Source of the DNA: a virus
Taxonomy: Duplodnaviria; Caudoviricetes
Strand: one strand, 5' to 3'
Virus record (IMG/VR): IMGVR_UViG_3300008261_000064
Coordinates: 1 to 63,673 of that record
Length of the DNA stretch: 63,673 bases
Shown here: positions 1 to 63,673 of the stretch, piece after piece
Layout of the letters: every line of letters starts with the position of its first letter
Position numbering within the stretch: the stretch's first letter is position 1
Translations under genes and position numbers: made by a program
Notes under the pieces: model-generated
Told to the model about the DNA's origin: nothing
What the model saw: only the letters and a program-made list of their open reading frames with translations
Databases searched by the model: none

Positions 1-49
1 GTAGAAAGTAGTTTTCCCTGGGGTGGGGGCTGAGTGGCGCGGGGGGAGG
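1..49. repeat. Terminal direct repeat, identical to 63625-63673 (circular assembly overlap)
   Basis: GTAGAAAGTAGTTTTCCCTGGGG...GGGGGGAGG occurs at both window ends. Confidence 0.97.
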
Positions 50-242
50 TCCCTTAAGACATCACATACCTCAGTAAATATATTCCTTGACAACCCACTC
101 TAATATGTAAACAGATATGTTTACTTTTAGGCTATTATAGTACTGATTAATATATCTAAGAAGAAAACCTCATAACTAAATGATAATCAATAATAGTATT
201 CCCTAATAGGGGAATTAAATCCCTGTATATGTAAAATATGGC

Positions 243-250
243 TATATTTG
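243..250 (+). promoter_or_regulatory. Bacteroidota -7 promoter element TATATTTG (first + arm promoter)
   Basis: Matches TAnnTTTG. Similar elements at 740, 1379, 5264, 8805, 11154, 13712, 14702, 22269, 28805, 36690, 40280, 40878 and 42963, all just upstream of gene starts. Confidence 0.75.
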
Positions 251-253
251 GCT

Positions 254-742
254 ATGAAAAAGAAACACGAAGAGTACTTGTACAGCCCGTATAAAATTAA
301 CGGAATAGTAGAGAAAATGTACATGACAAAATCAAATGAGACCTTAACAGTTAATCCTGAGACTGGTAAGTATTATACGATGAGGGAGGTTAGCCACAAT
401 AAGAACATATTACATGATGAACTGACTTATACAAAGCTGTTTCAAAGTGGAGTAGAGAGTATTATGGATTTATCTGGACCCTCATTAAAGATAGTCCTGT
501 ATGCTATGAGCGTAGTTAAGCCACTTAGTGAGATTGTGGTACTGCACGCATCTGATGTATGCACTGCTTGTAAAATAGCAGAAAAGACATTCTATAACAA
601 CATACTTGAGCTGTTAGAGAAAAGGATACTATGTAGGAAGATGGGTTCATCTATAGAGTTCTGGTTTGACCCTAACATTTTCTTCAATGGTAACAGGGTC
701 AATGTTAGCAGGCATAGATTGTCTAGTTTAAAAACTAGCTAA
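254..742 (+). CDS. RepL-like winged-HTH DNA-binding / replication protein
   Basis: C-terminal 'KTFYNNILELLEKRIL...FWFDPNIFFNGNR' resembles RepL-type HTH proteins; ATG at 254 preferred over TTG at 248. Confidence 0.6.
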   Translation: MKKKHEEYLYSPYKINGIVEKMYMTKSNETLTVNPETGKYYTMREVSHNKNILHDELTYTKLFQSGVESIMDLSGPSLKIVLYAMSVVKPLSEIVVLHASDVCTACKIAEKTFYNNILELLEKRILCRKMGSSIEFWFDPNIFFNGNRVNVSRHRLSSLKTS

Positions 743-751
743 TTTTGGTAG

Positions 752-1366
752 ATGAAATACGAAATACCAGATGAATTTAAACCGTTTATATCAAATGTTA
801 AGAGAAGGTGTAAAGCGAATGGGGTCGAACTCGTGCTCGCTCCTTCTCGTACTGTTGTACTCACTGATACTTTTACTGCTGACTGTTCTGGGTACTTCGA
901 TGGGAATGACAAGGTTTTAGTTGTCGCGTGTGGTAAACCTTTTGAAGATTGGATAGAGATTCTGATACACGAGTACTCACACATGGAGCAATGGTTAACA
1001 GACAATAGATGGTCTCATTGGGAGAAGTGCTGTATAGCCCTTTGGGAATGGATGGACAAAGACAGGATAATGAATGGCACTCAGTTGGGAAATGTAATAG
1101 ACGGAATGATTGAATTAGAAAGGGATTGTGAGATTAGGGCACTCAATACTATAGACAAGTGGGAGTTGCCAATAAATAAGTCAAGATACAAGCGGAAGGC
1201 TAACCTATATCTGTACAGCTACCGTCTTATGCCAGAACTTAAAAAGTTCCCTACTGGCATATACGACAACAAGAATATAGTTGCTATGTGTCCACCAAGG
1301 ATGCTAAAGAACTACAAGAAGGTCCCACCCCAAATTAGGGAGGCTGTACTAAATATATACTCATAA
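752..1366 (+). CDS. HExxH zinc metallopeptidase-like protein
   Basis: 'ILIHEYSHMEQW' plus downstream 'ELERDCE'. Confidence 0.6.
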   Translation: MKYEIPDEFKPFISNVKRRCKANGVELVLAPSRTVVLTDTFTADCSGYFDGNDKVLVVACGKPFEDWIEILIHEYSHMEQWLTDNRWSHWEKCCIALWEWMDKDRIMNGTQLGNVIDGMIELERDCEIRALNTIDKWELPINKSRYKRKANLYLYSYRLMPELKKFPTGIYDNKNIVAMCPPRMLKNYKKVPPQIREAVLNIYS

Positions 1367-1394
1367 CATATTTTATACTAAATTTGTTACAAAT

Positions 1395-1562
1395 ATGTCA
1401 ATCATGAGAACAAAACAACAGGGAATGATTAAAGAGTATGGCGGTAAAGAAGTTTATGCCTCAAAAGCTGCTAAAGCTAAACACGAAAAGAAAGAGGGTA
1501 AGAAAGTTGAGGCAAAAGAAAAGAAGATGGAAAAATCATCAGTAAAATTTAAAAAGAAATAA
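1395..1562 (+). CDS. Small Lys-rich protein (55 aa, not in ORF track)
   Basis: MSIMRTKQQGMIKEYGGKEVYASKAAKAKHEKKEG...KFKKK; follows the promoter at 1379 and fills the gap. Confidence 0.75.
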   Translation: MSIMRTKQQGMIKEYGGKEVYASKAAKAKHEKKEGKKVEAKEKKMEKSSVKFKKK

Positions 1563-1580
1563 ATTTATAAAAAGTATATA

Positions 1581-1775
1581 ATGCAACAGCCTAAACCAAA
1601 ACAAAAATATACTCCTACCAAAGAGGATATAGCATTCTCCAAAAGGTCTGGTATACCAATGTCGGATATTATAGCTCAAGGTGGCGTTACTCCATCTTCT
1701 GTTATTAAAGAGATTAAAAAGACAGGAGGATATATATCAAAGTATAAGGGATTGTCTAAGATTAAAAAGAAATAG
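1581..1775 (+). CDS. Small basic protein
   Basis: 64 aa, MQQPKPK start, tightly packed with neighbours. Confidence 0.7.
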   Translation: MQQPKPKQKYTPTKEDIAFSKRSGIPMSDIIAQGGVTPSSVIKEIKKTGGYISKYKGLSKIKKK

Positions 1776-2135
1776 ATATGCAACCTAAAAAACCACTTGG
1801 TCTTAAAAAAGCACCTAAACTAAAACCTAGTAGGGTTAGAGAAATCGCCGACTCTTTGATGGAGAGTAGTAAGAGTAAAAAGCAGGCCGCTTATCAACAA
1901 AATGCAATAGGTAAGGCTGCAATTAAAAATGGAGTTGGAGATAAGCAGTTGAGAGTATGGGGTAAAGATTTTGGTGATATAGGTACATTGTCTGGTAGAG
2001 ATAGGATTAATATTGCAAATAGACTAAGGAAGGAAGCATCTTCCGATTCTTCAGAATCTATAAGACTAAGAAATCTAATTAAAAAGAAATAGATATGCAA
2101 CCTAAAAAACCACTTGGTCTTAAAAAAGCACCTAA
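1761..2135 (+). repeat. 58-bp exact direct repeat (1761-1818 and 2078-2135) spanning stop, start and N-terminal codons
   Basis: ATTAAAAAGAAATAGATATGCAACCTAAAAAACCACTTGGTCTTAAAAAAGCACCTAA occurs twice. Confidence 0.95.
1778..2092 (+). CDS. Small basic protein, paralog of 2095
   Basis: Shares N-terminus MQPKKPLGLKKAPKL with the next gene. Confidence 0.8.
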   Translation: MQPKKPLGLKKAPKLKPSRVREIADSLMESSKSKKQAAYQQNAIGKAAIKNGVGDKQLRVWGKDFGDIGTLSGRDRINIANRLRKEASSDSSESIRLRNLIKKK

Positions 2136-2390
2136 GCTTTCAGTTAAAAGAGTGTTACAGATATCGGATTCTTTAATAACAGCTCCAACTAAGTCTATTA
2201 GTGAGTCAGACGCAAACTATGCAAAAAGCGAAAGACTAAGGAAGCAGGCTTACTCTAAAATGAGTCCATCACAGATAAAGGCTCAGGATAGAAAAAAGAT
2301 TCTTTAATTACAGGGAGTTTAAAAGCTGAAGTAAAAAGTCTCAGAGAATCAATGAATAAAAAATATCCAAAAATAGTTCCTAAAAATTAA
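2095..2390 (+). CDS. Small basic protein; stops at 2307, or extends to 2390 via a -1 shift at A_AAA_AAG (2292-2298)
   Basis: The -1 frame continues DSLITGSLKAEVK...PKN and ends 3 nt before the next ATG. Confidence 0.65.
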
Positions 2391-2393
2391 TAG

Positions 2394-2516
2394 ATGGCAA
2401 AGGCTAAAGGCAGTGGAGAAAAGATAAAGAAGACCTTTGGTAAAAGGAAAAAAGGTGCTGCACAAAAGTCTTTCAATAAACACGATAAGAAGGATAGGCA
2501 ATACCGTGGGAGATGA
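2394..2516 (+). CDS. Small basic protein (40 aa, not in ORF track)
   Basis: MAKAKGSGEKIKKTFGKRKKG...YRGR; ATGA overlap with the next gene. Confidence 0.7.
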   Translation: MAKAKGSGEKIKKTFGKRKKGAAQKSFNKHDKKDRQYRGR

Positions 2517-2899
2517 GTACAGCTACTAAAACAAAACCTGAATTATGGAAGCGTATAGTTGCAAATGTAAAGGCTGGTTCCAAAGGTGGAAATGCAAACG
2601 AATGGTCTGCCCGCAAAGCGCAGCTAGCGGTAGCCTTATACAAAAAATCTGGTGGTGGGTATCAAGGAAAGAAGTCAAGCTCAAATTCGTTGTCGAATTG
2701 GACGAAACAGAACTGGACGACCTCTTCAGGGAAGCTGTCGGGTGGGAAGCTTCGGTATTTACCGGAGAAAGCATGGAAAGCCCTAAGCCCAAGTCAAAGA
2801 AGAGCAACAAACCAAGCAAAAGCACAGGGAAATCAGAAGGGAAAGCAGTTCGTAAGCCAGCCAAAAAAGATAGCGTCAATAACAAAAAAATATAGATAA
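2513..2899 (+). CDS. Conserved basic phage protein (DUF5872-like)
   Basis: 'WSARKAQLAVALYKKSGGGY' and 'RYLPEKAW' motifs. Confidence 0.7.
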   Translation: MSTATKTKPELWKRIVANVKAGSKGGNANEWSARKAQLAVALYKKSGGGYQGKKSSSNSLSNWTKQNWTTSSGKLSGGKLRYLPEKAWKALSPSQRRATNQAKAQGNQKGKQFVSQPKKIASITKKYR

Positions 2900-2900
2900 A

Positions 2901-3722
2901 ATGGCACTACCACAAGGCGCATTATCAAAGCTCATAGAAATTTTGAATGATAGAGACAAGAGAGGACCCGGAGGCCCCGGAAAACCAGTAACCGCTTACC
3001 AAGGAGGTAAGACCCCTACTCCAACAGGTAGAAGTAATGAATTCAACTATGCAGGAGGTTTAGATTCCTACCTTCAAGAAGCTGCAAGAAGAGGTCTAGA
3101 TGTATCAAACGTACAATCTGCTGAAGACCTTCAAGGTAGGATTTATGACAGCCTTATGGCTTCAAAAGAGGGCCAAGGAATTATCAAGAATATGTGGAAG
3201 GATTACGGAGATACTCTCAAGGGTTCTGGAAAGGTATTGCCAGAAAATCTTTCAGAACAAGATTTGGCTGAATTGAGGTCAAGTTTTGTAGATAATAAAC
3301 TTGGAGGAAGAACTCAGATGGTTCTTGGCGCAATGCAACCTCCGACTCCACCTCAGCCGCCCCCACCAACTCAACCAGAAAGAAGAAGAGTTACTGATAT
3401 TGTTGATAAGGTTATGGGTAAAAGTAAGTTTGGGGAAAATCATGGTATAGGACTTGTGTATCAAAACTATGATTTAGAATTTGACCCAAAATATGGATAT
3501 CGTAAGGTGCCGGGTTCGGAGTACAATGATGTTGTTATGTTCCCAGAAGATTCAGAATATATGCAAACTGAAGGGAAACAATTAGGTGAACTTCCTGCAG
3601 ATGTTGCTGAAAGATATAGGCAAAAGTATAATGCAAAAAATATCGTTAGAGGTAAAAGTTCTGGAGAAGGGTACGGAGAAGAATATGCAAAACAGTTGAG
3701 AAGTCAAAGAGTAATAAAGTAG
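2901..3722 (+). CDS. Hypothetical protein (Pro-rich linker)
   Basis: 273-aa ORF, contiguous with neighbours. Confidence 0.7.
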   Translation: MALPQGALSKLIEILNDRDKRGPGGPGKPVTAYQGGKTPTPTGRSNEFNYAGGLDSYLQEAARRGLDVSNVQSAEDLQGRIYDSLMASKEGQGIIKNMWKDYGDTLKGSGKVLPENLSEQDLAELRSSFVDNKLGGRTQMVLGAMQPPTPPQPPPPTQPERRRVTDIVDKVMGKSKFGENHGIGLVYQNYDLEFDPKYGYRKVPGSEYNDVVMFPEDSEYMQTEGKQLGELPADVAERYRQKYNAKNIVRGKSSGEGYGEEYAKQLRSQRVIK

Positions 3723-3728
3723 TTGGTA

Positions 3729-4670
3729 ATGCCAAATGATAAAAAACCGAAACCTAGTAGCAGGCCATCTGCCAGTACACTTAGGAGTATAATCAAAAAT
3801 CCAAAAATGGTTGAGGGGTTAGGTAAAGTTTTTTTAACTGCTTCTGGTGTAATGTCTCCAATACGTAAAGTTGGGCAATCTGTTTTAAATAGAATGTCTG
3901 AAAATTTAGACCCATATAACTATGGTGATAGGGCAAATAATAGGTCTCTTGGTACAAGACTATTTGAAACTGTTTTTTTAAATAAAAAAGAACCAGCTAG
4001 GGCAGAAACAGAGCAATTTATTGAAAAGGGGTACGGAATGAAACCGGATGTTGGGTTTAAAGAAAGGGTAGACCTTTTACAAATGCTTGCTAATAAACCA
4101 CAAAAATATAATACCATATTGCCTTCCCCGTATGCGCCAACTGTTGGTGCTAATTCTATGAAAACCAAATATTATATGTCTCCTAGCTTAGAGGAGGAGA
4201 TACTAAAAGATTTAGCTCTTGGGGATAAAAAAATAATGAGTGAGAAGGATATTATGGATATAGTAGTGCCAAGGGCCTCAATAGATAAAGATACTGGTAA
4301 GCCAATGATTGATATTGGGGGTGTTACTACTACAGTACCTGGACTTGGACAGGCTACGTATGGTGCTAAAAGAGACGAAAAAGGTAGGCTGTATTTATCC
4401 TATTCCGATAAATGGGATTTAGACCCAAGAGAAGGAGTTTCTGCGGAAGATAAAAAAATGAGCCTATTCAATATTAGGACAATGGGAGACCTAAAAGATT
4501 ATGGAATAGGTCTAGGAACAGATATTGTATCAACAGCAGCATCTCCAACTCGTGTCTACGGAAGGATATATTTTGACCCAAAAACAGGAAAACCTTTAAA
4601 AAATACTCCTGCTAAGATGCCTGCTGATAGAATCAAAAAAGTCTTGCCTAGAAAATCCAATAGCAAATAA
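3729..4670 (+). CDS. Hypothetical protein
   Basis: About 313-aa ORF; 'YLSYSDKWDLDP' motif. Confidence 0.7.
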   Translation: MPNDKKPKPSSRPSASTLRSIIKNPKMVEGLGKVFLTASGVMSPIRKVGQSVLNRMSENLDPYNYGDRANNRSLGTRLFETVFLNKKEPARAETEQFIEKGYGMKPDVGFKERVDLLQMLANKPQKYNTILPSPYAPTVGANSMKTKYYMSPSLEEEILKDLALGDKKIMSEKDIMDIVVPRASIDKDTGKPMIDIGGVTTTVPGLGQATYGAKRDEKGRLYLSYSDKWDLDPREGVSAEDKKMSLFNIRTMGDLKDYGIGLGTDIVSTAASPTRVYGRIYFDPKTGKPLKNTPAKMPADRIKKVLPRKSNSK

Positions 4671-4747
4671 TACTGGCATACTATCTCCAAGGTATGAATA
4701 ACATGCTAGCCATACCAAGCATGTCAATACTGTTAATTTATAGTCTT

Positions 4748-4903
4748 TCATTTTCTTTGTATATATGCTTTGTAAAAAAGAAAGCCAGTAAGTATAGGCC
4801 ATATTACGCAGAAGATAACGACATTGACAACTTGATATGTTGTCCCTAGTAGATTTGCAATAAAATACAATAAGTCTACACACTTGTCAAAAAGATAGTT
4901 CAT
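4748..4903 (-). CDS. Small membrane protein (51 aa), opposite to the late arm
   Basis: MNYLFDKCVDLLYFIANLLGTTYQVVNVVIFCVIWPILTGFLFYKAYIQRK; AACTATG start context; occupies the intergenic gap. Confidence 0.7.
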   Translation of the reverse strand: MNYLFDKCVDLLYFIANLLGTTYQVVNVVIFCVIWPILTGFLFYKAYIQRK

Positions 4904-4960
4904 AGTTGTATATTTGTGTGCAAGATAAACATATATTGTTAATCTGCAAAAAATATTTTT

Positions 4961-5266
4961 ATGATTGAATATAGGGGTGAAAAATTCGCAGGATACAATA
5001 AGCCTAAAGACGCTAGTGATGGCGTACATAAAAAGGTTGTTCTTGCCAAAGAAGGAGACAAGGTTAGACTTGTAAGATTCGGGGCCAAGGGTTACTCTTC
5101 CAACTATTCTCCAGAAGCTAGACAGCAGTATAGACAAAGACACGCAAAAGAGGCAAATAGCTCTAAGCTGACAGCAGGATGGTGGGCATATCACTATCTT
5201 TGGTCTAAAAGTTCTCAAGTCTACAGAAGCGGAAAAAGTTCTGGAAAAGGAGAAAGGTTTAAGTAA
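4961..5266 (+). CDS. Conserved small basic viral protein
   Basis: 'LVRFGAKGY...YRQRH...TAGWWAYHYLW' pattern of a widespread viral DUF. Confidence 0.65.
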   Translation: MIEYRGEKFAGYNKPKDASDGVHKKVVLAKEGDKVRLVRFGAKGYSSNYSPEARQQYRQRHAKEANSSKLTAGWWAYHYLWSKSSQVYRSGKSSGKGERFK

Positions 5267-5313
5267 CTTTGTTTTCACGGCGACCATCGCCGCCAAACCA
5301 TAAAACCATAAAC

Positions 5314-5916
5314 ATGTACGAGAATTTGTACAACACGATTAAGCCCGTTGGCAGAAGAATCATTGTTGCCATAAGCTCTAAAGAAAAAAATACCCACGAA
5401 ATCGAATTGGAGGATGGCTCTAAAGTTGAGCTGTACATTGACAACACCTACTCTTGGGATAGCAGGATAACCAACCACACCCAAGGGGTCCTCTTAACAG
5501 ATTACAAAAACTTAAAAGCTGGAACAAATGTCCTACTACACCACAATTCAATTAATGAGGAGAATAAACTGGATATCCAGCCCGATATCCATACCGCAAT
5601 TCACGCAGTCGAAGAAATGTTCTTATACTTTGGTATAGATGGTGATGAACTTATCTGTATTGATGGATATATGTTAGCCGAAAGGGTATATGATGAAGAC
5701 GATGTCAGCCCTGGAGGTATAATACTAGTAGAAAAGAAAAAGCAAGATTCAATGCTAAAAATATTAGCAAAACCAGATTCAATAACTGATTTTGAAGTTG
5801 GAGATACCGCCATAGTATACAAGAAGTCTGATTATGAGATGACGCATAATATTGGTGGTAAGCTTCAGAAAATAATACGTTTAAAATATTCAGATTGTTT
5901 AGGAAAATGTCAATAG
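5314..5916 (+). CDS. GroES-like co-chaperonin (tandem domains)
   Basis: 'IKPVGRRIIV' and 'SPGGIILVE...FEVGDTAIV' GroES-like motifs, upstream of terminase. Confidence 0.55.
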   Translation: MYENLYNTIKPVGRRIIVAISSKEKNTHEIELEDGSKVELYIDNTYSWDSRITNHTQGVLLTDYKNLKAGTNVLLHHNSINEENKLDIQPDIHTAIHAVEEMFLYFGIDGDELICIDGYMLAERVYDEDDVSPGGIILVEKKKQDSMLKILAKPDSITDFEVGDTAIVYKKSDYEMTHNIGGKLQKIIRLKYSDCLGKCQ

Positions 5917-6227
5917 AAGAAAAATTAAAACTTTACGAAGAAGACGGTATTGTTGGTGCGTACTATTCATTGAATAGGAAGCTCAATGAGATAACTGGCC
6001 TACTCAATAATAATGACCTCACAAGACTTGACCTAGCAGATAAGAATGATGGGTCTTGGGAAAGAGTATTGAAGTTGTTTAATTCGGTAGGAGAGATAAA
6101 CGATGTAATGAAAAAGCTCAGAATGGACAATCAGCTTTCTGGTGATGAAGAAAAGGATAAAGCAAGGAGAAAGCCACTAATTGAAGAATTATTCTCAAAT
6201 GATACGAGTAAGCCTCAAGGAAGATAA
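5907..6227 (+). CDS. Hypothetical protein, possible terminase small subunit
   Basis: Helical ~106-aa protein near terL; positional inference only. Confidence 0.35.
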   Translation: MSIEEKLKLYEEDGIVGAYYSLNRKLNEITGLLNNNDLTRLDLADKNDGSWERVLKLFNSVGEINDVMKKLRMDNQLSGDEEKDKARRKPLIEELFSNDTSKPQGR

Positions 6228-6801
6228 AGAAGTAATTTATGATGCATACCAAAGGGCTCTAAACAACTTGCGTGTTCAGAGGCATAAGAATAAAGAGCAC
6301 GTACTCCATAAAAGAAAAATAATTAAAGAAAAGAATAAGAAGTACAATACACTTCATTGGAAACTATTTAGGATGAAGCAAGTGATGTTTGGGCTTGATG
6401 CTGAGATTAAAAAACTAAAAGTAAGGCATAATACAAAAAAGGCTGAAGGAAGAAAACTTGGATATAAAGAGGCTATGAGAAAGATTGACAAGATAGCCTT
6501 TACCCCAGATAATCCATATAAGTTTATAGCAATGTTAGACCTTCTTTCTGATACAATAAGGTATAGCGTTAAGGAAATTTCATTTATATTGTGGGCAAAC
6601 CAATTTGATTTCTTTACTAAAAAAGACTTTGATAGGGATTTGTCTAAATCAGAAATACCATACTACCACATGGTGTCAAAGTTTAAGAGGTCAAACATTG
6701 TAACAATAATTGGTTCTAAAGAAAATAGAAACGTATACTCACTCACTGGAATCGGAAAACAGATGGGAATTAAAATAAATAAGTATATAAAAAACATATA
6801 A
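6199..6801 (+). CDS. Basic protein with possible C-terminal winged helix
   Basis: Basic coiled N-terminus; 'RNVYSLTGIGK' wing-like ending. Confidence 0.45.
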   Translation: MIRVSLKEDKEVIYDAYQRALNNLRVQRHKNKEHVLHKRKIIKEKNKKYNTLHWKLFRMKQVMFGLDAEIKKLKVRHNTKKAEGRKLGYKEAMRKIDKIAFTPDNPYKFIAMLDLLSDTIRYSVKEISFILWANQFDFFTKKDFDRDLSKSEIPYYHMVSKFKRSNIVTIIGSKENRNVYSLTGIGKQMGIKINKYIKNI

Positions 6802-6802
6802 T

Positions 6803-8800
6803 TTGTATCAAGAGCAAGAAATATACGGGATTACATATAAGACTCCAGAAGTACCAGAATACTTCCCTGATGGCAATAAGTTCAAAAAGATTCATATCCC
6901 CGAAGTATTTGAAGACCTTGAGTTTGACGATGAGGGCAATGCTATATACGGCCTTGAGCAGATGGATTTTATTGTTCAAGAGGTTGGTAGAATTAAAAAT
7001 GGATATTGGTTTATCAATAATGGAGTAGAAACATACATAACTGGCTTACACTATTTTTATTTAAACTATTGGACGCTTGAAGACGGCAATAACCCAGACT
7101 ATAGGGATGCAGATAGGAAATACTTCTACTTCCAAGATTATTGCGAAAAACTTCCGCAATGCTACGGCATTGTTCGTATTAAAAAACGTAGGGAAGGTGC
7201 TACATCTCAAGCTACCTGCTATTTGGTTTGGAAAGCAATAACGCAAAAAAAACAATTCTGCGGAATTATATCGAAAACGGGTAAGGATGCTTCCGATGCT
7301 TTTATTTACATGGTTATGAATGGGTATAGGAATCTACCTATATTCCTAAAGCCAAGGGTTGAGGATGAGGAGACAAAAACAGAACTTGTATTTAAAAAGA
7401 AGAAGGATAAGAGGAAGGTAGTTCAGCGAGCAAAGGGTAAAATATTTGATGACGATATTGGCATGGAGTCAAAGATTAACTTTAAGAATACGGCATTGAA
7501 CTCTTATGACTCAGGAAGGGTATCTGCTTTACTAATGGACGAAGCTGGTAAATGGCCAAAGGAGGTTGCAGTAAATCAATATTGGCCAATCGTAAAGAAG
7601 ACCCTTATGAGGGGTGCTATCAAAGTAGGCTTCTGCGTGATACCATCAACAGCAAATGATGCTAAAAGTGGAGGTGAGCCATACAAGGCTCTTTTTGACG
7701 AAAGCTCCCATTTTGGCACCCCTTATACAGCCACTGGATTATATAGGTACTTTTGCCCGGCATATGACGGATATGAGGGATTTATAGATGAGTTTGGTAG
7801 TTCAATCATAGATACCCCTACAGAAGAACAAAGGATTTATGTAAAATCTAGATATGGGATGGACATTGATTGTGGGGCTAAAGATTACCTTATAAGACAG
7901 CGCAAGTTAATAACAGATAAAAAAGCACTATCTGAAGAAATAAGGATGAATCCTTTTACAGAAGAGGAAGCATTTATGATTGACCAAAAGAAGTGCTATT
8001 TTAACTCTGAGAAGATATACAACCAACTAGATGTCATAGCAGAGGATAATATTAGGTTAAGAAGGGTAAGGTTATTCTGGAAAGACAATAAAACTGTTGA
8101 TTGGGCGGATGACAAAGAAGGCTCTTGGTTAATACATAAATTTCCAAGTGATGGAGAGAAGAATAAGTTTAAGGAAGAATACGGGTACAAGACGCCTGCT
8201 AATATGAATAAGTATGTTTCTGGCATAGACCCATTCAAGTCGTCTGTCATATCTGGAAAGGGCTCTATGGGAGCATGCTATGTATTTGAGAGATTGGACA
8301 TAAATGACCCGAATAATACTGGTATTCCAATAGCTGAATATGTGGACAGGCCAAGGCTAAAGTCTTTATTTCATGAAGAAATGCTAAAAGCAGCTGTATT
8401 TTGGGGGTATAAGGCATGCTATGAGAATGACGTTGGAGACGATTTTGTTGATTATTTTTCAAATAAGGGGTATAAGGGATACCTTATGAAAACTCCAGAT
8501 GCAGCTATTGACAGGAATAAAAGAAGGCATGTTTCTAAGTATGGCGTAACGTCTGGAGATGCATTTGCCCTTGCTAGGCAACTAGATACCTGTATTACGT
8601 ATATTGAGAATTATTGCGATAAAATAGTGTTCAAGGACTTACTTGAAGAACTGTTGCAATATGACCATGAACATAGAACAGTATACGATAGAACAGTAGC
8701 TTTTATGATTAGCCTATTGTCTGGGGTGTCTCTAGAAAGCAAAAAAGACGAGAAGCCATTAGTTTCCATACCTTTGAGAACGTACAAACTGTCAATCTAA
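6803..8800 (+). CDS. terL: Terminase large subunit
   Basis: Walker A-like 'KKRREGAT', Walker B 'LLMDEAGKW', nuclease 'SGIDPF'; directly before portal. Confidence 0.92.
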   Translation: MYQEQEIYGITYKTPEVPEYFPDGNKFKKIHIPEVFEDLEFDDEGNAIYGLEQMDFIVQEVGRIKNGYWFINNGVETYITGLHYFYLNYWTLEDGNNPDYRDADRKYFYFQDYCEKLPQCYGIVRIKKRREGATSQATCYLVWKAITQKKQFCGIISKTGKDASDAFIYMVMNGYRNLPIFLKPRVEDEETKTELVFKKKKDKRKVVQRAKGKIFDDDIGMESKINFKNTALNSYDSGRVSALLMDEAGKWPKEVAVNQYWPIVKKTLMRGAIKVGFCVIPSTANDAKSGGEPYKALFDESSHFGTPYTATGLYRYFCPAYDGYEGFIDEFGSSIIDTPTEEQRIYVKSRYGMDIDCGAKDYLIRQRKLITDKKALSEEIRMNPFTEEEAFMIDQKKCYFNSEKIYNQLDVIAEDNIRLRRVRLFWKDNKTVDWADDKEGSWLIHKFPSDGEKNKFKEEYGYKTPANMNKYVSGIDPFKSSVISGKGSMGACYVFERLDINDPNNTGIPIAEYVDRPRLKSLFHEEMLKAAVFWGYKACYENDVGDDFVDYFSNKGYKGYLMKTPDAAIDRNKRRHVSKYGVTSGDAFALARQLDTCITYIENYCDKIVFKDLLEELLQYDHEHRTVYDRTVAFMISLLSGVSLESKKDEKPLVSIPLRTYKLSI

Positions 8801-8821
8801 TTTGTAATTTTGCCATATATT

Positions 8822-11149
8822 ATGGAGAACAATAACAACAAGCAGGTATTAAATTTTCACCTATCTAGCTTTAAAAGCAAGAGGGATACCAAGGAAGGTT
8901 TGAAAATTTCTAAGTTTCTTGAGAAAGCTTACAATAGTGGATACTTTTCTAAAAGGAATAGAAAGTTTGAAAAGAACAGGATGTTTGCTAGGGGCAGGCA
9001 ACCTATGTCTGAATTCTTAGACTTGTTGAATGTTGACGGGAAAGAGGCATTTGTAAACCTTGACATGAAGGCCCCGGCTATTGCCCCTAAGTTCATACAA
9101 GTAATGATTGGTGGCTTCATGAAAAGAGACGAAAAGATAAGGGTATCGGCTGTTGACCCGATTTCCACAGATAGAAAGAAGTACGAGAGAGAAGAGGCTG
9201 AGTTTAGAATGAATTTTGGAGGTGAGGTTAAGGAGGTGGAAGAAATGGCTGGTGTAAAACTGATGCCGGATAACGCATATACTCCAGAAGATTATGAGGA
9301 GCTTGAGTTATTTTTTAATGAGTTTCAGATTCCAGAGGAGATAATGTTTGAGAAAGGCATCTCTTCAGTATTTGACACAAATGGATGGCCAGTTATAAAA
9401 AGGAAGCTTTTAGAGGATGTTATAGAAACAGGGGTAGCTTGCACAAAGGTTTCTGTTAACAAGACAGGTAAGATAACTACAAGAAGGGTAATTCCAGAAA
9501 ACCTAATATATTCCTATTCTGATTATGATGATTTTAGAGATATGTCATTTATAGGAGAGGTTCTATCAATGAAAATTCTTGATATCAGAAATAATTATCC
9601 AAATATAGATGAAGAGCAGATTTATAAAATTGCTCAAAAGTCTAAAAACTACAACAGTTCAGTAAAGTGGGATGATAAATATAGGTATAATATAGACAGG
9701 CCTTATGACGATTGGACTGTTGACGTGCTTGACTTTGAAATAAAATCAATAGACAGTATGATTTACCAAGCTAGGATTAACAAGTTTGGAAATCTTATTG
9801 TAGAGAGAAGGGACAAGGAACCACAAAGAGTAGGCGATAATAAAGAGATTATTAGAAAAGATATGCAGGTTATATACAAAGGTGTATATATACTTGCTTC
9901 TGATATAATGCTAGAGTGGGGATTGGCAAAGAATATGATTAAGCCAAGTATGGCTAAAGAGATTGCTGATGTATACTTTAGCTATAGCGTGTTCATGCAT
10001 GAGAACCTTGATTTGCAGAATATGGCTATACCAGAAAGGATGGAGACGTCTATTAGGCAAATGACTCTCGCTCACTTAAAAATACAGCAGCTTGTAGCCA
10101 AACTTAGACCATCTGGTTTAATTATAGACATAGATTCCTTATCCGACATTAACCTTGGTCAAGGAAAGAACATAACTCCTCTTGAGATTCAAAAAATATA
10201 TGACCAAACGGGTAATATATATTATAGAAGAAAGACTGAGGACGGAGAAGGAATGAATGGTACTCCTATTCAAGAAGCTCCAAATAATGCAAGTATTGGT
10301 CAAATTCAAGAACTGATAACAGTTTACAATCACTATCTTGATAGGCTAAGAGATGAAATTGGTGTGAATGAATATAGGGAGGGAGCTAGTGTTAATCCTA
10401 AAATGGGTCTAGGCGTACAGCAAGCTCAAATAGCAGCCTCTAATAATGCAACAGATTTTATATATGATTCATACTTGAATGTATATACGCAAACAGCATT
10501 TAAAATAGCTTTGTTATTATACGATTCAGTGCTATATGGAGGTCAGGCTTATAGAGAGTACCTGTCTTCAAATGATGTAGAGGGAAAGATATTTGATGTG
10601 CTTATAGAAGCCCTTCCAGATGACAATGAAAAACAGTTCTTAAACCAAATGGTTCAAACTGCTATTTCAGCAAATGCAATAGATTTTGAGGATGCGTTTA
10701 AGGTAAGAAACATAAAGAATTATAAGCTTGCAGAAATGTATCTTTCTAAGGCAAAGAAGAGAAAGGTAAAGGAAGAGATGCAGAAGGCACAGCAAAACTC
10801 TGAAATGAATGCACAGTCTCAACAGCAGTCTATTGCAGCAAAAGCACAAGCGGATGCTCAATTAGAGCAAGTTCAAGCTCAGAATAAGATAGCTATTGTT
10901 CAAGCAGAAATGAAGTTTAAGCAAGATATCATGACTCAAGAGTTTGTGCAGACTGCGTTACTCAAGTCTTATGAGTTAGACAGAGAGCTTCCTCAAGAAA
11001 TACAGGCGTTGATTGACAACTACTTCAATGAATTGCAGCAAATGAAAATGCAGGAACAGGCCGTGCAGCAACAAGCTATGCAACAGCAAGCAATGGAACA
11101 GGGCATGGAGCAAGGAGAGATGCAACAGGAAATGCCTGAAACAGAATAA
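8822..11149 (+). CDS. Portal protein
   Basis: About 775 aa after terL, with a Q-rich coiled-coil C-terminus typical of P22/crAss-like portals. Confidence 0.85.
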   Translation: MENNNNKQVLNFHLSSFKSKRDTKEGLKISKFLEKAYNSGYFSKRNRKFEKNRMFARGRQPMSEFLDLLNVDGKEAFVNLDMKAPAIAPKFIQVMIGGFMKRDEKIRVSAVDPISTDRKKYEREEAEFRMNFGGEVKEVEEMAGVKLMPDNAYTPEDYEELELFFNEFQIPEEIMFEKGISSVFDTNGWPVIKRKLLEDVIETGVACTKVSVNKTGKITTRRVIPENLIYSYSDYDDFRDMSFIGEVLSMKILDIRNNYPNIDEEQIYKIAQKSKNYNSSVKWDDKYRYNIDRPYDDWTVDVLDFEIKSIDSMIYQARINKFGNLIVERRDKEPQRVGDNKEIIRKDMQVIYKGVYILASDIMLEWGLAKNMIKPSMAKEIADVYFSYSVFMHENLDLQNMAIPERMETSIRQMTLAHLKIQQLVAKLRPSGLIIDIDSLSDINLGQGKNITPLEIQKIYDQTGNIYYRRKTEDGEGMNGTPIQEAPNNASIGQIQELITVYNHYLDRLRDEIGVNEYREGASVNPKMGLGVQQAQIAASNNATDFIYDSYLNVYTQTAFKIALLLYDSVLYGGQAYREYLSSNDVEGKIFDVLIEALPDDNEKQFLNQMVQTAISANAIDFEDAFKVRNIKNYKLAEMYLSKAKKRKVKEEMQKAQQNSEMNAQSQQQSIAAKAQADAQLEQVQAQNKIAIVQAEMKFKQDIMTQEFVQTALLKSYELDRELPQEIQALIDNYFNELQQMKMQEQAVQQQAMQQQAMEQGMEQGEMQQEMPETE

Positions 11150-11180
11150 ATTATATATTTGCATATAAAATAAACCAATT

Positions 11181-12311
11181 ATGTCTGAAGCACAAGAATT
11201 CAATCCGTTTAATGTGTCGGAATATTCCAACACAGAAACAACACAGTCTGAGCCAGTTGAACAAGTTGTTGAGCAGCAATCATCAGTAGAAGTAGATACT
11301 AAATCAGAACCAGTTCAGTCAGAAGTGGTAGAGATGAATACAGACTACTCTTCTCCAGTTGAAACTAGTATAGATGAGGTAACTCAGCAACAAGAATCCT
11401 TTATTCAGCCATCTGAATTTTCATTTGAATGGCCAAATGAGGTTTCTAAAGATATATATGAAAAGCTTATAAATGGAGACATATCTGAGCTTGCAGATAT
11501 GATTTATGAGCAGAAAGTTCTTTCAAGCCTTGACAATATGGATGAGTCTGATATTATTAAGCTTAAAATGGCTTACGAGTATCCAGACCTTACTCCAGAA
11601 GAAATAGAAGATGAATTTAATAATAGATTCTCTGTTGAAGAAGATTTTGACCAATCTATGATGACTGAAGAAGAAATATCTTCTAAAAGACGTCAAATAG
11701 AGAAACAGAAAAAAACATTTGCTAGGGAGTTGAAGAAGGATGTTAGAGAGGCTAAAGACTACCTTTCAAGTTTGAAACAAGAGATTTCGTTTCCAGATAT
11801 ACTTAGTCAAGTAGCGACAGGGCAACAGTATAACCCAGAAGAAGTTGTTAGTCAATATTTGGCAAATGAGGAGCAAGCGCAATTAAAGGTTCACGAAACA
11901 GCTAGACAGGAATACCTGAATAGTATAAACGAGGGCCTTAAATCATTCGATGGATTTAGCGTCAATTACAAAGACGAGGATGTCTCATTTGACGGTAAGT
12001 ACAGCCTAACTCCGGAAGACAGGGCTGCTCTTACAAATTCATTGATGGATTTTGATTTGGATGACTTTTATGGCAGCAGGTACTACAAGGATGGTAGATA
12101 TGATGCCAAGCAGTTAGCCGAAGACGTTTACTTCCTTCAGAATAGGGATAAGATTGTCAATTCTATGGTGACACAGGCTGTGTCTAGAGCGAAAATGGAC
12201 ATTCTTAAATCTATGAAAAATGTTGATTACAGCGATACGCCAAGGGTGGCTGCATCTGCTGCGTCTACAGATGACTATAGTGCAATGGTGGCGAAATTGT
12301 ATAGTTTATAA
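11181..12311 (+). CDS. Scaffolding-like acidic protein
   Basis: Very acidic and helical; lies between portal and capsid. Confidence 0.65.
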   Translation: MSEAQEFNPFNVSEYSNTETTQSEPVEQVVEQQSSVEVDTKSEPVQSEVVEMNTDYSSPVETSIDEVTQQQESFIQPSEFSFEWPNEVSKDIYEKLINGDISELADMIYEQKVLSSLDNMDESDIIKLKMAYEYPDLTPEEIEDEFNNRFSVEEDFDQSMMTEEEISSKRRQIEKQKKTFARELKKDVREAKDYLSSLKQEISFPDILSQVATGQQYNPEEVVSQYLANEEQAQLKVHETARQEYLNSINEGLKSFDGFSVNYKDEDVSFDGKYSLTPEDRAALTNSLMDFDLDDFYGSRYYKDGRYDAKQLAEDVYFLQNRDKIVNSMVTQAVSRAKMDILKSMKNVDYSDTPRVAASAASTDDYSAMVAKLYSL

Positions 12312-12333
12312 ATAATAATTAAAATAATTAAAA

Positions 12334-13656
12334 ATGCCAGTAGCACAACCCGGTGGAGTATCAAGCTCCTATGTAGGTAGGCAGTTCGTATCCGACCTGT
12401 CTATCCTTAAGCCACAGTACTATCCTCAATTTATTGAGAAGTATGGCTCTCAAAACTATGCCCAATTGCTCGAAGCTTTGGGTATGAAAGCAACCGTTCC
12501 TTCTAAAAAGTTCGGTCACTTTGAATCTAAAGGAAAACTTCATGATAATGTTAAAGTTGCCTCCATAAGTGGAGGTGCTTCTGCAGGAGCAGTTATTAAT
12601 ATTGAAGTTCATGCAGATTCTGTAAGTGTTTTAAATGGAACTAGTAGAAGCCCTGTTAGGCTTGGTGAAGTTGTTGAGAACGCAAAGAATGGTAGACAAT
12701 ACAAAATTACTGGAGTTACAGACTACAATACTTTTGCAATGACTCCATTTGACTCTACAGAGGTAGCAAATACTACTGTAGCAGCTCTTGACTTCCTTCT
12801 GTTCCGTGGTATCTCTGAAGCTGGTGAATCATCAACTAAGTTTGATACTTTGACTAGTCTTGTTGAAGAGAAGACCTTCTACACTACTGAGATTCGTGAA
12901 GATTTCACCATCTCTGACCGTGCTAAAATTGAAGAACTGTGGTTCGAAGTAAATGGTCAACCTTACTACACCTACAAAGGTTTGGATGAGGCTGTTCGCC
13001 GTTTCATGAACAACAAGGAGTTCAAATTGATGTTCGGTAAGCCTCAAGGCGCAAATGGAACAACTGGTTTGATTCCACAAGTTGAAGCTGGTGGTCAAGT
13101 TACTCCTTGGGGTACTACATTCGATATAGATGATTTCCACAATCTAGCTCGTCTTGCTGACTTCAACGGCGGTGCTCAAGAATACCATTTCCTCATGGAT
13201 AGCTACCTCCGTAGCGCTGTTGATGATGCTTTGTTCGCTAAGTATCAGAATGGTGCTATCCAGTGGGCTTCCGTAGGTGGTTCTAGCGAAGTTGCAGTTA
13301 AGTATGGTTTTGATTCTATCAAAATCGATGGTACTACCTTCCACTTGAAGAAGTATCTGCCTTTCAATGCTGAAGCTGTTTACGGACAGTCTATCGGTAC
13401 TGCTGGCTACTATGCTCGTACAGGTCTTTTGATTCCTGTTAAGGATGGTCGCGATGCTCAAACTGGTGATAAAGTTCCTTCTCTGCGCATTGTTTACAAT
13501 GAGGTTGAGCCTGGAAAAGAAATCAAAGTTTGGGAAACTGGTGCTCTCGCTAAAGTTCCAACTTCCGATAAGATGGAATTGAACGTACACCACATGTCTT
13601 ACTGCGGTATCCAGCTGTTCGCAGCTAACCAATTCATGAAAGTAACATACGCTTAA
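12334..13656 (+). CDS. Major capsid protein
   Basis: 440 aa, strongly biased codon usage, 'KEFKLMFG...TTGLIPQV' HK97-type segment, followed by a terminator. Confidence 0.88.
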   Translation: MPVAQPGGVSSSYVGRQFVSDLSILKPQYYPQFIEKYGSQNYAQLLEALGMKATVPSKKFGHFESKGKLHDNVKVASISGGASAGAVINIEVHADSVSVLNGTSRSPVRLGEVVENAKNGRQYKITGVTDYNTFAMTPFDSTEVANTTVAALDFLLFRGISEAGESSTKFDTLTSLVEEKTFYTTEIREDFTISDRAKIEELWFEVNGQPYYTYKGLDEAVRRFMNNKEFKLMFGKPQGANGTTGLIPQVEAGGQVTPWGTTFDIDDFHNLARLADFNGGAQEYHFLMDSYLRSAVDDALFAKYQNGAIQWASVGGSSEVAVKYGFDSIKIDGTTFHLKKYLPFNAEAVYGQSIGTAGYYARTGLLIPVKDGRDAQTGDKVPSLRIVYNEVEPGKEIKVWETGALAKVPTSDKMELNVHHMSYCGIQLFAANQFMKVTYA

Positions 13657-13677
13657 TCGTAGTACTATATGAATAAA

Positions 13678-13709
13678 GAGCCCCGCCTAGTGCGGGGTTT
13701 TCTTTTTTT
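13678..13709 (+). terminator. Intrinsic terminator after the capsid gene
   Basis: GAGCCCCGC-CTAGT-GCGGGGTTT followed by a T-run. Confidence 0.85.
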
Positions 13710-13740
13710 AGTATATTTGCTGAAACCAAAAAAATAAACC

Positions 13741-14634
13741 ATGGCAAAAGCAGCACGTAAAGCTTTAGACGAAAACGGAAATATAGTAGAATTAGCACAA
13801 GAACAGGAGATAGTAGAAGTTCCAAAAAAGAAAAAAGAACCAAAAGAGTATATATTTCAGCTAATAGACAAATTCTATACAAGTACATCAAATTACCCTA
13901 GACCTCCTTATCCAGAAACATATTTCATAAAGAATACTGATGTAATCTATGACGAAGAAGCTGGAACAGAAAGAAATATAAGATATCTTGAGGGAGTTAG
14001 TAGTATATACGAGGATGAACAAGAGCACCTATCAGAATTTAAGAAAAGGCAAAGGCCTGAAATTAAGTTCATTAATGGCATATTGAGGGTTCAGTCAAAC
14101 AGGACATCACTATTAAGATTCCTCCTTTTGAGTAATATGAACGAGGGTAATAAAAACCCTATTCATGGAACTAGAAAAATCTATAGAGTTCTTGATTTTG
14201 AAGCGCAAGAGCAAACAGCTATCAGTAATGCTGAAACTAGAATGGAAGCTATGAAAATGGCGATGGATGCTCCTGTTGAAACAATGATACCACATGCCCA
14301 ATACTTGGGCGTTAGGTTTAAAAATAGCTATGGAGAAGAAAGGGGTGATAAGGCTATTAGAGTCGATTACCTTGATTTTGCGGATAAAAATCCAGATGCT
14401 TTCTTAAAAAGCTATAATAACCCACTAGTAAAGATTGAGTTTGCTATTAGGAAGGCTATAGCATTAGACCTAATCAATCTTCATTCTGTTAAGGGTCAGG
14501 CTATATGGGGTGATACTAAGAAGTTTATTTCACAGATTCCAGACAGGAAAGACCCTGTAAAGCACCTTTCTGAGTATGCATTGAGTGATGCTGGTAGGGA
14601 TTTTTACTCACAGCTTAAATCAATGACAGCATAA
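13741..14634 (+). CDS. Conserved head-module protein of unknown function
   Basis: 297 aa immediately after the capsid gene, with its own promoter. Confidence 0.65.
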   Translation: MAKAARKALDENGNIVELAQEQEIVEVPKKKKEPKEYIFQLIDKFYTSTSNYPRPPYPETYFIKNTDVIYDEEAGTERNIRYLEGVSSIYEDEQEHLSEFKKRQRPEIKFINGILRVQSNRTSLLRFLLLSNMNEGNKNPIHGTRKIYRVLDFEAQEQTAISNAETRMEAMKMAMDAPVETMIPHAQYLGVRFKNSYGEERGDKAIRVDYLDFADKNPDAFLKSYNNPLVKIEFAIRKAIALDLINLHSVKGQAIWGDTKKFISQIPDRKDPVKHLSEYALSDAGRDFYSQLKSMTA

Positions 14635-14667
14635 ACTCGCTTCGTGTTTCTTATGGTTTGATTGGTT

Positions 14668-14702
14668 TCTCCCGGTAGCTCTCTACTGGGAGATTTTGTT
14701 TT
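14668..14702 (+). terminator. Intrinsic terminator
   Basis: TCTCCCGGTAG-CTCT-CTACTGGGAGA-TTTTGTTTT. Confidence 0.8.
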
Positions 14703-14713
14703 ATATTTGCTAT

Positions 14714-15382
14714 ATGAATATTAATGAGGTATATAAGCTAGTGTCATATTTGGTAGATAAATACCAAGGGACATACCTTTCGCCAGATGACTTCAATTCT
14801 GTCATCAATATGGCTCAAAATCAATATTTGTCATTTCTTACAGATGACACAGGAACCCCAAATAGGAATCCAAAGAATCCAGTAGGTATGTCAACCTCTG
14901 CAATAGTAGCAGATACCTTGTCTGGTTTTCTTACAGAGTCAACAGTGGCAGTAGCTTCACAGCTTGCCGCAAAGCCTGCAGATATGTATAAGACTGTTGC
15001 AATTAGAACAACAGATGATAATTATGCAGTAAGATTTGTAGCTTCCGATAGGGTTGCATCATATATTGATAACGCAATTGACGCTCCAACCACAACAGAA
15101 CCAATATATTATGAACTTGGTTCTAATTATAAAGTGTATCCTAATACATTAGCATCAATTAAAATTACATACATAAAAAATCCACAGACACTTAAGTGGG
15201 CATATACAGGCGGTCTTATTTATGACGCAGCCAATAGCGTTCCCGTTAATAACGCAGCACTAGAGTGGGCGGATGTGGATGTTTATGAAATAATATATAG
15301 AACAATAGGAATTATTGGTATTAATTTAAAAGATGGCGACTTGGCAAGAGCAGCACAGGTAGTAAAAAATGATGGTCTATGA
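14714..15382 (+). CDS. Head-tail connector / tail ring protein (crAss-like)
   Basis: 'YLSPDDFNSVINMAQ...ITYIKNP' pattern; synteny. Confidence 0.6.
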   Translation: MNINEVYKLVSYLVDKYQGTYLSPDDFNSVINMAQNQYLSFLTDDTGTPNRNPKNPVGMSTSAIVADTLSGFLTESTVAVASQLAAKPADMYKTVAIRTTDDNYAVRFVASDRVASYIDNAIDAPTTTEPIYYELGSNYKVYPNTLASIKITYIKNPQTLKWAYTGGLIYDAANSVPVNNAALEWADVDVYEIIYRTIGIIGINLKDGDLARAAQVVKNDGL

Positions 15383-16002
15383 CAAGAAGGGTACTTATAG
15401 AACAAATTAGAAGGTTGTACTATGGTGGTACTCCTAGTGATGATTCTAATCTAACGGAGAAGGAAGTTAATCACTATATAAACCAAGCCATAGCATATAT
15501 AGCAAGAGCAAACTATACTGATTCTATAAAAATAGATGGTATTGAGAATGTCAGTGATGCATTTTATACAACATTTAAGAATCTTGCTGTAGCAAAAGAT
15601 AACGACACTGGATACTACTATGCAACACTTCCACAGCCACCGCTTGGACTTTCGAGAGGATATGGGATTTCCTCAGTAACGTTTCCCGTAAATACGGGAC
15701 TAGCAAAGGCCCCAACTGCCGTATCCCCTCGTGAGGTTGATTACATAGAGCAAATAAAACTTCCTCCTAGTAAGATATTTTATTGGGCAGAAGGTGGTAA
15801 GTTGTGGATGAAGAGCTATACTAACTTAGTTGGCAAATTTGCCATTGTTAGAATGATTAGCGCAGAAAATTCTGATATGACAGCTGAATTAAATGTACCT
15901 GGAGAATATATTTCTGATATGATTAATTGGATTATGGAACAATTAAAGGTCAGAAAGCAAATGCCAGAGGATACAACAAATGACGGGATAGATAATAAAT
16001 AA
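15379..16002 (+). CDS. Tail ring / adaptor protein
   Basis: Synteny and size; 'LNVPGEYISDMI' adaptor-like ending. Confidence 0.55.
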   Translation: MTRRVLIEQIRRLYYGGTPSDDSNLTEKEVNHYINQAIAYIARANYTDSIKIDGIENVSDAFYTTFKNLAVAKDNDTGYYYATLPQPPLGLSRGYGISSVTFPVNTGLAKAPTAVSPREVDYIEQIKLPPSKIFYWAEGGKLWMKSYTNLVGKFAIVRMISAENSDMTAELNVPGEYISDMINWIMEQLKVRKQMPEDTTNDGIDNK

Positions 16003-16007
16003 ATAAT

Positions 16008-16778
16008 ATGGCAAAAGATACTGCACAATGGGTTGGTCTTGCAGAGATAATATATCAATATATTGACCAAGCTAAATTAACTACTGCCGAGTTTAGGAGA
16101 CTATGGACTATTGGTGTTAGAGGTGTAGAGGAAGTTGGTCTTGATGTGCATATGACACCTAAAACTGTAAAACTGTTGGTTAATGCCAATAAAACAGTCA
16201 ATCTTCCATCTGACTATATTGGTTTTTCTAAAGTTGGTATTTTTAATGCAGAAGGAGAAGTGGCAACATTAAGAAGAAATCCTAATCTTACAGCCTATAA
16301 AATAGACCAAAACGACAGGCTTACTAGCAACGTTGACTCAACACAGCTGGAAACATTTAGGATGCAAGACCTTGCTTACGTTAACTATTTTGACGGCGCT
16401 AGATATGTAAATATATTTGGTGCTGGCTCAATGCTAAACTCTGCAGGTCAATTTGATATATCGGAAGACGAAGGCATTTTGTATCTTGATAACGAATACC
16501 CATATACATACGTTGTATTAGAGTATCTTTCATCTCCTGCTGATGACGTAGATTACAAATTGCCATTTCAGGTAAAAGAGGCTGTTCTTTCTTATATAGC
16601 ATGGAAAGATATCGAGATGCTTCCTTCTGGGAGAAGGGTGACTTTGGGTGATAAGCAAATAAGAAGAAAAGAGTATTATAATCAGAAAAGATTAGCTAGG
16701 CTTAGGGTAAACCCTGTAACTCCTTGGGATGCCAATGAAGTTATCAGGATGGGTCAAAAACTTGTAGCAAAAGCATAA
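16008..16778 (+). CDS. Tail ring / adaptor protein
   Basis: 'TVNLPSDYI' and 'VVLEYLS...LPFQVKEAVLSYI'. Confidence 0.55.
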   Translation: MAKDTAQWVGLAEIIYQYIDQAKLTTAEFRRLWTIGVRGVEEVGLDVHMTPKTVKLLVNANKTVNLPSDYIGFSKVGIFNAEGEVATLRRNPNLTAYKIDQNDRLTSNVDSTQLETFRMQDLAYVNYFDGARYVNIFGAGSMLNSAGQFDISEDEGILYLDNEYPYTYVVLEYLSSPADDVDYKLPFQVKEAVLSYIAWKDIEMLPSGRRVTLGDKQIRRKEYYNQKRLARLRVNPVTPWDANEVIRMGQKLVAKA

Positions 16779-16779
16779 G

Positions 16780-19700
16780 ATGAAGATAGAAAGAAAAATG
16801 TTCTCCGGCATGATGAATTTGGATGACCCAAATGAAGCAATGCCTAGTAGTAGCCATAAAGAAGCTTTTAATGTTACATTTAGAGGCAATCCTGGAGACA
16901 TGAGGATTGAGAATATAAAGGGGAATCAGTCTGTAGCAAATGCTGGTCTTCAATCGGGAACAAATGTTTGTATAGGCTCATATTATGACGAGCTTAAGCA
17001 AAGAGTTTTCTACTTTGTATATAATTCAAATGGATACGATGCAATATTCGTATACAACACGATAACTAGAGGTATCAGCACTCTTCTGATGTCTAAAATA
17101 GACTCATTGTCTACTGAAGCGTTATTTAACTTTAGCCCAGATTATCCGATTGCATCCGTAAATATCATATACAGGACAGAGGATGATGGGGATATTTTAC
17201 ATTGGACTGACAGAAATAACAGACCAATGAAGCTAAACATTAAAGAAGCTGAGGCGGTTAATAAGACATATAACGGAAACTGGAAGAAGAAATATTTGAC
17301 TGTTGCTAGACCAATGCCTCTCGTATCTGCAATATGTAAGTATGAGAGTGATGCTACAACTACTATAAACAACCTTAGAAGCAAACTATATCAATTCAGA
17401 TATAGGTGGATATATAGAGACTTCAGTAAGTCTACATGGAGTCCTTGGAGTAGATTATTCGCTCCAGATAATGTAGATATTCTTGCTGATGAGATTGACC
17501 CAACAAAAAACAACAGGATATCTATTAAGTACCAAACTGGAGACGATGATGTCTTGAAGGTTGAAATAGCAGCTAGACAGAGTATAGATACCACATTCTC
17601 TGACCCATTCTTAGTAGAAACTGTAGATAAGACTGGATTACCCGATAACAGCGAATACGAATATAAGTTTTATAATACAGAGGCATACCCATACGTAGAT
17701 GTATCTGAATCTAATCAGTTATTTGACTATACACCATTGAAGGCAAATGCCCAAGAACTTCTTAATGGTAATGTACTTATTTATGGAGGTGTTACGGAAG
17801 GTAGGACAGCAAATGTAACTCCATCTGTAACCAAAACGCTTAGTCTTGTACAGAACACAAATACTGCTACAGCGCTTACAATGGCTTCGTACAATAGGTA
17901 TACATTTACCTATTACCCAACTTACAATGTAACAGGAGGAGCTCATTATATAATATTTAGTGGAATTCCAAATGTCGGTGATGTATATAATTTTACATTG
18001 TCATTTAGGAGAGATATTGGAGCTGGGGTAGAATCTACTAGCGTTAACTTTGGAATTACCGTTGCTGCAGGAAGGAACACGCAGCAGTTTTTAGAAGCTG
18101 ACCTTTTAGCTATTGTAGTTGCTGATGCAACTCTTCAGAACTATACACTAGCAAGTTATGTAACGACTCTTCAACTTGTAGAGCCCGGAGAATTTAACGG
18201 TAAAAGGGGTTTGAAGTTTTCTGGAAATCCATCATCTGAGGCATGGGTATTGGATTCATACAGTTTTACTTATACATACGCTGGTGGAGGCGGATTACCC
18301 GCTGACCCAACTGGTGTTAACACTGCATGTTATAAGCATAAGTCTAGGTATACATTTGGAATGTGCTACTTTGATGAATATGGTGTTACTAACGGCGTAA
18401 TTACAAACGATAGTTTTAGGGTTGTAACGCCGGAGATAGATTCAGCAGACTTATCTGGCACTCAATTGACCGTGCCGCTTATAGAGTTTCAAGTAAGCCA
18501 CCAAGCTCCAAGTTGGGCAAAGTATTTCTCATTTGTAAGAACAACTAATCTTACAACATCAGACTTTAAGACAATAGTAACAACTACTACAGGAGTAGAT
18601 TTAGCAAATAAGTATGCATATCTTGATATTACAGAATACCAAGAAAACAAGAATGGATACCCTGCATATTCGTTTGCAAAGGGAGATAGGGTTAGGATTG
18701 TGGGAAGAAAGAATCAGCCAGACTTGTTAACAGATTCTGTATCCAACGACTATCCAATTCTTGCTTTACTGAAGAGTTCAGAAATAACAAGTATGACCAC
18801 ACCTGCTTCTGTTCCAGCAAATAAAATATGGCTCAGAATACCATACGACAACTCCACAATGTCATTTTTTACTTTTGGTAACGCATCTTATTACAACTAC
18901 TACATAGAGGTATACACTCCTGCAATAAACGCTTCTGAAGAAGCACAGCTATTTTATGAGTTTGGAGAAATATATCCAGTTATAGAAAGCGGTGTTAATA
19001 GGTATCATACAGGAATGACCCAAAATCAGACCGCATCCGTTCCGGCTATATATAAATTTATTAGAGGTGATGTATATAGTAGATTGAGGGATTCTGCTTG
19101 GATTATAGATAAGTCTATGTCAGACAAGTACGGCTCAAAAGTAGATGGTAATGGAAGACCATTTGTTGTTGACGAGTACGCAAAAGAGGCATATTATCCA
19201 ACACTTGTGAGGTACTCATTAGAGTATCAATCTGGAACGTCCATAAACCAAACAAATAGGTTCTATGCAGCTAACTTTGACGAATACGATAGGGAGAGAG
19301 GTGACATTCAGAGGCTAAAGACTAGAGGCCGTCAATTGAGAGTATTTCAGAATAGAGCTTGTGGAATGGTTCCAATACTTCAATCTGTAGTACAGACTGC
19401 TGATGGAAGTGGGGTTTTATCTCAAAGCGCAGAGATTATTAATAAGATTCAGTATTACTTAGGCGACTACGGTCTTGGTAATCAATTCTGTTCCCTTACG
19501 TCATCTGCAAACGCAGACTACTTTACAGACCCTGTAAGGGGTGCTCAAGTTAGGCTATCTACTGATGGTTTAACTCCAATAAGTGAATTATATAAAGCTC
19601 ACTTCTATTTAAACCCGTTGATTACAAAGTACAATAAGTCAAGGAATAATATAACTAATCAGGGAAAGGCAAAGATTATATCAATATACGACCAATTTAA

Positions 19701-20262
19701 TGAAGAGGTTGTTACTGTTATGCAGGAAAGTGTGGCAGGTGACGATAAGAGTAATCCGTATACTATAGGATTTAATGAGTTTAGAAATTCATATACTTCA
19801 TTTTATGACTATAGCCCAGAATGGATAATTTGCGCTGAAAACTTAATTATATCTTGGAAAAATGGCATATTATATACACACGACAGCTCTACGTATTGCA
19901 ACTTTTATGGAGTTCAGTACAAGCCGAATGTTACATTGATATTTAATCAATTTGAAAGTGTTAAAAAAAGATATAATACAATAACCATGTTAGCTAATAC
20001 GGCTTGGGTTCCAGAGTCGAATGGAGACATTACTACAAACCTAAATCAGACCTCTAGCCTACAAACAACAGATTTCATAACAAAAGACGATAAGATACAT
20101 GCCGCATTCAAGAGAGACTCTACAAGCACTGGTGGGCTGTATAACGGGAATGTCCTAAAGGGTAATTGGGCTAAATTAAAACTAAAGCCATCAATTGGTA
20201 GTATATTCGTAAATTTGTATTATATAGAACTTAGTATTTTAGAACCTTTTTATAATAGATAA
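16780..20262 (+). CDS. Tail nozzle / stabilisation protein (crAss muzzle, P22 gp10-like)
   Basis: 1160 aa, beta-rich; 'FSGMMNLDD' start, 'PLKANAQELLNGNVLIYG', 'YFTDPVRGAQVRLSTDGLTPISE'. Confidence 0.75.
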   Translation: MKIERKMFSGMMNLDDPNEAMPSSSHKEAFNVTFRGNPGDMRIENIKGNQSVANAGLQSGTNVCIGSYYDELKQRVFYFVYNSNGYDAIFVYNTITRGISTLLMSKIDSLSTEALFNFSPDYPIASVNIIYRTEDDGDILHWTDRNNRPMKLNIKEAEAVNKTYNGNWKKKYLTVARPMPLVSAICKYESDATTTINNLRSKLYQFRYRWIYRDFSKSTWSPWSRLFAPDNVDILADEIDPTKNNRISIKYQTGDDDVLKVEIAARQSIDTTFSDPFLVETVDKTGLPDNSEYEYKFYNTEAYPYVDVSESNQLFDYTPLKANAQELLNGNVLIYGGVTEGRTANVTPSVTKTLSLVQNTNTATALTMASYNRYTFTYYPTYNVTGGAHYIIFSGIPNVGDVYNFTLSFRRDIGAGVESTSVNFGITVAAGRNTQQFLEADLLAIVVADATLQNYTLASYVTTLQLVEPGEFNGKRGLKFSGNPSSEAWVLDSYSFTYTYAGGGGLPADPTGVNTACYKHKSRYTFGMCYFDEYGVTNGVITNDSFRVVTPEIDSADLSGTQLTVPLIEFQVSHQAPSWAKYFSFVRTTNLTTSDFKTIVTTTTGVDLANKYAYLDITEYQENKNGYPAYSFAKGDRVRIVGRKNQPDLLTDSVSNDYPILALLKSSEITSMTTPASVPANKIWLRIPYDNSTMSFFTFGNASYYNYYIEVYTPAINASEEAQLFYEFGEIYPVIESGVNRYHTGMTQNQTASVPAIYKFIRGDVYSRLRDSAWIIDKSMSDKYGSKVDGNGRPFVVDEYAKEAYYPTLVRYSLEYQSGTSINQTNRFYAANFDEYDRERGDIQRLKTRGRQLRVFQNRACGMVPILQSVVQTADGSGVLSQSAEIINKIQYYLGDYGLGNQFCSLTSSANADYFTDPVRGAQVRLSTDGLTPISELYKAHFYLNPLITKYNKSRNNITNQGKAKIISIYDQFNEEVVTVMQESVAGDDKSNPYTIGFNEFRNSYTSFYDYSPEWIICAENLIISWKNGILYTHDSSTYCNFYGVQYKPNVTLIFNQFESVKKRYNTITMLANTAWVPESNGDITTNLNQTSSLQTTDFITKDDKIHAAFKRDSTSTGGLYNGNVLKGNWAKLKLKPSIGSIFVNLYYIELSILEPFYNR

Positions 20263-20264
20263 TT

Positions 20265-20948
20265 ATGGCATTCGGACTCTTAAATCTAGCGCAAACAGCT
20301 ATATCGGCAGCTCCACTTTTCTTTGGCGAGAATAATATATTTAGCGGAAAAGCAAGGAGAGCGACTAAGGAACTAAGGAATACATTTCAGCGTTCTCAAG
20401 ACATGCAACTGCCAAGTGAGTATAATGAGGCTATGCAGAATCTTAGGACTCAAGCTAGCGTTGGACTTCCATCTTCTACATTGGGATTATATAAGCAGCA
20501 GGCAGACAGACAGCAGGCTTCACAACTAGGAGCATTAGGGTCAAGAAGGTCTGCACTTGCTGGTATAGGCGGAATAGCCCAGGCTGGTCAGGATGCATCT
20601 TTGAGACTAGCGTCTATGCAAGGACAAGCTATGCAAGAAGGACAGCAAAGGCTCAACCAGGGTCTCATGCAGATGGGTGGGCTTAAGAGAGCAGAAGAGT
20701 TAAGAAAGATTGATGAAGCAAAAGATTATTGGGGAACTCAAAAAGCAGAAGTAAATAAGTCCATATCTTCTTCATTGGCTGCTGTTGGTTCATCACTTGG
20801 AACATCATTGACGGGTGATATGTACGCTGGTGAAGGCCAAAAAGGCCTTGGATTAAGTAAAATATTTAAAGGTAGACTTACTGGACAAGGAGTAGGAGCT
20901 GCCAACGCAATGGCTAATGTCATGAAATCTGGTAGAAAAGTATTTTAA
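20265..20948 (+). CDS. Internal virion / ejection protein
   Basis: G/A/Q-rich helical protein after the nozzle gene. Confidence 0.6.
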   Translation: MAFGLLNLAQTAISAAPLFFGENNIFSGKARRATKELRNTFQRSQDMQLPSEYNEAMQNLRTQASVGLPSSTLGLYKQQADRQQASQLGALGSRRSALAGIGGIAQAGQDASLRLASMQGQAMQEGQQRLNQGLMQMGGLKRAEELRKIDEAKDYWGTQKAEVNKSISSSLAAVGSSLGTSLTGDMYAGEGQKGLGLSKIFKGRLTGQGVGAANAMANVMKSGRKVF

Positions 20949-20958
20949 AACAATATAA

Positions 20959-22251
20959 ATGGCACAATACCAACCATCATACGTAGACGTAAGCGGATTC
21001 TCTAAGGCTATAAGCGATGCTGCATATAAGGCACAGCAGATGGCTATGAAGTATGACGATTACATGAATAAGTCGATAGACAACCAGTATAAGTCTTATT
21101 CAGGTAAATTAAGAAAACAAGATGCAGCAAAGTTTGATGCGTACTTTTCAGATTACTCTGAAGCTCAAAAACAGTTTCAAAGATTAAATAGAGGTGGTCG
21201 TAGTAGTTCTGAAATAAGACAGGCTAATGAAATTGCTCAGGAAAAGAAAAGACTAATGGTTGATTTTGTTGATAGGTCTACAAAATATGGGCAAGTTCAA
21301 GTTGGAGTTGGTAAGCTATACAAAGATGGAAGCAAGCTCTTAAATAAGAGTAAATATAATCAAGTATACTCATCATTAGATATGTACGATGCTGATGAAC
21401 TAAATAACATGTATGGTGCTCCAGAAAAAGTACCAACAGATTTTGAAGCAAAAAAAGAAGATATTGATACAAAGAAATATTTTGGTACAATCAAAGGGTT
21501 TAGTAAGATAGGAAATATTGCTAATAATAAAATTGAAGATTATAAAGTAGACCCTTCTACAAATCAACGTATAACCAAGTCGGTATCAATACCAGAAATA
21601 GGAGAGATAGAAGTACCTATAAAAGTAGTAAGAATAGGAATGACTCCACAGGAGGCAAGAAATGCTGTATGGGCATCATCTAAGGGAGAGTTTGAGGATG
21701 CTCCAGCTGTATATTTAAAAGACATTAACGATGGACTTGCCTCAAGCAATCCAGTGACTCAAAAACAATCAAAAGATATATTGGCTAGAGCAATGGCTAC
21801 GTATGGTATTGCAGACCCAACTCAAGTTACAGGTATTGATATATTAGCTCAATCTATTTTAGACCAATCTCAGCAAACGATAGAGGTTGAAGACTGGAGT
21901 ACTTTAAAGACTTTTGAAAGCATACTTGCAGGAAGGCAAAGATTGAGCCTTAGTAAGCAAAAGTTAGCATTAGCTAAAAAGGCGTATAATGATGCAAAAA
22001 GCCAATCTTCTTTAAGGCAAGGTCAATCTGTTATAAACTTTATGAAATCTATGGTTGAGTCTGGCCTTGTATATGATAATGACGCAAAGAATTTTGCAAA
22101 TGGTTTCCTAGGTAAATTTGGGCTTGAAGTCAATCCTGCTCAAGCTGAGGCGTATAAGGTAACTCAAGGATTGAATAAGGTTGATATATCGGAAGAGGTG
22201 GCAACAAAAAAACTAGGTGAAAAAAAGAAGGTGCCCGTTAAGCAGCCTTAA
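20959..22251 (+). CDS. Internal virion / ejection protein
   Basis: Helical 430-aa protein in the podovirus ejectosome position. Confidence 0.55.
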   Translation: MAQYQPSYVDVSGFSKAISDAAYKAQQMAMKYDDYMNKSIDNQYKSYSGKLRKQDAAKFDAYFSDYSEAQKQFQRLNRGGRSSSEIRQANEIAQEKKRLMVDFVDRSTKYGQVQVGVGKLYKDGSKLLNKSKYNQVYSSLDMYDADELNNMYGAPEKVPTDFEAKKEDIDTKKYFGTIKGFSKIGNIANNKIEDYKVDPSTNQRITKSVSIPEIGEIEVPIKVVRIGMTPQEARNAVWASSKGEFEDAPAVYLKDINDGLASSNPVTQKQSKDILARAMATYGIADPTQVTGIDILAQSILDQSQQTIEVEDWSTLKTFESILAGRQRLSLSKQKLALAKKAYNDAKSQSSLRQGQSVINFMKSMVESGLVYDNDAKNFANGFLGKFGLEVNPAQAEAYKVTQGLNKVDISEEVATKKLGEKKKVPVKQP

Positions 22252-22280
22252 ATTATCCTTTAATTAGTTAACTTTGAGGC

Positions 22281-25200
22281 ATGGGATTAAGTAAAAAACC
22301 GAATGCTGAAGGGCCTAAGAAGCCTACCCCTTCAGAGATGGCTCTTATTTCAAGGTTCATGTCTGAAAAAATAGGCAAGCCAAAGCCAACTGTGGTAGAT
22401 AAAAAAGCTGTGCAAGATGCTTTTCAACGGGCGCAAGAAAGAGGTGTTGTTCCAAAAGCAAAGGAGTTGCCTCCTCCAACAACAATGGCTACTCCTAAGC
22501 AAGTATCAGAATCTCAAGCAGCTGAATCAAAAGCACTTATAAGCGGTGATAAAGAAGCAATTGATAATGCTCTTATAGGGTATAATGCAAATAGGGTTCA
22601 GCAGGGTTTTATAGAAGCGGATGCTTATAAGAATACAATAGACAGGATGGCTAAATCGGAAGGTATGCCAACCCCATTGATAGGCTCAGAAAAATATAAC
22701 GAATACAGTAAGCAAATTGAACAGAATAAGGGTAGTTTTTCTCTTGGCGCAGATGAAAGAGGTGAGCCTATTTTAACAGAAAAAATGGGTTTATGGGAGT
22801 CTTTTATGAATGGTTATGACGCATATAATAATGCCATTTTTTATGGAAAATATTATCAAGAAAACGACCCTCTAAAAAACATTAGATTACTTGAGGCTAA
22901 AAGAAGAGGCCTGATTTCTGATGAAAGATTTACAGGTGATTTTTTTACGGGTTCGAGAAGCAGGAAGGAATCAAGATTTGCAAGGACACCAAATCAATTT
23001 ATGGCAACTCTTGGTGGATTACAAAAACCAATTACAGATGGTGCTGTTATTGGATTAATGACAGCTGCATATAATTATGCAACTGGTGGAACTGCAGCAA
23101 TAGCACAAACGGCATCTGGTATTGGGATGTTTGGTACTGTTGGTCAAGATATGGTTAATTCAAGATATGGTTCTTCTCTTGAAGAAAACTATTTTTTAGC
23201 AAGGCAGCAAAACATGAGCGAAAAAGATGCTTATGAAAAGGCCGTTTCTGTAGCAAAACAGGCAGCAGTGTATGAAACAGCTGCTCAGATTCCATTCTCA
23301 TTTTCGGGGGCTATTTCAGGTATTGCAGGAATGAAAGGGCTACCTTCCTCTTCTATGAAGCTTGCAGAGAAAGCACCTGCGATAGAAAAATCAATAAAGA
23401 CATTTGCAAAAGGATTTGCTGAAAACGCAAAGGCTGGACTAGGGCTTTCTGGTATTATGGCTCTTGGCAGAACAGGCACAGATATAAAATCAGAACAGGA
23501 AGGAATAAATATTGAAAATAATATAGAAAGAGCAATTACAGAAGGCGGACATATGATGGCTATGCACATGGGCATACATGCCCTAACATCTGCCCCTGCT
23601 GCACTTTCTGCTGTTCCAAAAAGCTTTAAATCATTTGCTAAAAAACTGTTGTCAACAGATGAAAGCACTGTGATGAGTTTTATAGATGTTATGGAATCAG
23701 CTGGGCTATATAATCCAGGAACAAAAGATAAGATTAAGAAAGAAATAAAGTCATATAAGAATGCAGAAAATAAAACTCCAAAATTTGGAGGGGATGAGGA
23801 AAGAAGGACTATAGCTTCAGGACTTATAGAAAAAAGAACAAATCTTGAAAAAGAGATGTCTGGAATAGATAAAGAATTCCAAGCCCCTATTCAAGTTCAG
23901 ATAGACGAAATAAATACAAGGCTTAGAAAGCTTAACGAAGTAGAAAACCCATTTGAGGTAGAGATTACTGATGAGGGTAAACCATTTACAACTAAAACTC
24001 AAGAAGATGCCACTAAAATCAGCACAGGGCAAGTCCAAGAAAGCACTACAGAAAGCGGTGTCAGCCAATATCAGGGAGTTGAAGAAGTCAAACCTGTCGA
24101 AGTCGCCAAGCAAACAGAGGTCGCAACAGCAGATATTGGCGATAGCCCTGTCATCAGCGAGGCGCAACAAGTAAAACTTTCTGATAAGATTAGAAGACTT
24201 AAAATTGATGAGTCTGTTCTTACCGGTGGAGATAAAGGTGTTGCTCAATCTAATATTGCAGGTCTCCCAATAGGGATATATAATGCATCTGTTGAGGCTA
24301 TTGCTCTTAGTGTAGAAGCGGGAGAAACAATTGCCGCTGCAATACAAAAACAGATAAAATCACTTAGGGAAGGAGGATATGAGGTTGACGAAGCTAGGTT
24401 CACCAAGAATGTGAATATTATAGAAAAGGTAAATACTGATAAGGCAAGGTTGAGGTCTGAGGCAGAAATGGAGGGTATTAATAGTGCAGACTATGCTGAA
24501 CTTCAGAGAATAGCTCTTGAGAAGTATAATGAGAATGAGATTTACAGAGACCCTGTTGAAATGGGCAAGATTCTCAGAAGAAAACTTTCTGAAAAAGGTG
24601 TAGATACATCAAAAATATCTGATGATGTATTTGAGACAATAGGCTATTCTATACTTGATGAAGAAGCTCCATTCCTTCCTGGAACTGCAAAGAAAATCCC
24701 TCTGCCTACAGAATCATATTCTAAAGAGCAAGTACTCACTAATCCAAGGGAAGTATTTAAGGCTATATATAGAGCTGCTGAAACACAAGCTAAAGAAGCC
24801 AAACAAAGACTATCTATAGCAACAAAGGATATAGCTGATGCTATAGCTGAATCTGTTTATAAATCAAAAGGTTTAAGATTAAATCCAAAGTCAATAACTA
24901 GGGCTATAAAAATGTTTGTTAATGACAAGATGGATACGGAAACAGCTTCTATAGCCTTTCAAGAAAATATAAACGAAATTAGAAGGGCAGCAGAGAATTC
25001 TATTAGATTTGGTCAAGTAAAAAAGTTAATATCTAATATTAGAAATTCATCAAAGAGTAGTACATACGGAACAATAGCAACTAGGGAAACTACAAGAGAT
25101 ATGGACTTTATGGCCCCTTCTAAAATAAGGGACTATGATAAAAATGGAAATGTACTTGATACAGATACATCTCTAAATAAGTATGAAGCTCTTCTTGAAG

Positions 25201-28200
25201 ATTATAGGAAATCAATAAGCGGAGAATCTCCGGATGCAAAACAAGCAAGAGTTAATCTTTCAGATTTCCTTGCAGAACAAAGAGATTTATATGAAAACGC
25301 TCAAATTAAAAAGAGAGAAGCAAAAAAAGCTGAATACGAGGCTAAATACGATAAACTATTAGCTGAAGGTAAGATTTCCATAGATGAAGATACAAGCAGT
25401 CCAAATTATGGTAAACCAGCAGTATCAAAAGAAGAGTTTGTTGAGGGGATGCTTAATCCAAATAAAGAAAAAACACAAAATACGGAAGACCTTATAGGAG
25501 AGGCTGAAGCCGAAGAAGCCCCGTCCGTATCAGAACAGATAAAATCAAGGCAAGAGGTTCTGTTGGAATCTATACAAGATGGTGAGATTGAAACAGAGCT
25601 TATTCAAGATGCTAAAGAACTTGCTGGTATAGATGTAAATAGAGTTTCTCCTAATAACCTAAAAAGATTATCAAACATCATAGAGGATATTCTAAATGGA
25701 GAAGAGCCATCTTGGGTGGGTCAAATGAGAACAGACGTAGAGTCTAATAAGCTAATGGAAAATACGACTAATTTAAACGTAGACATTAGGCCAATAACAA
25801 AGATTCAAAAAGCTGGTATAGTAAATTATGTAAAAAGTCTTATAAATCAAGATTGGGTAAAAGGTAATGGATTCGATACGCTTGGCATTACAAATATGTT
25901 AAGAGTATTAACATCTACAGATAAGGCAACATCCTTACTTAGGTCAATGACAATAGGACCATTTGAAAGGGCTGTAAGAGAAGTTAACACTATATCCAAA
26001 GCTTTTACAAAAGACCTTTCAGATGTATTTACTGGAAAGTCTGCAACAATAAATGGACAGCAGGTTAGATTCACTTCTCCTAAACTTATAGAAAAAAATT
26101 CTTATAGGATAGGCCTGGCATCTGCTCTTGAACAAGTAGAGGACTTTAATCTTAGCCTTCAAAATATGATTGAAAGTTTAAAATATTACTCAAAAGTAAA
26201 TGCAGACGAAGGTGGTTATCATAATTATTTAAGCAATACTAAGGAGGCATTAACAAGCCTTGGTTTAGTAGATGGTTTTGTTTATAATTCCGATGGTTCA
26301 ATATCAGACATTGTAATATCAAGCGATGCGTCTTTGCCTAAGATTCTTGGAAATCTTAATGATAGAGAGAGCGCTGCATTGTCTGTATCAAAGCAAGGAT
26401 TTAAGGGCTTATCACTAGATGTTAGAAAAGCTGCAAGAGATTACTATGGCGTAAATCTAGATATTTCATCACCGGAATATCTACCAAGGGTTTTGCTTGG
26501 TAATCAAAAGGACATACTGTTAGACTTTGATAATCCAGTGTTCAGTACATTGCCAGCCCATATAAAAAAGATGAGGGCTAGTTCTACGTTTGAGAGAACA
26601 CCCAATCTTAATGCAAAGGGAGGATACGGTAACTATATACTTTACGACTTTGATTTCTTCAGAAGGATTCCTGAAAAGTATCATGAAACAGCTACAACTG
26701 CATATACATCAGAATCTACATCTGTGATGTCGAAGTATTTGAATAGTAAAGAGTTTGGAAACTTTATTCAAGGAAAGTTTAATGCAGACCCTAAATATTT
26801 TATTACAAACAAAAAAGAGTTCATAAAACATATTAACGAATATGTTAATATGGAAAGAAAGCCGTATGTTGTAACAAAAGAGATTGCGCAGCAGAGAAGC
26901 AGATTAATGAGGTTTGTGTATGGCAAATTATTGAATACATGGGATGCGGCAGCTAAACAATATATACCAGGAACTATAACCTTGATGACAGAAGCTGGTG
27001 GTGTGCCATTCTTAAAAGCGAATGACCTTTATTACAAATCTCTTAAAACTAGTAAAGGGGCGGATTTGATAAATAAGTTTCTGTTTCAAACTAGCCAAGT
27101 AAGTAGAGCAACATCCGGAGTTGAGGCGTTAAGGGCAACAGGAGCAAATATTGATAATAATTCTTTCATTAGAGGGTTAAAGGATGTTTCTGATGTGCTT
27201 GATAATAATATGCTTACAGGAAGTGCTTCTCTTGCATTTGGAGATAATATGGTAACAATACAGGGACTTCTTGTTGGATATATGAAAGGCTTAAAGCTAA
27301 GTGGTAAGCTAAAAAACTATTCAGAGTTTAATCTTGAATCTGAACTTAATAATGGGTTAGACCAATATGCGTTATCTTATGCAGAGAACTTCTTGTCATT
27401 CATAAATAATGAATCAAATTTTGCAGGCAAGGCAAAGATATTTAGGGAGGGTGATTTTAGCACATTGAGGATGCTTCAGTCTTTTAACCATAATCAGACT
27501 ACAAACTTTCTGATTGACTTGGGAAGATTAACAGATTCATTTAGGGGACAGGGGAATTCGGACGCAAGAAATGAGGCTATAAAGAGAATGATTCAATTTG
27601 CATCTAACCAAATATTATTTGGAACAACAAGTTATTTACTCGGAAATCTATCGTATAATACTGCTAAAACAGTTATGGATGCTTATGGCGTTCAATTTAG
27701 CGGCGATAAGTCAACAGAAGAAGCAGAAAAGGATAAAACAGCTACTAGGATAGGAGTTGGTCTTTTTACAGATGCTATGCTTGGTAGACAGAACATTGTA
27801 TTTGCTCAGGGTGTTAAGGCAGGCTTGAAGGGTAGTATAGATTATTTTCAAACCAGGAAAAGAAAAGAGATGGAGGCCATGGGTTATGACGCTTCTAAGA
27901 CTTTATCAGCAAAGGGCTACTCTCCTATATTTAAGAATGATTATATAGGCGCATTTGGAACATTTGTTCAAGATGCCGAAAGGTATTATAATATGGCGAG
28001 AAGAGAAGAGGATTATACATCTACTTTAGAAGAATCTCAAAAGAATTCGCTTAGGGCTGCAGCTTATATTAAAGGAGCATCATTGTTGTTCCCATCAAGG
28101 GACTTAGAAAGACTTGCTTTTAGTATTGAAAAGAATATATTATACAAAAAGGTTCAGCAATTAGACTATGATGCATATATGCTTTCTATGTCAAGAAATG

Positions 28201-28793
28201 ATGGGAATGCTTTCTTCCCGCTACAGGTAAAAGAGGCAAACGATTATCTTAACATGAGAAGAGCTCAAGACCCAAGATTTAATGTATACCTAGAAACTAA
28301 GGTTGGCCCAAGGGGTGAGACAATGGTAAATAGGGAGACTATAAAAGATATGGCTAAAAGTAAATTCCCTAATACAGACTTTAATAATGTTGTATCTAGT
28401 ATATTTGACAATAAGGTTAAGGATAAGGTTCTTGTTCTAAATAATAGATATCCAATTGTATATCCAAGTGGAACAACAATACCATTGAGCCAACTGAATA
28501 AGGTAAATAGTCCTGCAAATAAAGAGATTAAGTTTATGTTGGAAAATGGACTTCTTACAGCAGAAGAGTATGCGTTCTCTATAGGTTTTGATAAAAACGG
28601 CAGGGTAAGGACAGACATAAGTGAAGATGCATTAAATGAAGAGGTTGTTAAAAGATATGCGGAGGCTATATCATACCCGGCTGTTAAAAGGACTATTGAG
28701 GGCGGAACAGACCAGGTTCAGTACGATGAAATATGGAAAGCATTTAAGAAATTCTCATCAGAAAGGTACGTGCTGAAACAGAGGGCGAAATAG
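22281..28793 (+). CDS. Giant internal virion / ejection protein (2170 aa)
   Basis: Size, helical composition, G/A-rich hydrophobic patches; third of three ejection-type genes. Confidence 0.6.
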   Translation: MGLSKKPNAEGPKKPTPSEMALISRFMSEKIGKPKPTVVDKKAVQDAFQRAQERGVVPKAKELPPPTTMATPKQVSESQAAESKALISGDKEAIDNALIGYNANRVQQGFIEADAYKNTIDRMAKSEGMPTPLIGSEKYNEYSKQIEQNKGSFSLGADERGEPILTEKMGLWESFMNGYDAYNNAIFYGKYYQENDPLKNIRLLEAKRRGLISDERFTGDFFTGSRSRKESRFARTPNQFMATLGGLQKPITDGAVIGLMTAAYNYATGGTAAIAQTASGIGMFGTVGQDMVNSRYGSSLEENYFLARQQNMSEKDAYEKAVSVAKQAAVYETAAQIPFSFSGAISGIAGMKGLPSSSMKLAEKAPAIEKSIKTFAKGFAENAKAGLGLSGIMALGRTGTDIKSEQEGINIENNIERAITEGGHMMAMHMGIHALTSAPAALSAVPKSFKSFAKKLLSTDESTVMSFIDVMESAGLYNPGTKDKIKKEIKSYKNAENKTPKFGGDEERRTIASGLIEKRTNLEKEMSGIDKEFQAPIQVQIDEINTRLRKLNEVENPFEVEITDEGKPFTTKTQEDATKISTGQVQESTTESGVSQYQGVEEVKPVEVAKQTEVATADIGDSPVISEAQQVKLSDKIRRLKIDESVLTGGDKGVAQSNIAGLPIGIYNASVEAIALSVEAGETIAAAIQKQIKSLREGGYEVDEARFTKNVNIIEKVNTDKARLRSEAEMEGINSADYAELQRIALEKYNENEIYRDPVEMGKILRRKLSEKGVDTSKISDDVFETIGYSILDEEAPFLPGTAKKIPLPTESYSKEQVLTNPREVFKAIYRAAETQAKEAKQRLSIATKDIADAIAESVYKSKGLRLNPKSITRAIKMFVNDKMDTETASIAFQENINEIRRAAENSIRFGQVKKLISNIRNSSKSSTYGTIATRETTRDMDFMAPSKIRDYDKNGNVLDTDTSLNKYEALLEDYRKSISGESPDAKQARVNLSDFLAEQRDLYENAQIKKREAKKAEYEAKYDKLLAEGKISIDEDTSSPNYGKPAVSKEEFVEGMLNPNKEKTQNTEDLIGEAEAEEAPSVSEQIKSRQEVLLESIQDGEIETELIQDAKELAGIDVNRVSPNNLKRLSNIIEDILNGEEPSWVGQMRTDVESNKLMENTTNLNVDIRPITKIQKAGIVNYVKSLINQDWVKGNGFDTLGITNMLRVLTSTDKATSLLRSMTIGPFERAVREVNTISKAFTKDLSDVFTGKSATINGQQVRFTSPKLIEKNSYRIGLASALEQVEDFNLSLQNMIESLKYYSKVNADEGGYHNYLSNTKEALTSLGLVDGFVYNSDGSISDIVISSDASLPKILGNLNDRESAALSVSKQGFKGLSLDVRKAARDYYGVNLDISSPEYLPRVLLGNQKDILLDFDNPVFSTLPAHIKKMRASSTFERTPNLNAKGGYGNYILYDFDFFRRIPEKYHETATTAYTSESTSVMSKYLNSKEFGNFIQGKFNADPKYFITNKKEFIKHINEYVNMERKPYVVTKEIAQQRSRLMRFVYGKLLNTWDAAAKQYIPGTITLMTEAGGVPFLKANDLYYKSLKTSKGADLINKFLFQTSQVSRATSGVEALRATGANIDNNSFIRGLKDVSDVLDNNMLTGSASLAFGDNMVTIQGLLVGYMKGLKLSGKLKNYSEFNLESELNNGLDQYALSYAENFLSFINNESNFAGKAKIFREGDFSTLRMLQSFNHNQTTNFLIDLGRLTDSFRGQGNSDARNEAIKRMIQFASNQILFGTTSYLLGNLSYNTAKTVMDAYGVQFSGDKSTEEAEKDKTATRIGVGLFTDAMLGRQNIVFAQGVKAGLKGSIDYFQTRKRKEMEAMGYDASKTLSAKGYSPIFKNDYIGAFGTFVQDAERYYNMARREEDYTSTLEESQKNSLRAAAYIKGASLLFPSRDLERLAFSIEKNILYKKVQQLDYDAYMLSMSRNDGNAFFPLQVKEANDYLNMRRAQDPRFNVYLETKVGPRGETMVNRETIKDMAKSKFPNTDFNNVVSSIFDNKVKDKVLVLNNRYPIVYPSGTTIPLSQLNKVNSPANKEIKFMLENGLLTAEEYAFSIGFDKNGRVRTDISEDALNEEVVKRYAEAISYPAVKRTIEGGTDQVQYDEIWKAFKKFSSERYVLKQRAK
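24007..24174 (+). CDS. Nested out-of-frame small basic protein (55 aa)
   Basis: MPLKSAQGKSKKALQKAVSANIRELKKS...QQILAIALSSARRNK; A-rich start context. Confidence 0.7.
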   Translation: MPLKSAQGKSKKALQKAVSANIRELKKSNLSKSPSKQRSQQQILAIALSSARRNK

Positions 28794-28827
28794 AGGTTTT
28801 TGGGTATATTTGCATAAATAGAATACC

Positions 28828-29382
28828 ATGCCTTTTTTAGCAGCATTCACGGTAACTCAAGGAGCAGACTGTTCTCAGTTCTCCGTAAATGACACCTCTG
28901 ACTATACTGTTGAGGGTACAGGAACGTTTACGGCTAGAAAACTTACTATACAGAAATCAGACGGTAGCTTTCTTAAAGTTGGGAATACCACATATAACGA
29001 ATATGTATGGCCTTTTGGAGCAGGTAATACACTTACCCTAAGTGGTGTAGACCAGTATCTTAAGCCGTACATAGATGTAGACTACTCATTTCAGATAACG
29101 CTCGCTCTAACGCCTACATCGGCACAGCCGGGCAGTATATACACCAAGACTAACATAGCTGTTCTTGTGTGCTACACCATGAGTGGATTCTATACATTTG
29201 CATATAAGATGGCACTGAATCCTTCCCTTGAGAAAGACTACAAGTTTGTAAAGGACGTAATGCGGTTGTGGATAGAGCAAGAATCGGCCAAGAAATCTGG
29301 CCTTGACGGAGACTTCCAATCATCTCAATCGTGCCTTGACAGAGCAAAATATATCATTGACAACCTAACAGTGGGTTACTAA
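28828..29382 (+). CDS. Virion structural protein (tail/fibre base)
   Basis: Beta-rich N-terminus, helical C-terminus; first gene of the fibre operon. Confidence 0.5.
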
Positions 29383-29383
29383 T

Positions 29384-32300
29384 ATGGGATACACTCTACT
29401 ACAGATAGGTCAGATTCTCGCCAAGGCTGACAAGACCATGTATAAGATAGGTAATGTAGCCTACGATGACATGTTCTCGGAATTGGATGAGAAGTTGGAT
29501 TATGAGAGGGATATAATTTATATCTACAAGAAGGCTGTAGAGTATGCTGACGACTACTATGTAGGAACAGTAAAACTAGATACAGTAGTAGAGAGATTAG
29601 CCTCTAAGGTGGCTATTTACGATTATGGAAGCACTAACCCAATTTATTCTGACGCTACTGTTATAGTCAGTACAATTCCTAATGGAGCTGTATTGAATGA
29701 CCTGTACGATGTAACGATATCCAACCTACAGAACAATCAGATTCTTAAGTATAACGCATCTCTAGGGCAATGGGTAAATACGGGTACCAATGCGGCTATA
29801 AGGTCTACACAGTCCTTTACGGCTACTTTAAACCAAACTATATTTACAACTACAAGTCCATTTGAGCCTGCATTCTTGGATGTATTCTTGAATGGTGTTA
29901 GGCTAAACGGCTCAAGCTATACTACATTTGGTGATTATCAGATAACACTCCTTGACGGATGTTTGGCAGATGACATATTAGATGTAATTATATATGACCC
30001 AGTAACAGACATTTTGGATATTTCTGGGTATGTCAAGACTGATAGGACTATTACAATCAATGGTGTTACGCAAGACTTGAGTGCTAACAGGACATGGACT
30101 GTTGGCACTGGAGATATGAGTACTTCAGTGTATGATACTGATGCGGATGGTATTGTAGACGATGCTGAGAAGATAACTATCATAGCTAGGAACAGCACAG
30201 GTGCTACCATCCACAAGGGAAAGATAGTTTACCTACAAGGCTCTACAGGCAACAGGCCTAATATGTTGTTGGCTCAAGCCAACTCTGAGGCTACGTCTAG
30301 TAAGACATTTGGTGTGGTTGTTGAGGATATTGCTAACAACGCTGACGGCCATGTAGCTGCTATAGGCACGCTGCACGACTTGGATACTAGGTCAAATGCT
30401 ACTCATCCGTTCACTACAGATACGCTTGTAGACGGAGACTTGGTTTGGCTGTCTGCCACCAATCCGGGATACATAACTAGGACTCCGCCTACACAGCCCA
30501 ACCATACGGTATTTATAGGTGTTGTGGCAAGAACTACTCCTAGTTTTGGTAGGATTATCTATAAGATTCAAAATGGATTTGAGCTACAGGAGCTTCATAA
30601 TGTTCTGATAAGTTCTCTTGCAAACAATGACATACTTTATTATGATTCTGCAACTAGCTTGTGGAAGAATACTAACAAAAGTTCTTGGCTTGGGGGAACA
30701 TCTTCTCAGTTCTTGAAGGGTGATGGAAGCTTTGACAATAATACATATTTAACCCCATCTGTTGCTGCTTCTACATATGTTTCACTAACAGGAAGCTATG
30801 CAAATCCTTCTTGGATTACATCGTTGGATTGGGTTAAGATTTCTGGAGCTCCGGCGTTCTTGACTACGGAGACTGACCCTGTATTTAATGCTCATCCTGC
30901 GTACTACGTTACCAATACTAAGCTGTCACAGTGGGATGCTGCATATACTTGGGTAAATGCATTCCCCCCACAAACTGGAAATGGAGGTAAGTTCCTTACT
31001 ACAAATGGCGGAACTTTATCATGGGCTGATGTTGTTAGTGGTGTGTCTTCGTTCAATACAAGGACAGGAGCTGTAACACTTAACTCTTCAGATGTTACTA
31101 CAGCTTTAGGATATACCCCTGTAACCAATGCCAGAACACTCACCATCAACGGAACTACTTATGACTTGAGTGCTGATAGGAGCTGGACTATTCTAACAGG
31201 AGGTACTGTTACAAGTGTGGATTTATCTGCTCCTACGGGATTCGTAGTTACTGGCAATCCTATCACATCAAGTGGTACTCTTGCTTTATCATTTGCGAGT
31301 GGATACTCATTACCTACCACTGTAAAGCAGGGTAATTGGGATGATGCCTATACTTTCACAAGTGCCTTCCCTTCGCAAACGGGGAACAATGGCAAGTACC
31401 TAACGACTGATGGCAGTACACTTTCTTGGGGTACTGTATCAACTGCGAATATTTATAATAGCGATGGTACGCTGACGGGAAATAGGATTGTATCTCTTGA
31501 CTCTAAGCAACTTGTTTATAGAGATAGTAGTGCTAATCTCACAAACTATACATATTCTGTTGGTGTACCAACTGGAGTACCATCTTCATCTTGGCCATCA
31601 TCTGTTATCTATGAAGGGCAGTATCTAATTAGTTCAACAAGTAGTGCAGAACCTTTTAATACAAGACTGTGGGGTAGAAACCAAAGTGCAAGTATAAAAC
31701 AGCTTTGGGTCAACCAAGTTTATGCTGATATAACAGGAGAGTCAACAGGTGCTCCATATATTTACAATCAGACATTTAATACGAGAAGAGGTTCTCAATT
31801 AGATACATCTACTGCAAGCGGATGGATGGAAGGATTGAGAAACATAATTGGACACTTTTACGCAGGTGCACAATCAACCACCACTCAAATTAATACAAGC
31901 AGTTTGGTAGCTTATAGAAACAGCGTACTGAACTATGTTGGAAATATTACAAACACTTATGGAGTATTAAATGAGTTGCTTCAAAGCACTGCTGCATCTA
32001 CACAAAACTCTGCAATAACAAATTATTACGGGTTTTATAGTTCTGCAAATGTTGGAACAGCAAGTGGACCAACTGCATCAATTAGTAATTATTATGGGCT
32101 ATATCTTAACACACTAACTGTTGGAGCTACTGGAACAATAACAAATCGTTGGGGTGTTTATGCACCTGATTCTTCTATGAAGCATCACCTTAATGGTAAT
32201 GTTATTGTAGGAGGTTCTACAGACGCAGGTTATAAACTTGATGTGCAGGGGACTGCGAGGGTTACGGGGAATACAACAATTAATGGCAATCTCACATTAA

Positions 32301-34345
32301 GCAATTCAAATCCCTTATCATTAACTAATGCATCTGCTTACTTTAGCATAGGTTCATACTTTTTTGGTGCAAGTAGTTCAATAATTGGAGCGAATGCATC
32401 ATTTTCGGATTGGGCAGTTAGAGTTGGTAGTGGTGGTTTGTTGATTGCAAATGGAACAAATAACAACCATCTTTTAAAAGAAGGTTTAGCGTTGTTTACT
32501 GATAACGCTGCAAACACAAGCATTACTGGTTCTGCATCAGCAGTTTTACAAGCAAACTCCACCACAAAAGGCTTCCTCCCTCCTCGCATGACCACTGCCC
32601 AGAGGGATTTAATCGGCACACCTGCTACGGGGTTGAGTATATATAACACCACTCTCAATACTAACGACTTCTATAACGGCACTGCATGGGTTAGCCAAGC
32701 GGCAGGGAATATATATACTGCTGATGGTACTCTGACGGGGAATAGGATTGTGACTGCTAATGGAAATAGTTTAACTTTTTTAGGTGGTATTGAACCAAAC
32801 GCAAATGAGCAAACTGGATTAATTCTTCAAACTTCAGCAACAAATAAAAGTGTACTTGAGTTAAGTCTTGTTAATACTTTTACAACTACTGGCAAGACTT
32901 GGAGATTAAGGTCAATGGGTGGAGGAGATTTTGATATAGTAACTGGTACAACCTCAAGAGCATTTTATATATCAAGCAGTGGTAATGTTGCTATAAATAA
33001 CGCTTCAGCAATTAGTGGTGCAAGGTTTAGTGTGAATGGTAGCATTGCAACTAATTCTGGAATACAAATTCAAGGAGATTTAGTCAGTCCATTAGGTGCA
33101 GGAATTGAATTGAATTATGGTGGTGGTATTTCTTATTTTACAAGTTATAACAGAACTTCAAGTGCGTGGTTGCCAATCGTAATCAGAGGTTCACAAATTG
33201 ACTTTACAACCAACGGAAGCAATACATCAAGATTCACCTCCGCAGGTCGCTTATTGTTGGGCACAACTACTGAGGCAACATATTTACTTGATGTCAACGG
33301 CACTGCGAGGGTGAGTGGGAGAATGACTACATCAATAATTGATACAGTTGGAGCTACTCTGTATTTAACTGATGGAGGTGCAACTAATAATAGATATGGT
33401 TTAGGAATATCAGCAGCAACATTAAATATATTTGGAGGTAATAATGTTCTTTTAGGGGTATTAAGAGACCAATCTAATATGACAACATCAAATGCAAATA
33501 TTTGGTTGTCTAATGGATTGACACAAGTAAATACTCTTTTTGATGCACCATCTTATAAATTTATTTATGCTCCAGTTTCTATTTCATCTGCAATAACTGC
33601 ATCTTATGGTGCAGGTAGATTTCACAATACATATAATGCAAGCGGAACAACTTATACTCAATATCCAGTATTATCATTAACAAGACTTGGAGAGATTGGA
33701 GTATCTTATGATTTATCTGCATCATTTGGGATACGTAGACGAATTGTCGGAGGTAATACACCAAAAACAACCCTTGATTTAAATGTTGGCGAAACTGCAA
33801 TCAATGGTTATCCTGATGTTACTATCATGACAATAAGTGCAGAAGGTGTTGGAGTTAATAATACAACCCCAAGCACATCAGCAATGCTTGATGTTGCATC
33901 CACCACCAAAGGCTTCCTCCCTCCACGCATGACCGAAACGCAGAAGAATGCTATAAGCACTCCTGCGACTGGTTTGGTTATCTATCAGACAGACGGCACT
34001 GAGGGATTGTATGAAAGGACATCAAGTGCTTGGAGAATACTTTACAATACCCCAAGCGGAGGCTCAGGCATTACTCGTTCTGTTAGTAATATTTCTACAA
34101 CTCAAACGGCAGGAGCAACTGCATCTACTGATTATGTATATCTGATAAGTGGTACAACTACCCTTACCCTTCCTACGGCAGTGGGTAATACCAACAGATA
34201 CACTTTGAAGAATGTAGGTGCAAACACAGTAACAATCAATACAACCTCATCACAAACCATTGACGGAAGCACATCTTTAACAATGGCGGTACAATACACT
34301 GCTTTGGATGTTATCTCTGATGGTACAAATTGGAATATAATTTAA
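29384..34345 (+). CDS. Long modular tail fibre (1653 aa)
   Basis: G/T/S-rich; repeated '[11 protein letters not shown]', '[19 protein letters not shown]', '[12 protein letters not shown]', '[11 protein letters not shown]'. Confidence 0.85.
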
Positions 34346-34364
34346 CAAATAAAATTTATATACT

Positions 34365-35519
34365 TTGGCATACAACCCGAATAACCCGAATGGTCAAGCG
34401 ACAAGTGCTAACTCAGCACCCGTAGTAATAGCATCAGACCAAAGTGCAGTACCCATTGCAGATGGCGGTGGGTCTCTCACTGTAGATGGTACAGTTGGAG
34501 TGAGTGGTACGGTTACGGTATCAGGTACGGTTACTGCAAACGCAGGTACAGGTACTCAAAACGTATCGGTACAAAACGCATCTATACCCGTAACCGATAA
34601 CGGCGGTAGCCTTACCGTTGATGGTAGTGTATCTGTTTCAAACTTCCCTGCTACTCAGCCAGTAAGTGGAACAGTAACCGTTCAAGATGGTGGTGGCTCA
34701 CTTACCATTGATGGCTCTGTTTCCGTATCCAATTTCCCTACTACGCAGGATGTGAACGTAACAAATGCCTCCATACCTGTAACTGATAATGGAGGCTCAC
34801 TGACTGTAGATGGAACGGTAGCAGCAACACAAAACGCAGGAGCAAGTTATAACGTTCAGATAAGTGATGGAACAAGCACAGTTCCTATTGATGCTGCACA
34901 CGCTGATGGAGAGACCAATACCGAAAATCATATTGATATCGGTGCTAAGAATTTACTATTTAATGGCTCAACTTGGGATAGGCAAAGAGGTGATACTACA
35001 GGCACGTTCACAGTGGGCAATATTGCTCACGATACTGCTGATAGTGGTAACCCTGTAAAAATAGGTTTCCAAGCAGAGGCTACTTTACCTACTGCGGTAG
35101 CGAATGGAGATAGAGCCAATGGCATCTCTGACGTATTTGGCAGGCAGTTGGTATCTCATATTGATGCAGGTATGCAAGTTTGGAAGGGTGCTAACTACAC
35201 CACTACCCAAACGGGTACATCAATGTGGACACCATCAACGGGCAAGAAGGTTTGTATAAGTTACTTAGCTATTTCATCTTATGCTACTACGGCTGCGAGG
35301 GTTATTATTTGGTTTGGTGCTTCAGGTGATACAACCTACACAGCAGGTACAGACCAGCTTGTATGGGCAGGGTCTTTCGCACCTTCAGCCAATGCGAAGC
35401 CGGGTGCTATTGTAAGCCTTCCCTTTGGCATCTCAGCGGTTACGGCTGACCATCAACTGAGGATAACTACTGATGCTGCTATCTCTTTAGATATTACTAT
35501 TTATGGCTGTGAAATCTAA
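34365..35519 (+). CDS. Fibre / spike protein with internal repeats
   Basis: 'DNGGSLTVDG'-like unit x4, 'VSVSNFPATQ'-like unit x2. Confidence 0.7.
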   Translation: MAYNPNNPNGQATSANSAPVVIASDQSAVPIADGGGSLTVDGTVGVSGTVTVSGTVTANAGTGTQNVSVQNASIPVTDNGGSLTVDGSVSVSNFPATQPVSGTVTVQDGGGSLTIDGSVSVSNFPTTQDVNVTNASIPVTDNGGSLTVDGTVAATQNAGASYNVQISDGTSTVPIDAAHADGETNTENHIDIGAKNLLFNGSTWDRQRGDTTGTFTVGNIAHDTADSGNPVKIGFQAEATLPTAVANGDRANGISDVFGRQLVSHIDAGMQVWKGANYTTTQTGTSMWTPSTGKKVCISYLAISSYATTAARVIIWFGASGDTTYTAGTDQLVWAGSFAPSANAKPGAIVSLPFGISAVTADHQLRITTDAAISLDITIYGCEI

Positions 35520-35524
35520 ATAAT

Positions 35525-35719
35525 ATGAAGACAATAGAACTTTTTGAAAAGGATATAAAAGGCGATGGGACAGTGTGGCTTATAGCTGAGTGCAACGTTT
35601 ATGAGAACAATGTAAGAACGGCTCAACTCTCACGCAGTCCTTTTGTGTTTGTTGATACGATGACTGACCAGGAGATTATTGACTCTCTATGGTTAAATGA
35701 ATACTCAATCTATCTCTGA
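35525..35719 (+). CDS. Small fibre-associated protein
   Basis: 64 aa, translationally coupled to the next gene. Confidence 0.55.
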   Translation: MKTIELFEKDIKGDGTVWLIAECNVYENNVRTAQLSRSPFVFVDTMTDQEIIDSLWLNEYSIYL

Positions 35720-36441
35720 TGGCTACTTTCTTTGGTGTATCAGCAGTACCTGTAGATGGTGCATCAGCGGTGAACGCTACTACTACAATAACCGTAACAC
35801 CTCCTGCATCTATGCTGAGTGGTGATTTGGTCGTAGTGTATTGTCAGCAAAGAGGTAATACTGCGTGGTCTGTTGGTCTTGATGGAGGGCAATCTTGGAC
35901 TAATATAGGAAACTCTACAGTAACTGCTAACGTATCAATGAGTACGTTTTGGGCAACTTTTAACGGCACATGGTCAGTTAACCCAAGATTTGATAACGCA
36001 GGTGGTACTTGTACCTCAGCGGTTATGGTTATTTTCAGACCTGCCGATAATACTAAAGTCTGGGCAACAGAGCAGATATCTACTACTGCCGCTGCCGCTG
36101 CCGCAACTATTACGGTAACAGGCATCACTCCTGCAAATGGTGAAAATGTAACCATTGCCTCATGGCATACGGCTGATGATAATACTTGGGGAACTTTGAC
36201 AGGTACTAACTGGACAAAGGGTACGCTTTCGGCTCAGTACAGAAATACTTCAGGTACTGACCAATCTATGACAATAGCCTACCAGTTGCAGACTACTGCC
36301 GCTGCTACCAATAACGTATCACAGACCCAGTTAACTTTGGGCAATGATGCTACAACTTGGCGAAGGGTTACTTTTTTTGAAACGGCTGCCTTCACAGGAG
36401 GGTTTGACCCGTTTGGCTCAATGGGATTTTTTGGATTATGA
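35719..36441 (+). CDS. Fibre tip / beta-sandwich virion protein
   Basis: T/A/G-rich with two repeated beta domains. Confidence 0.6.
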   Translation: MATFFGVSAVPVDGASAVNATTTITVTPPASMLSGDLVVVYCQQRGNTAWSVGLDGGQSWTNIGNSTVTANVSMSTFWATFNGTWSVNPRFDNAGGTCTSAVMVIFRPADNTKVWATEQISTTAAAAAATITVTGITPANGENVTIASWHTADDNTWGTLTGTNWTKGTLSAQYRNTSGTDQSMTIAYQLQTTAAATNNVSQTQLTLGNDATTWRRVTFFETAAFTGGFDPFGSMGFFGL

Positions 36442-36692
36442 AAAAACATACTAAGGTATATTTAGACTATTTTGGATATGGGATGGAAGACTTTATTCCA
36501 TGTGAGATATGTGGAAACAAGGCCGTAGATATACACCATATAGACTGCAGGGGTATGGGTGGTAGCAGTAAAAAAGACAAGGTTGAGAATCTTATGGCTC
36601 TTTGCAGGGAGTGTCATATAACATACGGGGATAAAAAACAGCACATGGAAAGGTTGCAGGATAGGCATAACTTACGGCTAAAAAATAAGTAA
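36438..36692 (+). CDS. HNH endonuclease
   Basis: 'CEICG..AVDIHHI...NLMALCRECH'. Confidence 0.85.
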   Translation: MKKHTKVYLDYFGYGMEDFIPCEICGNKAVDIHHIDCRGMGGSSKKDKVENLMALCRECHITYGDKKQHMERLQDRHNLRLKNK

Positions 36693-36701
36693 ATTTGTCC
36701 T

Positions 36702-39057
36702 ATGGCAATGAATAAGCAAAGGCGCACAGCCAATCTAAATAATATCGTAACCTACGATACCCTAAAGAATGTAACCTTATTGGCAGATTTGACCATTGAG
36801 GGACTGACAGGAGCTGGATTTGTAAAGGCTGACGTTAATGGATTGTTGTCCGTAGACACAGGCGCATACCTCCCAATCCCTTCCCAATCTGGCAATAGTG
36901 GAAAGTATCTAACTACAGACGGAAGTAATCTTTCTTGGGGTACGGTATCAACTGCGAATATTTATAATAGTGATGGTACGCTGACGGGGAATAGCCGCTA
37001 TTGCAAGAGGATTGAATCTTACGCATACGCTTGTAGCTGCTGCGAATAACGATGTGCTTGTTGGTTTGGATATAAATCCTACGTTTACGAATGGTGCGTT
37101 TACTTCAGTAGCAAATATAGGATTACGGGTTAGTAACAGCTACCTTGTTGTTTCAGGGGATTACTTCCCCGGCACTGTACTACCTGCAAAAGGTATTATA
37201 TTTGAAGCCTCAGGTGGTTCTGCAAGAATATCAAGTAGATTTGCAAGTGCTGCTGCGGCTTTAATTATAAATGCTTCTACATTAGATTTAAATGCAGGTA
37301 CAGTTAATGTTCCCGGAGGAAGCTTTACTTCCACAATTGCTCAGTTTAATCAATTTGTAAGGACTTCTTACACAGTTGTGTCGGGCGGTATGCATGCTTC
37401 GTTTGGGCAGAACTTAATGGCAGCTAATGACCATCAGCTTTATGCGAGTTCTGGAAGGAAGTTATTCTTATCCGCTGACAACATTGTTTTCACTACACAG
37501 AATGCAGCAACTGCAACTGGTCAAATATTTTCATCATCAGGCAACTGGACCATCGGTGGAACTACAGACGCAGGTTATAAACTTGATGTGCAGGGGACGG
37601 GAAGGTTTACGGGGAATATTTATATGCTAAATGATAACGGCATAGTATTCAACGATAATGCATCTACCGGAAGAAGATTTGCAATAACACAAGACGCAAG
37701 CGTAATCACAAATACTGGAGTTGAAAGCATATCTATTGGTTATGCATCATATGCTTATTCTTTATGGTCAGTTGCTTTAGGAACAAGGGTTGGGATACCG
37801 AGTGGCTACAATTCAGTAGTTGCTGTAGGTTATAATTTTACAGTACCGGGCAAGGGTATTTACTTACAAAGAAACTCATTTGGTTTACGAATGGGTAGCT
37901 CTGCAACAGATAGAGATATCGCACTTGGTGGATATGTAAATACGGGAGATGTCGAAGGCGGAACTGCTCTTGGAGCAGGGACTTCTGTATCCGGAGGATA
38001 CGGTGTTGCAATTGGCGTATGGTCTGTTGCTGGTGGACAGGAGTTTGTAGCAGGTGCATCTGATGGTGCAGGAACAGCAAAGCCTATTTCAAATGTATAT
38101 TTTGGAAGTGGTAAAATTAGAGGTAAAGGTGATGGTACTGCAACAGTGACTTATACTGATGGAGCAGGGTCATCTTACACGATTAATGGTTCTGGTGCTT
38201 ACGGTACTGACTTTGCGGGAGGCAATATAACTATTGCTGGCGGTAAGGGTACAGGAACTGGAACACCGGGAGATGTCATCTTCTCAACAGCAACAGCTCT
38301 TACTACAGGAACTACACTTCAGTCCCTGACACAAAGAGTGTGGATTAAGGGAGGAACAGGTAATCTGTTGGTTGGTTCTTCTACAGATGGAGGACAAAGA
38401 TTCCAAGTGTCTGGTAATGCGCAAGTAACTCACTCATACACTCATACTACTGGCTCTTATACAAGCGGTCTTACTTCTTATGTATTAGCATCTACGGCAT
38501 TGTCTCCTTCTTACACAAGCGGAATGTTCTATGGAGCATTAAATACATCCTACCAAAATGAATTTGAAGGTAGTGCTACCATCCCGAACAGTGTGACAAT
38601 GAGTTCACAACTCAATCGTACTACAGTTAAGTTTGTGAATGCAAATAGCACAATAACAATGACTCAAGGCGGTTCTGGGTTAAGGGCTATCGCTAACCAG
38701 ATACTGCAGTTTACCTTCGACACAGCTCAGACCTCCTGCGTTGTGTCACATGTAGCAGGTTCCCAGATACTTGCTCCTTACTATACAGGCGCTAATAATC
38801 CAACCATAACTAACTACTACGGTCTTGCGATTAATCCTTCTGACGAATACAGCGCGACACTCGCTGTAACAAACAGATGGGGTGTGTATCAAATGGGAAC
38901 ATCTGATAATAACTGGTTTGCAGGTAAAGTGATTATTGGTTCAACCAACACCGTTGGCTCATCTCCATTAAACGTGAAGGGATTACCAACATCTTCTGCT
39001 GGGCTTAGTTCTGGGGATATATGGAGCAATGCTGGTGTTTTAACTGTAGTACCGTAA
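36702..39057 (+). pseudogene. Second tail fibre, split by a frame break at ~36994 (ORFs 36702-37049 and 37012-39057)
   Basis: Fibre-like sequence switches frame after 'DGTLTGN' into 'AIARGLNLTHTLVAAANNDVLVGLDINP'; shares modules with the 29384 fibre. Confidence 0.7.
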
Positions 39058-39061
39058 TTGT

Positions 39062-39910
39062 ATGAGATATATATTATTTATATTGCTATTATGTTCTTGT
39101 GTAAAAGAACCTGTTGTTAAAGAAGAACCAATTATATGCGATTTAGGTCCGCTAGATATTCCGTCAGCAAGACTTGTTAGGCTTAGGGATTCTGACAAGG
39201 ATGGTATTTCAGATAACATTGACAACTGCCCTAAAAAGGCAAATACAAATCAATTAGATAGTGACGGTGATGGTATAGGGGATGTATGTGACAGCTCACC
39301 ATTTTCTGTTCCTGTAACAACTGAGGCCGTAATTCTGTTAGACTTTGACGGATATATTCTACCTGCAAATAGCGTATGGAATTCCTCTAGTCAGCCATAT
39401 ATTGCACAACCTAGTGGATTGCTTCCAGATGACATACAGCAGGTCTTATCTCTTGTTGCAAATGACTTTAATAGGTTTAATGTAATAGTAACAACGGATG
39501 AAAATGTGTTTAACTCTGCAAGCCAATACAAAAGGACAAGGGTTATAGTCACAGCTTCAAATGAGATATATCCGGGTGTTGCTGGAATTGCATATGTGGG
39601 TAGTATGTTTTATGGAGGTGATTGCCTAGTATTCCCAAGCGTAATGTCATACAGTGTATTGAGAACAAGATTAGCCACTACTCATGAGATAGGACATACG
39701 GCAGGATTATACCATCAATCATTGTGGGACCCAAATTGTAATATTATATACACTTATAGACCATGTGATTACAGCACAAATACAGGCCCTTTTATGGGTT
39801 CTGTTGGAGTATCCTGTAACCCAATATGGTGGATTGGACCTACTAGCAATGCTTGTAATGATATACAGGATGACGTATCTTTGTTATCAACTAAAATTGG
39901 ATTAAAATAA
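39062..39910 (+). CDS. Lipoprotein metzincin-type metalloprotease with TSP3 Ca-binding repeats
   Basis: Lipobox 'LLLCSC'; 'DSDKDGISDNIDNCP...DSDGDGIGDVCD'; 'HEIGHTAGLYH'; Met-turn-like 'PFMG'. Confidence 0.8.
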   Translation: MRYILFILLLCSCVKEPVVKEEPIICDLGPLDIPSARLVRLRDSDKDGISDNIDNCPKKANTNQLDSDGDGIGDVCDSSPFSVPVTTEAVILLDFDGYILPANSVWNSSSQPYIAQPSGLLPDDIQQVLSLVANDFNRFNVIVTTDENVFNSASQYKRTRVIVTASNEIYPGVAGIAYVGSMFYGGDCLVFPSVMSYSVLRTRLATTHEIGHTAGLYHQSLWDPNCNIIYTYRPCDYSTNTGPFMGSVGVSCNPIWWIGPTSNACNDIQDDVSLLSTKIGLK

Positions 39911-39916
39911 CAAACA

Positions 39917-40225
39917 ATGGCACAAATTCAACCAGTATCCGTATGGAAAGACGGACAAGTTAAGACAGCAGAACAGCTATCTCTTAGGTCTATCGGCGAT
40001 GACTTGGAAAGTTCTGCACAATTCTATTACGAGCTGAAAGAAGCTGACGTAACAACTCAAGACGCAGAAGGTAACGATGTAACCTCCTATGGTCAATCGC
40101 TAGCCAACGGCAACCTATCTATGTCGGGCCAAAGCTATTCTGATTGGGGTGCTCAAGCTGGTTCAGACATTAATGCTTGGGCTTACGATTGGGCAGCCGA
40201 ACAGCTCAATGTAGTAATTGTATAA
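39917..40225 (+). CDS. Small acidic fibre-associated protein
   Basis: 'AQFYYEL...LANGNLSM...YSDW...AYDWAAEQLN'; follows the fibre genes. Confidence 0.55.
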   Translation: MAQIQPVSVWKDGQVKTAEQLSLRSIGDDLESSAQFYYELKEADVTTQDAEGNDVTSYGQSLANGNLSMSGQSYSDWGAQAGSDINAWAYDWAAEQLNVVIV

Positions 40226-40308
40226 GTTGGATAAAGGGAGGTAATCATACTTTTATTTGTAAAATAGCACGATTGGCACTAAATTTGTAGTAGTAAACCA
40301 AAAAAGCC

Positions 40309-40728
40309 ATGGCAAAAACAACAAAAAAGTACAACGACCTGCTGATGCTGGTACAAGCAATCAACATCCTCAGTGGTAACAAGGAGGAAGTAGAAGAAAA
40401 CAATAAGGGCATTAAGAAGCTCCAGAAGATTGGAGCAAAGATGAAAGAGCACCTTGATGCTTATAACGAAAAAGTTGAAGATATTCGACTTGACAATGCT
40501 CATTGTGATGAAAAGGGCTGCCTTATTCTTGATGAAAAAGGTGGATATAAGTATTCTAAAGACGGTTTGAAGAAGATGAACAAAGACATCAAAAACCTGC
40601 TCGGACAGGAGTTTGAGTTCTATCAGTTCACATTCTCTAATGAGGGGATTGAGAACTACGCATTCTTGGAAGGATGGGTAGAGGGACTTGAGTTTCCAAA
40701 AGAGGAAACAGAATTAGAAGTAGTATAA
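40309..40728 (+). CDS. Hypothetical protein, possible fibre assembly chaperone
   Basis: Helical and acidic, with its own promoter and terminator. Confidence 0.5.
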   Translation: MAKTTKKYNDLLMLVQAINILSGNKEEVEENNKGIKKLQKIGAKMKEHLDAYNEKVEDIRLDNAHCDEKGCLILDEKGGYKYSKDGLKKMNKDIKNLLGQEFEFYQFTFSNEGIENYAFLEGWVEGLEFPKEETELEVV

Positions 40729-40753
40729 ACAGTGTGACTCATAGTTGTGTACG

Positions 40754-40781
40754 GGGCTGTCATTCTTGGCGGCCCTTTTTT
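40754..40781 (+). terminator. Intrinsic terminator
   Basis: GGGCTGTCA-TTCT-TGGCGGCCC-TTTTTT. Confidence 0.8.
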
Positions 40782-40891
40782 ATGTAGGGTAAAGTGTACA
40801 TTATCGCCCTAATGCATGCATAATTTGGTAAAATTCATGCAAAATCACCACAACAGGCATTTTACCGCACTTTAGATTAGATTTGTGGTAT

Positions 40892-41476
40892 ATGAAACAT
40901 ATAGTATACGGGCTGATTATAGCCTTCCTTTTGATTCTGTTATTTAGGTCAGAATGCGGAAAACCTAAAGTCAAAGATGTCATCAAGGTTAATGGACAGA
41001 AAGTTAAGGTAATTGAGCATACCATAGACACACAGTATGTTCCTGTGAAGGTAAAAGGCAGGACAGATACTCTTATAGAGGATACTACCATATACGTAGA
41101 AGTGCCAGTTATGGACACTAACGCCATGCGTAAGTACCTTGAGGACTACTATACAAAAAAGGTATTCAATGACACATTCCGTATAAACTACGGCAAGATA
41201 TATGTACAAGATACTGTACAGATGAATAAGATTATAGGCAGGACATTTGGTGCAGACCTGCTAGTTCCAGTTGTCAAGGAATACTTGACTGTTGAGAAAT
41301 TACCAAAGACGGAGCTATACCTAGGTGTACGCACGGATTGGCAAAAAAATGGTACTTTTGTTGGCATCGGACCATCCCTCTTACTTAAGACAAAGAGGCA
41401 AAGAATATACGGAGTAGGCGTTAACTTGGTTAACGGTAAACCTATTTATAATATTCAAATGAACATAAAATTATGA
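40892..41476 (+). CDS. Membrane-anchored lysis-module protein
   Basis: N-terminal TM helix, 'DT' repeats, beta-rich C-terminus. Confidence 0.5.
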   Translation: MKHIVYGLIIAFLLILLFRSECGKPKVKDVIKVNGQKVKVIEHTIDTQYVPVKVKGRTDTLIEDTTIYVEVPVMDTNAMRKYLEDYYTKKVFNDTFRINYGKIYVQDTVQMNKIIGRTFGADLLVPVVKEYLTVEKLPKTELYLGVRTDWQKNGTFVGIGPSLLLKTKRQRIYGVGVNLVNGKPIYNIQMNIKL

Positions 41477-41742
41477 AGAGTCCGATTCCAACATTCACGT
41501 TTGAGCAGTTCGTTAAAGAGCCTGTAAAGGGTATCATGCTTCTCTGTCTGACAGCTATAACCTATTTGTACATAGACGGCAAGATGAACTACAGCGGTCA
41601 GATTGAAGCCCAAAGTGCAAAGATTGACAAGCTAGAGCAGAAGATTGACCTGCTGAGTGTACAACTTAAAAGGTCTGACAGCTTGCTTGCTGCAGCTACA
41701 TCTAAACTGATTGTTTTACAAGAACTTGGTAAGATAAAATGA
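41473..41742 (+). CDS. TM + coiled-coil protein (i-spanin / holin-like)
   Basis: One TM segment followed by a coiled coil. Confidence 0.45.
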   Translation: MKSPIPTFTFEQFVKEPVKGIMLLCLTAITYLYIDGKMNYSGQIEAQSAKIDKLEQKIDLLSVQLKRSDSLLAAATSKLIVLQELGKIK

Positions 41743-42110
41743 GGTACATATTATTTATATTTTTAATATCATGTGGAGCTCCTGCCCCGAAGGTTGTTTA
41801 CGACACTGTTGAGATAATTGAGAAGCAGAAGTTCTATGATTCTGTAGCTGTCCTTATACCAATTGCTGAGAAAAGGATACAGCAGCAGGAGAGAAAGATT
41901 ATCCGTACAATAGACAAGTTAGAGGTTGCAGCGGATAGCCTAAAGAAGGAGAACGAACAACTTAGAGAGGTAGTTAGAGTAACTAAGTCTATTGTAATTC
42001 GCGATACGATTTATATCAAGGAGAAGACCAACTTCTGGGGGAAGAAGAAGGTAAGTACAGACAGTATCCAATCTATTGACTCAACAATTATAGAGAATGA
42101 AAATGATTAA
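41739..42110 (+). CDS. Lipoprotein (o-spanin-like)
   Basis: Lipobox 'FLISC' and coiled coil, within the lysis cluster. Confidence 0.5.
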   Translation: MRYILFIFLISCGAPAPKVVYDTVEIIEKQKFYDSVAVLIPIAEKRIQQQERKIIRTIDKLEVAADSLKKENEQLREVVRVTKSIVIRDTIYIKEKTNFWGKKKVSTDSIQSIDSTIIENEND

Positions 42111-42345
42111 GAACTTCTTATGGAGCTTGTTCGCAGAGGATGGGAAGATTAGCAGCAAGAGATTCTTTGGTGGAATGGCAGCTACATCCTTGTGTGTTAC
42201 CTTATTGGCTAACAGCTTTACTCATGGAGACATTAAACCGTCAGACGTATTGGTAGAGGCAACAGCTGCCTTTGCTGCCCTGTCGCTTGGAATATCTGCT
42301 TGGCAAACTATAAAAACTAAGAAAGATGAATCTGGAGAAGCTTAA
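42097..42345 (+). CDS. Holin-like protein
   Basis: Two TM segments, 'GKISSKRF', overlaps the endolysin start. Confidence 0.6.
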   Translation: MKMIKNFLWSLFAEDGKISSKRFFGGMAATSLCVTLLANSFTHGDIKPSDVLVEATAAFAALSLGISAWQTIKTKKDESGEA

Positions 42346-42925
42346 AACTAAGATACCCGATACTGTACTGTCTCAGATACCAGAAGTGGTTGAGAAGTTC
42401 AAGATAAATACACCATCTAGACTGGCCCACTTCTTGGCTCAGTGCGCCCATGAGTCTGGTAACTTTAAGGTTACTACGGAGAATCTGAATTACTCTAAAG
42501 AGGGTTTAATGAAGGTGTTTGGCAAGTACTTCCCTAACGAGGTTTTAGCAAAGCAATACGAAAGAAAACCTAATGCAATTGCCAATAGGGTTTATGCTAA
42601 TAGAATGTCTAATGGTGACGAGAACTCGGCGGATGGCAGCAAGTTCAAGGGCAGGGGTTTCATTCAGCTTACCGGCAAGGAGAATTATACAGCCTTTGAT
42701 AAGATTGTAGATGACGATATACTAGCTAACCCAGATTTGGTAGCTACAAAGTATCCTCTGTTGTCTGCTGCTTGGTTTTGGAATAGCCGTAACTTGAATG
42801 CTATTGCTGATGGTGGTAATACAGACGAGGTTGTTACGAAAATTACGAAGAAAGTAAATGGAGGCACTCATGGTTTGCCGGATAGAATATCAAAATTCAA
42901 GCTGTTTATAGGAGAGCTTGTGTAG
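42326..42925 (+). CDS. Endolysin, glycoside hydrolase family 19
   Basis: 'FLAQCAHESG', 'FKGRGFIQLTGKENY', 'SAAWFW', 'TKKVNGGTHGL'. Confidence 0.93.
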   Translation: MNLEKLKTKIPDTVLSQIPEVVEKFKINTPSRLAHFLAQCAHESGNFKVTTENLNYSKEGLMKVFGKYFPNEVLAKQYERKPNAIANRVYANRMSNGDENSADGSKFKGRGFIQLTGKENYTAFDKIVDDDILANPDLVATKYPLLSAAWFWNSRNLNAIADGGNTDEVVTKITKKVNGGTHGLPDRISKFKLFIGELV

Positions 42926-42988
42926 TTTTACAAGCCTATTGTATATGTATTTATACTTAATATATATTTGCATATACATGTAATAAAA

Positions 42989-43174
42989 ATGAATCAGGAC
43001 TTAGACATCGTAGGTTTTCCATCAACAATAATGACTTGGTTAGTCGTGTTTGATATAGTAAAAATCAATCCTTTAGTAACGTTTATTGTGAGTATTATGT
43101 CCTTGGTTTGGTTATCTTTGCAGATATACGGCTGGTTTGAAAAGCGTATAAAAAACAATGGCAAGAAATCGTAA
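42989..43174 (+). CDS. Small two-TM protein (holin / antiholin-like)
   Basis: Hydrophobic 61 aa with a basic tail. Confidence 0.5.
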   Translation: MNQDLDIVGFPSTIMTWLVVFDIVKINPLVTFIVSIMSLVWLSLQIYGWFEKRIKNNGKKS

Positions 43175-43433
43175 TGCAGGAAAGCACCCGTCTTATAAGG
43201 GTTGGAGTCCATCCTCTATAGCAAGGAAGAGGAAGTACGATAAAGAGTATCATCAAACAGAAGAAAGAAAAGAATATAGGGCTAAATTAAATAAGGCCAA
43301 TAGGGATGCAGGAACCTATGGCAACGGGGATGGTAAAGATATGAGCCATACAAAAAGCGGAAAGTTTAAGTTAGAGTTAAAGAGAATTAACAGAGCTAGA
43401 AACGGCAGAAACGGAAAATCAACGAAGGCTTAA
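43158..43433 (+). CDS. Small basic degenerate HNH-like protein
   Basis: 'GNGDGKDMSH...NRARN'. Confidence 0.55.
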   Translation: MARNRNAGKHPSYKGWSPSSIARKRKYDKEYHQTEERKEYRAKLNKANRDAGTYGNGDGKDMSHTKSGKFKLELKRINRARNGRNGKSTKA

Positions 43434-43451
43434 ATTGCCTATTTTCGTTGT

Positions 43452-43646
43452 ATGATTATTTCTTTTCACAAACATGAAGATGACACACAGAATCCTACGA
43501 TTCTTTATATGTGTACAACAATGACTTTTGAAAGAATGCTAGAAGAAATTGCATCAATGCAGATGGACGACTTGATTGGAGATGATGGGATTGGCCCTAT
43601 GTATAGTGATGAGCCATTTATGTTAGACCATATATATATGAACTAA
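43452..43646 (+). CDS. Small acidic hypothetical protein (last + arm gene)
   Basis: 64 aa; stop overlaps the convergent gene's stop. Confidence 0.5.
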   Translation: MIISFHKHEDDTQNPTILYMCTTMTFERMLEEIASMQMDDLIGDDGIGPMYSDEPFMLDHIYMN

Positions 43647-44674
43647 AATATATGACTTATCCTTGCTATTTGGCCTTGTGTTGGGTGATGTATAAAAGCA
43701 TCAATACCTTTAGGAGAATGTAGGTATCCATTCCTATGATGCCATGAATCTGGCCCTGAAGGACTCCTCATAGACTCAATTGTAACACCCATGTAATCTT
43801 TAGATTTCTTATGATGAATGTGATGGGTATATATGTACTTATGCTTACATTCTGACCAATCTGAACCCGTTTCGTGAGCCATTAGAAGAGGCAAGTCCCC
43901 TTCTTTAGCACCATCACCATGGGTGGTCCCAATTAGATTATTATGGTATCTAAAATATTTCCTATGTGATATAGATGTATTGAAGGTAACATGTTCACTT
44001 TTTGAGAACCACGAACTTATCGTATCTGCCAAGAAGTATCCAGACATATAGTCGTGATTAGATGGGTCGTACTGTACGTAAACATCAGCAACCTGCATAA
44101 GCATCTCAATAACAGCTATATGAAGTGATTTAGCTACTTGGAAATTCTCATGCCACATTCCTGTTGTATCCTGTGGTGTTCCACTTGTTGTTGTTCTCTT
44201 AGGAGTATCTATATGTAGTATGTCGTTACCTATAACATACATTATCTTATCTATATTAAATCCTGAACTCTTTGAAATTATTGACCTAACACCTTCTGCC
44301 ACTCTATTTACTGCTATATAAGTATTATAGTCTTCTCCTGTCTCGCTCTTTACTGATAGCTTTCCTATATGTATATCTGATGGGTCTACAACTAAAAGAT
44401 GTGGCTCATCTACTTTAGACCTATTTATATTTGGGTATACTGGCGAATGCTTAGTCATGTCTTTTACTATCTCATCCCTAACTTCTAGGTATGATATAGA
44501 AGGTGATTTGACATTAATAGAGAAGTTTTCACCTTTATACCAATAGTACTTTACGTCTTCAATTGGTATTCCTTTTTCTTCGCACTCCCTTTTTAACGCT
44601 TCGTGTCTTTGTCTTAGCTGTTTGACTACCTCGTACTCTTCCGGGGTTAATCTTGGGCGTATTTCTGACATCAA
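43643..44674 (-). CDS. Calcineurin-like metallophosphoesterase
   Basis: 'SDIHIG', 'GNDILH', 'SNHD', 'HGD', 'HHIHH'. Confidence 0.85.
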   Translation of the reverse strand: MMSEIRPRLTPEEYEVVKQLRQRHEALKRECEEKGIPIEDVKYYWYKGENFSINVKSPSISYLEVRDEIVKDMTKHSPVYPNINRSKVDEPHLLVVDPSDIHIGKLSVKSETGEDYNTYIAVNRVAEGVRSIISKSSGFNIDKIMYVIGNDILHIDTPKRTTTSGTPQDTTGMWHENFQVAKSLHIAVIEMLMQVADVYVQYDPSNHDYMSGYFLADTISSWFSKSEHVTFNTSISHRKYFRYHNNLIGTTHGDGAKEGDLPLLMAHETGSDWSECKHKYIYTHHIHHKKSKDYMGVTIESMRSPSGPDSWHHRNGYLHSPKGIDAFIHHPTQGQIARISHIF

Positions 44675-45056
44675 TTGGTTGTTTGGTTGCTAAATTACAA
44701 ACATTTTTTATATATTCTATAACTTTTTGACATTCTTTTTGGTTTTTTGGCAAAAACATCTCAGGATTCTTGCCTTCTGTATACATTTTATACTTTAACA
44801 GCTTCCATTTTAGTTTGTTGTCGTTTCTTTGAAAACCTTTTGTGTCTACGATAATATTGGTTCCGTGTGTAGTAAAATCAAAGTCCACGGTCAAAGTCAT
44901 TGCTCTAACCGTGGATTTGTTGTATTTGAAAGACGGATGAAGAGTGTATGTGTTTTGGAATGTGAATGCTATAGAGTTACTACATAGTAGTTCATAGAAG
45001 TATAACTCAAGCCTTGAGTCAAACTTTATTCCATATTTCTGAACCTTCTTAATCAC
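44559..45056 (-). CDS. PD-(D/E)xK endonuclease (DUF1064-like)
   Basis: 'GIKFDSRLE...VDF...IVDTKG'. Confidence 0.75.
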   Translation of the reverse strand: MIKKVQKYGIKFDSRLELYFYELLCSNSIAFTFQNTYTLHPSFKYNKSTVRAMTLTVDFDFTTHGTNIIVDTKGFQRNDNKLKWKLLKYKMYTEGKNPEMFLPKNQKECQKVIEYIKNVCNLATKQPIDVRNTPKINPGRVRGSQTAKTKTRSVKKGVRRKRNTN

Positions 45057-45319
45057 CTGCTAAATACTTGCTTGTGAACAGATGGGCTTATTTCATGCAA
45101 TAGGTTTAGCTTATCTGATAACTGTATTGCCATGCCCGTAGACTCATCAATTGCTGTATCTTTTTTATAGCACTCTAAGGTTAGGCTATCTACCTTTACC
45201 TGTAAGACAGAGATTGTTCTTTGGTCATCAGCAGAATTGATTAATACTGCCAATAATATTGATGTTACAACTGTTGTTATAACGGCTAAAAATCTATTCA
45301 TCGTTATTATTTTTATCAT
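45053..45319 (-). CDS. Small TM / coiled-coil protein
   Basis: N-terminal hydrophobic helix. Confidence 0.5.
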   Translation of the reverse strand: MIKIITMNRFLAVITTVVTSILLAVLINSADDQRTISVLQVKVDSLTLECYKKDTAIDESTGMAIQLSDKLNLLHEISPSVHKQVFSR

Positions 45320-45509
45320 GTAAAAACTCTTCTGCCTTTTCTATAATATAATTAGTATACTGCCAATCAGAGAATGTAGCTCCAATAAGTATAGTCCTAA
45401 AGGCCTGGAAAATTTCATCTAAACTTACATCTGAGCCTTCGAATTCTACTGATGTTGTAACTCCATAAGATTTGTAAGATAATTTTGCGGATTCGTTTTT
45501 TTGTATCAT
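45294..45509 (-). CDS. Hypothetical protein
   Basis: 71 aa, coupled overlaps with neighbours. Confidence 0.6.
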   Translation of the reverse strand: MIQKNESAKLSYKSYGVTTSVEFEGSDVSLDEIFQAFRTILIGATFSDWQYTNYIIEKAEEFLHDKNNNDE

Positions 45510-45904
45510 AACATATTCATTTCTTGTTTAGAATAAGATAAAGCACTTCTGAGTAAGTCCATTTTATAGTGAGCTTCCTTAATTAACATTTCGCAAAGTG
45601 CGTTATAAAAAGAACAGTCACCTATCTCGTAGGCTATTACTATTTTCTTTTCTGTTGCACCCATGTCTTGGTTGTTAAGGTTCATACACTTTTGAAAAGA
45701 TAGTTTTTCTGTAAGGAATTGAAACTGAGCTTTTGCCATAACTCCTTGAGCCATAACTTCTGTAAGCTCAGACATGTGGTTAACCACTTCTGCCGGGTTA
45801 GCACAATCTACCTTTTTGGCAACTACCTTTCTAAATGATTCGTGCATAGATACGCTTTTTTCAAACGCATCTTGCAACGATTTGTCCGTGAATACTTCCT
45901 TCAT
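45506..45904 (-). CDS. Hypothetical helical protein
   Basis: 132 aa, 'LRSALSYSKQE' ending. Confidence 0.6.
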   Translation of the reverse strand: MKEVFTDKSLQDAFEKSVSMHESFRKVVAKKVDCANPAEVVNHMSELTEVMAQGVMAKAQFQFLTEKLSFQKCMNLNNQDMGATEKKIVIAYEIGDCSFYNALCEMLIKEAHYKMDLLRSALSYSKQEMNML

Positions 45905-46266
45905 AATAATTGATTGATTGGTATTAAAATAATTTTAGATGTCTTATTGTCTCCTCCATCTACTACACTTCCGGCTTTATACCAAAACCTAGCCAACTCT
46001 TTAAGTCTTTCCGTAGTTATAAAGATTACAGTCTTGTTTTCTCCTATGACAAAAGCCCAATATTCAGCTTCAGTAGTTGATATTCCGCTAGGCAAACCTC
46101 TTGATGCATATTCAATAGCTACATTCCCTGTTTGATGAGCCATTCTGTCTGTTTTCACCTCAACCTTTGTTACTCCGTTGAGGAGAGATAGAACATGATT
46201 TTCTCCTTCCTCTCCGTATACAACGTCAATATCAAATGGTCTTTTTGTATTACCTACATTTTTCAT
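45901..46266 (-). CDS. PD-(D/E)xK nuclease-like protein
   Basis: 'VEVKTD...TGNVAIEY...SGISTTEAEYW'. Confidence 0.7.
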   Translation of the reverse strand: MKNVGNTKRPFDIDVVYGEEGENHVLSLLNGVTKVEVKTDRMAHQTGNVAIEYASRGLPSGISTTEAEYWAFVIGENKTVIFITTERLKELARFWYKAGSVVDGGDNKTSKIILIPINQLL

Positions 46267-46490
46267 TTTACATATCTTATGGCTACTTCTTTTTCAAGTA
46301 GTGGTGAGTATATGCGACTTCTTTTAGTAGCAGCATTTTTAATAGCCGTATACCCTATCCCCAATCTCTGTTCAGCTAGTTTAAGGGTTGAATATTTAAC
46401 AGCTTTCTTTTTTCTTTCTTCTATATCGCTTATTGAAACGTCATACACCATTACACTTACCCTTGAATCTTCAATAAACTCATATCCCAT
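46263..46490 (-). CDS. Small DNA-binding protein (NUMOD1/HTH-like)
   Basis: 'YSTLKLAEQRLGIGYTAIKNA'. Confidence 0.45.
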   Translation of the reverse strand: MGYEFIEDSRVSVMVYDVSISDIEERKKKAVKYSTLKLAEQRLGIGYTAIKNAATKRSRIYSPLLEKEVAIRYVK

Positions 46491-46491
46491 A

Positions 46492-48306
46492 TCATAATAA
46501 TTTATGTTTGACTAATACTTGTTCTCTATTAAATGGCAGATAGTCGTTATCGTCTACGAACTCAATACCATTAATCATCTTAAGGCGGATTGGAGAACCC
46601 TGCGATGTTGGCTTACCACCAGTTTCCCTATTCCTAATCTTGTCAATAGATATCTCTGTATACATCCACTCATTGGGGTCTTTAATCTTTCTGTGTAATG
46701 TCATAAAGTTATCGGCCCTATTATACAAAGCAGCACCTCCTTCTGTATCAGATGCGTGTGGCATCTTCTGATGACCTCCAGAATCTCTATCCCTTTGGGA
46801 TGCTGTTGTGGTGTGAACTGATAGAAATATTGTGGTATTGTAACGCTTTGTAAAGTTAAGCATTTCGCTGTAGGCCTCATAGTCATATATGTATTTATTT
46901 TTTGCAGCCGTAAGTTCCATCTTCAGGGAATTGTACGGGTCAATAAATACACCCTTTAGTGATTTATAAGCCATCAGTACCTTGGCGTGCTCAAGCAAGT
47001 CTTTATAAGAATACATATTGTCAGTAGACATCATAAAGAAATGCTCATCAACAAATTTAAGAGATATGTTATGCTCTCTGTCATCCATTTGATTAATCCT
47101 TTTACCTACGAAGAACTCCATAAGTTTCATCTTAACAGATGCTGACTGATTCTCTCCCGTATATACCATCCAATTCCAATCGTACTTAAGGGCAGATAAG
47201 AATAAGAACCAAAGGTTGACTGTTGTCTTACCGATATGGGAGTGTGCAAGAGATGCGTAGAACTCTCCTTCTTTGAGCCTAAAGCTTTGGTCTAGGTCGT
47301 AATACCCTAATGGAAGGCCCATAGGTATAAGTCCTGTTCTAAACTTATAGATGAAGTCATCATCCTTAGCATTGTTAGACAGGAATGATAACTCCTCCTC
47401 CATTGCACCAACTTCCCTAACAGCTTCCCTAAAGTCTTCTTCAATCTCTGATATTGGTCTAGCCATACCATGCCTTAGACCATCTTCAATAGTCTTCCTT
47501 GCAAGTTTAGGGTCATCAATATTCCTCTTGTTGACCTCATGAGATAGGATATTAAGGGCAATATCATACTCCATGCTCTTGGTAGCAACATAACCCCCTA
47601 AAAGGTTAGAAGCACGAAGAAGTATATGATGCTTCTCTCCATCAGGAGCAGACCTAATCATACGGCAGGCAATGTCTACTTTTTTGTAGTCAGTATGACC
47701 ATCACCTACATTAATCTTAGCTACCGTCTTCTCTTCTTCTATATCAATGTCATAGAATACTGATGAAGATGTGTTGATGTAGATATCTGGGTCATAGGAC
47801 ACATAAAGAACTCTGCTTACATTTTGAGCTGTTGTGTCAAGTCCTTTGTATCTCTTAATAATAGCCTTATAGTGTTGAGCGTGTTTGTTGCCATCGCCTA
47901 TCTTGATTAGGCCGTGAAGGCCATTGCCAGAGGCTGATTTCCATAGTGCATATATGAATTGGTCTTTAGATAGTGTATCTTTTACATCATCTATATTGTC
48001 AATTCCGTCTATGTCAATTGGAACAAATCCGCTATGCTTTGTTATACTCTTATCATCCCTGTAGGATATATATTCCTTTCCAGAAGAGTTCTGTTTAGTT
48101 ATTGGCTTATTAAATTCTCCACTGAAAAGAACACATGGTAGGTTTGACTTTAGTACTCTTTTATCTTCATCGTTATCGCACGTTCTAATCATCTCTACCT
48201 TATCCTTGTATCGCCCGTCCTTGATTGCTTTTATGACAGCATCAAGTGTTACAATCCTTGGATTAGATATAGATAATATATTCTCAAAAATTGTTACAGT
48301 GTTCAT
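46492..48306 (-). CDS. Primase-helicase (VirE-N/AEP-like domain + DnaB-like helicase)
   Basis: 'PIDID', 'SASGNGLH'; Walker A-like 'HSHIGKT', 'VFIDPYN', 'RADNF', 'KIRNRETG'. Confidence 0.85.
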   Translation of the reverse strand: MNTVTIFENILSISNPRIVTLDAVIKAIKDGRYKDKVEMIRTCDNDEDKRVLKSNLPCVLFSGEFNKPITKQNSSGKEYISYRDDKSITKHSGFVPIDIDGIDNIDDVKDTLSKDQFIYALWKSASGNGLHGLIKIGDGNKHAQHYKAIIKRYKGLDTTAQNVSRVLYVSYDPDIYINTSSSVFYDIDIEEEKTVAKINVGDGHTDYKKVDIACRMIRSAPDGEKHHILLRASNLLGGYVATKSMEYDIALNILSHEVNKRNIDDPKLARKTIEDGLRHGMARPISEIEEDFREAVREVGAMEEELSFLSNNAKDDDFIYKFRTGLIPMGLPLGYYDLDQSFRLKEGEFYASLAHSHIGKTTVNLWFLFLSALKYDWNWMVYTGENQSASVKMKLMEFFVGKRINQMDDREHNISLKFVDEHFFMMSTDNMYSYKDLLEHAKVLMAYKSLKGVFIDPYNSLKMELTAAKNKYIYDYEAYSEMLNFTKRYNTTIFLSVHTTTASQRDRDSGGHQKMPHASDTEGGAALYNRADNFMTLHRKIKDPNEWMYTEISIDKIRNRETGGKPTSQGSPIRLKMINGIEFVDDNDYLPFNREQVLVKHKLL

Positions 48307-48317
48307 GTTGCTAGGTT

Positions 48318-48350
48318 AAAAAACCCCACGCCATTTTATTGGCGCAGGGC
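48318..48350 (-). terminator. Intrinsic terminator between SSB-like gene and primase-helicase
   Basis: On the - strand GCCCTGCGCCA-ATAAAA-TGGCGTGGGGT-TTTTT. Confidence 0.7.
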
Positions 48351-48372
48351 TATGTATGGGGAAGTGGTCGTC

Positions 48373-48660
48373 TTAGAATGGAAGATTGTCATCCTTAAGG
48401 CCTTCTTGCATCTCTTTTGGAGTCTGCTGAGAAAGTGTCTTTGCCTTTGATGGGTCTGGTTTCCATGTGTCAAGCATGATGTAAACATTGTTCCCAAACT
48501 TATCAGGTGCCTTCCTGTCCTTGATTACGACATTACAATAACCTGCCTCATTTGCGTTTGCTTTAAGTTCCTCAATGAACTTCTCTACTTGGAACGATAC
48601 CTTTGTTCCGTACATTGTTTTCTTACCTCTAGCTGCGTTGAAATAAACTGCTTCTGACAT
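48373..48660 (-). CDS. Single-stranded DNA-binding protein-like
   Basis: Small beta-rich protein with acidic 'DDNLPF' tail. Confidence 0.65.
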   Translation of the reverse strand: MSEAVYFNAARGKKTMYGTKVSFQVEKFIEELKANANEAGYCNVVIKDRKAPDKFGNNVYIMLDTWKPDPSKAKTLSQQTPKEMQEGLKDDNLPF

Positions 48661-48713
48661 ATACTTGATTTTAAAGTTTTAAAAATTACCCCATGGCTAA
48701 GAATAGCCGGGGT

Positions 48714-48974
48714 TTAGTTGCTACTTATGGTTTGGAATTTTCTCTTGTTGGCTGTGATATGAATGTCATAACCATGCTGTTCAAGAATATCTATAACAGC
48801 TCCCATGGATACGGCTCTTGGCTTTCCATTTTTATCTTTATATTTTCCTAGGTAGTTGACAAAGAACCAATAATTGGTTTGCCTATTTGATTCGTATATA
48901 TCGTCAAGTATTGACGCTATCCTCGGATAAGCTTCGTGTAACTTATCTCTTGTTATCTGCTTTGTGTTAGACAT
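48714..48974 (-). CDS. Hypothetical protein
   Basis: 86-aa ORF within the operon. Confidence 0.55.
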   Translation of the reverse strand: MSNTKQITRDKLHEAYPRIASILDDIYESNRQTNYWFFVNYLGKYKDKNGKPRAVSMGAVIDILEQHGYDIHITANKRKFQTISSN

Positions 48975-48976
48975 AA

Positions 48977-49327
48977 CTATTTTATAACTCGTTCTATTGA
49001 CAACATTTGCCCTTCATCAAAGTCTGCCTTAAAGATGTAGAAGACATCGTATGGCTTACCGTAGAATAGGACTTCACCTGTATAGGTGCTGTCTTTTATG
49101 GTTAGGTTTTTTCTTTTTAGCTTAAACTTGAATATTTCATCTTCAGTCTCTACTAGCTCGTATTCGTAATCCATGTAGGTAAGTTTCCCGTTATTATCTA
49201 TTTCATACTCAAGAAACTCTTTGTCAAGACTCTTGGTTTGAAATTCAAGATTTGATAAATCCCTTCTTTGGAAAGCATTCACCGGGAGCAACTCTTCTTT
49301 TATTTTAATATAATCGTACCTACTCAT
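48977..49327 (-). CDS. Hypothetical phage protein
   Basis: 'EFQTKSLD...YEIDNNGKL'. Confidence 0.6.
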   Translation of the reverse strand: MSRYDYIKIKEELLPVNAFQRRDLSNLEFQTKSLDKEFLEYEIDNNGKLTYMDYEYELVETEDEIFKFKLKRKNLTIKDSTYTGEVLFYGKPYDVFYIFKADFDEGQMLSIERVIK

Positions 49328-49420
49328 TTAAGTTAGGGAGAGGATTTTAATGCCCTCCCCCATATATTAAATCACTGCATGTCATTGCGAATATACAAGC
49401 GAATCTACAAATATCCAAAT

Positions 49421-50173
49421 TTATTTTATCCAGGATGGAAGATTGATGCTTACCTGCCCATGAAACTCATAACCTGCGTCCCATGAGTTAAGTACCATAC
49501 AGGTATTAAAGCTATCTGTTAGCTTCTGTATTTCCGCCCATCCATAGTCAAGATACTCTTGTGATATGGGAGCTACAAAGAAATTGTATGGGGCTTTTGT
49601 TTCCGCTACAAGATATTGCAACTGCTTTCCAGTTGCATGGTGATATAGTGCAGCTTGAATGTAGTACATTCTGTTATGGAAGTCTTTGATGAATGTCTTA
49701 GGATTTCCGTCAGATGTTGTCTTTAATTCAAGAACATAGTTTTCAGAATATCCGTCAATGAATCCGCGGAATGGTAATCCGTTGATGATAGTCGACCATT
49801 CTTTCTCAAACTCTTTACAAGCGTGGACGATATTCTTAGCTTCTGTATTTGAGAATATTCTTACTGCAATCTCATTAGCTGTGTCTACATCTTCCCCTGT
49901 AACTACAATCTTATTTCCTGCTAATGCTACAAATGTTTCCCATGTAGCTTTACCATCCTTTGTTCTCCTATCTACATCAGGGGCAACAGCAAACAATTCA
50001 GTAAACTGTTGACTATACATAATCATGCAGTGAACAAGAGAGCCAAAGTTCATCTCTTTGCTTGGTTCTCTCTTAGCATTGAGGTATTGAATGTAATGTG
50101 ATGGAGACTTAGCAAACTCCTTCAGTGAGGAGTATGACAATGGTCGTTGGTTAAGTGTTTCTAATGTTATCAT
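49421..50173 (-). CDS. RecE/ExoVIII-like PD-(D/E)xK exonuclease
   Basis: 'LSYSSLKEFAKSP', 'FGSLVH', 'RGFIDG..VLELKTT', 'YYIQAALY'. Confidence 0.85.
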   Translation of the reverse strand: MITLETLNQRPLSYSSLKEFAKSPSHYIQYLNAKREPSKEMNFGSLVHCMIMYSQQFTELFAVAPDVDRRTKDGKATWETFVALAGNKIVVTGEDVDTANEIAVRIFSNTEAKNIVHACKEFEKEWSTIINGLPFRGFIDGYSENYVLELKTTSDGNPKTFIKDFHNRMYYIQAALYHHATGKQLQYLVAETKAPYNFFVAPISQEYLDYGWAEIQKLTDSFNTCMVLNSWDAGYEFHGQVSINLPSWIK

Positions 50174-50739
50174 ATTGATTTGAGTTTATCTGATACAGCT
50201 TTTCTAAATAATGGATTTTGTTTGATAAGGTCATCAAGAGACTTAGCATAGTATGTAATCTCTTCCTTATCAGTCATCCCGTTTATATCCTTGATTGCCT
50301 GATTGATTATATCTGACTCATAGCTGCTTAATGCAGAGTCATGCTTACCCTTGAAGACATCAATACCAATACCGATATAAGAACATATCTTGGTTATGGC
50401 ATCTGTCGTTGCTCCCTTACAAGCATCTCCTGGGTCATCGTTTACTGATGAAGCTATTGATTCGTAGTAAATCTTATGTTCGGGTATCTCAAGAATAGTC
50501 TTAAGCACAGCTGTAAACTCTATCCTTTCTCTTCCGGAGGATGTAACTCTTGTCTTTTCAATGATGCCAGGGCCCACTAGTTCTGTCTTGATTGTCCATG
50601 AACCTACACCGAATACCTCATTAAGCCTTTCTGTTACATAGATAGCTTTGATGGTAGATAGGTTCTGTTTGGTTGGGTGCTGAGTAACAGCTTCTTTTGG
50701 CAACGGCTTCTTGATTAGGTCTAATTGTTGTTTGGTCAT
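50170..50739 (-). CDS. Rad52/Sak-like single-strand annealing protein
   Basis: 'YVTERLNEVFGVGSW' and 'ACKGATTDAITK...GIG'. Confidence 0.85.
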   Translation of the reverse strand: MTKQQLDLIKKPLPKEAVTQHPTKQNLSTIKAIYVTERLNEVFGVGSWTIKTELVGPGIIEKTRVTSSGRERIEFTAVLKTILEIPEHKIYYESIASSVNDDPGDACKGATTDAITKICSYIGIGIDVFKGKHDSALSSYESDIINQAIKDINGMTDKEEITYYAKSLDDLIKQNPLFRKAVSDKLKSI

Positions 50740-50824
50740 ACGTTACATTTTATGGCTAGTATTAAAATCAGGTGTATAAAAATAGCATATACAATGATAT
50801 CTCTTATGTCTTTCCATGTGGGTA

Positions 50825-51079
50825 TCATATTCTTATTTTAGTATGTTCATTTAGCATCTTGATAAACTCATTTATATGAACGTATACCAAAAGTGATTCT
50901 CCGCTTTTCATGGATACGTGTGTGCAATCGCCATTGTTTTCATCTGATGGTCTGAATGCATAAATCTCAAAAGGATTGATGTAGGTGTAGGTGTCTTTGG
51001 TTACTTCTGCACCCGTCAATTCTTTGTGTTCAAGGTCATAAAGCTTAATCGGAACATTTAGGAATCTGTCTGTGAACAT
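50825..51079 (-). CDS. Hypothetical protein
   Basis: 84-aa ORF. Confidence 0.6.
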   Translation of the reverse strand: MFTDRFLNVPIKLYDLEHKELTGAEVTKDTYTYINPFEIYAFRPSDENNGDCTHVSMKSGESLLVYVHINEFIKMLNEHTKIRI

Positions 51080-51080
51080 G

Positions 51081-51290
51081 TTATTGTGTTTTATATGTTT
51101 TATTGTAATAGTTTCTTGCTACATTAATCTTCCAGTCTCCCGTATGGCCGTCTTCATCTAACCCATACATAACAGCCTGTTCAATCTGATGTCTTTCTTT
51201 CTCTAACAGAATCTCTTTTGATGGCATGATTAGGTTTAGGTCTCCGTACCTATCTTCAATCCATTTGAATAGTTCTTGTACTGCTGTCAT
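51081..51290 (-). CDS. Small 'TAV...EK.QIE.A...YYN.TY' family protein
   Basis: Paralogous to 51287-51493. Confidence 0.7.
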   Translation of the reverse strand: MTAVQELFKWIEDRYGDLNLIMPSKEILLEKERHQIEQAVMYGLDEDGHTGDWKINVARNYYNKTYKTQ

Positions 51291-51493
51291 TTATTATAGG
51301 TTTCGTTATAATAATCTTCTCCATTATTTATTTGACTTTCACTACCCCATTTATTATGCTTACCATAATTAAATGCTGACTCTATCTGCTCCTTCTCCAT
51401 TGCTTTTGCTTGTTCAATAAGTTCAGCATAAATTATCAATCCATTTTTAGCGAATACTGAATTAACGAACCATTCAACTGCTGTTTGTTTCAT
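51287..51493 (-). CDS. Small 'KQTAVEW...AMEKEQIE...YYNETY' family protein
   Basis: Paralogous to 51081-51290. Confidence 0.75.
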   Translation of the reverse strand: MKQTAVEWFVNSVFAKNGLIIYAELIEQAKAMEKEQIESAFNYGKHNKWGSESQINNGEDYYNETYNK

Positions 51494-51563
51494 ATACTAA
51501 CATTTTTTTTGTTATTGTGCATTTTTATGATAGCATTACCGCTGTTTGTTGTGCCATAGTTTA

Positions 51564-51767
51564 TTAATGTTTTGATGCACATTTATCACAAAAATCTATT
51601 CCTTTACTTGTATCATTACCATCCCAATAACAATGCATTGCTTTATTGCATTCTGGACATCTATAAAATGGTTCTGATTTAGTTATAGTATTCCATACTG
51701 ATTTCCAAAATGAAGGGCATTTAAATATCTTGTGAACCCACTTTTTGACTGCTGTTTGTTGTGCCAT
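51564..51767 (-). CDS. Small Zn-finger protein with MAQQTAV leader
   Basis: CPEC...CDKC. Confidence 0.65.
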   Translation of the reverse strand: MAQQTAVKKWVHKIFKCPSFWKSVWNTITKSEPFYRCPECNKAMHCYWDGNDTSKGIDFCDKCASKH

Positions 51768-51770
51768 AGT

Positions 51771-51905
51771 TTATTCTGATTTAGAAGTTAAATAACCTGT
51801 TACAAATCCATTAATCCACATCTGCTTGTCTGTCTCATCACATCCATGACATCCTTCCCACATGCTTTCAGCTAGTTGTTTGATTTCTTGTATTGTTTGT
51901 GCCAT
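51771..51905 (-). CDS. Small protein (44 aa, not in ORF track)
   Basis: MAQTIQEIKQLAESMWEGCHGCDETDKQMWINGFVTGYLTSKSE. Confidence 0.6.
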   Translation of the reverse strand: MAQTIQEIKQLAESMWEGCHGCDETDKQMWINGFVTGYLTSKSE

Positions 51906-51907
51906 AG

Positions 51908-52012
51908 TTATTTAGTTTTAACTCCTAATCCTTTACAATTTGAGCAAGTGCTTCCATCCCACATTCCTTCACCTGAACCGTTGCATAAAGTACAGGTATT
52001 GTCTTGCTCCAT
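51908..52012 (-). CDS. Stand-alone DnaJ-type zinc-finger miniprotein (34 aa)
   Basis: CTLCNGSG and CSNCKGLG (CxxCxGxG x2). Confidence 0.6.
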   Translation of the reverse strand: MEQDNTCTLCNGSGEGMWDGSTCSNCKGLGVKTK

Positions 52013-52240
52013 TATTTCATTTAATTGATTCCATATAAAATCTGCATTCTCACCCCAATAATGGTCACACTTATCGTTCTTTATTGGTGGGTCAACAAAG
52101 TAAGATTGGTAATCGCTAGGTTTTCCGGGTCTGTATCAAGATTTGACTTGATTGACTCCATTTCGTAAAGAAGGTTCTCTAGTGTGTTCATTTGATTTGA
52201 TTTGGATTGTAAAATTACAAAATAAAGATAAAAGAAAAAA

Positions 52241-52549
52241 TTATTTTTCTAAGCTTTCAAGAAAATCAACTATTGTCTGTTCAAATTTTTCTTGGTATTC
52301 TTCCGGCATATTAGATAGCATTCTAACTACACCATCGAATCTTAGGGTATCAACTGTCTTGGATACATCGGAGTGTGTCTTTAGGTCCATATTCCTCTTA
52401 ATCCAGGATAGCTTATCCTTTATAGGTCTTACTGCATCCTTAACAGCTCTTGATGTTTGCTGTTCAACCAATATATCCTCAGCATATATTAGTGCATTGC
52501 ATACGTTAACGTAAATAAGGAATAAAGATTCTCTTTGGCCTTGGTTCAT
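52241..52549 (-). CDS. Hypothetical protein
   Basis: 102-aa ORF. Confidence 0.6.
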   Translation of the reverse strand: MNQGQRESLFLIYVNVCNALIYAEDILVEQQTSRAVKDAVRPIKDKLSWIKRNMDLKTHSDVSKTVDTLRFDGVVRMLSNMPEEYQEKFEQTIVDFLESLEK

Positions 52550-52654
52550 TTACCTCTGATTAAAGTGTAAAGATACAGTGGAACAAATACAATAAAAAGT
52601 AAAAAACCGAAATATATTACTTGAAATGCCCACTTAAGTAGTCCTAATGTTGCT

Positions 52655-52957
52655 CTAATTGGTTTCATAAATTTCATTTGCTTTTGAATAAATACGATAA
52701 CCCTTTTCCTTAAAGTCATCGTCCGACTTGCATAGATACCAATAGTCGTGTATATGATATAGAACTGTTGTGTGTTCAGCATATCCAATAATCTTACCAA
52801 CTTCTGTCATGGTAAGTTGTCCTACATTATAAAGAACCCAACAAGCCATCTTCCTTGGCTTTGCATACTTATCATACCTGCTCTTGTTATTGTAGTAGTT
52901 GTTATCTACTCCAAATTCTTCTGCGATATAGTCAAGCACCATTTTGTGCTTCTTCAT
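52655..52957 (-). CDS. DnaA C-terminal-like HTH protein
   Basis: 'KSR...AKPRKMACW...TMTEVGKIIGYAEHTTVLY'. Confidence 0.8.
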   Translation of the reverse strand: MKKHKMVLDYIAEEFGVDNNYYNNKSRYDKYAKPRKMACWVLYNVGQLTMTEVGKIIGYAEHTTVLYHIHDYWYLCKSDDDFKEKGYRIYSKANEIYETN

Positions 52958-53628
52958 TAGTTTTTCCCCCATTGTTGTGCTATTGCGTTTGCTATTCCCT
53001 GGAATGTCTTACTTCTCAGAGTTTGTCTTTCTTGTTTTGTCTTAGCCTCTCTCAGTGCATTGTAGTACCACATTGGTTGGCTCTTCTTCTTACCATTCTT
53101 ATCTGTCCACTCAAACCTTTCACCTTTTCCTACAACATTAGTAGGCTGTAATGGTTCAAGATTCTTTAGCCATAGACAGGTAGACTTGCTAGCCTCATCA
53201 CCAAACATCCAAGGATGTATGATTTGTGTAGGCTTCATCCACATAGTACTCAACAGACCAATAGGATTCTCAATAGCAATCTTGGGTATGGGTGAATTGT
53301 ACAGCATACTTACAAAGTTTATGCTGTCTCCCATATCCCTACGTCTATTAGGATACTTAGGGTGTGGTCTTCTGTCATGAAATGGAAGCTGTCTGTCTTC
53401 GGGGTGAGATAACCACGCAACACCACTAGATGCTAGGAATGTACATGGGGGATGAGCAATCATCAAGTCCCATCCAAGATTAACTACTTCCAAAACATCA
53501 TGATGTATATGCCATTCTGGATGACCACCAGAACATGGTAATAAATCACAGCTGTAGGCTTCATGACCTAATTCTCTAAACGCTTTGCATACTGCTTGAC
53601 TTTCTTCGCAAGCTACTAGTACTCTCAT
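52957..53628 (-). CDS. Phage-type C5 DNA cytosine methyltransferase
   Basis: 'RVLVACEES', 'AHPPCT', 'IENP', 'RSKTF.GIA.AIA.QW'. Confidence 0.8.
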   Translation of the reverse strand: MRVLVACEESQAVCKAFRELGHEAYSCDLLPCSGGHPEWHIHHDVLEVVNLGWDLMIAHPPCTFLASSGVAWLSHPEDRQLPFHDRRPHPKYPNRRRDMGDSINFVSMLYNSPIPKIAIENPIGLLSTMWMKPTQIIHPWMFGDEASKSTCLWLKNLEPLQPTNVVGKGERFEWTDKNGKKKSQPMWYYNALREAKTKQERQTLRSKTFQGIANAIAQQWGKN

Positions 53629-53717
53629 AATTAACTGTTTTACAGTGTGGACAAATAGGTGTACTCTTTTTGTTTTTATAGGTAGTCTGAGTAAACATCT
53701 TCCTACAGTTTTTACAT

Positions 53718-53912
53718 TTAAGATAAAGTGCTTGTATCTTCATCTGCTCTCATTTTACGTAAGTTGTCAAGTGTTTCTTGTAACAGTAGCTCAACATCTG
53801 AGGCATTTCGACAAGCGAATACCAAGAGTGTAACAAGTTCAAGTGGAGTACCACTAATCTGACAAGCAATACCATTACTGTCAGCTTTTAACGAGAATTC
53901 TGCTTCTATCAT
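53718..53912 (-). CDS. Hypothetical protein
   Basis: 64 aa, first ORF after the non-coding segment. Confidence 0.5.
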   Translation of the reverse strand: MIEAEFSLKADSNGIACQISGTPLELVTLLVFACRNASDVELLLQETLDNLRKMRADEDTSTLS

Positions 53913-54175
53913 AATTGTTGTTTTTAAACTATTCCTGAATATAGATTTGAGAAAAGGTGGTCAGAACAGAAGTTACCCCCTTCCCCCTAAAGGTGAGTAA
54001 CCTCTGACCTATTCCGTCATATGAGTTATCGAATGAGGTAGGCTGTATAGGGATAAAGTTACATCCACGCTATACATTTAACAGTAAGACATAGGAATCT
54101 TTGGTAAGGCTATGTCCTTAAATTCCTTATACTCGGAACTTAGAGAGACAGACGACTGCTTACTAACCAATCCAA

Positions 54176-54272
54176 AACAAAAAACCCACACAGGTCGCAG
54201 CTGTATGGGTTCAATGAAAGAGGGTTCTCTTAAATCAAACCCGAATAAATACTGCGACTATCTAATCGGATT
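54176..54272 (-). ncRNA. Candidate three-hairpin kissing-loop RNA ending in a terminator
   Basis: Loops GTCGCAG and CTGCGAC are complementary; promoter TAGCTTTG at 54280-54287 (-). Confidence 0.6.
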
Positions 54273-54385
54273 GACAAGACAAAGCTAAGTACAGTTTGTT
54301 ATACTACCAAATTTATTTCGGAATTAATCCGAATTAGTGCATTAAACTACACATTTACGTACGTATTTGTGTGAAATAATACACA

Positions 54386-54658
54386 TTATTCTGTTTCATT
54401 GGATATGATATTACCGTACTGAGACGCACCCAATGGGTTTCTTTCCATGAATATCTCATAGGCTATCTTGTGCCTATTCAACTCAACTTCAAGTGGAAAC
54501 ATCTCATACTTAACAGAATCTAGCTGATATTTAACACTGTCTAGCTTCCTCTGTAGCTCATCAGACTTATCTACATAAGCCTTTATCTTATACTGAGAGT
54601 CAGCTCTAAGGTATACTTCAATAGATACAAAAAACAGAAAGATTAATACGTACTTCAT
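54386..54658 (-). CDS. Signal/TM + coiled-coil protein
   Basis: Hydrophobic N-terminus; 'LDSVKY' twice. Confidence 0.6.
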   Translation of the reverse strand: MKYVLIFLFFVSIEVYLRADSQYKIKAYVDKSDELQRKLDSVKYQLDSVKYEMFPLEVELNRHKIAYEIFMERNPLGASQYGNIISNETE

Positions 54659-54943
54659 GTTATATCATTTTTATCTTCAGGATTAAGAAAATCTTCCCCT
54701 TTATAGTCGGGGAAGTTATCATTCATATAGGCAATACCATTTACCCATATAATTGAGATTACGATTGAAATAATTATAATTATACCCATAATCATATATG
54801 ATGTGTTTTAAAATTGGCTGTTCTGGTACAGCTAAACCTCCCTGCTGTCTTTATTGGTTATGAAAACTCACCGCACACCGAAACCAAATGTCAAGACAGC
54901 TATGTCTTCCCAACCCCGAGACAAGGGTACAAGGGATTTAATA

Positions 54944-55576
54944 TCAGTGTGCTGTAATGCCTAGACTACGGAACATAAACTTAACCTTAGTCTTAATATA
55001 TTCAATCTCATTGTCATTGTGTAGGGTATAGTCAAACTTATAGTCATCTAACGCTACCTCAGATACGTGTGCATTGACAGGCTTAGTTAATGGTCTCTTG
55101 ACCCTTATTACAAACCCACCGCATCTCTTGATTTGGTCAGCCTCATTAGGAAACCTACAGTCCGTGATTACCCAATTGGTAACACACTTGTCAAGTAATG
55201 TGTTCGTTTTACACGACATACATATAGACGTATCAGATTCATTGTTACATGTGGAACATACCTTCTTGAATTCCATGGACCTATTGTATTCGGATATGAG
55301 TGCGTTTACCCATGCATCTTGATGTAGGTTATCTCTAATGGCATCAGTGCCTAATTTCTGAAGGAAATCTCTTACCGTCATATCATACCCCTCAAGAGTC
55401 ATCTGCTTCACCAATTGGTCTTCAAATGCCTCTACAGGAAGCCCTGTTAACATACTTGCCATCTCCTTCAACTTGCCTGAGAACTTCTTTACTTGCCATC
55501 CAGGGAACAGCTCACATATAGTATTCCCTATCTCATCCTTACCCGAACCTGCGTAGCCTGACAATGCAATAATCAT
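54944..55576 (-). CDS. Deoxynucleoside monophosphate kinase (T4 gp1-like) with Zn-ribbon insert
   Basis: 'LSGYAGSGKD', 'RDFLQKLGTD', 'VITDCRFPNE', 'HVSE'. Confidence 0.88.
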   Translation of the reverse strand: MIIALSGYAGSGKDEIGNTICELFPGWQVKKFSGKLKEMASMLTGLPVEAFEDQLVKQMTLEGYDMTVRDFLQKLGTDAIRDNLHQDAWVNALISEYNRSMEFKKVCSTCNNESDTSICMSCKTNTLLDKCVTNWVITDCRFPNEADQIKRCGGFVIRVKRPLTKPVNAHVSEVALDDYKFDYTLHNDNEIEYIKTKVKFMFRSLGITAH

Positions 55577-55995
55577 AGAATTTTAATTTGTTTGTCTAAA
55601 CCTAATTGCTTAATCTCTCTTTCGTATATTGATATGATTCCCTCATAGACCTCCGGATATACATCCCTCCACCCTTGACATGACCGTCTGTTGGAGTGTA
55701 GGCTTGTGTGGTCCTTGTACCCAAACATCTTGAATATCTTTACAGATGTAAGAGACTCTCTCTCCATTAGAAAATACTGAAGCCATATCTTTTCAATACT
55801 ATTCCCCGTTCTGTTACTCTTAAATAATCTATCCTTACTACACTGAAAGTATTCTGATACAGCTGTAGCCCATATGTCAACCACTTGGCTTTCTCGCGTT
55901 ATAGGCTCGTTTACAAACCTTGCGACTTTTATTTCTGTGCCATAGGTATTTGATATGTACTCGCAGAACTTATTGATGTCGTCAATCATAGCCAT
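55573..55995 (-). CDS. Second DnaA C-terminal-like HTH protein
   Basis: 'AVSEYF...LFKSNR...MFGYKDHTSLH'. Confidence 0.6.
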   Translation of the reverse strand: MAMIDDINKFCEYISNTYGTEIKVARFVNEPITRESQVVDIWATAVSEYFQCSKDRLFKSNRTGNSIEKIWLQYFLMERESLTSVKIFKMFGYKDHTSLHSNRRSCQGWRDVYPEVYEGIISIYEREIKQLGLDKQIKIL

Positions 55996-56377
55996 GTCTT
56001 TCTCTTTTATATTCTCTTAATATATCTGAAGCTATTTGGTCTATATCTTTGTCTGAATCCCACCCTTTAGTTGACAATAGCATATCAACTATAACTGCCC
56101 TCATTTCTTCAGACAATTGCATATACTTGTCCCTTGATTTGTTTACCTTTCTAAAGGTAATCAATAACTCATCTAACCTTCTCTCAAGGGTGTCTCGCTC
56201 AATTCTGAGCATATTCTCACTTGTACTCATAATATTTGGAAATATCCATACCCCTGGATGTCCGCAATCTTTGTTGAATTCAACATATAGATGGACACTC
56301 TGCCATACTTTGTTACTTCTGTAGCCTTGTGAACAGCTGCCTCCGGAATGCGTTTCCAATCCAATACAGCTATGCAT
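55982..56377 (-). CDS. Hypothetical coiled-coil protein (true start probably internal, MSTSEN)
   Basis: Only the C-terminal half looks coding. Confidence 0.45.
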   Translation of the reverse strand: MHSCIGLETHSGGSCSQGYRSNKVWQSVHLYVEFNKDCGHPGVWIFPNIMSTSENMLRIERDTLERRLDELLITFRKVNKSRDKYMQLSEEMRAVIVDMLLSTKGWDSDKDIDQIASDILREYKRERHGYD

Positions 56378-56442
56378 TGTGCGTCTTCATCAAGAAACAA
56401 AAGTATCTCGCACGCTATCTTTAACCTATGTAGTTTTTTCAT
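56227..56442 (-). CDS. Hypothetical protein
   Basis: 71-aa ORF. Confidence 0.5.
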   Translation of the reverse strand: MKKLHRLKIACEILLFLDEDAQCIAVLDWKRIPEAAVHKATEVTKYGRVSIYMLNSTKIADIQGYGYFQIL

Positions 56443-56615
56443 CTATTATCTTTTCTACTTGCTGTACAGCTGCGTTATAACCTGCGAAGAAGCATAGCCT
56501 AACAAGAGAGAGTGGTACCCCCTCTATGTTTATTGTGGGATGGGCTGTTAGGAAATCGAGGAAGTCATCCTCTTGTAATTGATTGAAGTCCATGGCTGAT
56601 TGATTTTTTACAAAG

Positions 56616-56807
56616 TTAAATAAATCTAATTACAGAATTGACAAAATCAAAATCATCTTGATTTATTGCATTCTCAAAACCACGCAACGAGTACACAGTA
56701 CCCTCAAACTCTGCATAATTCATGAAGTCTTGGTCTGTAATATCTTGATAGCTAAGGCCGTCAGGGATAGTATCAACACTAATACTATAAACTTTAAGCT
56801 CATTCAT
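56616..56807 (-). CDS. Small phage protein
   Basis: 'AEFEGTVYSLRGFENAIN'. Confidence 0.6.
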   Translation of the reverse strand: MNELKVYSISVDTIPDGLSYQDITDQDFMNYAEFEGTVYSLRGFENAINQDDFDFVNSVIRFI

Positions 56808-57415
56808 ACTAAAGGGTTTATTCTGTTTGGATAAAAATCTTCATCTAATGCCTTGTCTGTGGTCTTCCATCTATCAATAGATGAATCCCATTGAACTTTA
56901 TTGCCATTATCATCTTGGTACTCAACATCAGCTTCCTGGTCTGCCATCTCTCCGTCTATACCTACAGCCATACCGCAATAGTTATCACCCTCATCAATGT
57001 AGTCCATACGGAAGTGTAATTTAGGAAACATTTGTATAGCTTTCTCAAGCCATCCAATGGGAGGCGACCAAGCACTATTAAATGTACACTCAATATTATC
57101 TGATTCATCAATATAAAGATTGAAGTCATATACATCCCACTTAGTCCTCCAATTGGCTATTCTCCAATCATACCAATTGTCAAACCCATACTCTTTCTTA
57201 TACTGCTTCATCCTACTCTTGTACTGCTCATCTGATTCTCCATCCCTTTTTGGTAATGGGGCAGTTTCAGCATTCAACTGAGGTGGCATTGGGTATATGA
57301 GGTCATACGTTGCCGACTCTCTTCCATCTTTTTCAATTACAAATAACTTTCTAAAGGCTTGCACATCTTGTGCATCTCCGAATACATTAAGGTTGTTGTC
57401 TACGTGATTTGGCAT
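56804..57415 (-). CDS. DUF1281/YubB ferredoxin-like domain protein
   Basis: 'MPNHVDN', 'WYDWRIANWRTKWD', 'FNSAWSPP'. Confidence 0.8.
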   Translation of the reverse strand: MPNHVDNNLNVFGDAQDVQAFRKLFVIEKDGRESATYDLIYPMPPQLNAETAPLPKRDGESDEQYKSRMKQYKKEYGFDNWYDWRIANWRTKWDVYDFNLYIDESDNIECTFNSAWSPPIGWLEKAIQMFPKLHFRMDYIDEGDNYCGMAVGIDGEMADQEADVEYQDDNGNKVQWDSSIDRWKTTDKALDEDFYPNRINPLV

Positions 57416-57426
57416 GATGATAGTTT

Positions 57427-57690
57427 TTAAATTACGGGGATTATATAATTATTGTCGCCTTTCTTATTGTAGTGCAATGCACCGCCATCGTTACCCTCGT
57501 CATCCGCTACTGGATAGATATGTGTGCCGTCATCCAGGGTGATTACTACGGGTGTACTATACCAATCCATCTCATCACACTCTTCCTTACTTAGATAGTC
57601 AACAGCTACGATTGTTCTGCCTACTAATACGTCAGATGCTTTCTTAATCCAACGTGTTCTAATTTCTGAATCTGTCATTAATGTACTCAT
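57427..57690 (-). CDS. Conserved small phage protein
   Basis: 'LVGRTIVAV...DDEGNDGGAL'. Confidence 0.65.
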   Translation of the reverse strand: MSTLMTDSEIRTRWIKKASDVLVGRTIVAVDYLSKEECDEMDWYSTPVVITLDDGTHIYPVADDEGNDGGALHYNKKGDNNYIIPVI

Positions 57691-57694
57691 AGTT

Positions 57695-58129
57695 TTAAAT
57701 ATTACCGTTTTCTAACATTGAATAATGATTGTCGTCTGTGATGATTACGTGGTCAAGCAATTTAAGGTCAAGCAAGGCACACGCATCTTGTATCTTCTTG
57801 GTAACCCGTATATCACTATCTGATGGCTTGAGATTACCCGATGGGTGGTTGTGGGTAAGGATGATTGATGATGCTGCACATTGTAGTGCTATAGTCAGCA
57901 CAACCTTTGGGTCGCATACAGTACCCGAAAACCCACCCGATGAAACCTTGTGGTATCCTATAACCACATTGGCTCTGTTGAGGCAGATGACCAACATCTC
58001 CTCTGTCCAATTCATTGTGTCAGCCGAGAAGATACTCCTACATACTTTAGCCACGTCATCTGAACTAGTGATGGTGTGCTGTTCACCCTTGCTAACTGAT
58101 ACTTTAATCTTAATCTTTGGTAGCTTCAT
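57695..58129 (-). CDS. radC: RadC-like JAB-domain protein
   Basis: 'EE....LNRAN', 'HNHPSGNLKPSDSD', 'LLDHVII'. Confidence 0.9.
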   Translation of the reverse strand: MKLPKIKIKVSVSKGEQHTITSSDDVAKVCRSIFSADTMNWTEEMLVICLNRANVVIGYHKVSSGGFSGTVCDPKVVLTIALQCAASSIILTHNHPSGNLKPSDSDIRVTKKIQDACALLDLKLLDHVIITDDNHYSMLENGNI

Positions 58130-58296
58130 GTTTCAAATTTTAGTTATTTAATTCGTTATATTCGTTCTTGTAATACTCGGCTGCCTCTATAATCCTAAGA
58201 ATGATTTCCTCATCTGTGTAGTATACTACCTCAGATGAATCATACTCGTCAGACAACAGCTCTTCTAATGTTTCTACTAGGAATCTTCTATTCATG

Positions 58297-58548
58297 TTAT
58301 GGGGTTTTAAAATATGGTTTATACCTTGTTATTTTATATGCACTCTTGATACCTTTGTTTGCTATCTCTTCCCAAAACTCATGTCCTTCTATAGTACGAG
58401 ACCAACACATAGTTTCATTTATTGCATCAAAAAACTTATGATACTTTTTGAACATATAGTCTGCTCCATTCTTTTGAACTACATTTTTTAAGTACCTAAT
58501 GCGTAAACCTCTTGGCATTCTGTCTGAGAATTCTAATACTGTCTTCAT
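58297..58548 (-). CDS. Hypothetical protein
   Basis: 'WSRTIEGHEFW' motif. Confidence 0.6.
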   Translation of the reverse strand: MKTVLEFSDRMPRGLRIRYLKNVVQKNGADYMFKKYHKFFDAINETMCWSRTIEGHEFWEEIANKGIKSAYKITRYKPYFKTP

Positions 58549-58549
58549 G

Positions 58550-59557
58550 TTATATTATTTTTGGGTCATGGTATGCTGAACACTTACTACAAAGTCCATC
58601 GCCGTTAATCTTATCCTTATTAAATACTTCGTAACAATCCCAACAAGCTTTCCATTGGCTGTCTGTTATTGTGTACTTGCCATCCTTGTATTCCCAATCT
58701 GACCAATCGGGATAGTGCCAATCAAGTGACTCATCCTTCTTGCTATCCTTCTTGTATGATACACCATTACCACCATCTTTCCACCATGAATCATACCTAT
58801 GTTTTTCGTGAGTACACTCATACACATTGGTACACTTTGTCATAATCTCATACACCATACGTCTACAATTCTCTACATCACTTAGGCATATCATCTCCTC
58901 ATCTGTATGGGGATTGTAATAACCGCAGGACATATTGGCTACACACACACCTATACCATTGTCAGCAAGTTGGTACACATCTGTAAGACCACCGGTATTC
59001 TCGCTGTATCCGTGTGCTGCAATGATTGGTGCGATGTCATTGCTGAACTGCTCGGTATATAGGGATGTACCCATGATGTTGTATACGAAGTCGTTGTTAC
59101 CCTTGCGGTCACACTGAAGGGCAAACCTAACATCCTGGAAGAAGTCCATATTAGCTTGTGAACTACCTAAACATCCTACCTCCTCGTCTACAAAGAAGGC
59201 AGCCTTGCAATAGTCAAGGTCACGCATCATCTGTAGTGCAATGTAGATGCCTACCTTGTCATCACCACCAACACCTGTCATCTCTTTCTTTGTGGGATTG
59301 TAGGCAAAGGCATAGTCATCATCACTGATAACCACGTACTGATTGTCGGGTACAATCTTGTGTACAGTATCAAGGTGTGCCACGATACAAGGATATGTAT
59401 CTGACTCACCCTTGACTGCATAGATATTGCCTGCTGCATCGTAGTCAATCCAACACCCCAACTCAAACAGCTTCTCTAGAACGAAGTCAATCATCTTGTC
59501 ACATTCATAAGTGTGTGACTGCACCTTCAGTGTCTCTAACAACAGTGGATTTATCAT
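58550..59557 (-). CDS. M20/M28-clan zinc peptidase
   Basis: 'AHLDTVH', 'GGDDKVG', 'DEEVG', 'GYYNPHT'. Confidence 0.85.
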   Translation of the reverse strand: MINPLLLETLKVQSHTYECDKMIDFVLEKLFELGCWIDYDAAGNIYAVKGESDTYPCIVAHLDTVHKIVPDNQYVVISDDDYAFAYNPTKKEMTGVGGDDKVGIYIALQMMRDLDYCKAAFFVDEEVGCLGSSQANMDFFQDVRFALQCDRKGNNDFVYNIMGTSLYTEQFSNDIAPIIAAHGYSENTGGLTDVYQLADNGIGVCVANMSCGYYNPHTDEEMICLSDVENCRRMVYEIMTKCTNVYECTHEKHRYDSWWKDGGNGVSYKKDSKKDESLDWHYPDWSDWEYKDGKYTITDSQWKACWDCYEVFNKDKINGDGLCSKCSAYHDPKII

Positions 59558-60870
59558 GCTTCTTGATTTTGATTGTTACCTTTTCTTACCCATTCCCCAT
59601 CAACTTCCTCGCAGTCGCACTCTAACATCCAACCTTCGGATGTTTCAACTGCGTCCTCCATCCACACCCAATTGCCGTCAACAGTTTGTACTGCATCATC
59701 GGCAGGTATTGCATCACCATCCTCGTCAAACCTTATGTCATCAATGTGGTAGTAGTCTCCCGTCTGGTGTACAAAAACAATCTCATCACTATCTAACATA
59801 TAGAATTCGCCATTCACGTATGTGCAATGCTCTGTGTACACTTGGCTGTTAACACTCTGTACGTAGTGTGTATCACATTCGGTGTATCCGCTGTACCATG
59901 AACCCCTAAACCTATAGTCAATGTATGTGGAATCATCTTCAACTATATCATTACCCGTTATGACATCCTCCACAAGGTTGTTATGGTCATCATATGAGCC
60001 ATCGGTATTGCGAAGCTCACGATATGGTCCATCGGGTTGTTCGTTAGATAGGTTGCCATCCTCATCAAGGTACATCATGGTGTCCATATATGGGTATTCA
60101 CTGAAGTCCCAATTAGCAAGGCTTATAAAAGCATTGTAGTCATATACCTTCTCATCTCCAATCATATCAAAAGCATGATGATGACATGACTGATTACTCT
60201 TGTATCTTATGCCATTTTCTTTTGCAAACTTGATGAACATTGGTCGCACATCATCCTTGGCATAGATGGTATCCATACACAATCCAAGGTTATCTGTGTC
60301 CCATATCAATGCCCTGCCAAGTACCCTATGATTGGCATCTAGGGCTACAGCCATCTTAACCTTGTATGGGTTATCGCTATATATTCTGAATAGTGATGAG
60401 TGCTTGTCCTTCATGCAGCTACCCGTTAGGTTGCCGCCTGCATACTCAGAGTAGTTGTTCTCGTTGTAGTACCATGTAATGAACTCGCCATTACATACCC
60501 ACAAGGATACCTTCTCGCTGTCACCATTCTCACCATCACCATTAGCCATGACATAGGATGCAACAGCATTGCTGAACTTCTCAAGCTTGGCATCGTTGAG
60601 TTCGTAGTCATCCCATATACACGCAGGAATAATCTTGCGTACAATACGGGCAGGTTTACCCTCTTGTCTACCCTCTCTACGCCATCTGCCATCATCATTG
60701 GTTAGATGTTCCCTACCTGCGGGTAGATAGGAAATCATCGTGCCTCGCATTGTGATGTAGTCCAACTCTTCTGTGTGTAGCTCACTCTTGTGATTGTAGA
60801 GTGCATTGCATACGTTGCAGTCGCTACGAAGTTCTGCAAGCATCTTGCTGAAACTGTTAGAGAATACCAT
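59554..60870 (-). CDS. Conserved early protein ('SCM...GRALIW...YPYMDT') with acidic repeat tail
   Basis: Motifs visible in the translation; translationally coupled to the peptidase. Confidence 0.6.
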   Translation of the reverse strand: MVFSNSFSKMLAELRSDCNVCNALYNHKSELHTEELDYITMRGTMISYLPAGREHLTNDDGRWRREGRQEGKPARIVRKIIPACIWDDYELNDAKLEKFSNAVASYVMANGDGENGDSEKVSLWVCNGEFITWYYNENNYSEYAGGNLTGSCMKDKHSSLFRIYSDNPYKVKMAVALDANHRVLGRALIWDTDNLGLCMDTIYAKDDVRPMFIKFAKENGIRYKSNQSCHHHAFDMIGDEKVYDYNAFISLANWDFSEYPYMDTMMYLDEDGNLSNEQPDGPYRELRNTDGSYDDHNNLVEDVITGNDIVEDDSTYIDYRFRGSWYSGYTECDTHYVQSVNSQVYTEHCTYVNGEFYMLDSDEIVFVHQTGDYYHIDDIRFDEDGDAIPADDAVQTVDGNWVWMEDAVETSEGWMLECDCEEVDGEWVRKGNNQNQEA

Positions 60871-60888
60871 AGTTGTGTGGTTTTTGGT

Positions 60889-61119
60889 TTATGAATTAGG
60901 TTTACGTTCTCGGATTGCTCTTTTTGTGTAGTCTTTTCTCCATTTCTCGTTTTCTTTTTCTGCCACCCGTGCCAGGGTAATGGTGGTCATAATCATAACG
61001 ATTGCATACCCAAGTAAATTAGGGTGATGCACGGAGAACATTAGCAATGGGATGATGGACACTCCGCTAACTATAACGGCGATGTCAAGTGTTTCGTCTT
61101 TCTTTCTCATGTTTACCAT
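60889..61119 (-). CDS. Small two-TM protein
   Basis: Two hydrophobic stretches and a basic tail. Confidence 0.55.
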   Translation of the reverse strand: MVNMRKKDETLDIAVIVSGVSIIPLLMFSVHHPNLLGYAIVMIMTTITLARVAEKENEKWRKDYTKRAIRERKPNS

Positions 61120-61301
61120 GTTATGCCTAGTGCTGCCTTGCCTAAGCGGGTGATTGAATGGTGGTGATTGGTCATACCTGCAATGATGTACGTTAACTGA
61201 ATGGCAAGCGCCAAGAACAGCAAGCTCATAACTACCTTCGCAATGATTGTTTCTGCTTTTTTCATGTTTGTAAATTTACAATTTAAACTGTTAATGAATA
61301 C

Positions 61302-61571
61302 TTATTTCCATTGTCTTACTACGCTTATCCACTCTGCTACTTCATCTGCACTGCACCATCCTAACACTGTGTCCATGCCAAAATCATACAGTTCGCCATT
61401 CTTACCCTTCCATATTGCTATCTCGGCATTTTCACAATCGTAGATAGGCGCGTTGTTCTCGTTGCCCTTCATACGTTTATTGCAGTAATCGCCTTTCCCG
61501 AATTGGACAGATATAGTCCATTCGTTTTTGAATGTCATTTGGAATCCACTTCCTTTAGTAATTGTAATCAT
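61302..61571 (-). CDS. Conserved small phage protein
   Basis: 'GFQMTFKNEWTISVQFG...AEIA...VLGW'. Confidence 0.65.
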   Translation of the reverse strand: MITITKGSGFQMTFKNEWTISVQFGKGDYCNKRMKGNENNAPIYDCENAEIAIWKGKNGELYDFGMDTVLGWCSADEVAEWISVVRQWK

Positions 61572-61713
61572 ACAACTTTTTATTTAGTCCAATAATCAAT
61601 TTTGTGTTTTGCATGGGAAAGGGAATCAAAGCGGACAGATTGCCCACCTTCAAACAGCTCCCACCATCCATTATCCCTCTCGTAGATAATGAATCCTTTG
61701 TAGTAGACCTGCT

Positions 61714-61902
61714 TCATTTTGTCCCGAATTTGTCCGCACTCTTGACAGATAACTTGAGTTTGAACAGGTTGAATTGAGTTACTGCTTCCTCTTTACCATA
61801 ATAGGCTACGAACTTCTGAAATAAAACCTTGTCTTGGTTGATAGTTGCCTTGATGCGTCTGTGCCTACGGCTGTAGCACAATGTTCCGTTTTTGTTTGTC
61901 AT
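61714..61902 (-). CDS. Small basic protein
   Basis: 62 aa with A-rich start. Confidence 0.5.
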   Translation of the reverse strand: MTNKNGTLCYSRRHRRIKATINQDKVLFQKFVAYYGKEEAVTQFNLFKLKLSVKSADKFGTK

Positions 61903-61943
61903 AATTGTTTTTGTTCAGTTTACGCTGTCCCCCGTTCTTGGTT

Positions 61944-61999
61944 TATGAAATAGGCATAGGGAGGGGAGTCGAACCCCTCCAATAATACCCACGCTATGC
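61944..61999 (-). ncRNA. Mini tRNA-like element B (acceptor stem + T-arm, no anticodon arm)
   Basis: GCATAG-CGTGGGTATTATT-GGAGGGG-TTCGACT-CCCCTCC-CTATGC-CTATTTCATA. Confidence 0.65.
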
Positions 62000-62686
62000 G
62001 AATGAATTAATTGTGTTTCTGTATGTAGCAACATCCCGTTGCCCATAGTTTTTTACTCCCTGCTTTCGCCCAGGAGGGGTATATTACACTACTTGGTAGC
62101 ACAGCGTACCCGTACCCGCTTATATACGTTTACCACAACCCCTTAAAACGTACGAAAATTACATGGGTTTTCCTCGCATACCCCTACCCTCACACAGCCC
62201 GAACTATGTAGGTAGTATGCCCACTTGGTACTAATTGACGTATACGCCACTATGCCCATAGTATGCGAATTACTCGCAAAGGCAATTTGTGTAAACCCCC
62301 ATTTAGCCTAACCAATAGCAACAGCACACTTCGCCCATACCTAATGGGCAGATGGGATAGGAATTAACTTTTCCCCCATAGGTTTACCCCCATACGATAG
62401 GTTGATGAATACTACTGCTTCTCCCCCCATGTCGCATTACGCCCTACATGGGTTTAAGTTAGGCGAATCATTCGGGACCGCCCGTCAATAGTCAATATGT
62501 CAAAGAGTCTAAAGGGATGGTTAAGTACAGGACATCGGGAATTACTCCCAAAGTTCAGCCCCCCGCAGGAATTACTCCGCACTTGGTGGCACACTTCGCC
62601 CCGCACTTGATTTTGTCAGAACAGCCCCTTATTTTTTAGGGCTGCCCCCCATGTTTACGATATTGTAATATCGTCCCTCATTGGGA
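62000..62686 (-). ncRNA. Candidate large structured non-coding RNA
   Basis: No ORF of 60 aa or more; GC-richer than flanks; many local and long-range stems. Confidence 0.6.
62493..62504 (-). promoter_or_regulatory. boxA-like element TTTGACATATTG (copy 2)
   Basis: Exact 12-nt repeat of 63180-63191; resembles the rrn-leader boxA. Confidence 0.65.
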
Positions 62687-62750
62687 TATGAAATAGAAAA
62701 TAGGGGCGGAATTGAACCGCCCTACCTTTAAAGGTATACCATACTATTTT
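62687..62750 (-). ncRNA. Mini tRNA-like element A
   Basis: AAAATAG-TATGGTATACCTTTAAAGGTA-GGGCGG-TTCAATT-CCGCCC-CTATTTT-CTATTTCATA. Confidence 0.65.
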
Positions 62751-63124
62751 TGAGCATAATAACGTCTGATTAACGTCATAACTAACCAAGCAGAAAACCT
62801 GCCGTTTTTTGCTTCTTTGCCTTTCAGCAATGGGAGCAAATTTTTAGGGCTGCAGTCTGTTTCCTTGAAATTTTTGAATGATGAAATGAAACCTTTGTCG
62901 TGTTTTACAACTTGCTTAAGGCAGAAAGATAGTGAGGTATTCTCTTTTTTTACCTCGTTATTCGTGTCAATTTTGGCGTTCTGCAAATTTTTTCCCGTAA
63001 TTCCATCCACAAGGAATGTGAATTTTTCGGTTTTCTTAATTGCTTCGCTGCCTTTCTTTGCGGACATTTTTTCTTGCTTCGCAATTACTTTGTCCATTGT
63101 TGCTGTTTTTGTTGCTGTTTTCAT
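62744..63124 (-). CDS. First early gene, basic 126-aa protein
   Basis: MKTATKTATMDK...LIRRYYAQK; A-rich start; its TAG lies in the 5' strand of tRNA-like element A. Confidence 0.75.
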   Translation of the reverse strand: MKTATKTATMDKVIAKQEKMSAKKGSEAIKKTEKFTFLVDGITGKNLQNAKIDTNNEVKKENTSLSFCLKQVVKHDKGFISSFKNFKETDCSPKNLLPLLKGKEAKNGRFSAWLVMTLIRRYYAQK

Positions 63125-63179
63125 TTTTTTAAATTTTAAATTATGAATGAATGAATAAAAAACAAAGTTGATAATATCC

Positions 63180-63191
63180 CAATATGTCAAA
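63180..63191 (-). promoter_or_regulatory. boxA-like element TTTGACATATTG (copy 1)
   Basis: Located in the leader of the first early gene. Confidence 0.65.
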
Positions 63192-63305
63192 AATCTAACG
63201 ACAAAATTCCCAGTATTACACTGAAATGAAAATTAGCATAGGAGTTACTCCCTTATCTAATTTAGCATTGTTGCCGAATGAAAAGAACTAATTTTAATAA
63301 CAATA

Positions 63306-63313
63306 CAAATATA
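63306..63313 (-). promoter_or_regulatory. Early-arm promoter -7 element TATATTTG
   Basis: TAnnTTTG with an upstream TTTG (-33-like). Confidence 0.75.
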
Positions 63314-63409
63314 AAATTACTTTGCAATTCTGCAAAATTATTTGATGTTTATTTTTCTACAATTTACGAAAACGTTTTCGTGTAAAAAATACACATTGCA
63401 AATAGCATT

Positions 63410-63494
63410 ACTAAAAAGTTTAGCAATTAAATACTAAAAAGTTTAGCTGGGGATAATACTAATTTCTTTAGCAAAGGAAACTAAAGAATTTAGC
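63410..63494. repeat. Four iteron/operator-like repeats ACTAA-N4-TTTAGC
   Basis: Start at 63410, 63433, 63458 and 63480. Confidence 0.85.
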
Positions 63495-63624
63495 GAACGG
63501 GGATTCTTGCCTTCGTGTACTTCTTACACATTAAACACATGATAAATTTTCCTAATGTGAACAATAGTGTAAAAAATACACAATAAACGTATGATAAATT
63601 TTTTTAATATGAGGGTACTCGGTA

Positions 63625-63673
63625 GTAGAAAGTAGTTTTCCCTGGGGTGGGGGCTGAGTGGCGCGGGGGGAGG
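63625..63673. repeat. Terminal direct repeat, identical to 1-49
   Basis: Exact 49-nt match to the window start. Confidence 0.97.

What the first reader, a model, noticed from the sequence alone, without database searches (positions are those of the whole stretch)
24007..24174. Small basic gene overprinted inside the 2170-aa virion protein
Seen: an alternate frame encodes MPLKSAQGKSKKALQKAVSANIRELKKSNLSKSPSKQRSQQQILAIALSSARRNK after an A-rich start context (AACTAAAACTCAAGAAG-ATG). The host frame there reads as an acidic E/Q/T/V low-complexity linker. From recall, this matches a widespread free-standing small phage protein pattern (MPLK.GKS...S.NI.EL.....QA.AIALS.AR). Inference: a whole gene was captured within the giant gene, and both frames are under selection.
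Basis: partly seen in the sequence, partly recalled or inferred. Interest (0 to 1): 0.75.

Follow-up and report, generated by a model that had tools for sequence, protein, structure and literature searches.

The report
Old small gene nested in giant phage gene
A 55-residue, very basic phage protein gene sits in another reading frame inside a 2170-residue phage gene, and comparison with related phages shows that both readings are maintained by selection.

Summary
ORF 24007-24174 (+1 frame of giant ORF 22281-28793) encodes the quoted 55-aa peptide. It has real homologues: phrog_2423 E=7.5e-5, 30 cluster representatives at E<=1e-3 among 1.84 billion (best 1.2e-9), and 53 viral loci.

In 23 of those 53 loci the gene is nested, always in the same relative frame, in giant ORFs of 1535-3817 codons that have diverged almost beyond recognition. 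In 30 loci it is not nested. In 8 of these it lies between two genes in the same gene order as the window.

Within the overlap, small-frame pN/pS is 0.42 and giant-frame pN/pS is 1.55. Giant-frame synonymous sites are frozen, with a same-codon fraction of 0.96 against 0.54±0.05 elsewhere. The chance that the giant frame stays open is <=0.004 per lineage.

I read it as an older, free-standing small-protein gene over which a giant cargo ("polyvalent"-type) gene reads as a disordered acidic linker. The small protein would start at its own ATG behind an A-rich, Shine-Dalgarno-less leader. Its function, probably a virion-internal nucleic-acid-binding protein, is only inferred. No expression data exist.

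The parts
24007..24174 (+). Nested small gene: 55 codons plus TAA, in the +1 frame of the giant ORF. It encodes a basic (pI 12) two-helix protein of the phrog_2423 / DUF6496-like family.
   Evidence: homologues. (pN/pS 0.42). (AlphaFold2 pLDDT 91.4, helices 11-29 and 40-52). (only copy in the 63,673-bp record).
23987..24006 (+). Probable translation-initiation region of the nested gene: A-rich, no Shine-Dalgarno motif, embedded in giant-gene coding sequence.
   Evidence: 11 of 20 bases are A in the window. In 18 nested loci the count is 10-15 of 20, and A at -13, -3 and -2 is present in 18/18. Passages of PMC6847099 report A at -3, -6, -12 and -13 as positive determinants in Flavobacterium johnsoniae.
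22281..28793 (+). Giant host ORF (2170 codons), probably a virion cargo / polyvalent-type protein.
   Evidence: Homologues in L001 (71% identity) and L002/4/5/7/16 (about 40%). No Pfam, PHROG or PDB sequence hit of its own. Relatives carry ART-PolyVal and LPD23 domains.
24006..24173 (+). Giant-frame reading of the overlap: a 56-codon acidic linker predicted to be disordered.
   Evidence: pI 4.05; giant residues 561-630 have pLDDT <50 and no secondary structure, between helical flanks (shallow 7-row alignment, mean pLDDT 56); domains of about 150-190 aa are inserted directly after it in L002, L007 and L016.
16780..20262 (+). 1160-codon ORF with a crAss muzzle-like C-terminal domain. It anchors the gene-order comparison.
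   Evidence: PF25729 E=9.7e-6, 26.4 bits against a cut-off of 27; phrog_14478 E=4.6e-70.
28828..29382 (+). Conserved 184-codon gene directly downstream ('d1'), used as a synteny and tree marker.
   Evidence: homologues follow the giant, or gene B, in 18 rows including the window; tree.
29384..34345 (+). 1653-codon ORF downstream, homologous to the large gene after d1 in loci with a free-standing small gene.
   Evidence: L006, L027 and L029 d3 against the window ORF, E from 1e-39 to 5e-10.

Best explanation
ORF 24007-24174 is a genuine protein-coding gene. It belongs to an old family of small, basic, two-helix phage proteins (phrog_2423, distantly DUF6496-like), and it lies wholly inside a giant late gene in the +1 frame.

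Shown: the small frame evolves under purifying selection. Its ATG and stop are kept in every nested relative. It is the only copy in the genome. The giant frame is kept stop-free across it against strong odds, while its amino acids there drift freely.

Inferred: the giant protein is made as one chain whose residues 576-631 are a disordered acidic linker, a by-product of reading the small gene out of frame. The small protein is made separately, by internal initiation at ATG 24007 on the same late mRNA, using an A-rich Shine-Dalgarno-less leader of the kind used in Bacteroidota.

The arrangement relates to a gene order A-small-B in related phages. Either the flanking genes fused across the small gene, or a giant gene split around it. 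On either route the small frame belongs to the older family, and the overlapping stretch of the giant frame is linker-like and unconstrained. I therefore read that stretch as the younger reading, which is the reverse of classical overprinting.

Function (weakest step, about 35%): a virion-internal, nucleic-acid-binding or cargo-associated protein. This rests on its charge and on its place among ejection and cargo genes in several phage types. The confidence given below is for the gene being real and separately expressed, not for this function.
For: Homology: phrog_2423 E=7.5e-5. Word-indexed search: 5 proteins of 50-55 aa at 62-65% identity, E from 4e-7 to 1e-5, among 6 candidates. Exhaustive search: 30 representatives at E<=1e-3. 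Viral contigs: 53 loci.

Nested state: 23/53 loci carry the gene inside ORFs of 1535-3817 codons, always with the giant in frame +2 relative to the small gene. Where the giant is complete, the gene sits at 23-39% of its length. The giants fall into clades that share only about 40-50 blastp bits with the window's clade, while the peptide stays 50-87% identical.

Selection: pooled pN/pS is 0.42 (small frame), 1.55 (giant frame) and 1.22 (third frame). Close pairs give 0.05-0.17 in the small frame. The same-codon fraction among identical giant residues is 0.96-0.97 in the overlap, against 0.54±0.05 (maximum 0.67) in 425 other windows. With only pairs below 60% identity the figures are 0.93-0.94 against 0.47±0.09.

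Stops: 21/21 distinct nested sequences have the giant frame open, against 2/22 free-standing ones. Simulation gives P from 0.0000 to 0.0043, and 0.0003 for the window. The stops in free-standing relatives are mostly TAA, so recoding does not explain them.

Copy number: one copy in the window record, in 5/5 other nested records, and in 54/54 sequences by six-frame HMM search.

Start context. No SD motifs were seen upstream of the 19 window gene starts printed (judged by eye). TATATTTG occurs 15 times against 6.4 expected.

Fold: pLDDT 91.4. Linker disorder.

Synteny. The d1 tree separates 9 nested from 6 free rows by one branch with support 100/99.

Context in other phages: the gene lies directly after an internal virion protein and a protein with a tail-lysozyme domain in L042.
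Against: There is no expression evidence of any kind. No listed run holding the stretch is on record as RNA, and no proteomics was available.

The Pfam match is below threshold (16.2 bits against 24), and only 7/44 relatives reach E<=0.01.

pN/pS was computed with a simple Nei-Gojobori count on 50-64 codons in overlapping frames, from non-independent pairs, so the ratios are descriptive.

The window's own giant has no detectable similarity to the A and B genes of the loci with a free-standing small gene (hhalign probabilities <=1%). The fusion/fission link therefore rests on gene order and on L027_B matching the C-terminal parts of clade C giants and L010 (E from 1e-14 to 1e-16).

Fold searches gave no informative match, so the function is a guess. 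The host phylum is inferred, not shown.
Confidence: 0.85

Rival explanations
1. A programmed +1 frameshift, not separate initiation. Ribosomes translating the giant slip into the small frame just before 24007 and make a truncated N-terminal fragment of about 575 aa ending in the basic module.
For: The module does occur as a C-terminal extension of unrelated N-terminal parts in other phages: P0011, P0013, P0014, P0015 and P0017, 135-205 aa, and the L015 type. In the window the small frame is open for 15 codons before the ATG.
Against: The ATG is invariant in 21/21 distinct nested sequences and aligns with the first residue of free-standing homologues. In most nested loci a small-frame stop lies only 4-6 codons upstream of it. 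No shared slippery motif stood out upstream, but I ran no formal search. In the fused L015 type an AGGAGG lies 5 nt before the internal ATG, which points to separate initiation there too.
Confidence: 0.05
2. The nested ORF is a dead relic or a by-product. Its conservation would reflect constraint on the giant protein or on an RNA/DNA signal, and no small protein would be made.
For: No expression data exist. The giant-frame peptide also shows recurring motifs (NAT.E, EGG[VI]S.YQG) across clades.
Against: Substitutions fall on the small frame's synonymous positions (pN/pS 0.42 against 1.55). The same peptide is conserved where no giant frame exists: 30/53 loci, whose +2 frame holds up to 8 stops. 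Start and stop are kept in lineages whose giants have otherwise diverged beyond blastp detection. It is the only copy per genome.
Confidence: 0.04
3. The 2170-codon ORF is not one gene. The real genes would be A, small and B, and the open giant frame across the small gene would be accidental or an assembly error.
For: Related phages do have separate A and B genes flanking a free-standing small gene.
Against: The probability of an open +2 frame given the peptide and codon usage is 0.0003 for the window and <=0.0043 in 10 lineages tested, yet 21/21 are open. There is no stop anywhere in 6.5 kb. The sequence is identical in contigs of 4 of 4 runs laid.
Confidence: 0.03

Closest known systems
Embedded same-strand phage genes such as lambda Rz1 inside Rz, or phiX174 E inside D (recalled from textbooks; not retrieved here)
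   Same: A small gene lies wholly inside a larger one, on the same strand, in the +1 frame, with its own start codon.
   Different: In those cases the embedded gene is usually taken to be the younger, lineage-restricted reading. Here the embedded gene belongs to a widespread family that elsewhere stands alone, and the overlapping part of the large gene is the unconstrained, linker-like reading. The host signals are also of the Shine-Dalgarno-less type.
phrog_2423 / Pfam DUF6496 (PF20106), small proteins of unknown function
   Same: Length of about 50 aa, the N-terminal MPLK motif, the ...SANIR.L... helix, the ...Q.[IV]AIA[LI]S.A[RK] helix and a basic tail. phrog_2423 E=7.5e-5. The nearest ESM Atlas clusters are viral 54-58-aa hypothetical proteins, one of them with DUF6496 on 17% of members.
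   Different: The window peptide scores 16.2 bits against the DUF6496 cut-off of 24. No member has a known function, and I found no paper naming DUF6496.
Polyvalent proteins of phages (Iyer et al. 2017, PMC5512222; abstract and passages read) and crassvirus cargo proteins (PMC10172136; abstract and passages read)
   Same: The host gene is a giant late gene next to virion genes. Relatives that hold the same nested gene carry ART-PolyVal (L023, 58.5 bits against 31.2) and LPD23 (L035, 47.2 bits against 27). In PhicrAss001 the genes listed as cargo and RNA-polymerase-associated (gp45-gp50, up to 277 kDa) follow the tail genes. Here the giant follows a muzzle-like gene.
   Different: The window's own giant has no domain hit. 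Neither paper's searched text mentions an overlapping gene (0 occurrences of 'overlapping' in PMC5512222).

Membership tests
phrog_2423 (small phage protein, unknown function) | Significant match to the family profile over most of its length | tested here: met
   E=7.5e-5, 23.7 bits, residues 1-55 on profile positions 1-41 of 52. The genome-wide search gives the same place, E=1.1e-4. PHROGs has no curated cut-off.
Pfam DUF6496 (PF20106) | Score at or above the gathering threshold (24 bits) | tested here: not met
   16.2 bits, E=0.014. Of 44 relatives, 7 match at E<=0.01, best 1.1e-5. At most a distant relation.
Functional embedded (overlapping) gene | Open nested frame with conserved start and stop in relatives | tested here: met
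   21/21 distinct nested sequences.
Functional embedded (overlapping) gene | Purifying selection in the nested frame and suppressed synonymous change in the host frame | tested here: met
   pN/pS 0.42 against 1.55. Same-codon fraction 0.96 against 0.54±0.05.
Functional embedded (overlapping) gene | Both products detected | not testable with these tools
   No run holding the stretch is on record as RNA, and no proteomics is available.
Polyvalent protein (host gene) | Several disparate effector domains in one giant chain, encoded among virion genes | tested here: inconclusive
   The window giant has no Pfam hit. Relatives: ART-PolyVal in L023 and LPD23 in L035 above cut-off; LPD23 in L033 and LPD38 in L018 below cut-off. 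A sub-threshold ART-PolyVal match lies in the L002 and L016 insert.
Crassvirales-like phage | Muzzle protein with the crAss C-terminal domain | tested here: inconclusive
   PF25729 26.4 bits against a cut-off of 27, E=9.7e-6. Other hallmark genes were not tested.

The most novel reading that the evidence does not exclude
The DUF6496-like module is a portable loading or anchoring device for capsid cargo. It occurs free, as a C-terminal tag on variable proteins, or nested. In the nested form the same DNA encodes a +13 basic hairpin and a net -7 acidic linker, which pair electrostatically so that the small protein is loaded with, or neutralises, the giant cargo protein in a set ratio. The nesting arose by fusion of the two neighbours across an older gene, which would be 'reverse overprinting'.
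Probability: 0.12. Interest if true: 0.85.

Novelty: new variant of a known kind. Interest (0 to 1): 0.68.

Why it matters
Embedded genes are routinely discarded by gene callers. This one is the only copy of a conserved phage protein in at least 6 viral records, so current annotation of this whole phage group would lack it.

It is also a clean natural example in which the age of the two readings can be told apart. The small nested frame belongs to the older, widespread family. The giant gene's overlapping stretch behaves as a young, unconstrained linker that must only avoid stops.

It further offers a test case for internal initiation in Shine-Dalgarno-less (Bacteroidota-type) translation, and a lead on a family of unknown function that sits among ejection and cargo genes in several phage types.

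Tried and rejected
- Annotated phage records (INPHARED): searches with the giant DNA, the giant protein, the window peptide and two free-standing homologues found nothing. Short basic queries and the low-complexity filter limit these searches.
- PDB by sequence: nothing at E<=1 for the giant, its 6-row profile or a clade C giant. The 1653-aa neighbour gave a single weak hit (8vcc_A, hemagglutinin, E=0.16).
- Fold searches of the small-protein model against PDB and BFVD: no hit at E<=0.001.
- NCBIfam: nothing for 10 proteins.
- Search for longer fused forms: 43 candidates, none at E<=0.01. This is weak evidence, because one search did find C-terminal fusions of 135-205 aa.
- Representative bacterial and archaeal genomes: 13 pattern matches, none confirmed.
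- hhalign between the window clade's N- and C-terminal parts and the A and B genes of free-standing loci: probabilities <=1%.
- Relic second copies of the small gene: none.
- Stop-codon recoding as the cause of the 'free-standing' state: rejected, because the stops are mostly TAA.
- Antisense ORF 23817-24347: it is open in 20/21 nested loci, but it is in codon register with the giant frame and varies in length, so I take it as a by-product.
- Complex prediction of the small protein with giant residues 380-800: the tool's verdict was no answer (score 0.00). This is neither for nor against binding.
- Sequencing runs: no RNA holder listed.
- Literature: 0 papers for 'DUF6496' and 0 for 'crAss-like' plus 'overprinting'. 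The 'embedded gene / bacteriophage / alternative reading frame / internal virion protein' search listed 3 papers, none on this case by title and abstract. In the 'Crassvirales / nested gene / overlapping genes / out-of-frame' search (276 papers held at least 2 of the 4 terms), none of the 10 listed held 'Crassvirales'.
- Supplementary files of papers were not consulted. Virion mass-spectrometry tables of crassvirus papers might list small proteins that I could not see.
Full report
**What is there.** The window is a complete-looking virus record of 63,673 bp with direct terminal repeats. It holds terminase, portal and virion genes on the + strand. A 2170-codon ORF runs from 22281 to 28793. The small protein has pI 12.0 and a net charge of +13. 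The giant-frame reading of the same bases is an acidic stretch with pI 4.05. Contigs from 4 of 4 public runs laid (4 studies, all flagged as possible sources) carry 23800-24400 without a single difference.

**The peptide has real relatives.** Pfam gives only a sub-threshold DUF6496 match (16.2 bits against 24). PHROGs gives phrog_2423 at E=7.5e-5. The word-indexed search returned 5 proteins of 50-55 aa at 62-65% identity, E from 4e-7 to 1e-5, among 6 candidates. The exhaustive search of 1.84 billion representatives returned 30 proteins at E<=1e-3, best 1.2e-9 and none at E<=1e-10. A scan of viral contigs returned 53 loci out of 86 pattern matches. The pattern scan of representative prokaryote genomes found none. 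With a 44-row alignment, AlphaFold2 predicts an extended N-terminus and two helices (11-29 and 40-52) at mean pLDDT 91.4. Fold searches were uninformative.

**Nested in some phages, free-standing in others.**
- In 23 of the 53 loci the gene lies inside an ORF of 1535-3817 codons, some cut by contig ends. The giant is always in frame +2 relative to the small gene, as in the window.
- Where the giant is complete, the nested gene sits at 23-39% of its length.
- The giants form separate clades. One holds the window, L001 (71% identity) and L002/4/5/7/16 (about 40%). The others are L008/9/11/19/20, L021-26/37, and the isolated L010, L018, L033 and L035/36. Between the window's clade and the others blastp finds only about 40-80 bits, while the nested peptide stays 50-87% identical.
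- In the other 30 loci there is no long overlapping ORF.
- Eight of these (L006, L014, L027-L031, L034) share the window's gene order: a large muzzle-sized gene, then A, small, B, a gene of about 180 codons, and a gene of 1400-1700 codons. The two genes downstream of B are homologous to window 28828-29382 (E from 1e-24 to 1e-34) and to window 29384-34345.
- L027_B matches the C-terminal parts of clade C giants and L010 (E from 1e-14 to 1e-16).
- The window clade's own halves show no detectable similarity to those A and B genes.
- I built a tree of the 180-codon neighbour from 15 rows. I left out L028, L031 and L036 as identical or near-identical duplicates. Clades B and C and L033 had no hit, and L005's contig ends too early. 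One branch (support 100/99) separates 9 nested from 6 free rows. One change of state is therefore enough, but the tree is unrooted and the direction is open.

**Selection.**
- Across 21 distinct nested sequences the pooled pN/pS is 0.42 in the small frame, 1.55 in the giant frame and 1.22 in the unused frame. For close pairs the small frame gives 0.05-0.17 and the giant frame 1.7-27 where it can be computed.
- In a codon alignment of the 7 giants of the window's clade, I measured how often identical residues also use the identical codon. The fraction is 0.54±0.05 (maximum 0.67) in 425 windows outside the overlap and 0.96-0.97 inside it. Using only the 10 pairs below 60% identity gives 0.47±0.09 against 0.93-0.94.
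- The giant frame is stop-free in 21/21 distinct nested sequences but in only 2/22 distinct free-standing ones. Those in related phages hold 4-8 stops, mostly TAA.
- Resampling synonymous codons with each phage's own usage leaves the giant frame open in 0.00-0.43% of trials, and in 0.03% for the window.
- So the small frame is constrained at the protein level, and the giant frame is constrained only to remain open.
- The recurring giant-frame motifs (NAT.E, EGGVS.YQG) are the shadow of MPLK and KAVSANIREL.

**Only copy.** The window record has one match to the family. Each of 5 other nested-type records has one, and two of these are rated at least 90% complete. A six-frame HMM search found one copy in each of 54 sequences.

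**How it is probably expressed.**
- I saw no Shine-Dalgarno motif upstream of the 19 window gene starts printed (judged by eye). Several of these genes are preceded by TATATTTG, which occurs 15 times against 6.4 expected (1 of 100 shuffles reached 15). From recall, this resembles the Bacteroidota -7 promoter element.
- The 20 bases before the nested ATG hold 10-15 A in 18 nested loci. That places them in the top 0.4-10% of internal ATGs of each giant in 17 loci and at 23% in one. A at -13, -3 and -2 is present in all 18.
- Passages of PMC6847099 report A at -3, -6, -12 and -13 as positive determinants of initiation in Flavobacterium johnsoniae.
- No TATATTTG lies just upstream of the nested gene. 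I therefore infer translation from the same late transcript by internal initiation. This step is inferred, not shown.

**The host gene.** The window's giant has no Pfam, PHROG or PDB sequence match. The upstream 1160-codon ORF has a crAss muzzle C-terminal domain just under threshold. In PhicrAss001 the cargo and RNA-polymerase-associated proteins gp45-gp50 are virion-borne (PMC10172136, passages). Giants in other clades that hold the same nested gene carry ART-PolyVal (L023, 58.5 bits) and LPD23 (L035, 47.2 bits) above threshold, and LPD23 (L033) and LPD38 (L018) below it. These are domains of 'polyvalent proteins', which are predicted to be packaged and injected (PMC5512222, abstract and passages). 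An AlphaFold2 model of giant residues 380-800 (7-row alignment, mean pLDDT 56) puts residues 561-630 at pLDDT <50 without secondary structure, between helical flanks. In L002, L007 and L016 a domain of 150-190 aa is inserted right after the nested stop. The overlap therefore coincides with a flexible linker that tolerates insertions.

**Function of the small protein.** It is unknown in the literature I could search. Its charge, its two-helix fold and its position suggest a virion-internal, nucleic-acid-binding or cargo-associated role. It lies among cargo genes here, directly after an internal virion protein and a lysozyme-domain protein in L042, and next to virion or tail genes in L003, L015 and L044. 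I hold this at about 35%. In one lineage the module follows variable N-terminal parts in frame, which hints at a portable tag.

**Comparison and verdict.** Same-strand embedded genes are a known kind in phages (Rz/Rz1 and phiX174, from recall). This case differs in three ways. The embedded gene is the widespread, older family. The overlapping host stretch is the unconstrained reading. And the state is kept across a deep, fast-evolving group of freshwater phages. I found no paper describing it. I rate it a new variant of a known kind, well supported by comparative evidence and lacking any expression data.

Noticed in passing
L002:10165-10719, L016:10162-10716, L007:10165-10719: A domain of about 150-190 aa is inserted in the giant ORF directly after the nested gene's stop. 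The L002 and L016 inserts match ART-PolyVal (PF18760) weakly (E=0.0044 and 0.026, below cut-off). The L007 insert is different.
   Followed up: partly
L015:9758-10159; proteins P0011, P0013, P0014, P0015, P0017: In one lineage the small module is in frame behind unrelated N-terminal parts of 80-150 aa, with AGGAGG 5 nt before the internal ATG. Long and short forms may both be made.
   Followed up: partly
window 23817-24347 (- strand): This 176-codon antisense ORF covers the nested gene. The same antisense frame is open across the overlap in 20 of 21 nested loci. It is in codon register with the giant frame and varies in length, so it is probably a by-product of the linker's codon make-up.
   Followed up: partly
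window 243, 11154, 13712, 28805 and 11 other sites: TATATTTG occurs 15 times against 6.4 expected, and several copies lie just upstream of gene starts. From recall it resembles the Bacteroidota -7 promoter element and, with the lack of SD motifs, points to a Bacteroidota host.
   Followed up: partly
L027:5629-9972 compared with L006:5781-8288 and L029:6540-8654: The 1447-codon gene upstream of the free-standing small gene in L027 equals two or three separate genes in L006 and L029 (hhalign 99.9% for the first 585 residues). Fusion and fission of these cargo genes is therefore common in the group.
   Followed up: partly
window 23000-25000: The stretch is held at half of its sampled words or more by 16 listed DNA runs labelled lake-water or freshwater metagenome. 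The 20 runs that hold any part come from 13 studies, so the phage appears widespread in fresh water.
   Followed up: no

What the first reader, a model, noticed from the sequence alone, without database searches (positions are those of the whole stretch)
62493..63313. Candidate nut-like antitermination system: two 'GTAAY hairpin pair + boxA' sites around a small basic first gene
Seen (- strand): after the promoter (63306-63313) come hairpins GGA-GTAAC-TCC (loop 63244-63248) and CAGT-GTAAT-ACTG (63215-63219), then TTTGACATATTG (63180-63191). Downstream of the 126-aa gene the layout recurs: GGA-GTAAT-TCC (62571-62575), GGGA-GTAAT-TCCC (62541-62545) and the same 12-mer (62493-62504). Loop spacing is 29 versus 30 nt. 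More GTAAT-loop hairpins lie at 62436 and 62269, and terminator-like hairpins interrupt the arm (54180, 48690, 48320). Known: lambda N binds a GNRA-like pentaloop boxB beside boxA, the rrn order is boxB-boxA, and HK022 put uses two hairpins without protein. Inference: this is a Bacteroidota-phage antitermination system, with the 62744-63124 protein as a possible N analogue or RNA partner.
Basis: partly seen in the sequence, partly recalled or inferred. Interest (0 to 1): 0.8.

Follow-up and report, generated by a model that had tools for sequence, protein, structure and literature searches.

The report
Phage copy of rRNA antitermination signal
A freshwater phage of Bacteroidota carries, at the start of its early genes, two copies of the same short RNA signal (boxA) that its hosts use in their ribosomal RNA operons, each preceded by a pair of conserved hairpins, probably to keep the host polymerase transcribing through a terminator and a long non-coding RNA.

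Summary
On the minus strand there are two "two GTAAY-loop hairpins + TTTGACATATTG" sites (63178-63260 and 62491-62587), around a 126-aa basic gene.

The 12-mer is the Bacteroidota rRNA-operon boxA. An exact 15-mer scan of bacterial genomes put it in 16S-23S spacers and 16S leaders, and Rfam confirmed this on four loci.

The module recurs in related phages. The loops stay G-N-A-A-Y while the stems change by compensatory substitutions. A covariance model of it finds only these two sites in the window, and none in 56 unrelated viral loci.

A leader boxA is present exactly where an intrinsic terminator follows gene 1: 8 of 8 loci with it, 0 of 7 without.

The second site heads an ORF-free, structured RNA region of about 840 nt that ends in a tRNA-like minihelix and has no Rfam match.

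Best reading: host Nus-factor (rrn-type) processive antitermination borrowed by the phage. The hairpin-then-boxA order is that of rrn, not lambda.

The "N analogue" role of gene 1 is untested. Gene 1 belongs to an uncharacterised lysine-rich family with no arginine-rich motif, and it always lies next to the non-coding RNA.

Nothing was measured, and no RNA data exist. I rate it a new variant of a known kind.

The parts
63306..63313 (-). Promoter-like -7 element TATATTTG of the early (minus-strand) arm
   Evidence: Sequence. Overlaps the sigma-70-like hit at 63336-63308. Equivalent TA..TTTG-like elements are seen by eye in relatives. The Bacteroidota consensus is recalled, not tested.
63240..63252 (-). 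Leader hairpin 1, GGGA-GTAAC-TCCT (loop 63244-63248)
   Evidence: The orthologue in L193 keeps the GTAAC loop on a different stem, AAAATAA/TTATTTT.
63208..63226 (-). Leader hairpin 2, TTTCAGT-GTAAT-ACTGGGA (loop 63215-63219)
   Evidence: The L193 orthologue is ATAGT-GTAAT-ACTAT.
63179..63195 (-). boxA copy 1 (leader), GATTTTTGACATATTGG; 12-mer core at 63180-63191, 56 nt before the gene 1 ATG
   Evidence: Matches the Bacteroidota rrn boxA. Leaders of 7 related loci carry the same element with up to 1 mismatch.
62744..63124 (-). Gene 1: 126-aa lysine-rich basic protein (P0001) of an uncharacterised family
62694..62722 (-). Intrinsic-terminator-like hairpin GGGCGG-TTCAATT-CCGCCC plus a U-rich tail, 22 nt after the gene 1 stop; the loop is T-loop-like
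   Evidence: Conserved in position, with covarying stems, in L193, L202/206/207, L209/210 and L211.
62568..62578 (-). Downstream hairpin 3, GGA-GTAAT-TCC (loop 62571-62575)
   Evidence: L193 has CGGA-GTAAT-TCCG.
62535..62551 (-). Downstream hairpin 4, TTGGGA-GTAAT-TCCCGA (loop 62541-62545)
62492..62508 (-). boxA copy 2, ACTCTTTGACATATTGA; 12-mer core at 62493-62504; heads the non-coding RNA region
   Evidence: An identical CTCTTTGACATATTG lies at the same place in L193. boxA-like elements lie 153-243 nt after the gene 1 stop in L209/210, L211 and L195-200.
62426..62452 (-). Nested hairpin with a GTAAT loop (62436-62440): outer stem CCCATGT/ACATGGG, inner stem GC/GC
   Evidence: The L193 orthologue has outer stem CTCATA/TATGAG and loop GAAAT (read by eye).
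62264..62278 (-). Hairpin 5, TGCGA-GTAAT-TCGCA (loop 62269-62273), inside the non-coding RNA
   Evidence: The L193 orthologue is CTTACAA-GTAAT-TTGTAAG.
61903..62743 (-). ORF-free, G+C-richer, structured RNA region between gene 1 and the next gene (ATG at 61902)
   Evidence: (fold z = -2.4). No tRNA and no Rfam match. Aligned with five relatives.
61933..62228 (-). Conserved 3' domain of the non-coding RNA
   Evidence: 77 predicted pairs, 13 with compensatory changes among 6 sequences. Also found in L193 by nhmmer. About 3% divergence in close relatives against about 10% in gene 1.
61954..61999 (-). tRNA-like minihelix at the 3' end of the RNA: 6-bp acceptor-like stem GCATAG/CTATGC, a 13-nt insert, and a 7-bp arm with T-loop TTCGACT
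   Evidence: The stems covary in L009 (GTATAG/CTATAC) and L211 (GCGTAG/CTACGC) (by eye). nhmmer finds this part in L211. ARAGORN calls no tRNA.
54172..54212 (-). Strong intrinsic-terminator-like hairpin inside the early arm

Best explanation
The two sites are rrn-type antiterminator modules that the phage has copied in function from its Bacteroidota host.

Proposed mechanism: transcription starts at the early promoter near 63306. When the nascent RNA shows boxA, the host NusB-S10(NusE) pair binds it and, with NusG and NusA, converts RNA polymerase into a termination-resistant form, as on ribosomal RNA operons.

The modified polymerase would then read through three obstacles: the intrinsic terminator right after gene 1 (62722-62694), the roughly 840 nt of untranslated structured RNA, which would otherwise be exposed to Rho, and probably later terminators such as the one at 54.2 kb. 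The second boxA, at the head of the non-coding RNA, would reload or reinforce the complex, as the spacer boxA does before 23S rRNA.

The paired G-N-A-A-Y pentaloop hairpins 5' of each boxA are phage-specific RNA elements. They sit where rrn boxB sits and are most likely bound by a protein. Gene 1's basic product is the obvious but unproven candidate; NusA or an RNA-RNA contact are alternatives.

Shown here:
- the identity of the 12-mer with rrn boxA;
- the conservation, strand bias and covariation of the hairpins;
- the association of a leader boxA with a terminator;
- the structured RNA downstream.

Inferred only: Nus binding, read-through, and any role for gene 1.
For: - 17 matches lie 367-813 nt after a 16S 3'-end motif on the same strand.
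   - 2 lie 70-180 nt before the 16S 5' end.
   - 31 of 121 are preceded by AG, against 1 in 16 expected.

2. Rfam placed the element between the spacer tRNAs and 23S in L093 and L106, after the spacer tRNAs of L095, and 174 nt before 16S in L158.

3. 26 of 301 sampled Bacteroidota genomes hold the exact 16-mer (36 matches). The reversed control pattern gave 2 matches.

4. The first seven bases fit the gamma-proteobacterial boxA consensus GYTCTTTAANA given in PMC5725501 (passages read).

5. The module is conserved.
   - In 19 gene 1 loci (29.5 kb), G-N-A-A-Y pentaloop hairpins number 40 on the sense strand and 6 on the antisense strand.
   - GCAAT, GAAAT and GTAAT are the three commonest of 471 sense pentaloop hairpins.

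6. In an alignment of 10 modules:
   - 83.3% of cells pair, against 31-50% with slid partners;
   - 9 of 12 pairs show double changes;
   - 0 of 500 shuffles reach the observed score.

7. The covariance model R1 finds only the two reported sites in the window. It finds untrained sites in the leaders of L064, L042 and L063 (E 0.002-0.004). In 57 other viral loci (505 kb) it finds nothing except in L056, which is the same contig as L193.

8. All 8 loci with a leader boxA (up to 2 mismatches, within 100 nt of the ATG) have a hairpin plus U-tract within 110 nt after the gene 1 stop. None of the 7 loci L195-L201, which lack a leader boxA, has one.

9. boxA always precedes the long ORF-free stretch, whether that stretch lies after gene 1 (15 of 20 loci) or before it (5 of 20).

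10. L005-L007, which are related phages in the fetched stretches, have no gene 1, no boxA and no module.

11. From the literature: boxA recruits NusB/NusE and gives Rho-resistant complexes, and Bacteroidota have Rho (passages of PMC12360218; PMC3177189).
Against: - No expression or binding data exist. No RNA run holds the stretch.
- boxA function has not been shown in Bacteroidota in anything my searches found.
- The window's two copies differ from the rrn 17-mer at 2 and 3 positions. The leader copy has TTTTT where rrn has TTCTT.
- The 8-versus-7 association rests on only 4 and 3 clades.
- The L042/L063/L064 clade has no second boxA before its non-coding RNA (best match 5-6 mismatches).
- L194, L201 and L203 have gene 1 but no clear boxA.
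- A boxA near a ribosome-binding site can repress instead of antiterminate, as at suhB (PMC5725501, PMC12360218).
- In the window, L002 and L009, the leader copy is followed about 19 nt later by a CTTTG-containing element, so a promoter reading of that copy is not excluded.
- The downstream boxA cannot help with the terminator that lies upstream of it.
Confidence: 0.6

Rival explanations
1. A true lambda-like N/nut system. Gene 1's protein binds the G-N-A-A-Y loops, as N binds boxB, and is required together with boxA and the Nus factors for read-through.
For: - Gene 1 is the first early gene, small and very basic (family median pI 10.0).
- It lies just after a hairpin + boxA site and just before a terminator, as N does in lambda (recalled).
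- Gene 1 homologues and G-N-A-A-Y hairpins are found together in most clades, and both are missing from L005-L007.
- The most divergent gene 1 subfamily (L002/L009) has different loops, TGTCT and TTTCT, before the same boxA (by eye).
Against: - No similarity to any Pfam or PHROG family or to any solved protein.
- The N-terminal tail is Lys/Thr/Ala-rich, with 0 Arg (median) in the first 35 residues, and its sequence is not conserved.
- The element order is the reverse of lambda's.
- L204 and L205 have gene 1 but no convincing G-N-A-A-Y hairpin.
- The loop-versus-subfamily contrast rests on one clade.
Confidence: 0.2
2. The hairpins and boxA serve the non-coding RNA rather than downstream genes, making the locus a miniature 'rrn-like' unit. 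Nus factors loaded at boxA would shield and chaperone the folding of the ~840-nt RNA. The G-N-A-A-Y loops would be tertiary-contact or protein-binding parts of that RNA, which with gene 1's protein would form a particle. The flanking T-loop/tRNA-like hairpins would be processing sites. This overlaps with the best explanation but puts the purpose elsewhere.
For: - boxA always precedes the long ORF-free stretch, and gene 1 is always adjacent to it on one side or the other.
- G-N-A-A-Y hairpins also lie deep inside the RNA, at 62269-62273 and 62436-62440.
- The RNA has compensatory changes in 13 of 77 pairs.
- It is better conserved than gene 1 in close relatives.
- It ends in a tRNA-like minihelix.
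- In L204, L205 and L208, hammerhead-like motifs flank gene 1 (seen by eye); three of the copies, in L204 and L208, were folded.
Against: - No function is known for the RNA, and it has no Rfam match.
- No RNA ends have been mapped.
- The leader module of the window precedes a protein gene, not the RNA.
Confidence: 0.3
3. The boxA copies act negatively or as decoys. Nus binding at the leader boxA would repress gene 1 translation and promote Rho termination, as at suhB. Alternatively, abundant phage boxA RNA would titrate NusB/S10 away from host rRNA synthesis.
For: - The leader boxA lies 56-98 nt before the gene 1 ATG.
- boxA-dependent repression is documented in E. coli and Salmonella (PMC5725501; PMC12360218).
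Against: - This does not explain the second copy ahead of a non-coding RNA.
- It does not explain the association of a leader boxA with a following terminator.
- It does not explain the conserved hairpin pairs.
- The suhB-type sites searched for in the paper lie within 50 bp of the start codon.
Confidence: 0.08
4. These are DNA-level sites (promoter -33 region, operator, origin or packaging signal), or an inert fragment captured from a host rrn spacer.
For: - The 12-mer contains TTTG and TTGACA-like hexamers. The sigma-70-type scan lists TTGACT-17-AATGAT at 62495-62467.
- In the window, L002 and L009, a CTTTG-containing element follows the leader copy by about 19 nt (by eye).
Against: - There is a strong strand bias, 40 sense against 6 antisense.
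- The loops are conserved while the stems covary, which fits RNA.
- The same element sits after the spacer tRNAs and before 23S in many genera.
- Host rrn sites match the module model only over the boxA part, with E 0.1-0.8, so the flanks are not captured rrn sequence.
- The downstream copies have no -7-like element.
Confidence: 0.07

Closest known systems
rrn operon antitermination signals (boxB-boxA-boxC; NusB/NusE/NusG/NusA/SuhB/S4 complex)
   Same: - The boxA sequence is the one found in Bacteroidota 16S leaders and 16S-23S spacers.
- A hairpin comes first and boxA second.
- There are two copies, one in the leader and one ahead of a long untranslated structured RNA.
- tRNA-like elements flank the RNA.
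   Different: - The unit is in a phage early operon and includes a protein gene.
- The hairpins come in pairs about 29 nt apart, with G-N-A-A-Y pentaloops. These were not seen consistently before the host rrn boxA (by eye).
- No boxC was identified.
- Function has not been shown in this phylum.
Lambda N / nut sites (boxA + boxB)
   Same: - A promoter-proximal RNA site combines a host-type boxA with a pentaloop hairpin.
- It lies beside a small basic first gene, with terminators downstream.
- There are two sites per early region.
   Different: - The order of the elements is reversed.
- There are two hairpins per site.
- The loops end in a pyrimidine.
- The protein is Lys-rich, has a conserved domain of about 90 aa, and has no detectable relation to any known family.
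- Both sites are in one operon.
HK022 put RNA (protein-independent antitermination by two hairpins)
   Same: Two adjacent hairpins in the nascent early transcript, close to the promoter. It is possible that no phage protein is needed.
   Different: put works without boxA or Nus factors (recalled), whereas here a host-type boxA is the best conserved part. No sequence or model comparison was possible, because no put model matched in Rfam.
boxA outside rRNA operons (suhB leader and other genes; PMC5725501)
   Same: A host Nus-factor site is re-used in a non-ribosomal transcript.
   Different: Those cases are cellular and mostly repressive. This one is viral, is paired with hairpins, and is associated with terminators and a long non-coding RNA.
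Large phage-borne structured RNAs (GOLLD, ROOL)
   Same: The RNA is about 0.8 kb, phage-encoded, lake-derived and elaborately folded, with a conserved 3' half, a variable 5' half, and tRNA-like neighbours.
   Different: No Rfam family matched, either at gathering score over the whole window or at E up to 5 over 61800-63673. Only 7 phage contigs hold the conserved 3' domain.

Membership tests
rrn-type boxA (NusB/NusE-binding RNA element) | Sequence equal or close to the boxA of the host group's own rRNA operons | tested here: met
   The 12-mer is contained in the element found in 16S-23S spacers (17 matches) and 16S leaders (2 matches) among 121 exact 15-mer matches. Rfam-verified on L093, L106, L095 and L158. 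The window's copies differ from the rrn 17-mer at 2 and 3 positions.
rrn-type boxA (NusB/NusE-binding RNA element) | Lies on the transcribed strand, downstream of a promoter and upstream of what must be read through | tested here: met
   Both copies are on the gene strand. They lie after the promoter-like element and before the terminator or the non-coding RNA. The promoter itself is only predicted.
rrn-type boxA (NusB/NusE-binding RNA element) | Binds NusB-S10 and confers termination resistance | not testable with these tools
   Needs EMSA or ITC and read-through reporters. The only indirect support is the 8-of-8 versus 0-of-7 association with terminators.
Lambda-type nut site with N protein | boxA lies 5' of a single boxB hairpin | tested here: not met
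   Two hairpins lie 5' of boxA at both sites.
Lambda-type nut site with N protein | boxB pentaloop able to adopt a GNRA-like fold (purine at the last loop position, as recalled) | tested here: inconclusive
   The loops are G-N-A-A-Y. The first four bases fit GNRA and the fifth is a pyrimidine. No structure was computed.
Lambda-type nut site with N protein | Antiterminator protein with an N-terminal arginine-rich motif, related to N | tested here: not met
   No Pfam or PHROG hit for gene 1 or for 48 family members. The median first 35 residues hold 8 Lys and 0 Arg.
Known RNA families (Rfam 15), including GOLLD, ROOL, tmRNA, tRNA, group I intron, RNase P | Match to the family covariance model at its gathering score | tested here: not met
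   0 matches in the window and 0 in 12 related loci. The best sub-threshold hit was tmRNA positions 347-363 on the terminator hairpin, E 0.025. ARAGORN found 0 genes.
Hammerhead ribozyme (elements flanking gene 1 in relatives L204, L205, L208) | Three-way junction with the conserved core, and a match to an Rfam hammerhead model | tested here: inconclusive
   The core motifs and a three-stem fold were checked on three copies (both flanks of gene 1 in L204, the downstream one in L208), z about -5; the L205 copies were seen by eye only. No Rfam hit on L204, L205 and L208 at gathering score, nor at E up to 1 on L204 2000-3100.

The most novel reading that the evidence does not exclude
A family of freshwater Bacteroidota phages runs a private 'mini-rrn operon'. 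Host Nus factors, loaded at a copied boxA, would work with a phage-specific partner system: paired G-N-A-A-Y pentaloops read by the lysine-rich gene 1 protein, an N analogue of independent origin. Together they would drive synthesis and folding of a new ~0.8-kb structured RNA with a tRNA-like 3' end. That RNA would be cut out by tRNA-processing enzymes (or, in some relatives, by flanking hammerheads) and would form a particle with the gene 1 protein.
Probability: 0.15. Interest if true: 0.85.

Novelty: new variant of a known kind. Interest (0 to 1): 0.62.

Why it matters
Processive antitermination by boxA and Nus factors is textbook biology for E. coli and the lambdoid phages, but it is almost unexplored in Bacteroidota.

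This locus contributes four things:
- It defines the Bacteroidota rrn boxA by comparative data.
- It shows that phages of this phylum have taken that boxA over.
- It supplies a compact, conserved test system: two hairpins, boxA, a small protein and a terminator.
- It points to two uncharacterised partners, a protein family of about 190 members and a large structured phage RNA.

If confirmed, it would be an independent second invention of a nut-like device. It would also be a handle for building read-through cassettes in Bacteroidota genetics.

Tried and rejected
**Identity of the RNA**
- tRNA or tmRNA: ARAGORN found none.
- Any Rfam family: none at gathering score, and only chance-level hits at E up to 5.
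- GOLLD, ROOL, group I intron and RNase P are therefore not supported.

**Search for relatives**
- The phage collection has no DNA relative of the region.
- Nearest cultured phages by protein infect Flavobacteriaceae: the primase is 35% identical to that of Maribacter phage Panino.
- P0001 alone found no viral locus.
- Pattern scans gave several chance hits, which I discarded after reading them: L010, L062, L065-L069, and most of L011-L061.
- The metagenome scan added nothing new.

**What gene 1 is**
- No Pfam or PHROG match.
- The best solved-structure hit is insignificant (2kj8_A, E 0.95).
- The Atlas gave nothing.

**Expression**
- No RNA holder is listed for the stretch. Laying DNA contigs of four runs gave only variation data.

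**Statistics and other readings**
- The repeated 12-mer taken alone is not beyond chance.
- A promoter reading of the 12-mer is rejected for the downstream copies and is weak for the leader copy.
- A captured rrn fragment is rejected, because host sites match the module model only at boxA.

**Tools and sources not available**
- Structure prediction: off.
- The look-up of encoding contigs: closed, not called.
- Supplements of papers were not opened. The supplementary tables of PMC5725501 may list boxA variants that bear on the consensus.

**Claim of 'not in print'**
This rests on searches only. For those I saw listings and abstracts. I read passages of PMC5725501, PMC3177189 and PMC12360218.
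Full report
**What the window is**

The window is a whole IMG/VR virus record of 63,673 bp with a 49-nt terminal repeat. Plus-strand genes run from about 250 to 43,000. A minus-strand early arm runs from about 63,300 down to 43,600. That arm encodes:
- a RadC-like protein;
- an M42-like peptidase;
- a dNMP kinase;
- a PD-(D/E)XK nuclease;
- a primase-helicase.

The nearest cultured phages by protein similarity infect Flavobacteriaceae. Close DNA variants occur in lake and freshwater metagenomes.

**Checking the observation**

- Six of the 15 minus-strand GTAAY hairpins of the whole window fall within 1.05 kb at the start of the early arm. The plus strand has four in all.
- The exact 12-mer occurs twice and nowhere else, even when 3 mismatches to the 17-mer are allowed. 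A two-fold repeat alone is within chance: 14 of 100 shuffles reach it.
- The hairpin 'at 62436' is a 2-bp stem nested in a 7-bp stem.
- The scan finds minus-strand terminator-like hairpins at 62722-62704, 54212-54182 and 44915-44884.

**What the 12-mer is**

I scanned one genome for each of 185,579 prokaryotic species for the exact 15-mer TTCTTTGAMATATTG.
- A large share are Bacteroidota: Pedobacter, Mucilaginibacter, Sphingobacterium, Chitinophaga, Flavihumibacter, Ferruginibacter, Sediminibacterium, Algoriphagus, Aquirufa and others. Many are on short contigs of rRNA-operon size.
- 17 matches lie 367-813 nt downstream of a 16S 3'-end motif on the same strand.
- 2 matches lie 70-180 nt upstream of the 16S 5' end.
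- 31 of 121 share the preceding AG.

Rfam confirmed the placement.
- In L093 (Pedobacter hartonius) the order is 16S at 510-2031, tRNAs at 2310-2474, the element at 2546-2560, then 23S from 2714.
- L106 has the same order.
- In L095 the element follows the tRNAs of the 16S-23S spacer.
- In L158 the element is 174 nt before 16S.

In 301 sampled Bacteroidota genomes, 26 hold the exact 16-mer (36 matches). The reversed control pattern gave 2 matches. Many of these genomes are incomplete assemblies that may lack rRNA operons.

Leader plus spacer is the classical distribution of boxA. The first seven bases fit the consensus GYTCTTTAANA given for gamma-proteobacteria in PMC5725501. I therefore read the 12-mer as the core of the Bacteroidota rrn boxA.

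In the matches with a clear context, the spacer form has C at the variable position and the leader form has A. Phages L002 and L009 mirror this: A in the leader copy and C in the downstream copy.

**Relatives of the locus**

A neighbouring 438-aa protein and conserved RNA motifs led to six phage contigs that share gene 1 and the downstream RNA: the window, L002, L009, L042, L063 and L064.

A profile of gene 1 found 79 representatives at E up to 0.001 in 1.84 billion proteins, and 191 clusters in the larger collection. All are 'hypothetical' and none has a Pfam domain.

Two further scans gave 17 more gene 1 loci. They include L193, the closest relative, at 74% identity.

**The hairpins**

In the regions from -450 to +700 around gene 1 in 19 loci (29.5 kb), I counted pentaloop hairpins with at least 4 pairs.
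- G-N-A-A-Y loops: 40 on the sense strand, 6 on the antisense strand.
- GCAAT (15), GAAAT (11) and GTAAT (9) are the three commonest of 471 sense hairpins.

The loci are not independent, but the pattern holds in separate clades:
- the window and L193 (GTAAY);
- L195/196/199/200 (GCAAY);
- L197/198 (GAAAT);
- L201 (GCAAT);
- L202/206/207 (GAAAT or GCAAT).

L193 keeps the window's GTAAY hairpins on different stems, for example TGCGA/TCGCA against CTTACAA/TTGTAAG.

MAFFT aligned ten modules. On that alignment:
- 83.3% of cells pair, against 31-50% with slid partners;
- 9 of 12 pairs have changes on both sides;
- 27 cells are compensatory, against 4-10 in the slid controls;
- no shuffle out of 500 reaches the observed covariation score.

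A covariance model of the module behaves as follows.
- In the window it finds only the two reported sites.
- It picks up sites it was not trained on: the leaders of L064, L042 and L063 (E 0.002-0.004), L201 (0.04) and L009 (0.08).
- It matches host rrn sites only weakly, and only over boxA.
- In 57 other viral loci (505 kb) it finds nothing, apart from the two sites of L056, which is the contig of L193.

The module is therefore a real, strand-specific, structured element with sequence-specific loops.

**Link to termination**

Gene 1 is followed within 110 nt by a G+C-rich hairpin and U-tract in all 8 loci with a leader boxA of up to 2 mismatches: the window, L193, L202, L206, L207, L209, L210 and L211. 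These make four clades. None of the 7 loci L195-L201, which lack a leader boxA and make three clades, has such a terminator. The terminator stems covary.

This is the best comparative support for antitermination, though it rests on few independent lineages.

**What follows gene 1**

The 841 nt between gene 1 and the next gene have no ORF of 60 aa on the gene strand, are richer in G+C than their surroundings, and fold better than shuffles (z = -2.4).
- The 3' 300-390 nt are conserved among six phages, with helix-sized insertions. There are 77 predicted pairs, 13 of them with compensatory changes.
- In close relatives from four metagenome runs, the RNA region differs at about 3% of positions and gene 1 at about 10%.
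- The RNA ends in a tRNA-like minihelix: a 6-bp acceptor-like stem, a short insert, and a 7-bp arm with a T-loop. Its stems covary in L009 and L211.

Across 20 loci, gene 1 is always next to a long ORF-free stretch: after it in 15 loci and before it in 5. The boxA-like element, where present, precedes that stretch.

In L204, L205 and L208, gene 1 is flanked on both sides by hammerhead-like motifs (by eye). Three copies, in L204 and L208, fold as three-way junctions (z about -5) but match no Rfam model.

**How it most likely works**

Established knowledge (passages of PMC3177189, PMC5725501 and PMC12360218):
- NusB-S10 binds boxA in the nascent RNA.
- With NusG, NusA and further factors, this makes RNA polymerase resistant to Rho, and in lambda also to intrinsic terminators.
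- Bacteroidota possess Rho.

The phage arrangement is a leader boxA before a terminator and a second boxA before 0.8 kb of untranslated RNA. It fits a borrowed rrn-type antitermination device.

The hairpin pairs are the phage-specific part. They occupy the position of rrn boxB. I did not see such loops consistently before host boxA (by eye).

Whether gene 1's protein reads the loops is open. It is basic (family median pI 10.0), but it is lysine-rich, has no arginine-rich motif, and has a conserved domain of about 90 residues with no known relatives.

The rivals, with their evidence, are in the fields above:
- a true N-like system;
- a device that mainly serves the non-coding RNA;
- negative regulation or a decoy;
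- DNA-level sites.

**Comparison and novelty**

The element works like an rrn or nut antiterminator, and its boxA qualifies as a member of the rrn boxA class by sequence and position. It is not a lambda-type nut site: the order, the hairpin number and the protein all fail the membership test.

My five literature searches found no report of boxA-based antitermination in Bacteroidota phages, nor of this RNA or protein family. I rate it a new variant of a known kind, with an attached RNA and protein that may prove more novel.

**Limits**

- Nothing here is experimental.
- Promoters are predicted only.
- The host is not identified beyond the phylum.
- Lineage counts are small.
- Several comparisons were made by eye and are marked as such.
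- Structure prediction, the earlier-findings tool and paper supplements were not available.

Noticed in passing
window 63377-63612 (upstream of the early promoter): The divergent control region holds three sets of repeats: four copies of an 18-nt repeat (TACTAAAAAGTTTAGC-like, 22-25 nt apart, 63409-63496), three copies of a palindromic GTGTA..TACAC element, and a 36-nt direct repeat. Similar CTACTAA..TTTAGCA repeats are visible in L042 and L064. They are probably operator sites for a phage regulator.
   Followed up: no
L204:2405-2490 and 2889-2966; L208:2778-2860; also L205: Hammerhead-like motifs (conserved core, three stems, a GUC or GUA cleavage triplet) flank the gene 1 homologue on both sides. 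Three copies, in L204 and L208, were folded, with z about -5; the L205 copies were seen by eye only. No Rfam hammerhead model matches L204, L205 or L208 at gathering score, nor L204 2000-3100 at E up to 1. This suggests that the gene 1 mRNA is cut out of a longer transcript.
   Followed up: partly
window 61954-61999 and 62694-62722; repeat D5 at 61938-61975 / 62681-62718: Both ends of the non-coding region carry hairpins with T-loop-like 7-nt loops (TTCGACT, TTCAATT), followed by similar tails (38-nt repeat, 71% identity). The 3' one forms a tRNA-like acceptor/T-arm minihelix. These may be RNase P or RNase Z processing signals. ARAGORN calls no tRNA.
   Followed up: partly
L172:290-331 (bacterial genome G005, contig C16): A boxA with the same extended flank as the window's leader copy (…TTTGACATATTGGGATATTAT…) lies after a tRNA and a terminator-like hairpin, and not next to rRNA genes within the locus. 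It may be a non-ribosomal host use of boxA.
   Followed up: no
window 62062-62065: Close relatives in four freshwater runs carry a 35-nt insertion here. It sits where L002, L009, L042, L063 and L064 have an extra hairpin after the GCGAAAGC loop. The window's RNA therefore lacks one peripheral helix.
   Followed up: partly
L206:4655-4715 and L207:4623-4683: A second copy of the tRNA-like minihelix motif lies about 1 kb further downstream in these relatives (nhmmer E 1e-4).
   Followed up: no
host rrn loci (e.g. L158, L162 against L093, L106): In the matches with a clear context, the boxA before 16S has A at the variable position and the boxA before 23S has C. Phages L002 and L009 show the same leader/downstream split.
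   Followed up: partly
window 1-49 and 63625-63673: A 49-nt direct terminal repeat that is G+C-rich and purine/pyrimidine-skewed. The record is therefore a circularly closed assembly. The early and late arms diverge from one intergenic region of about 800 nt that spans the record ends.
   Followed up: no
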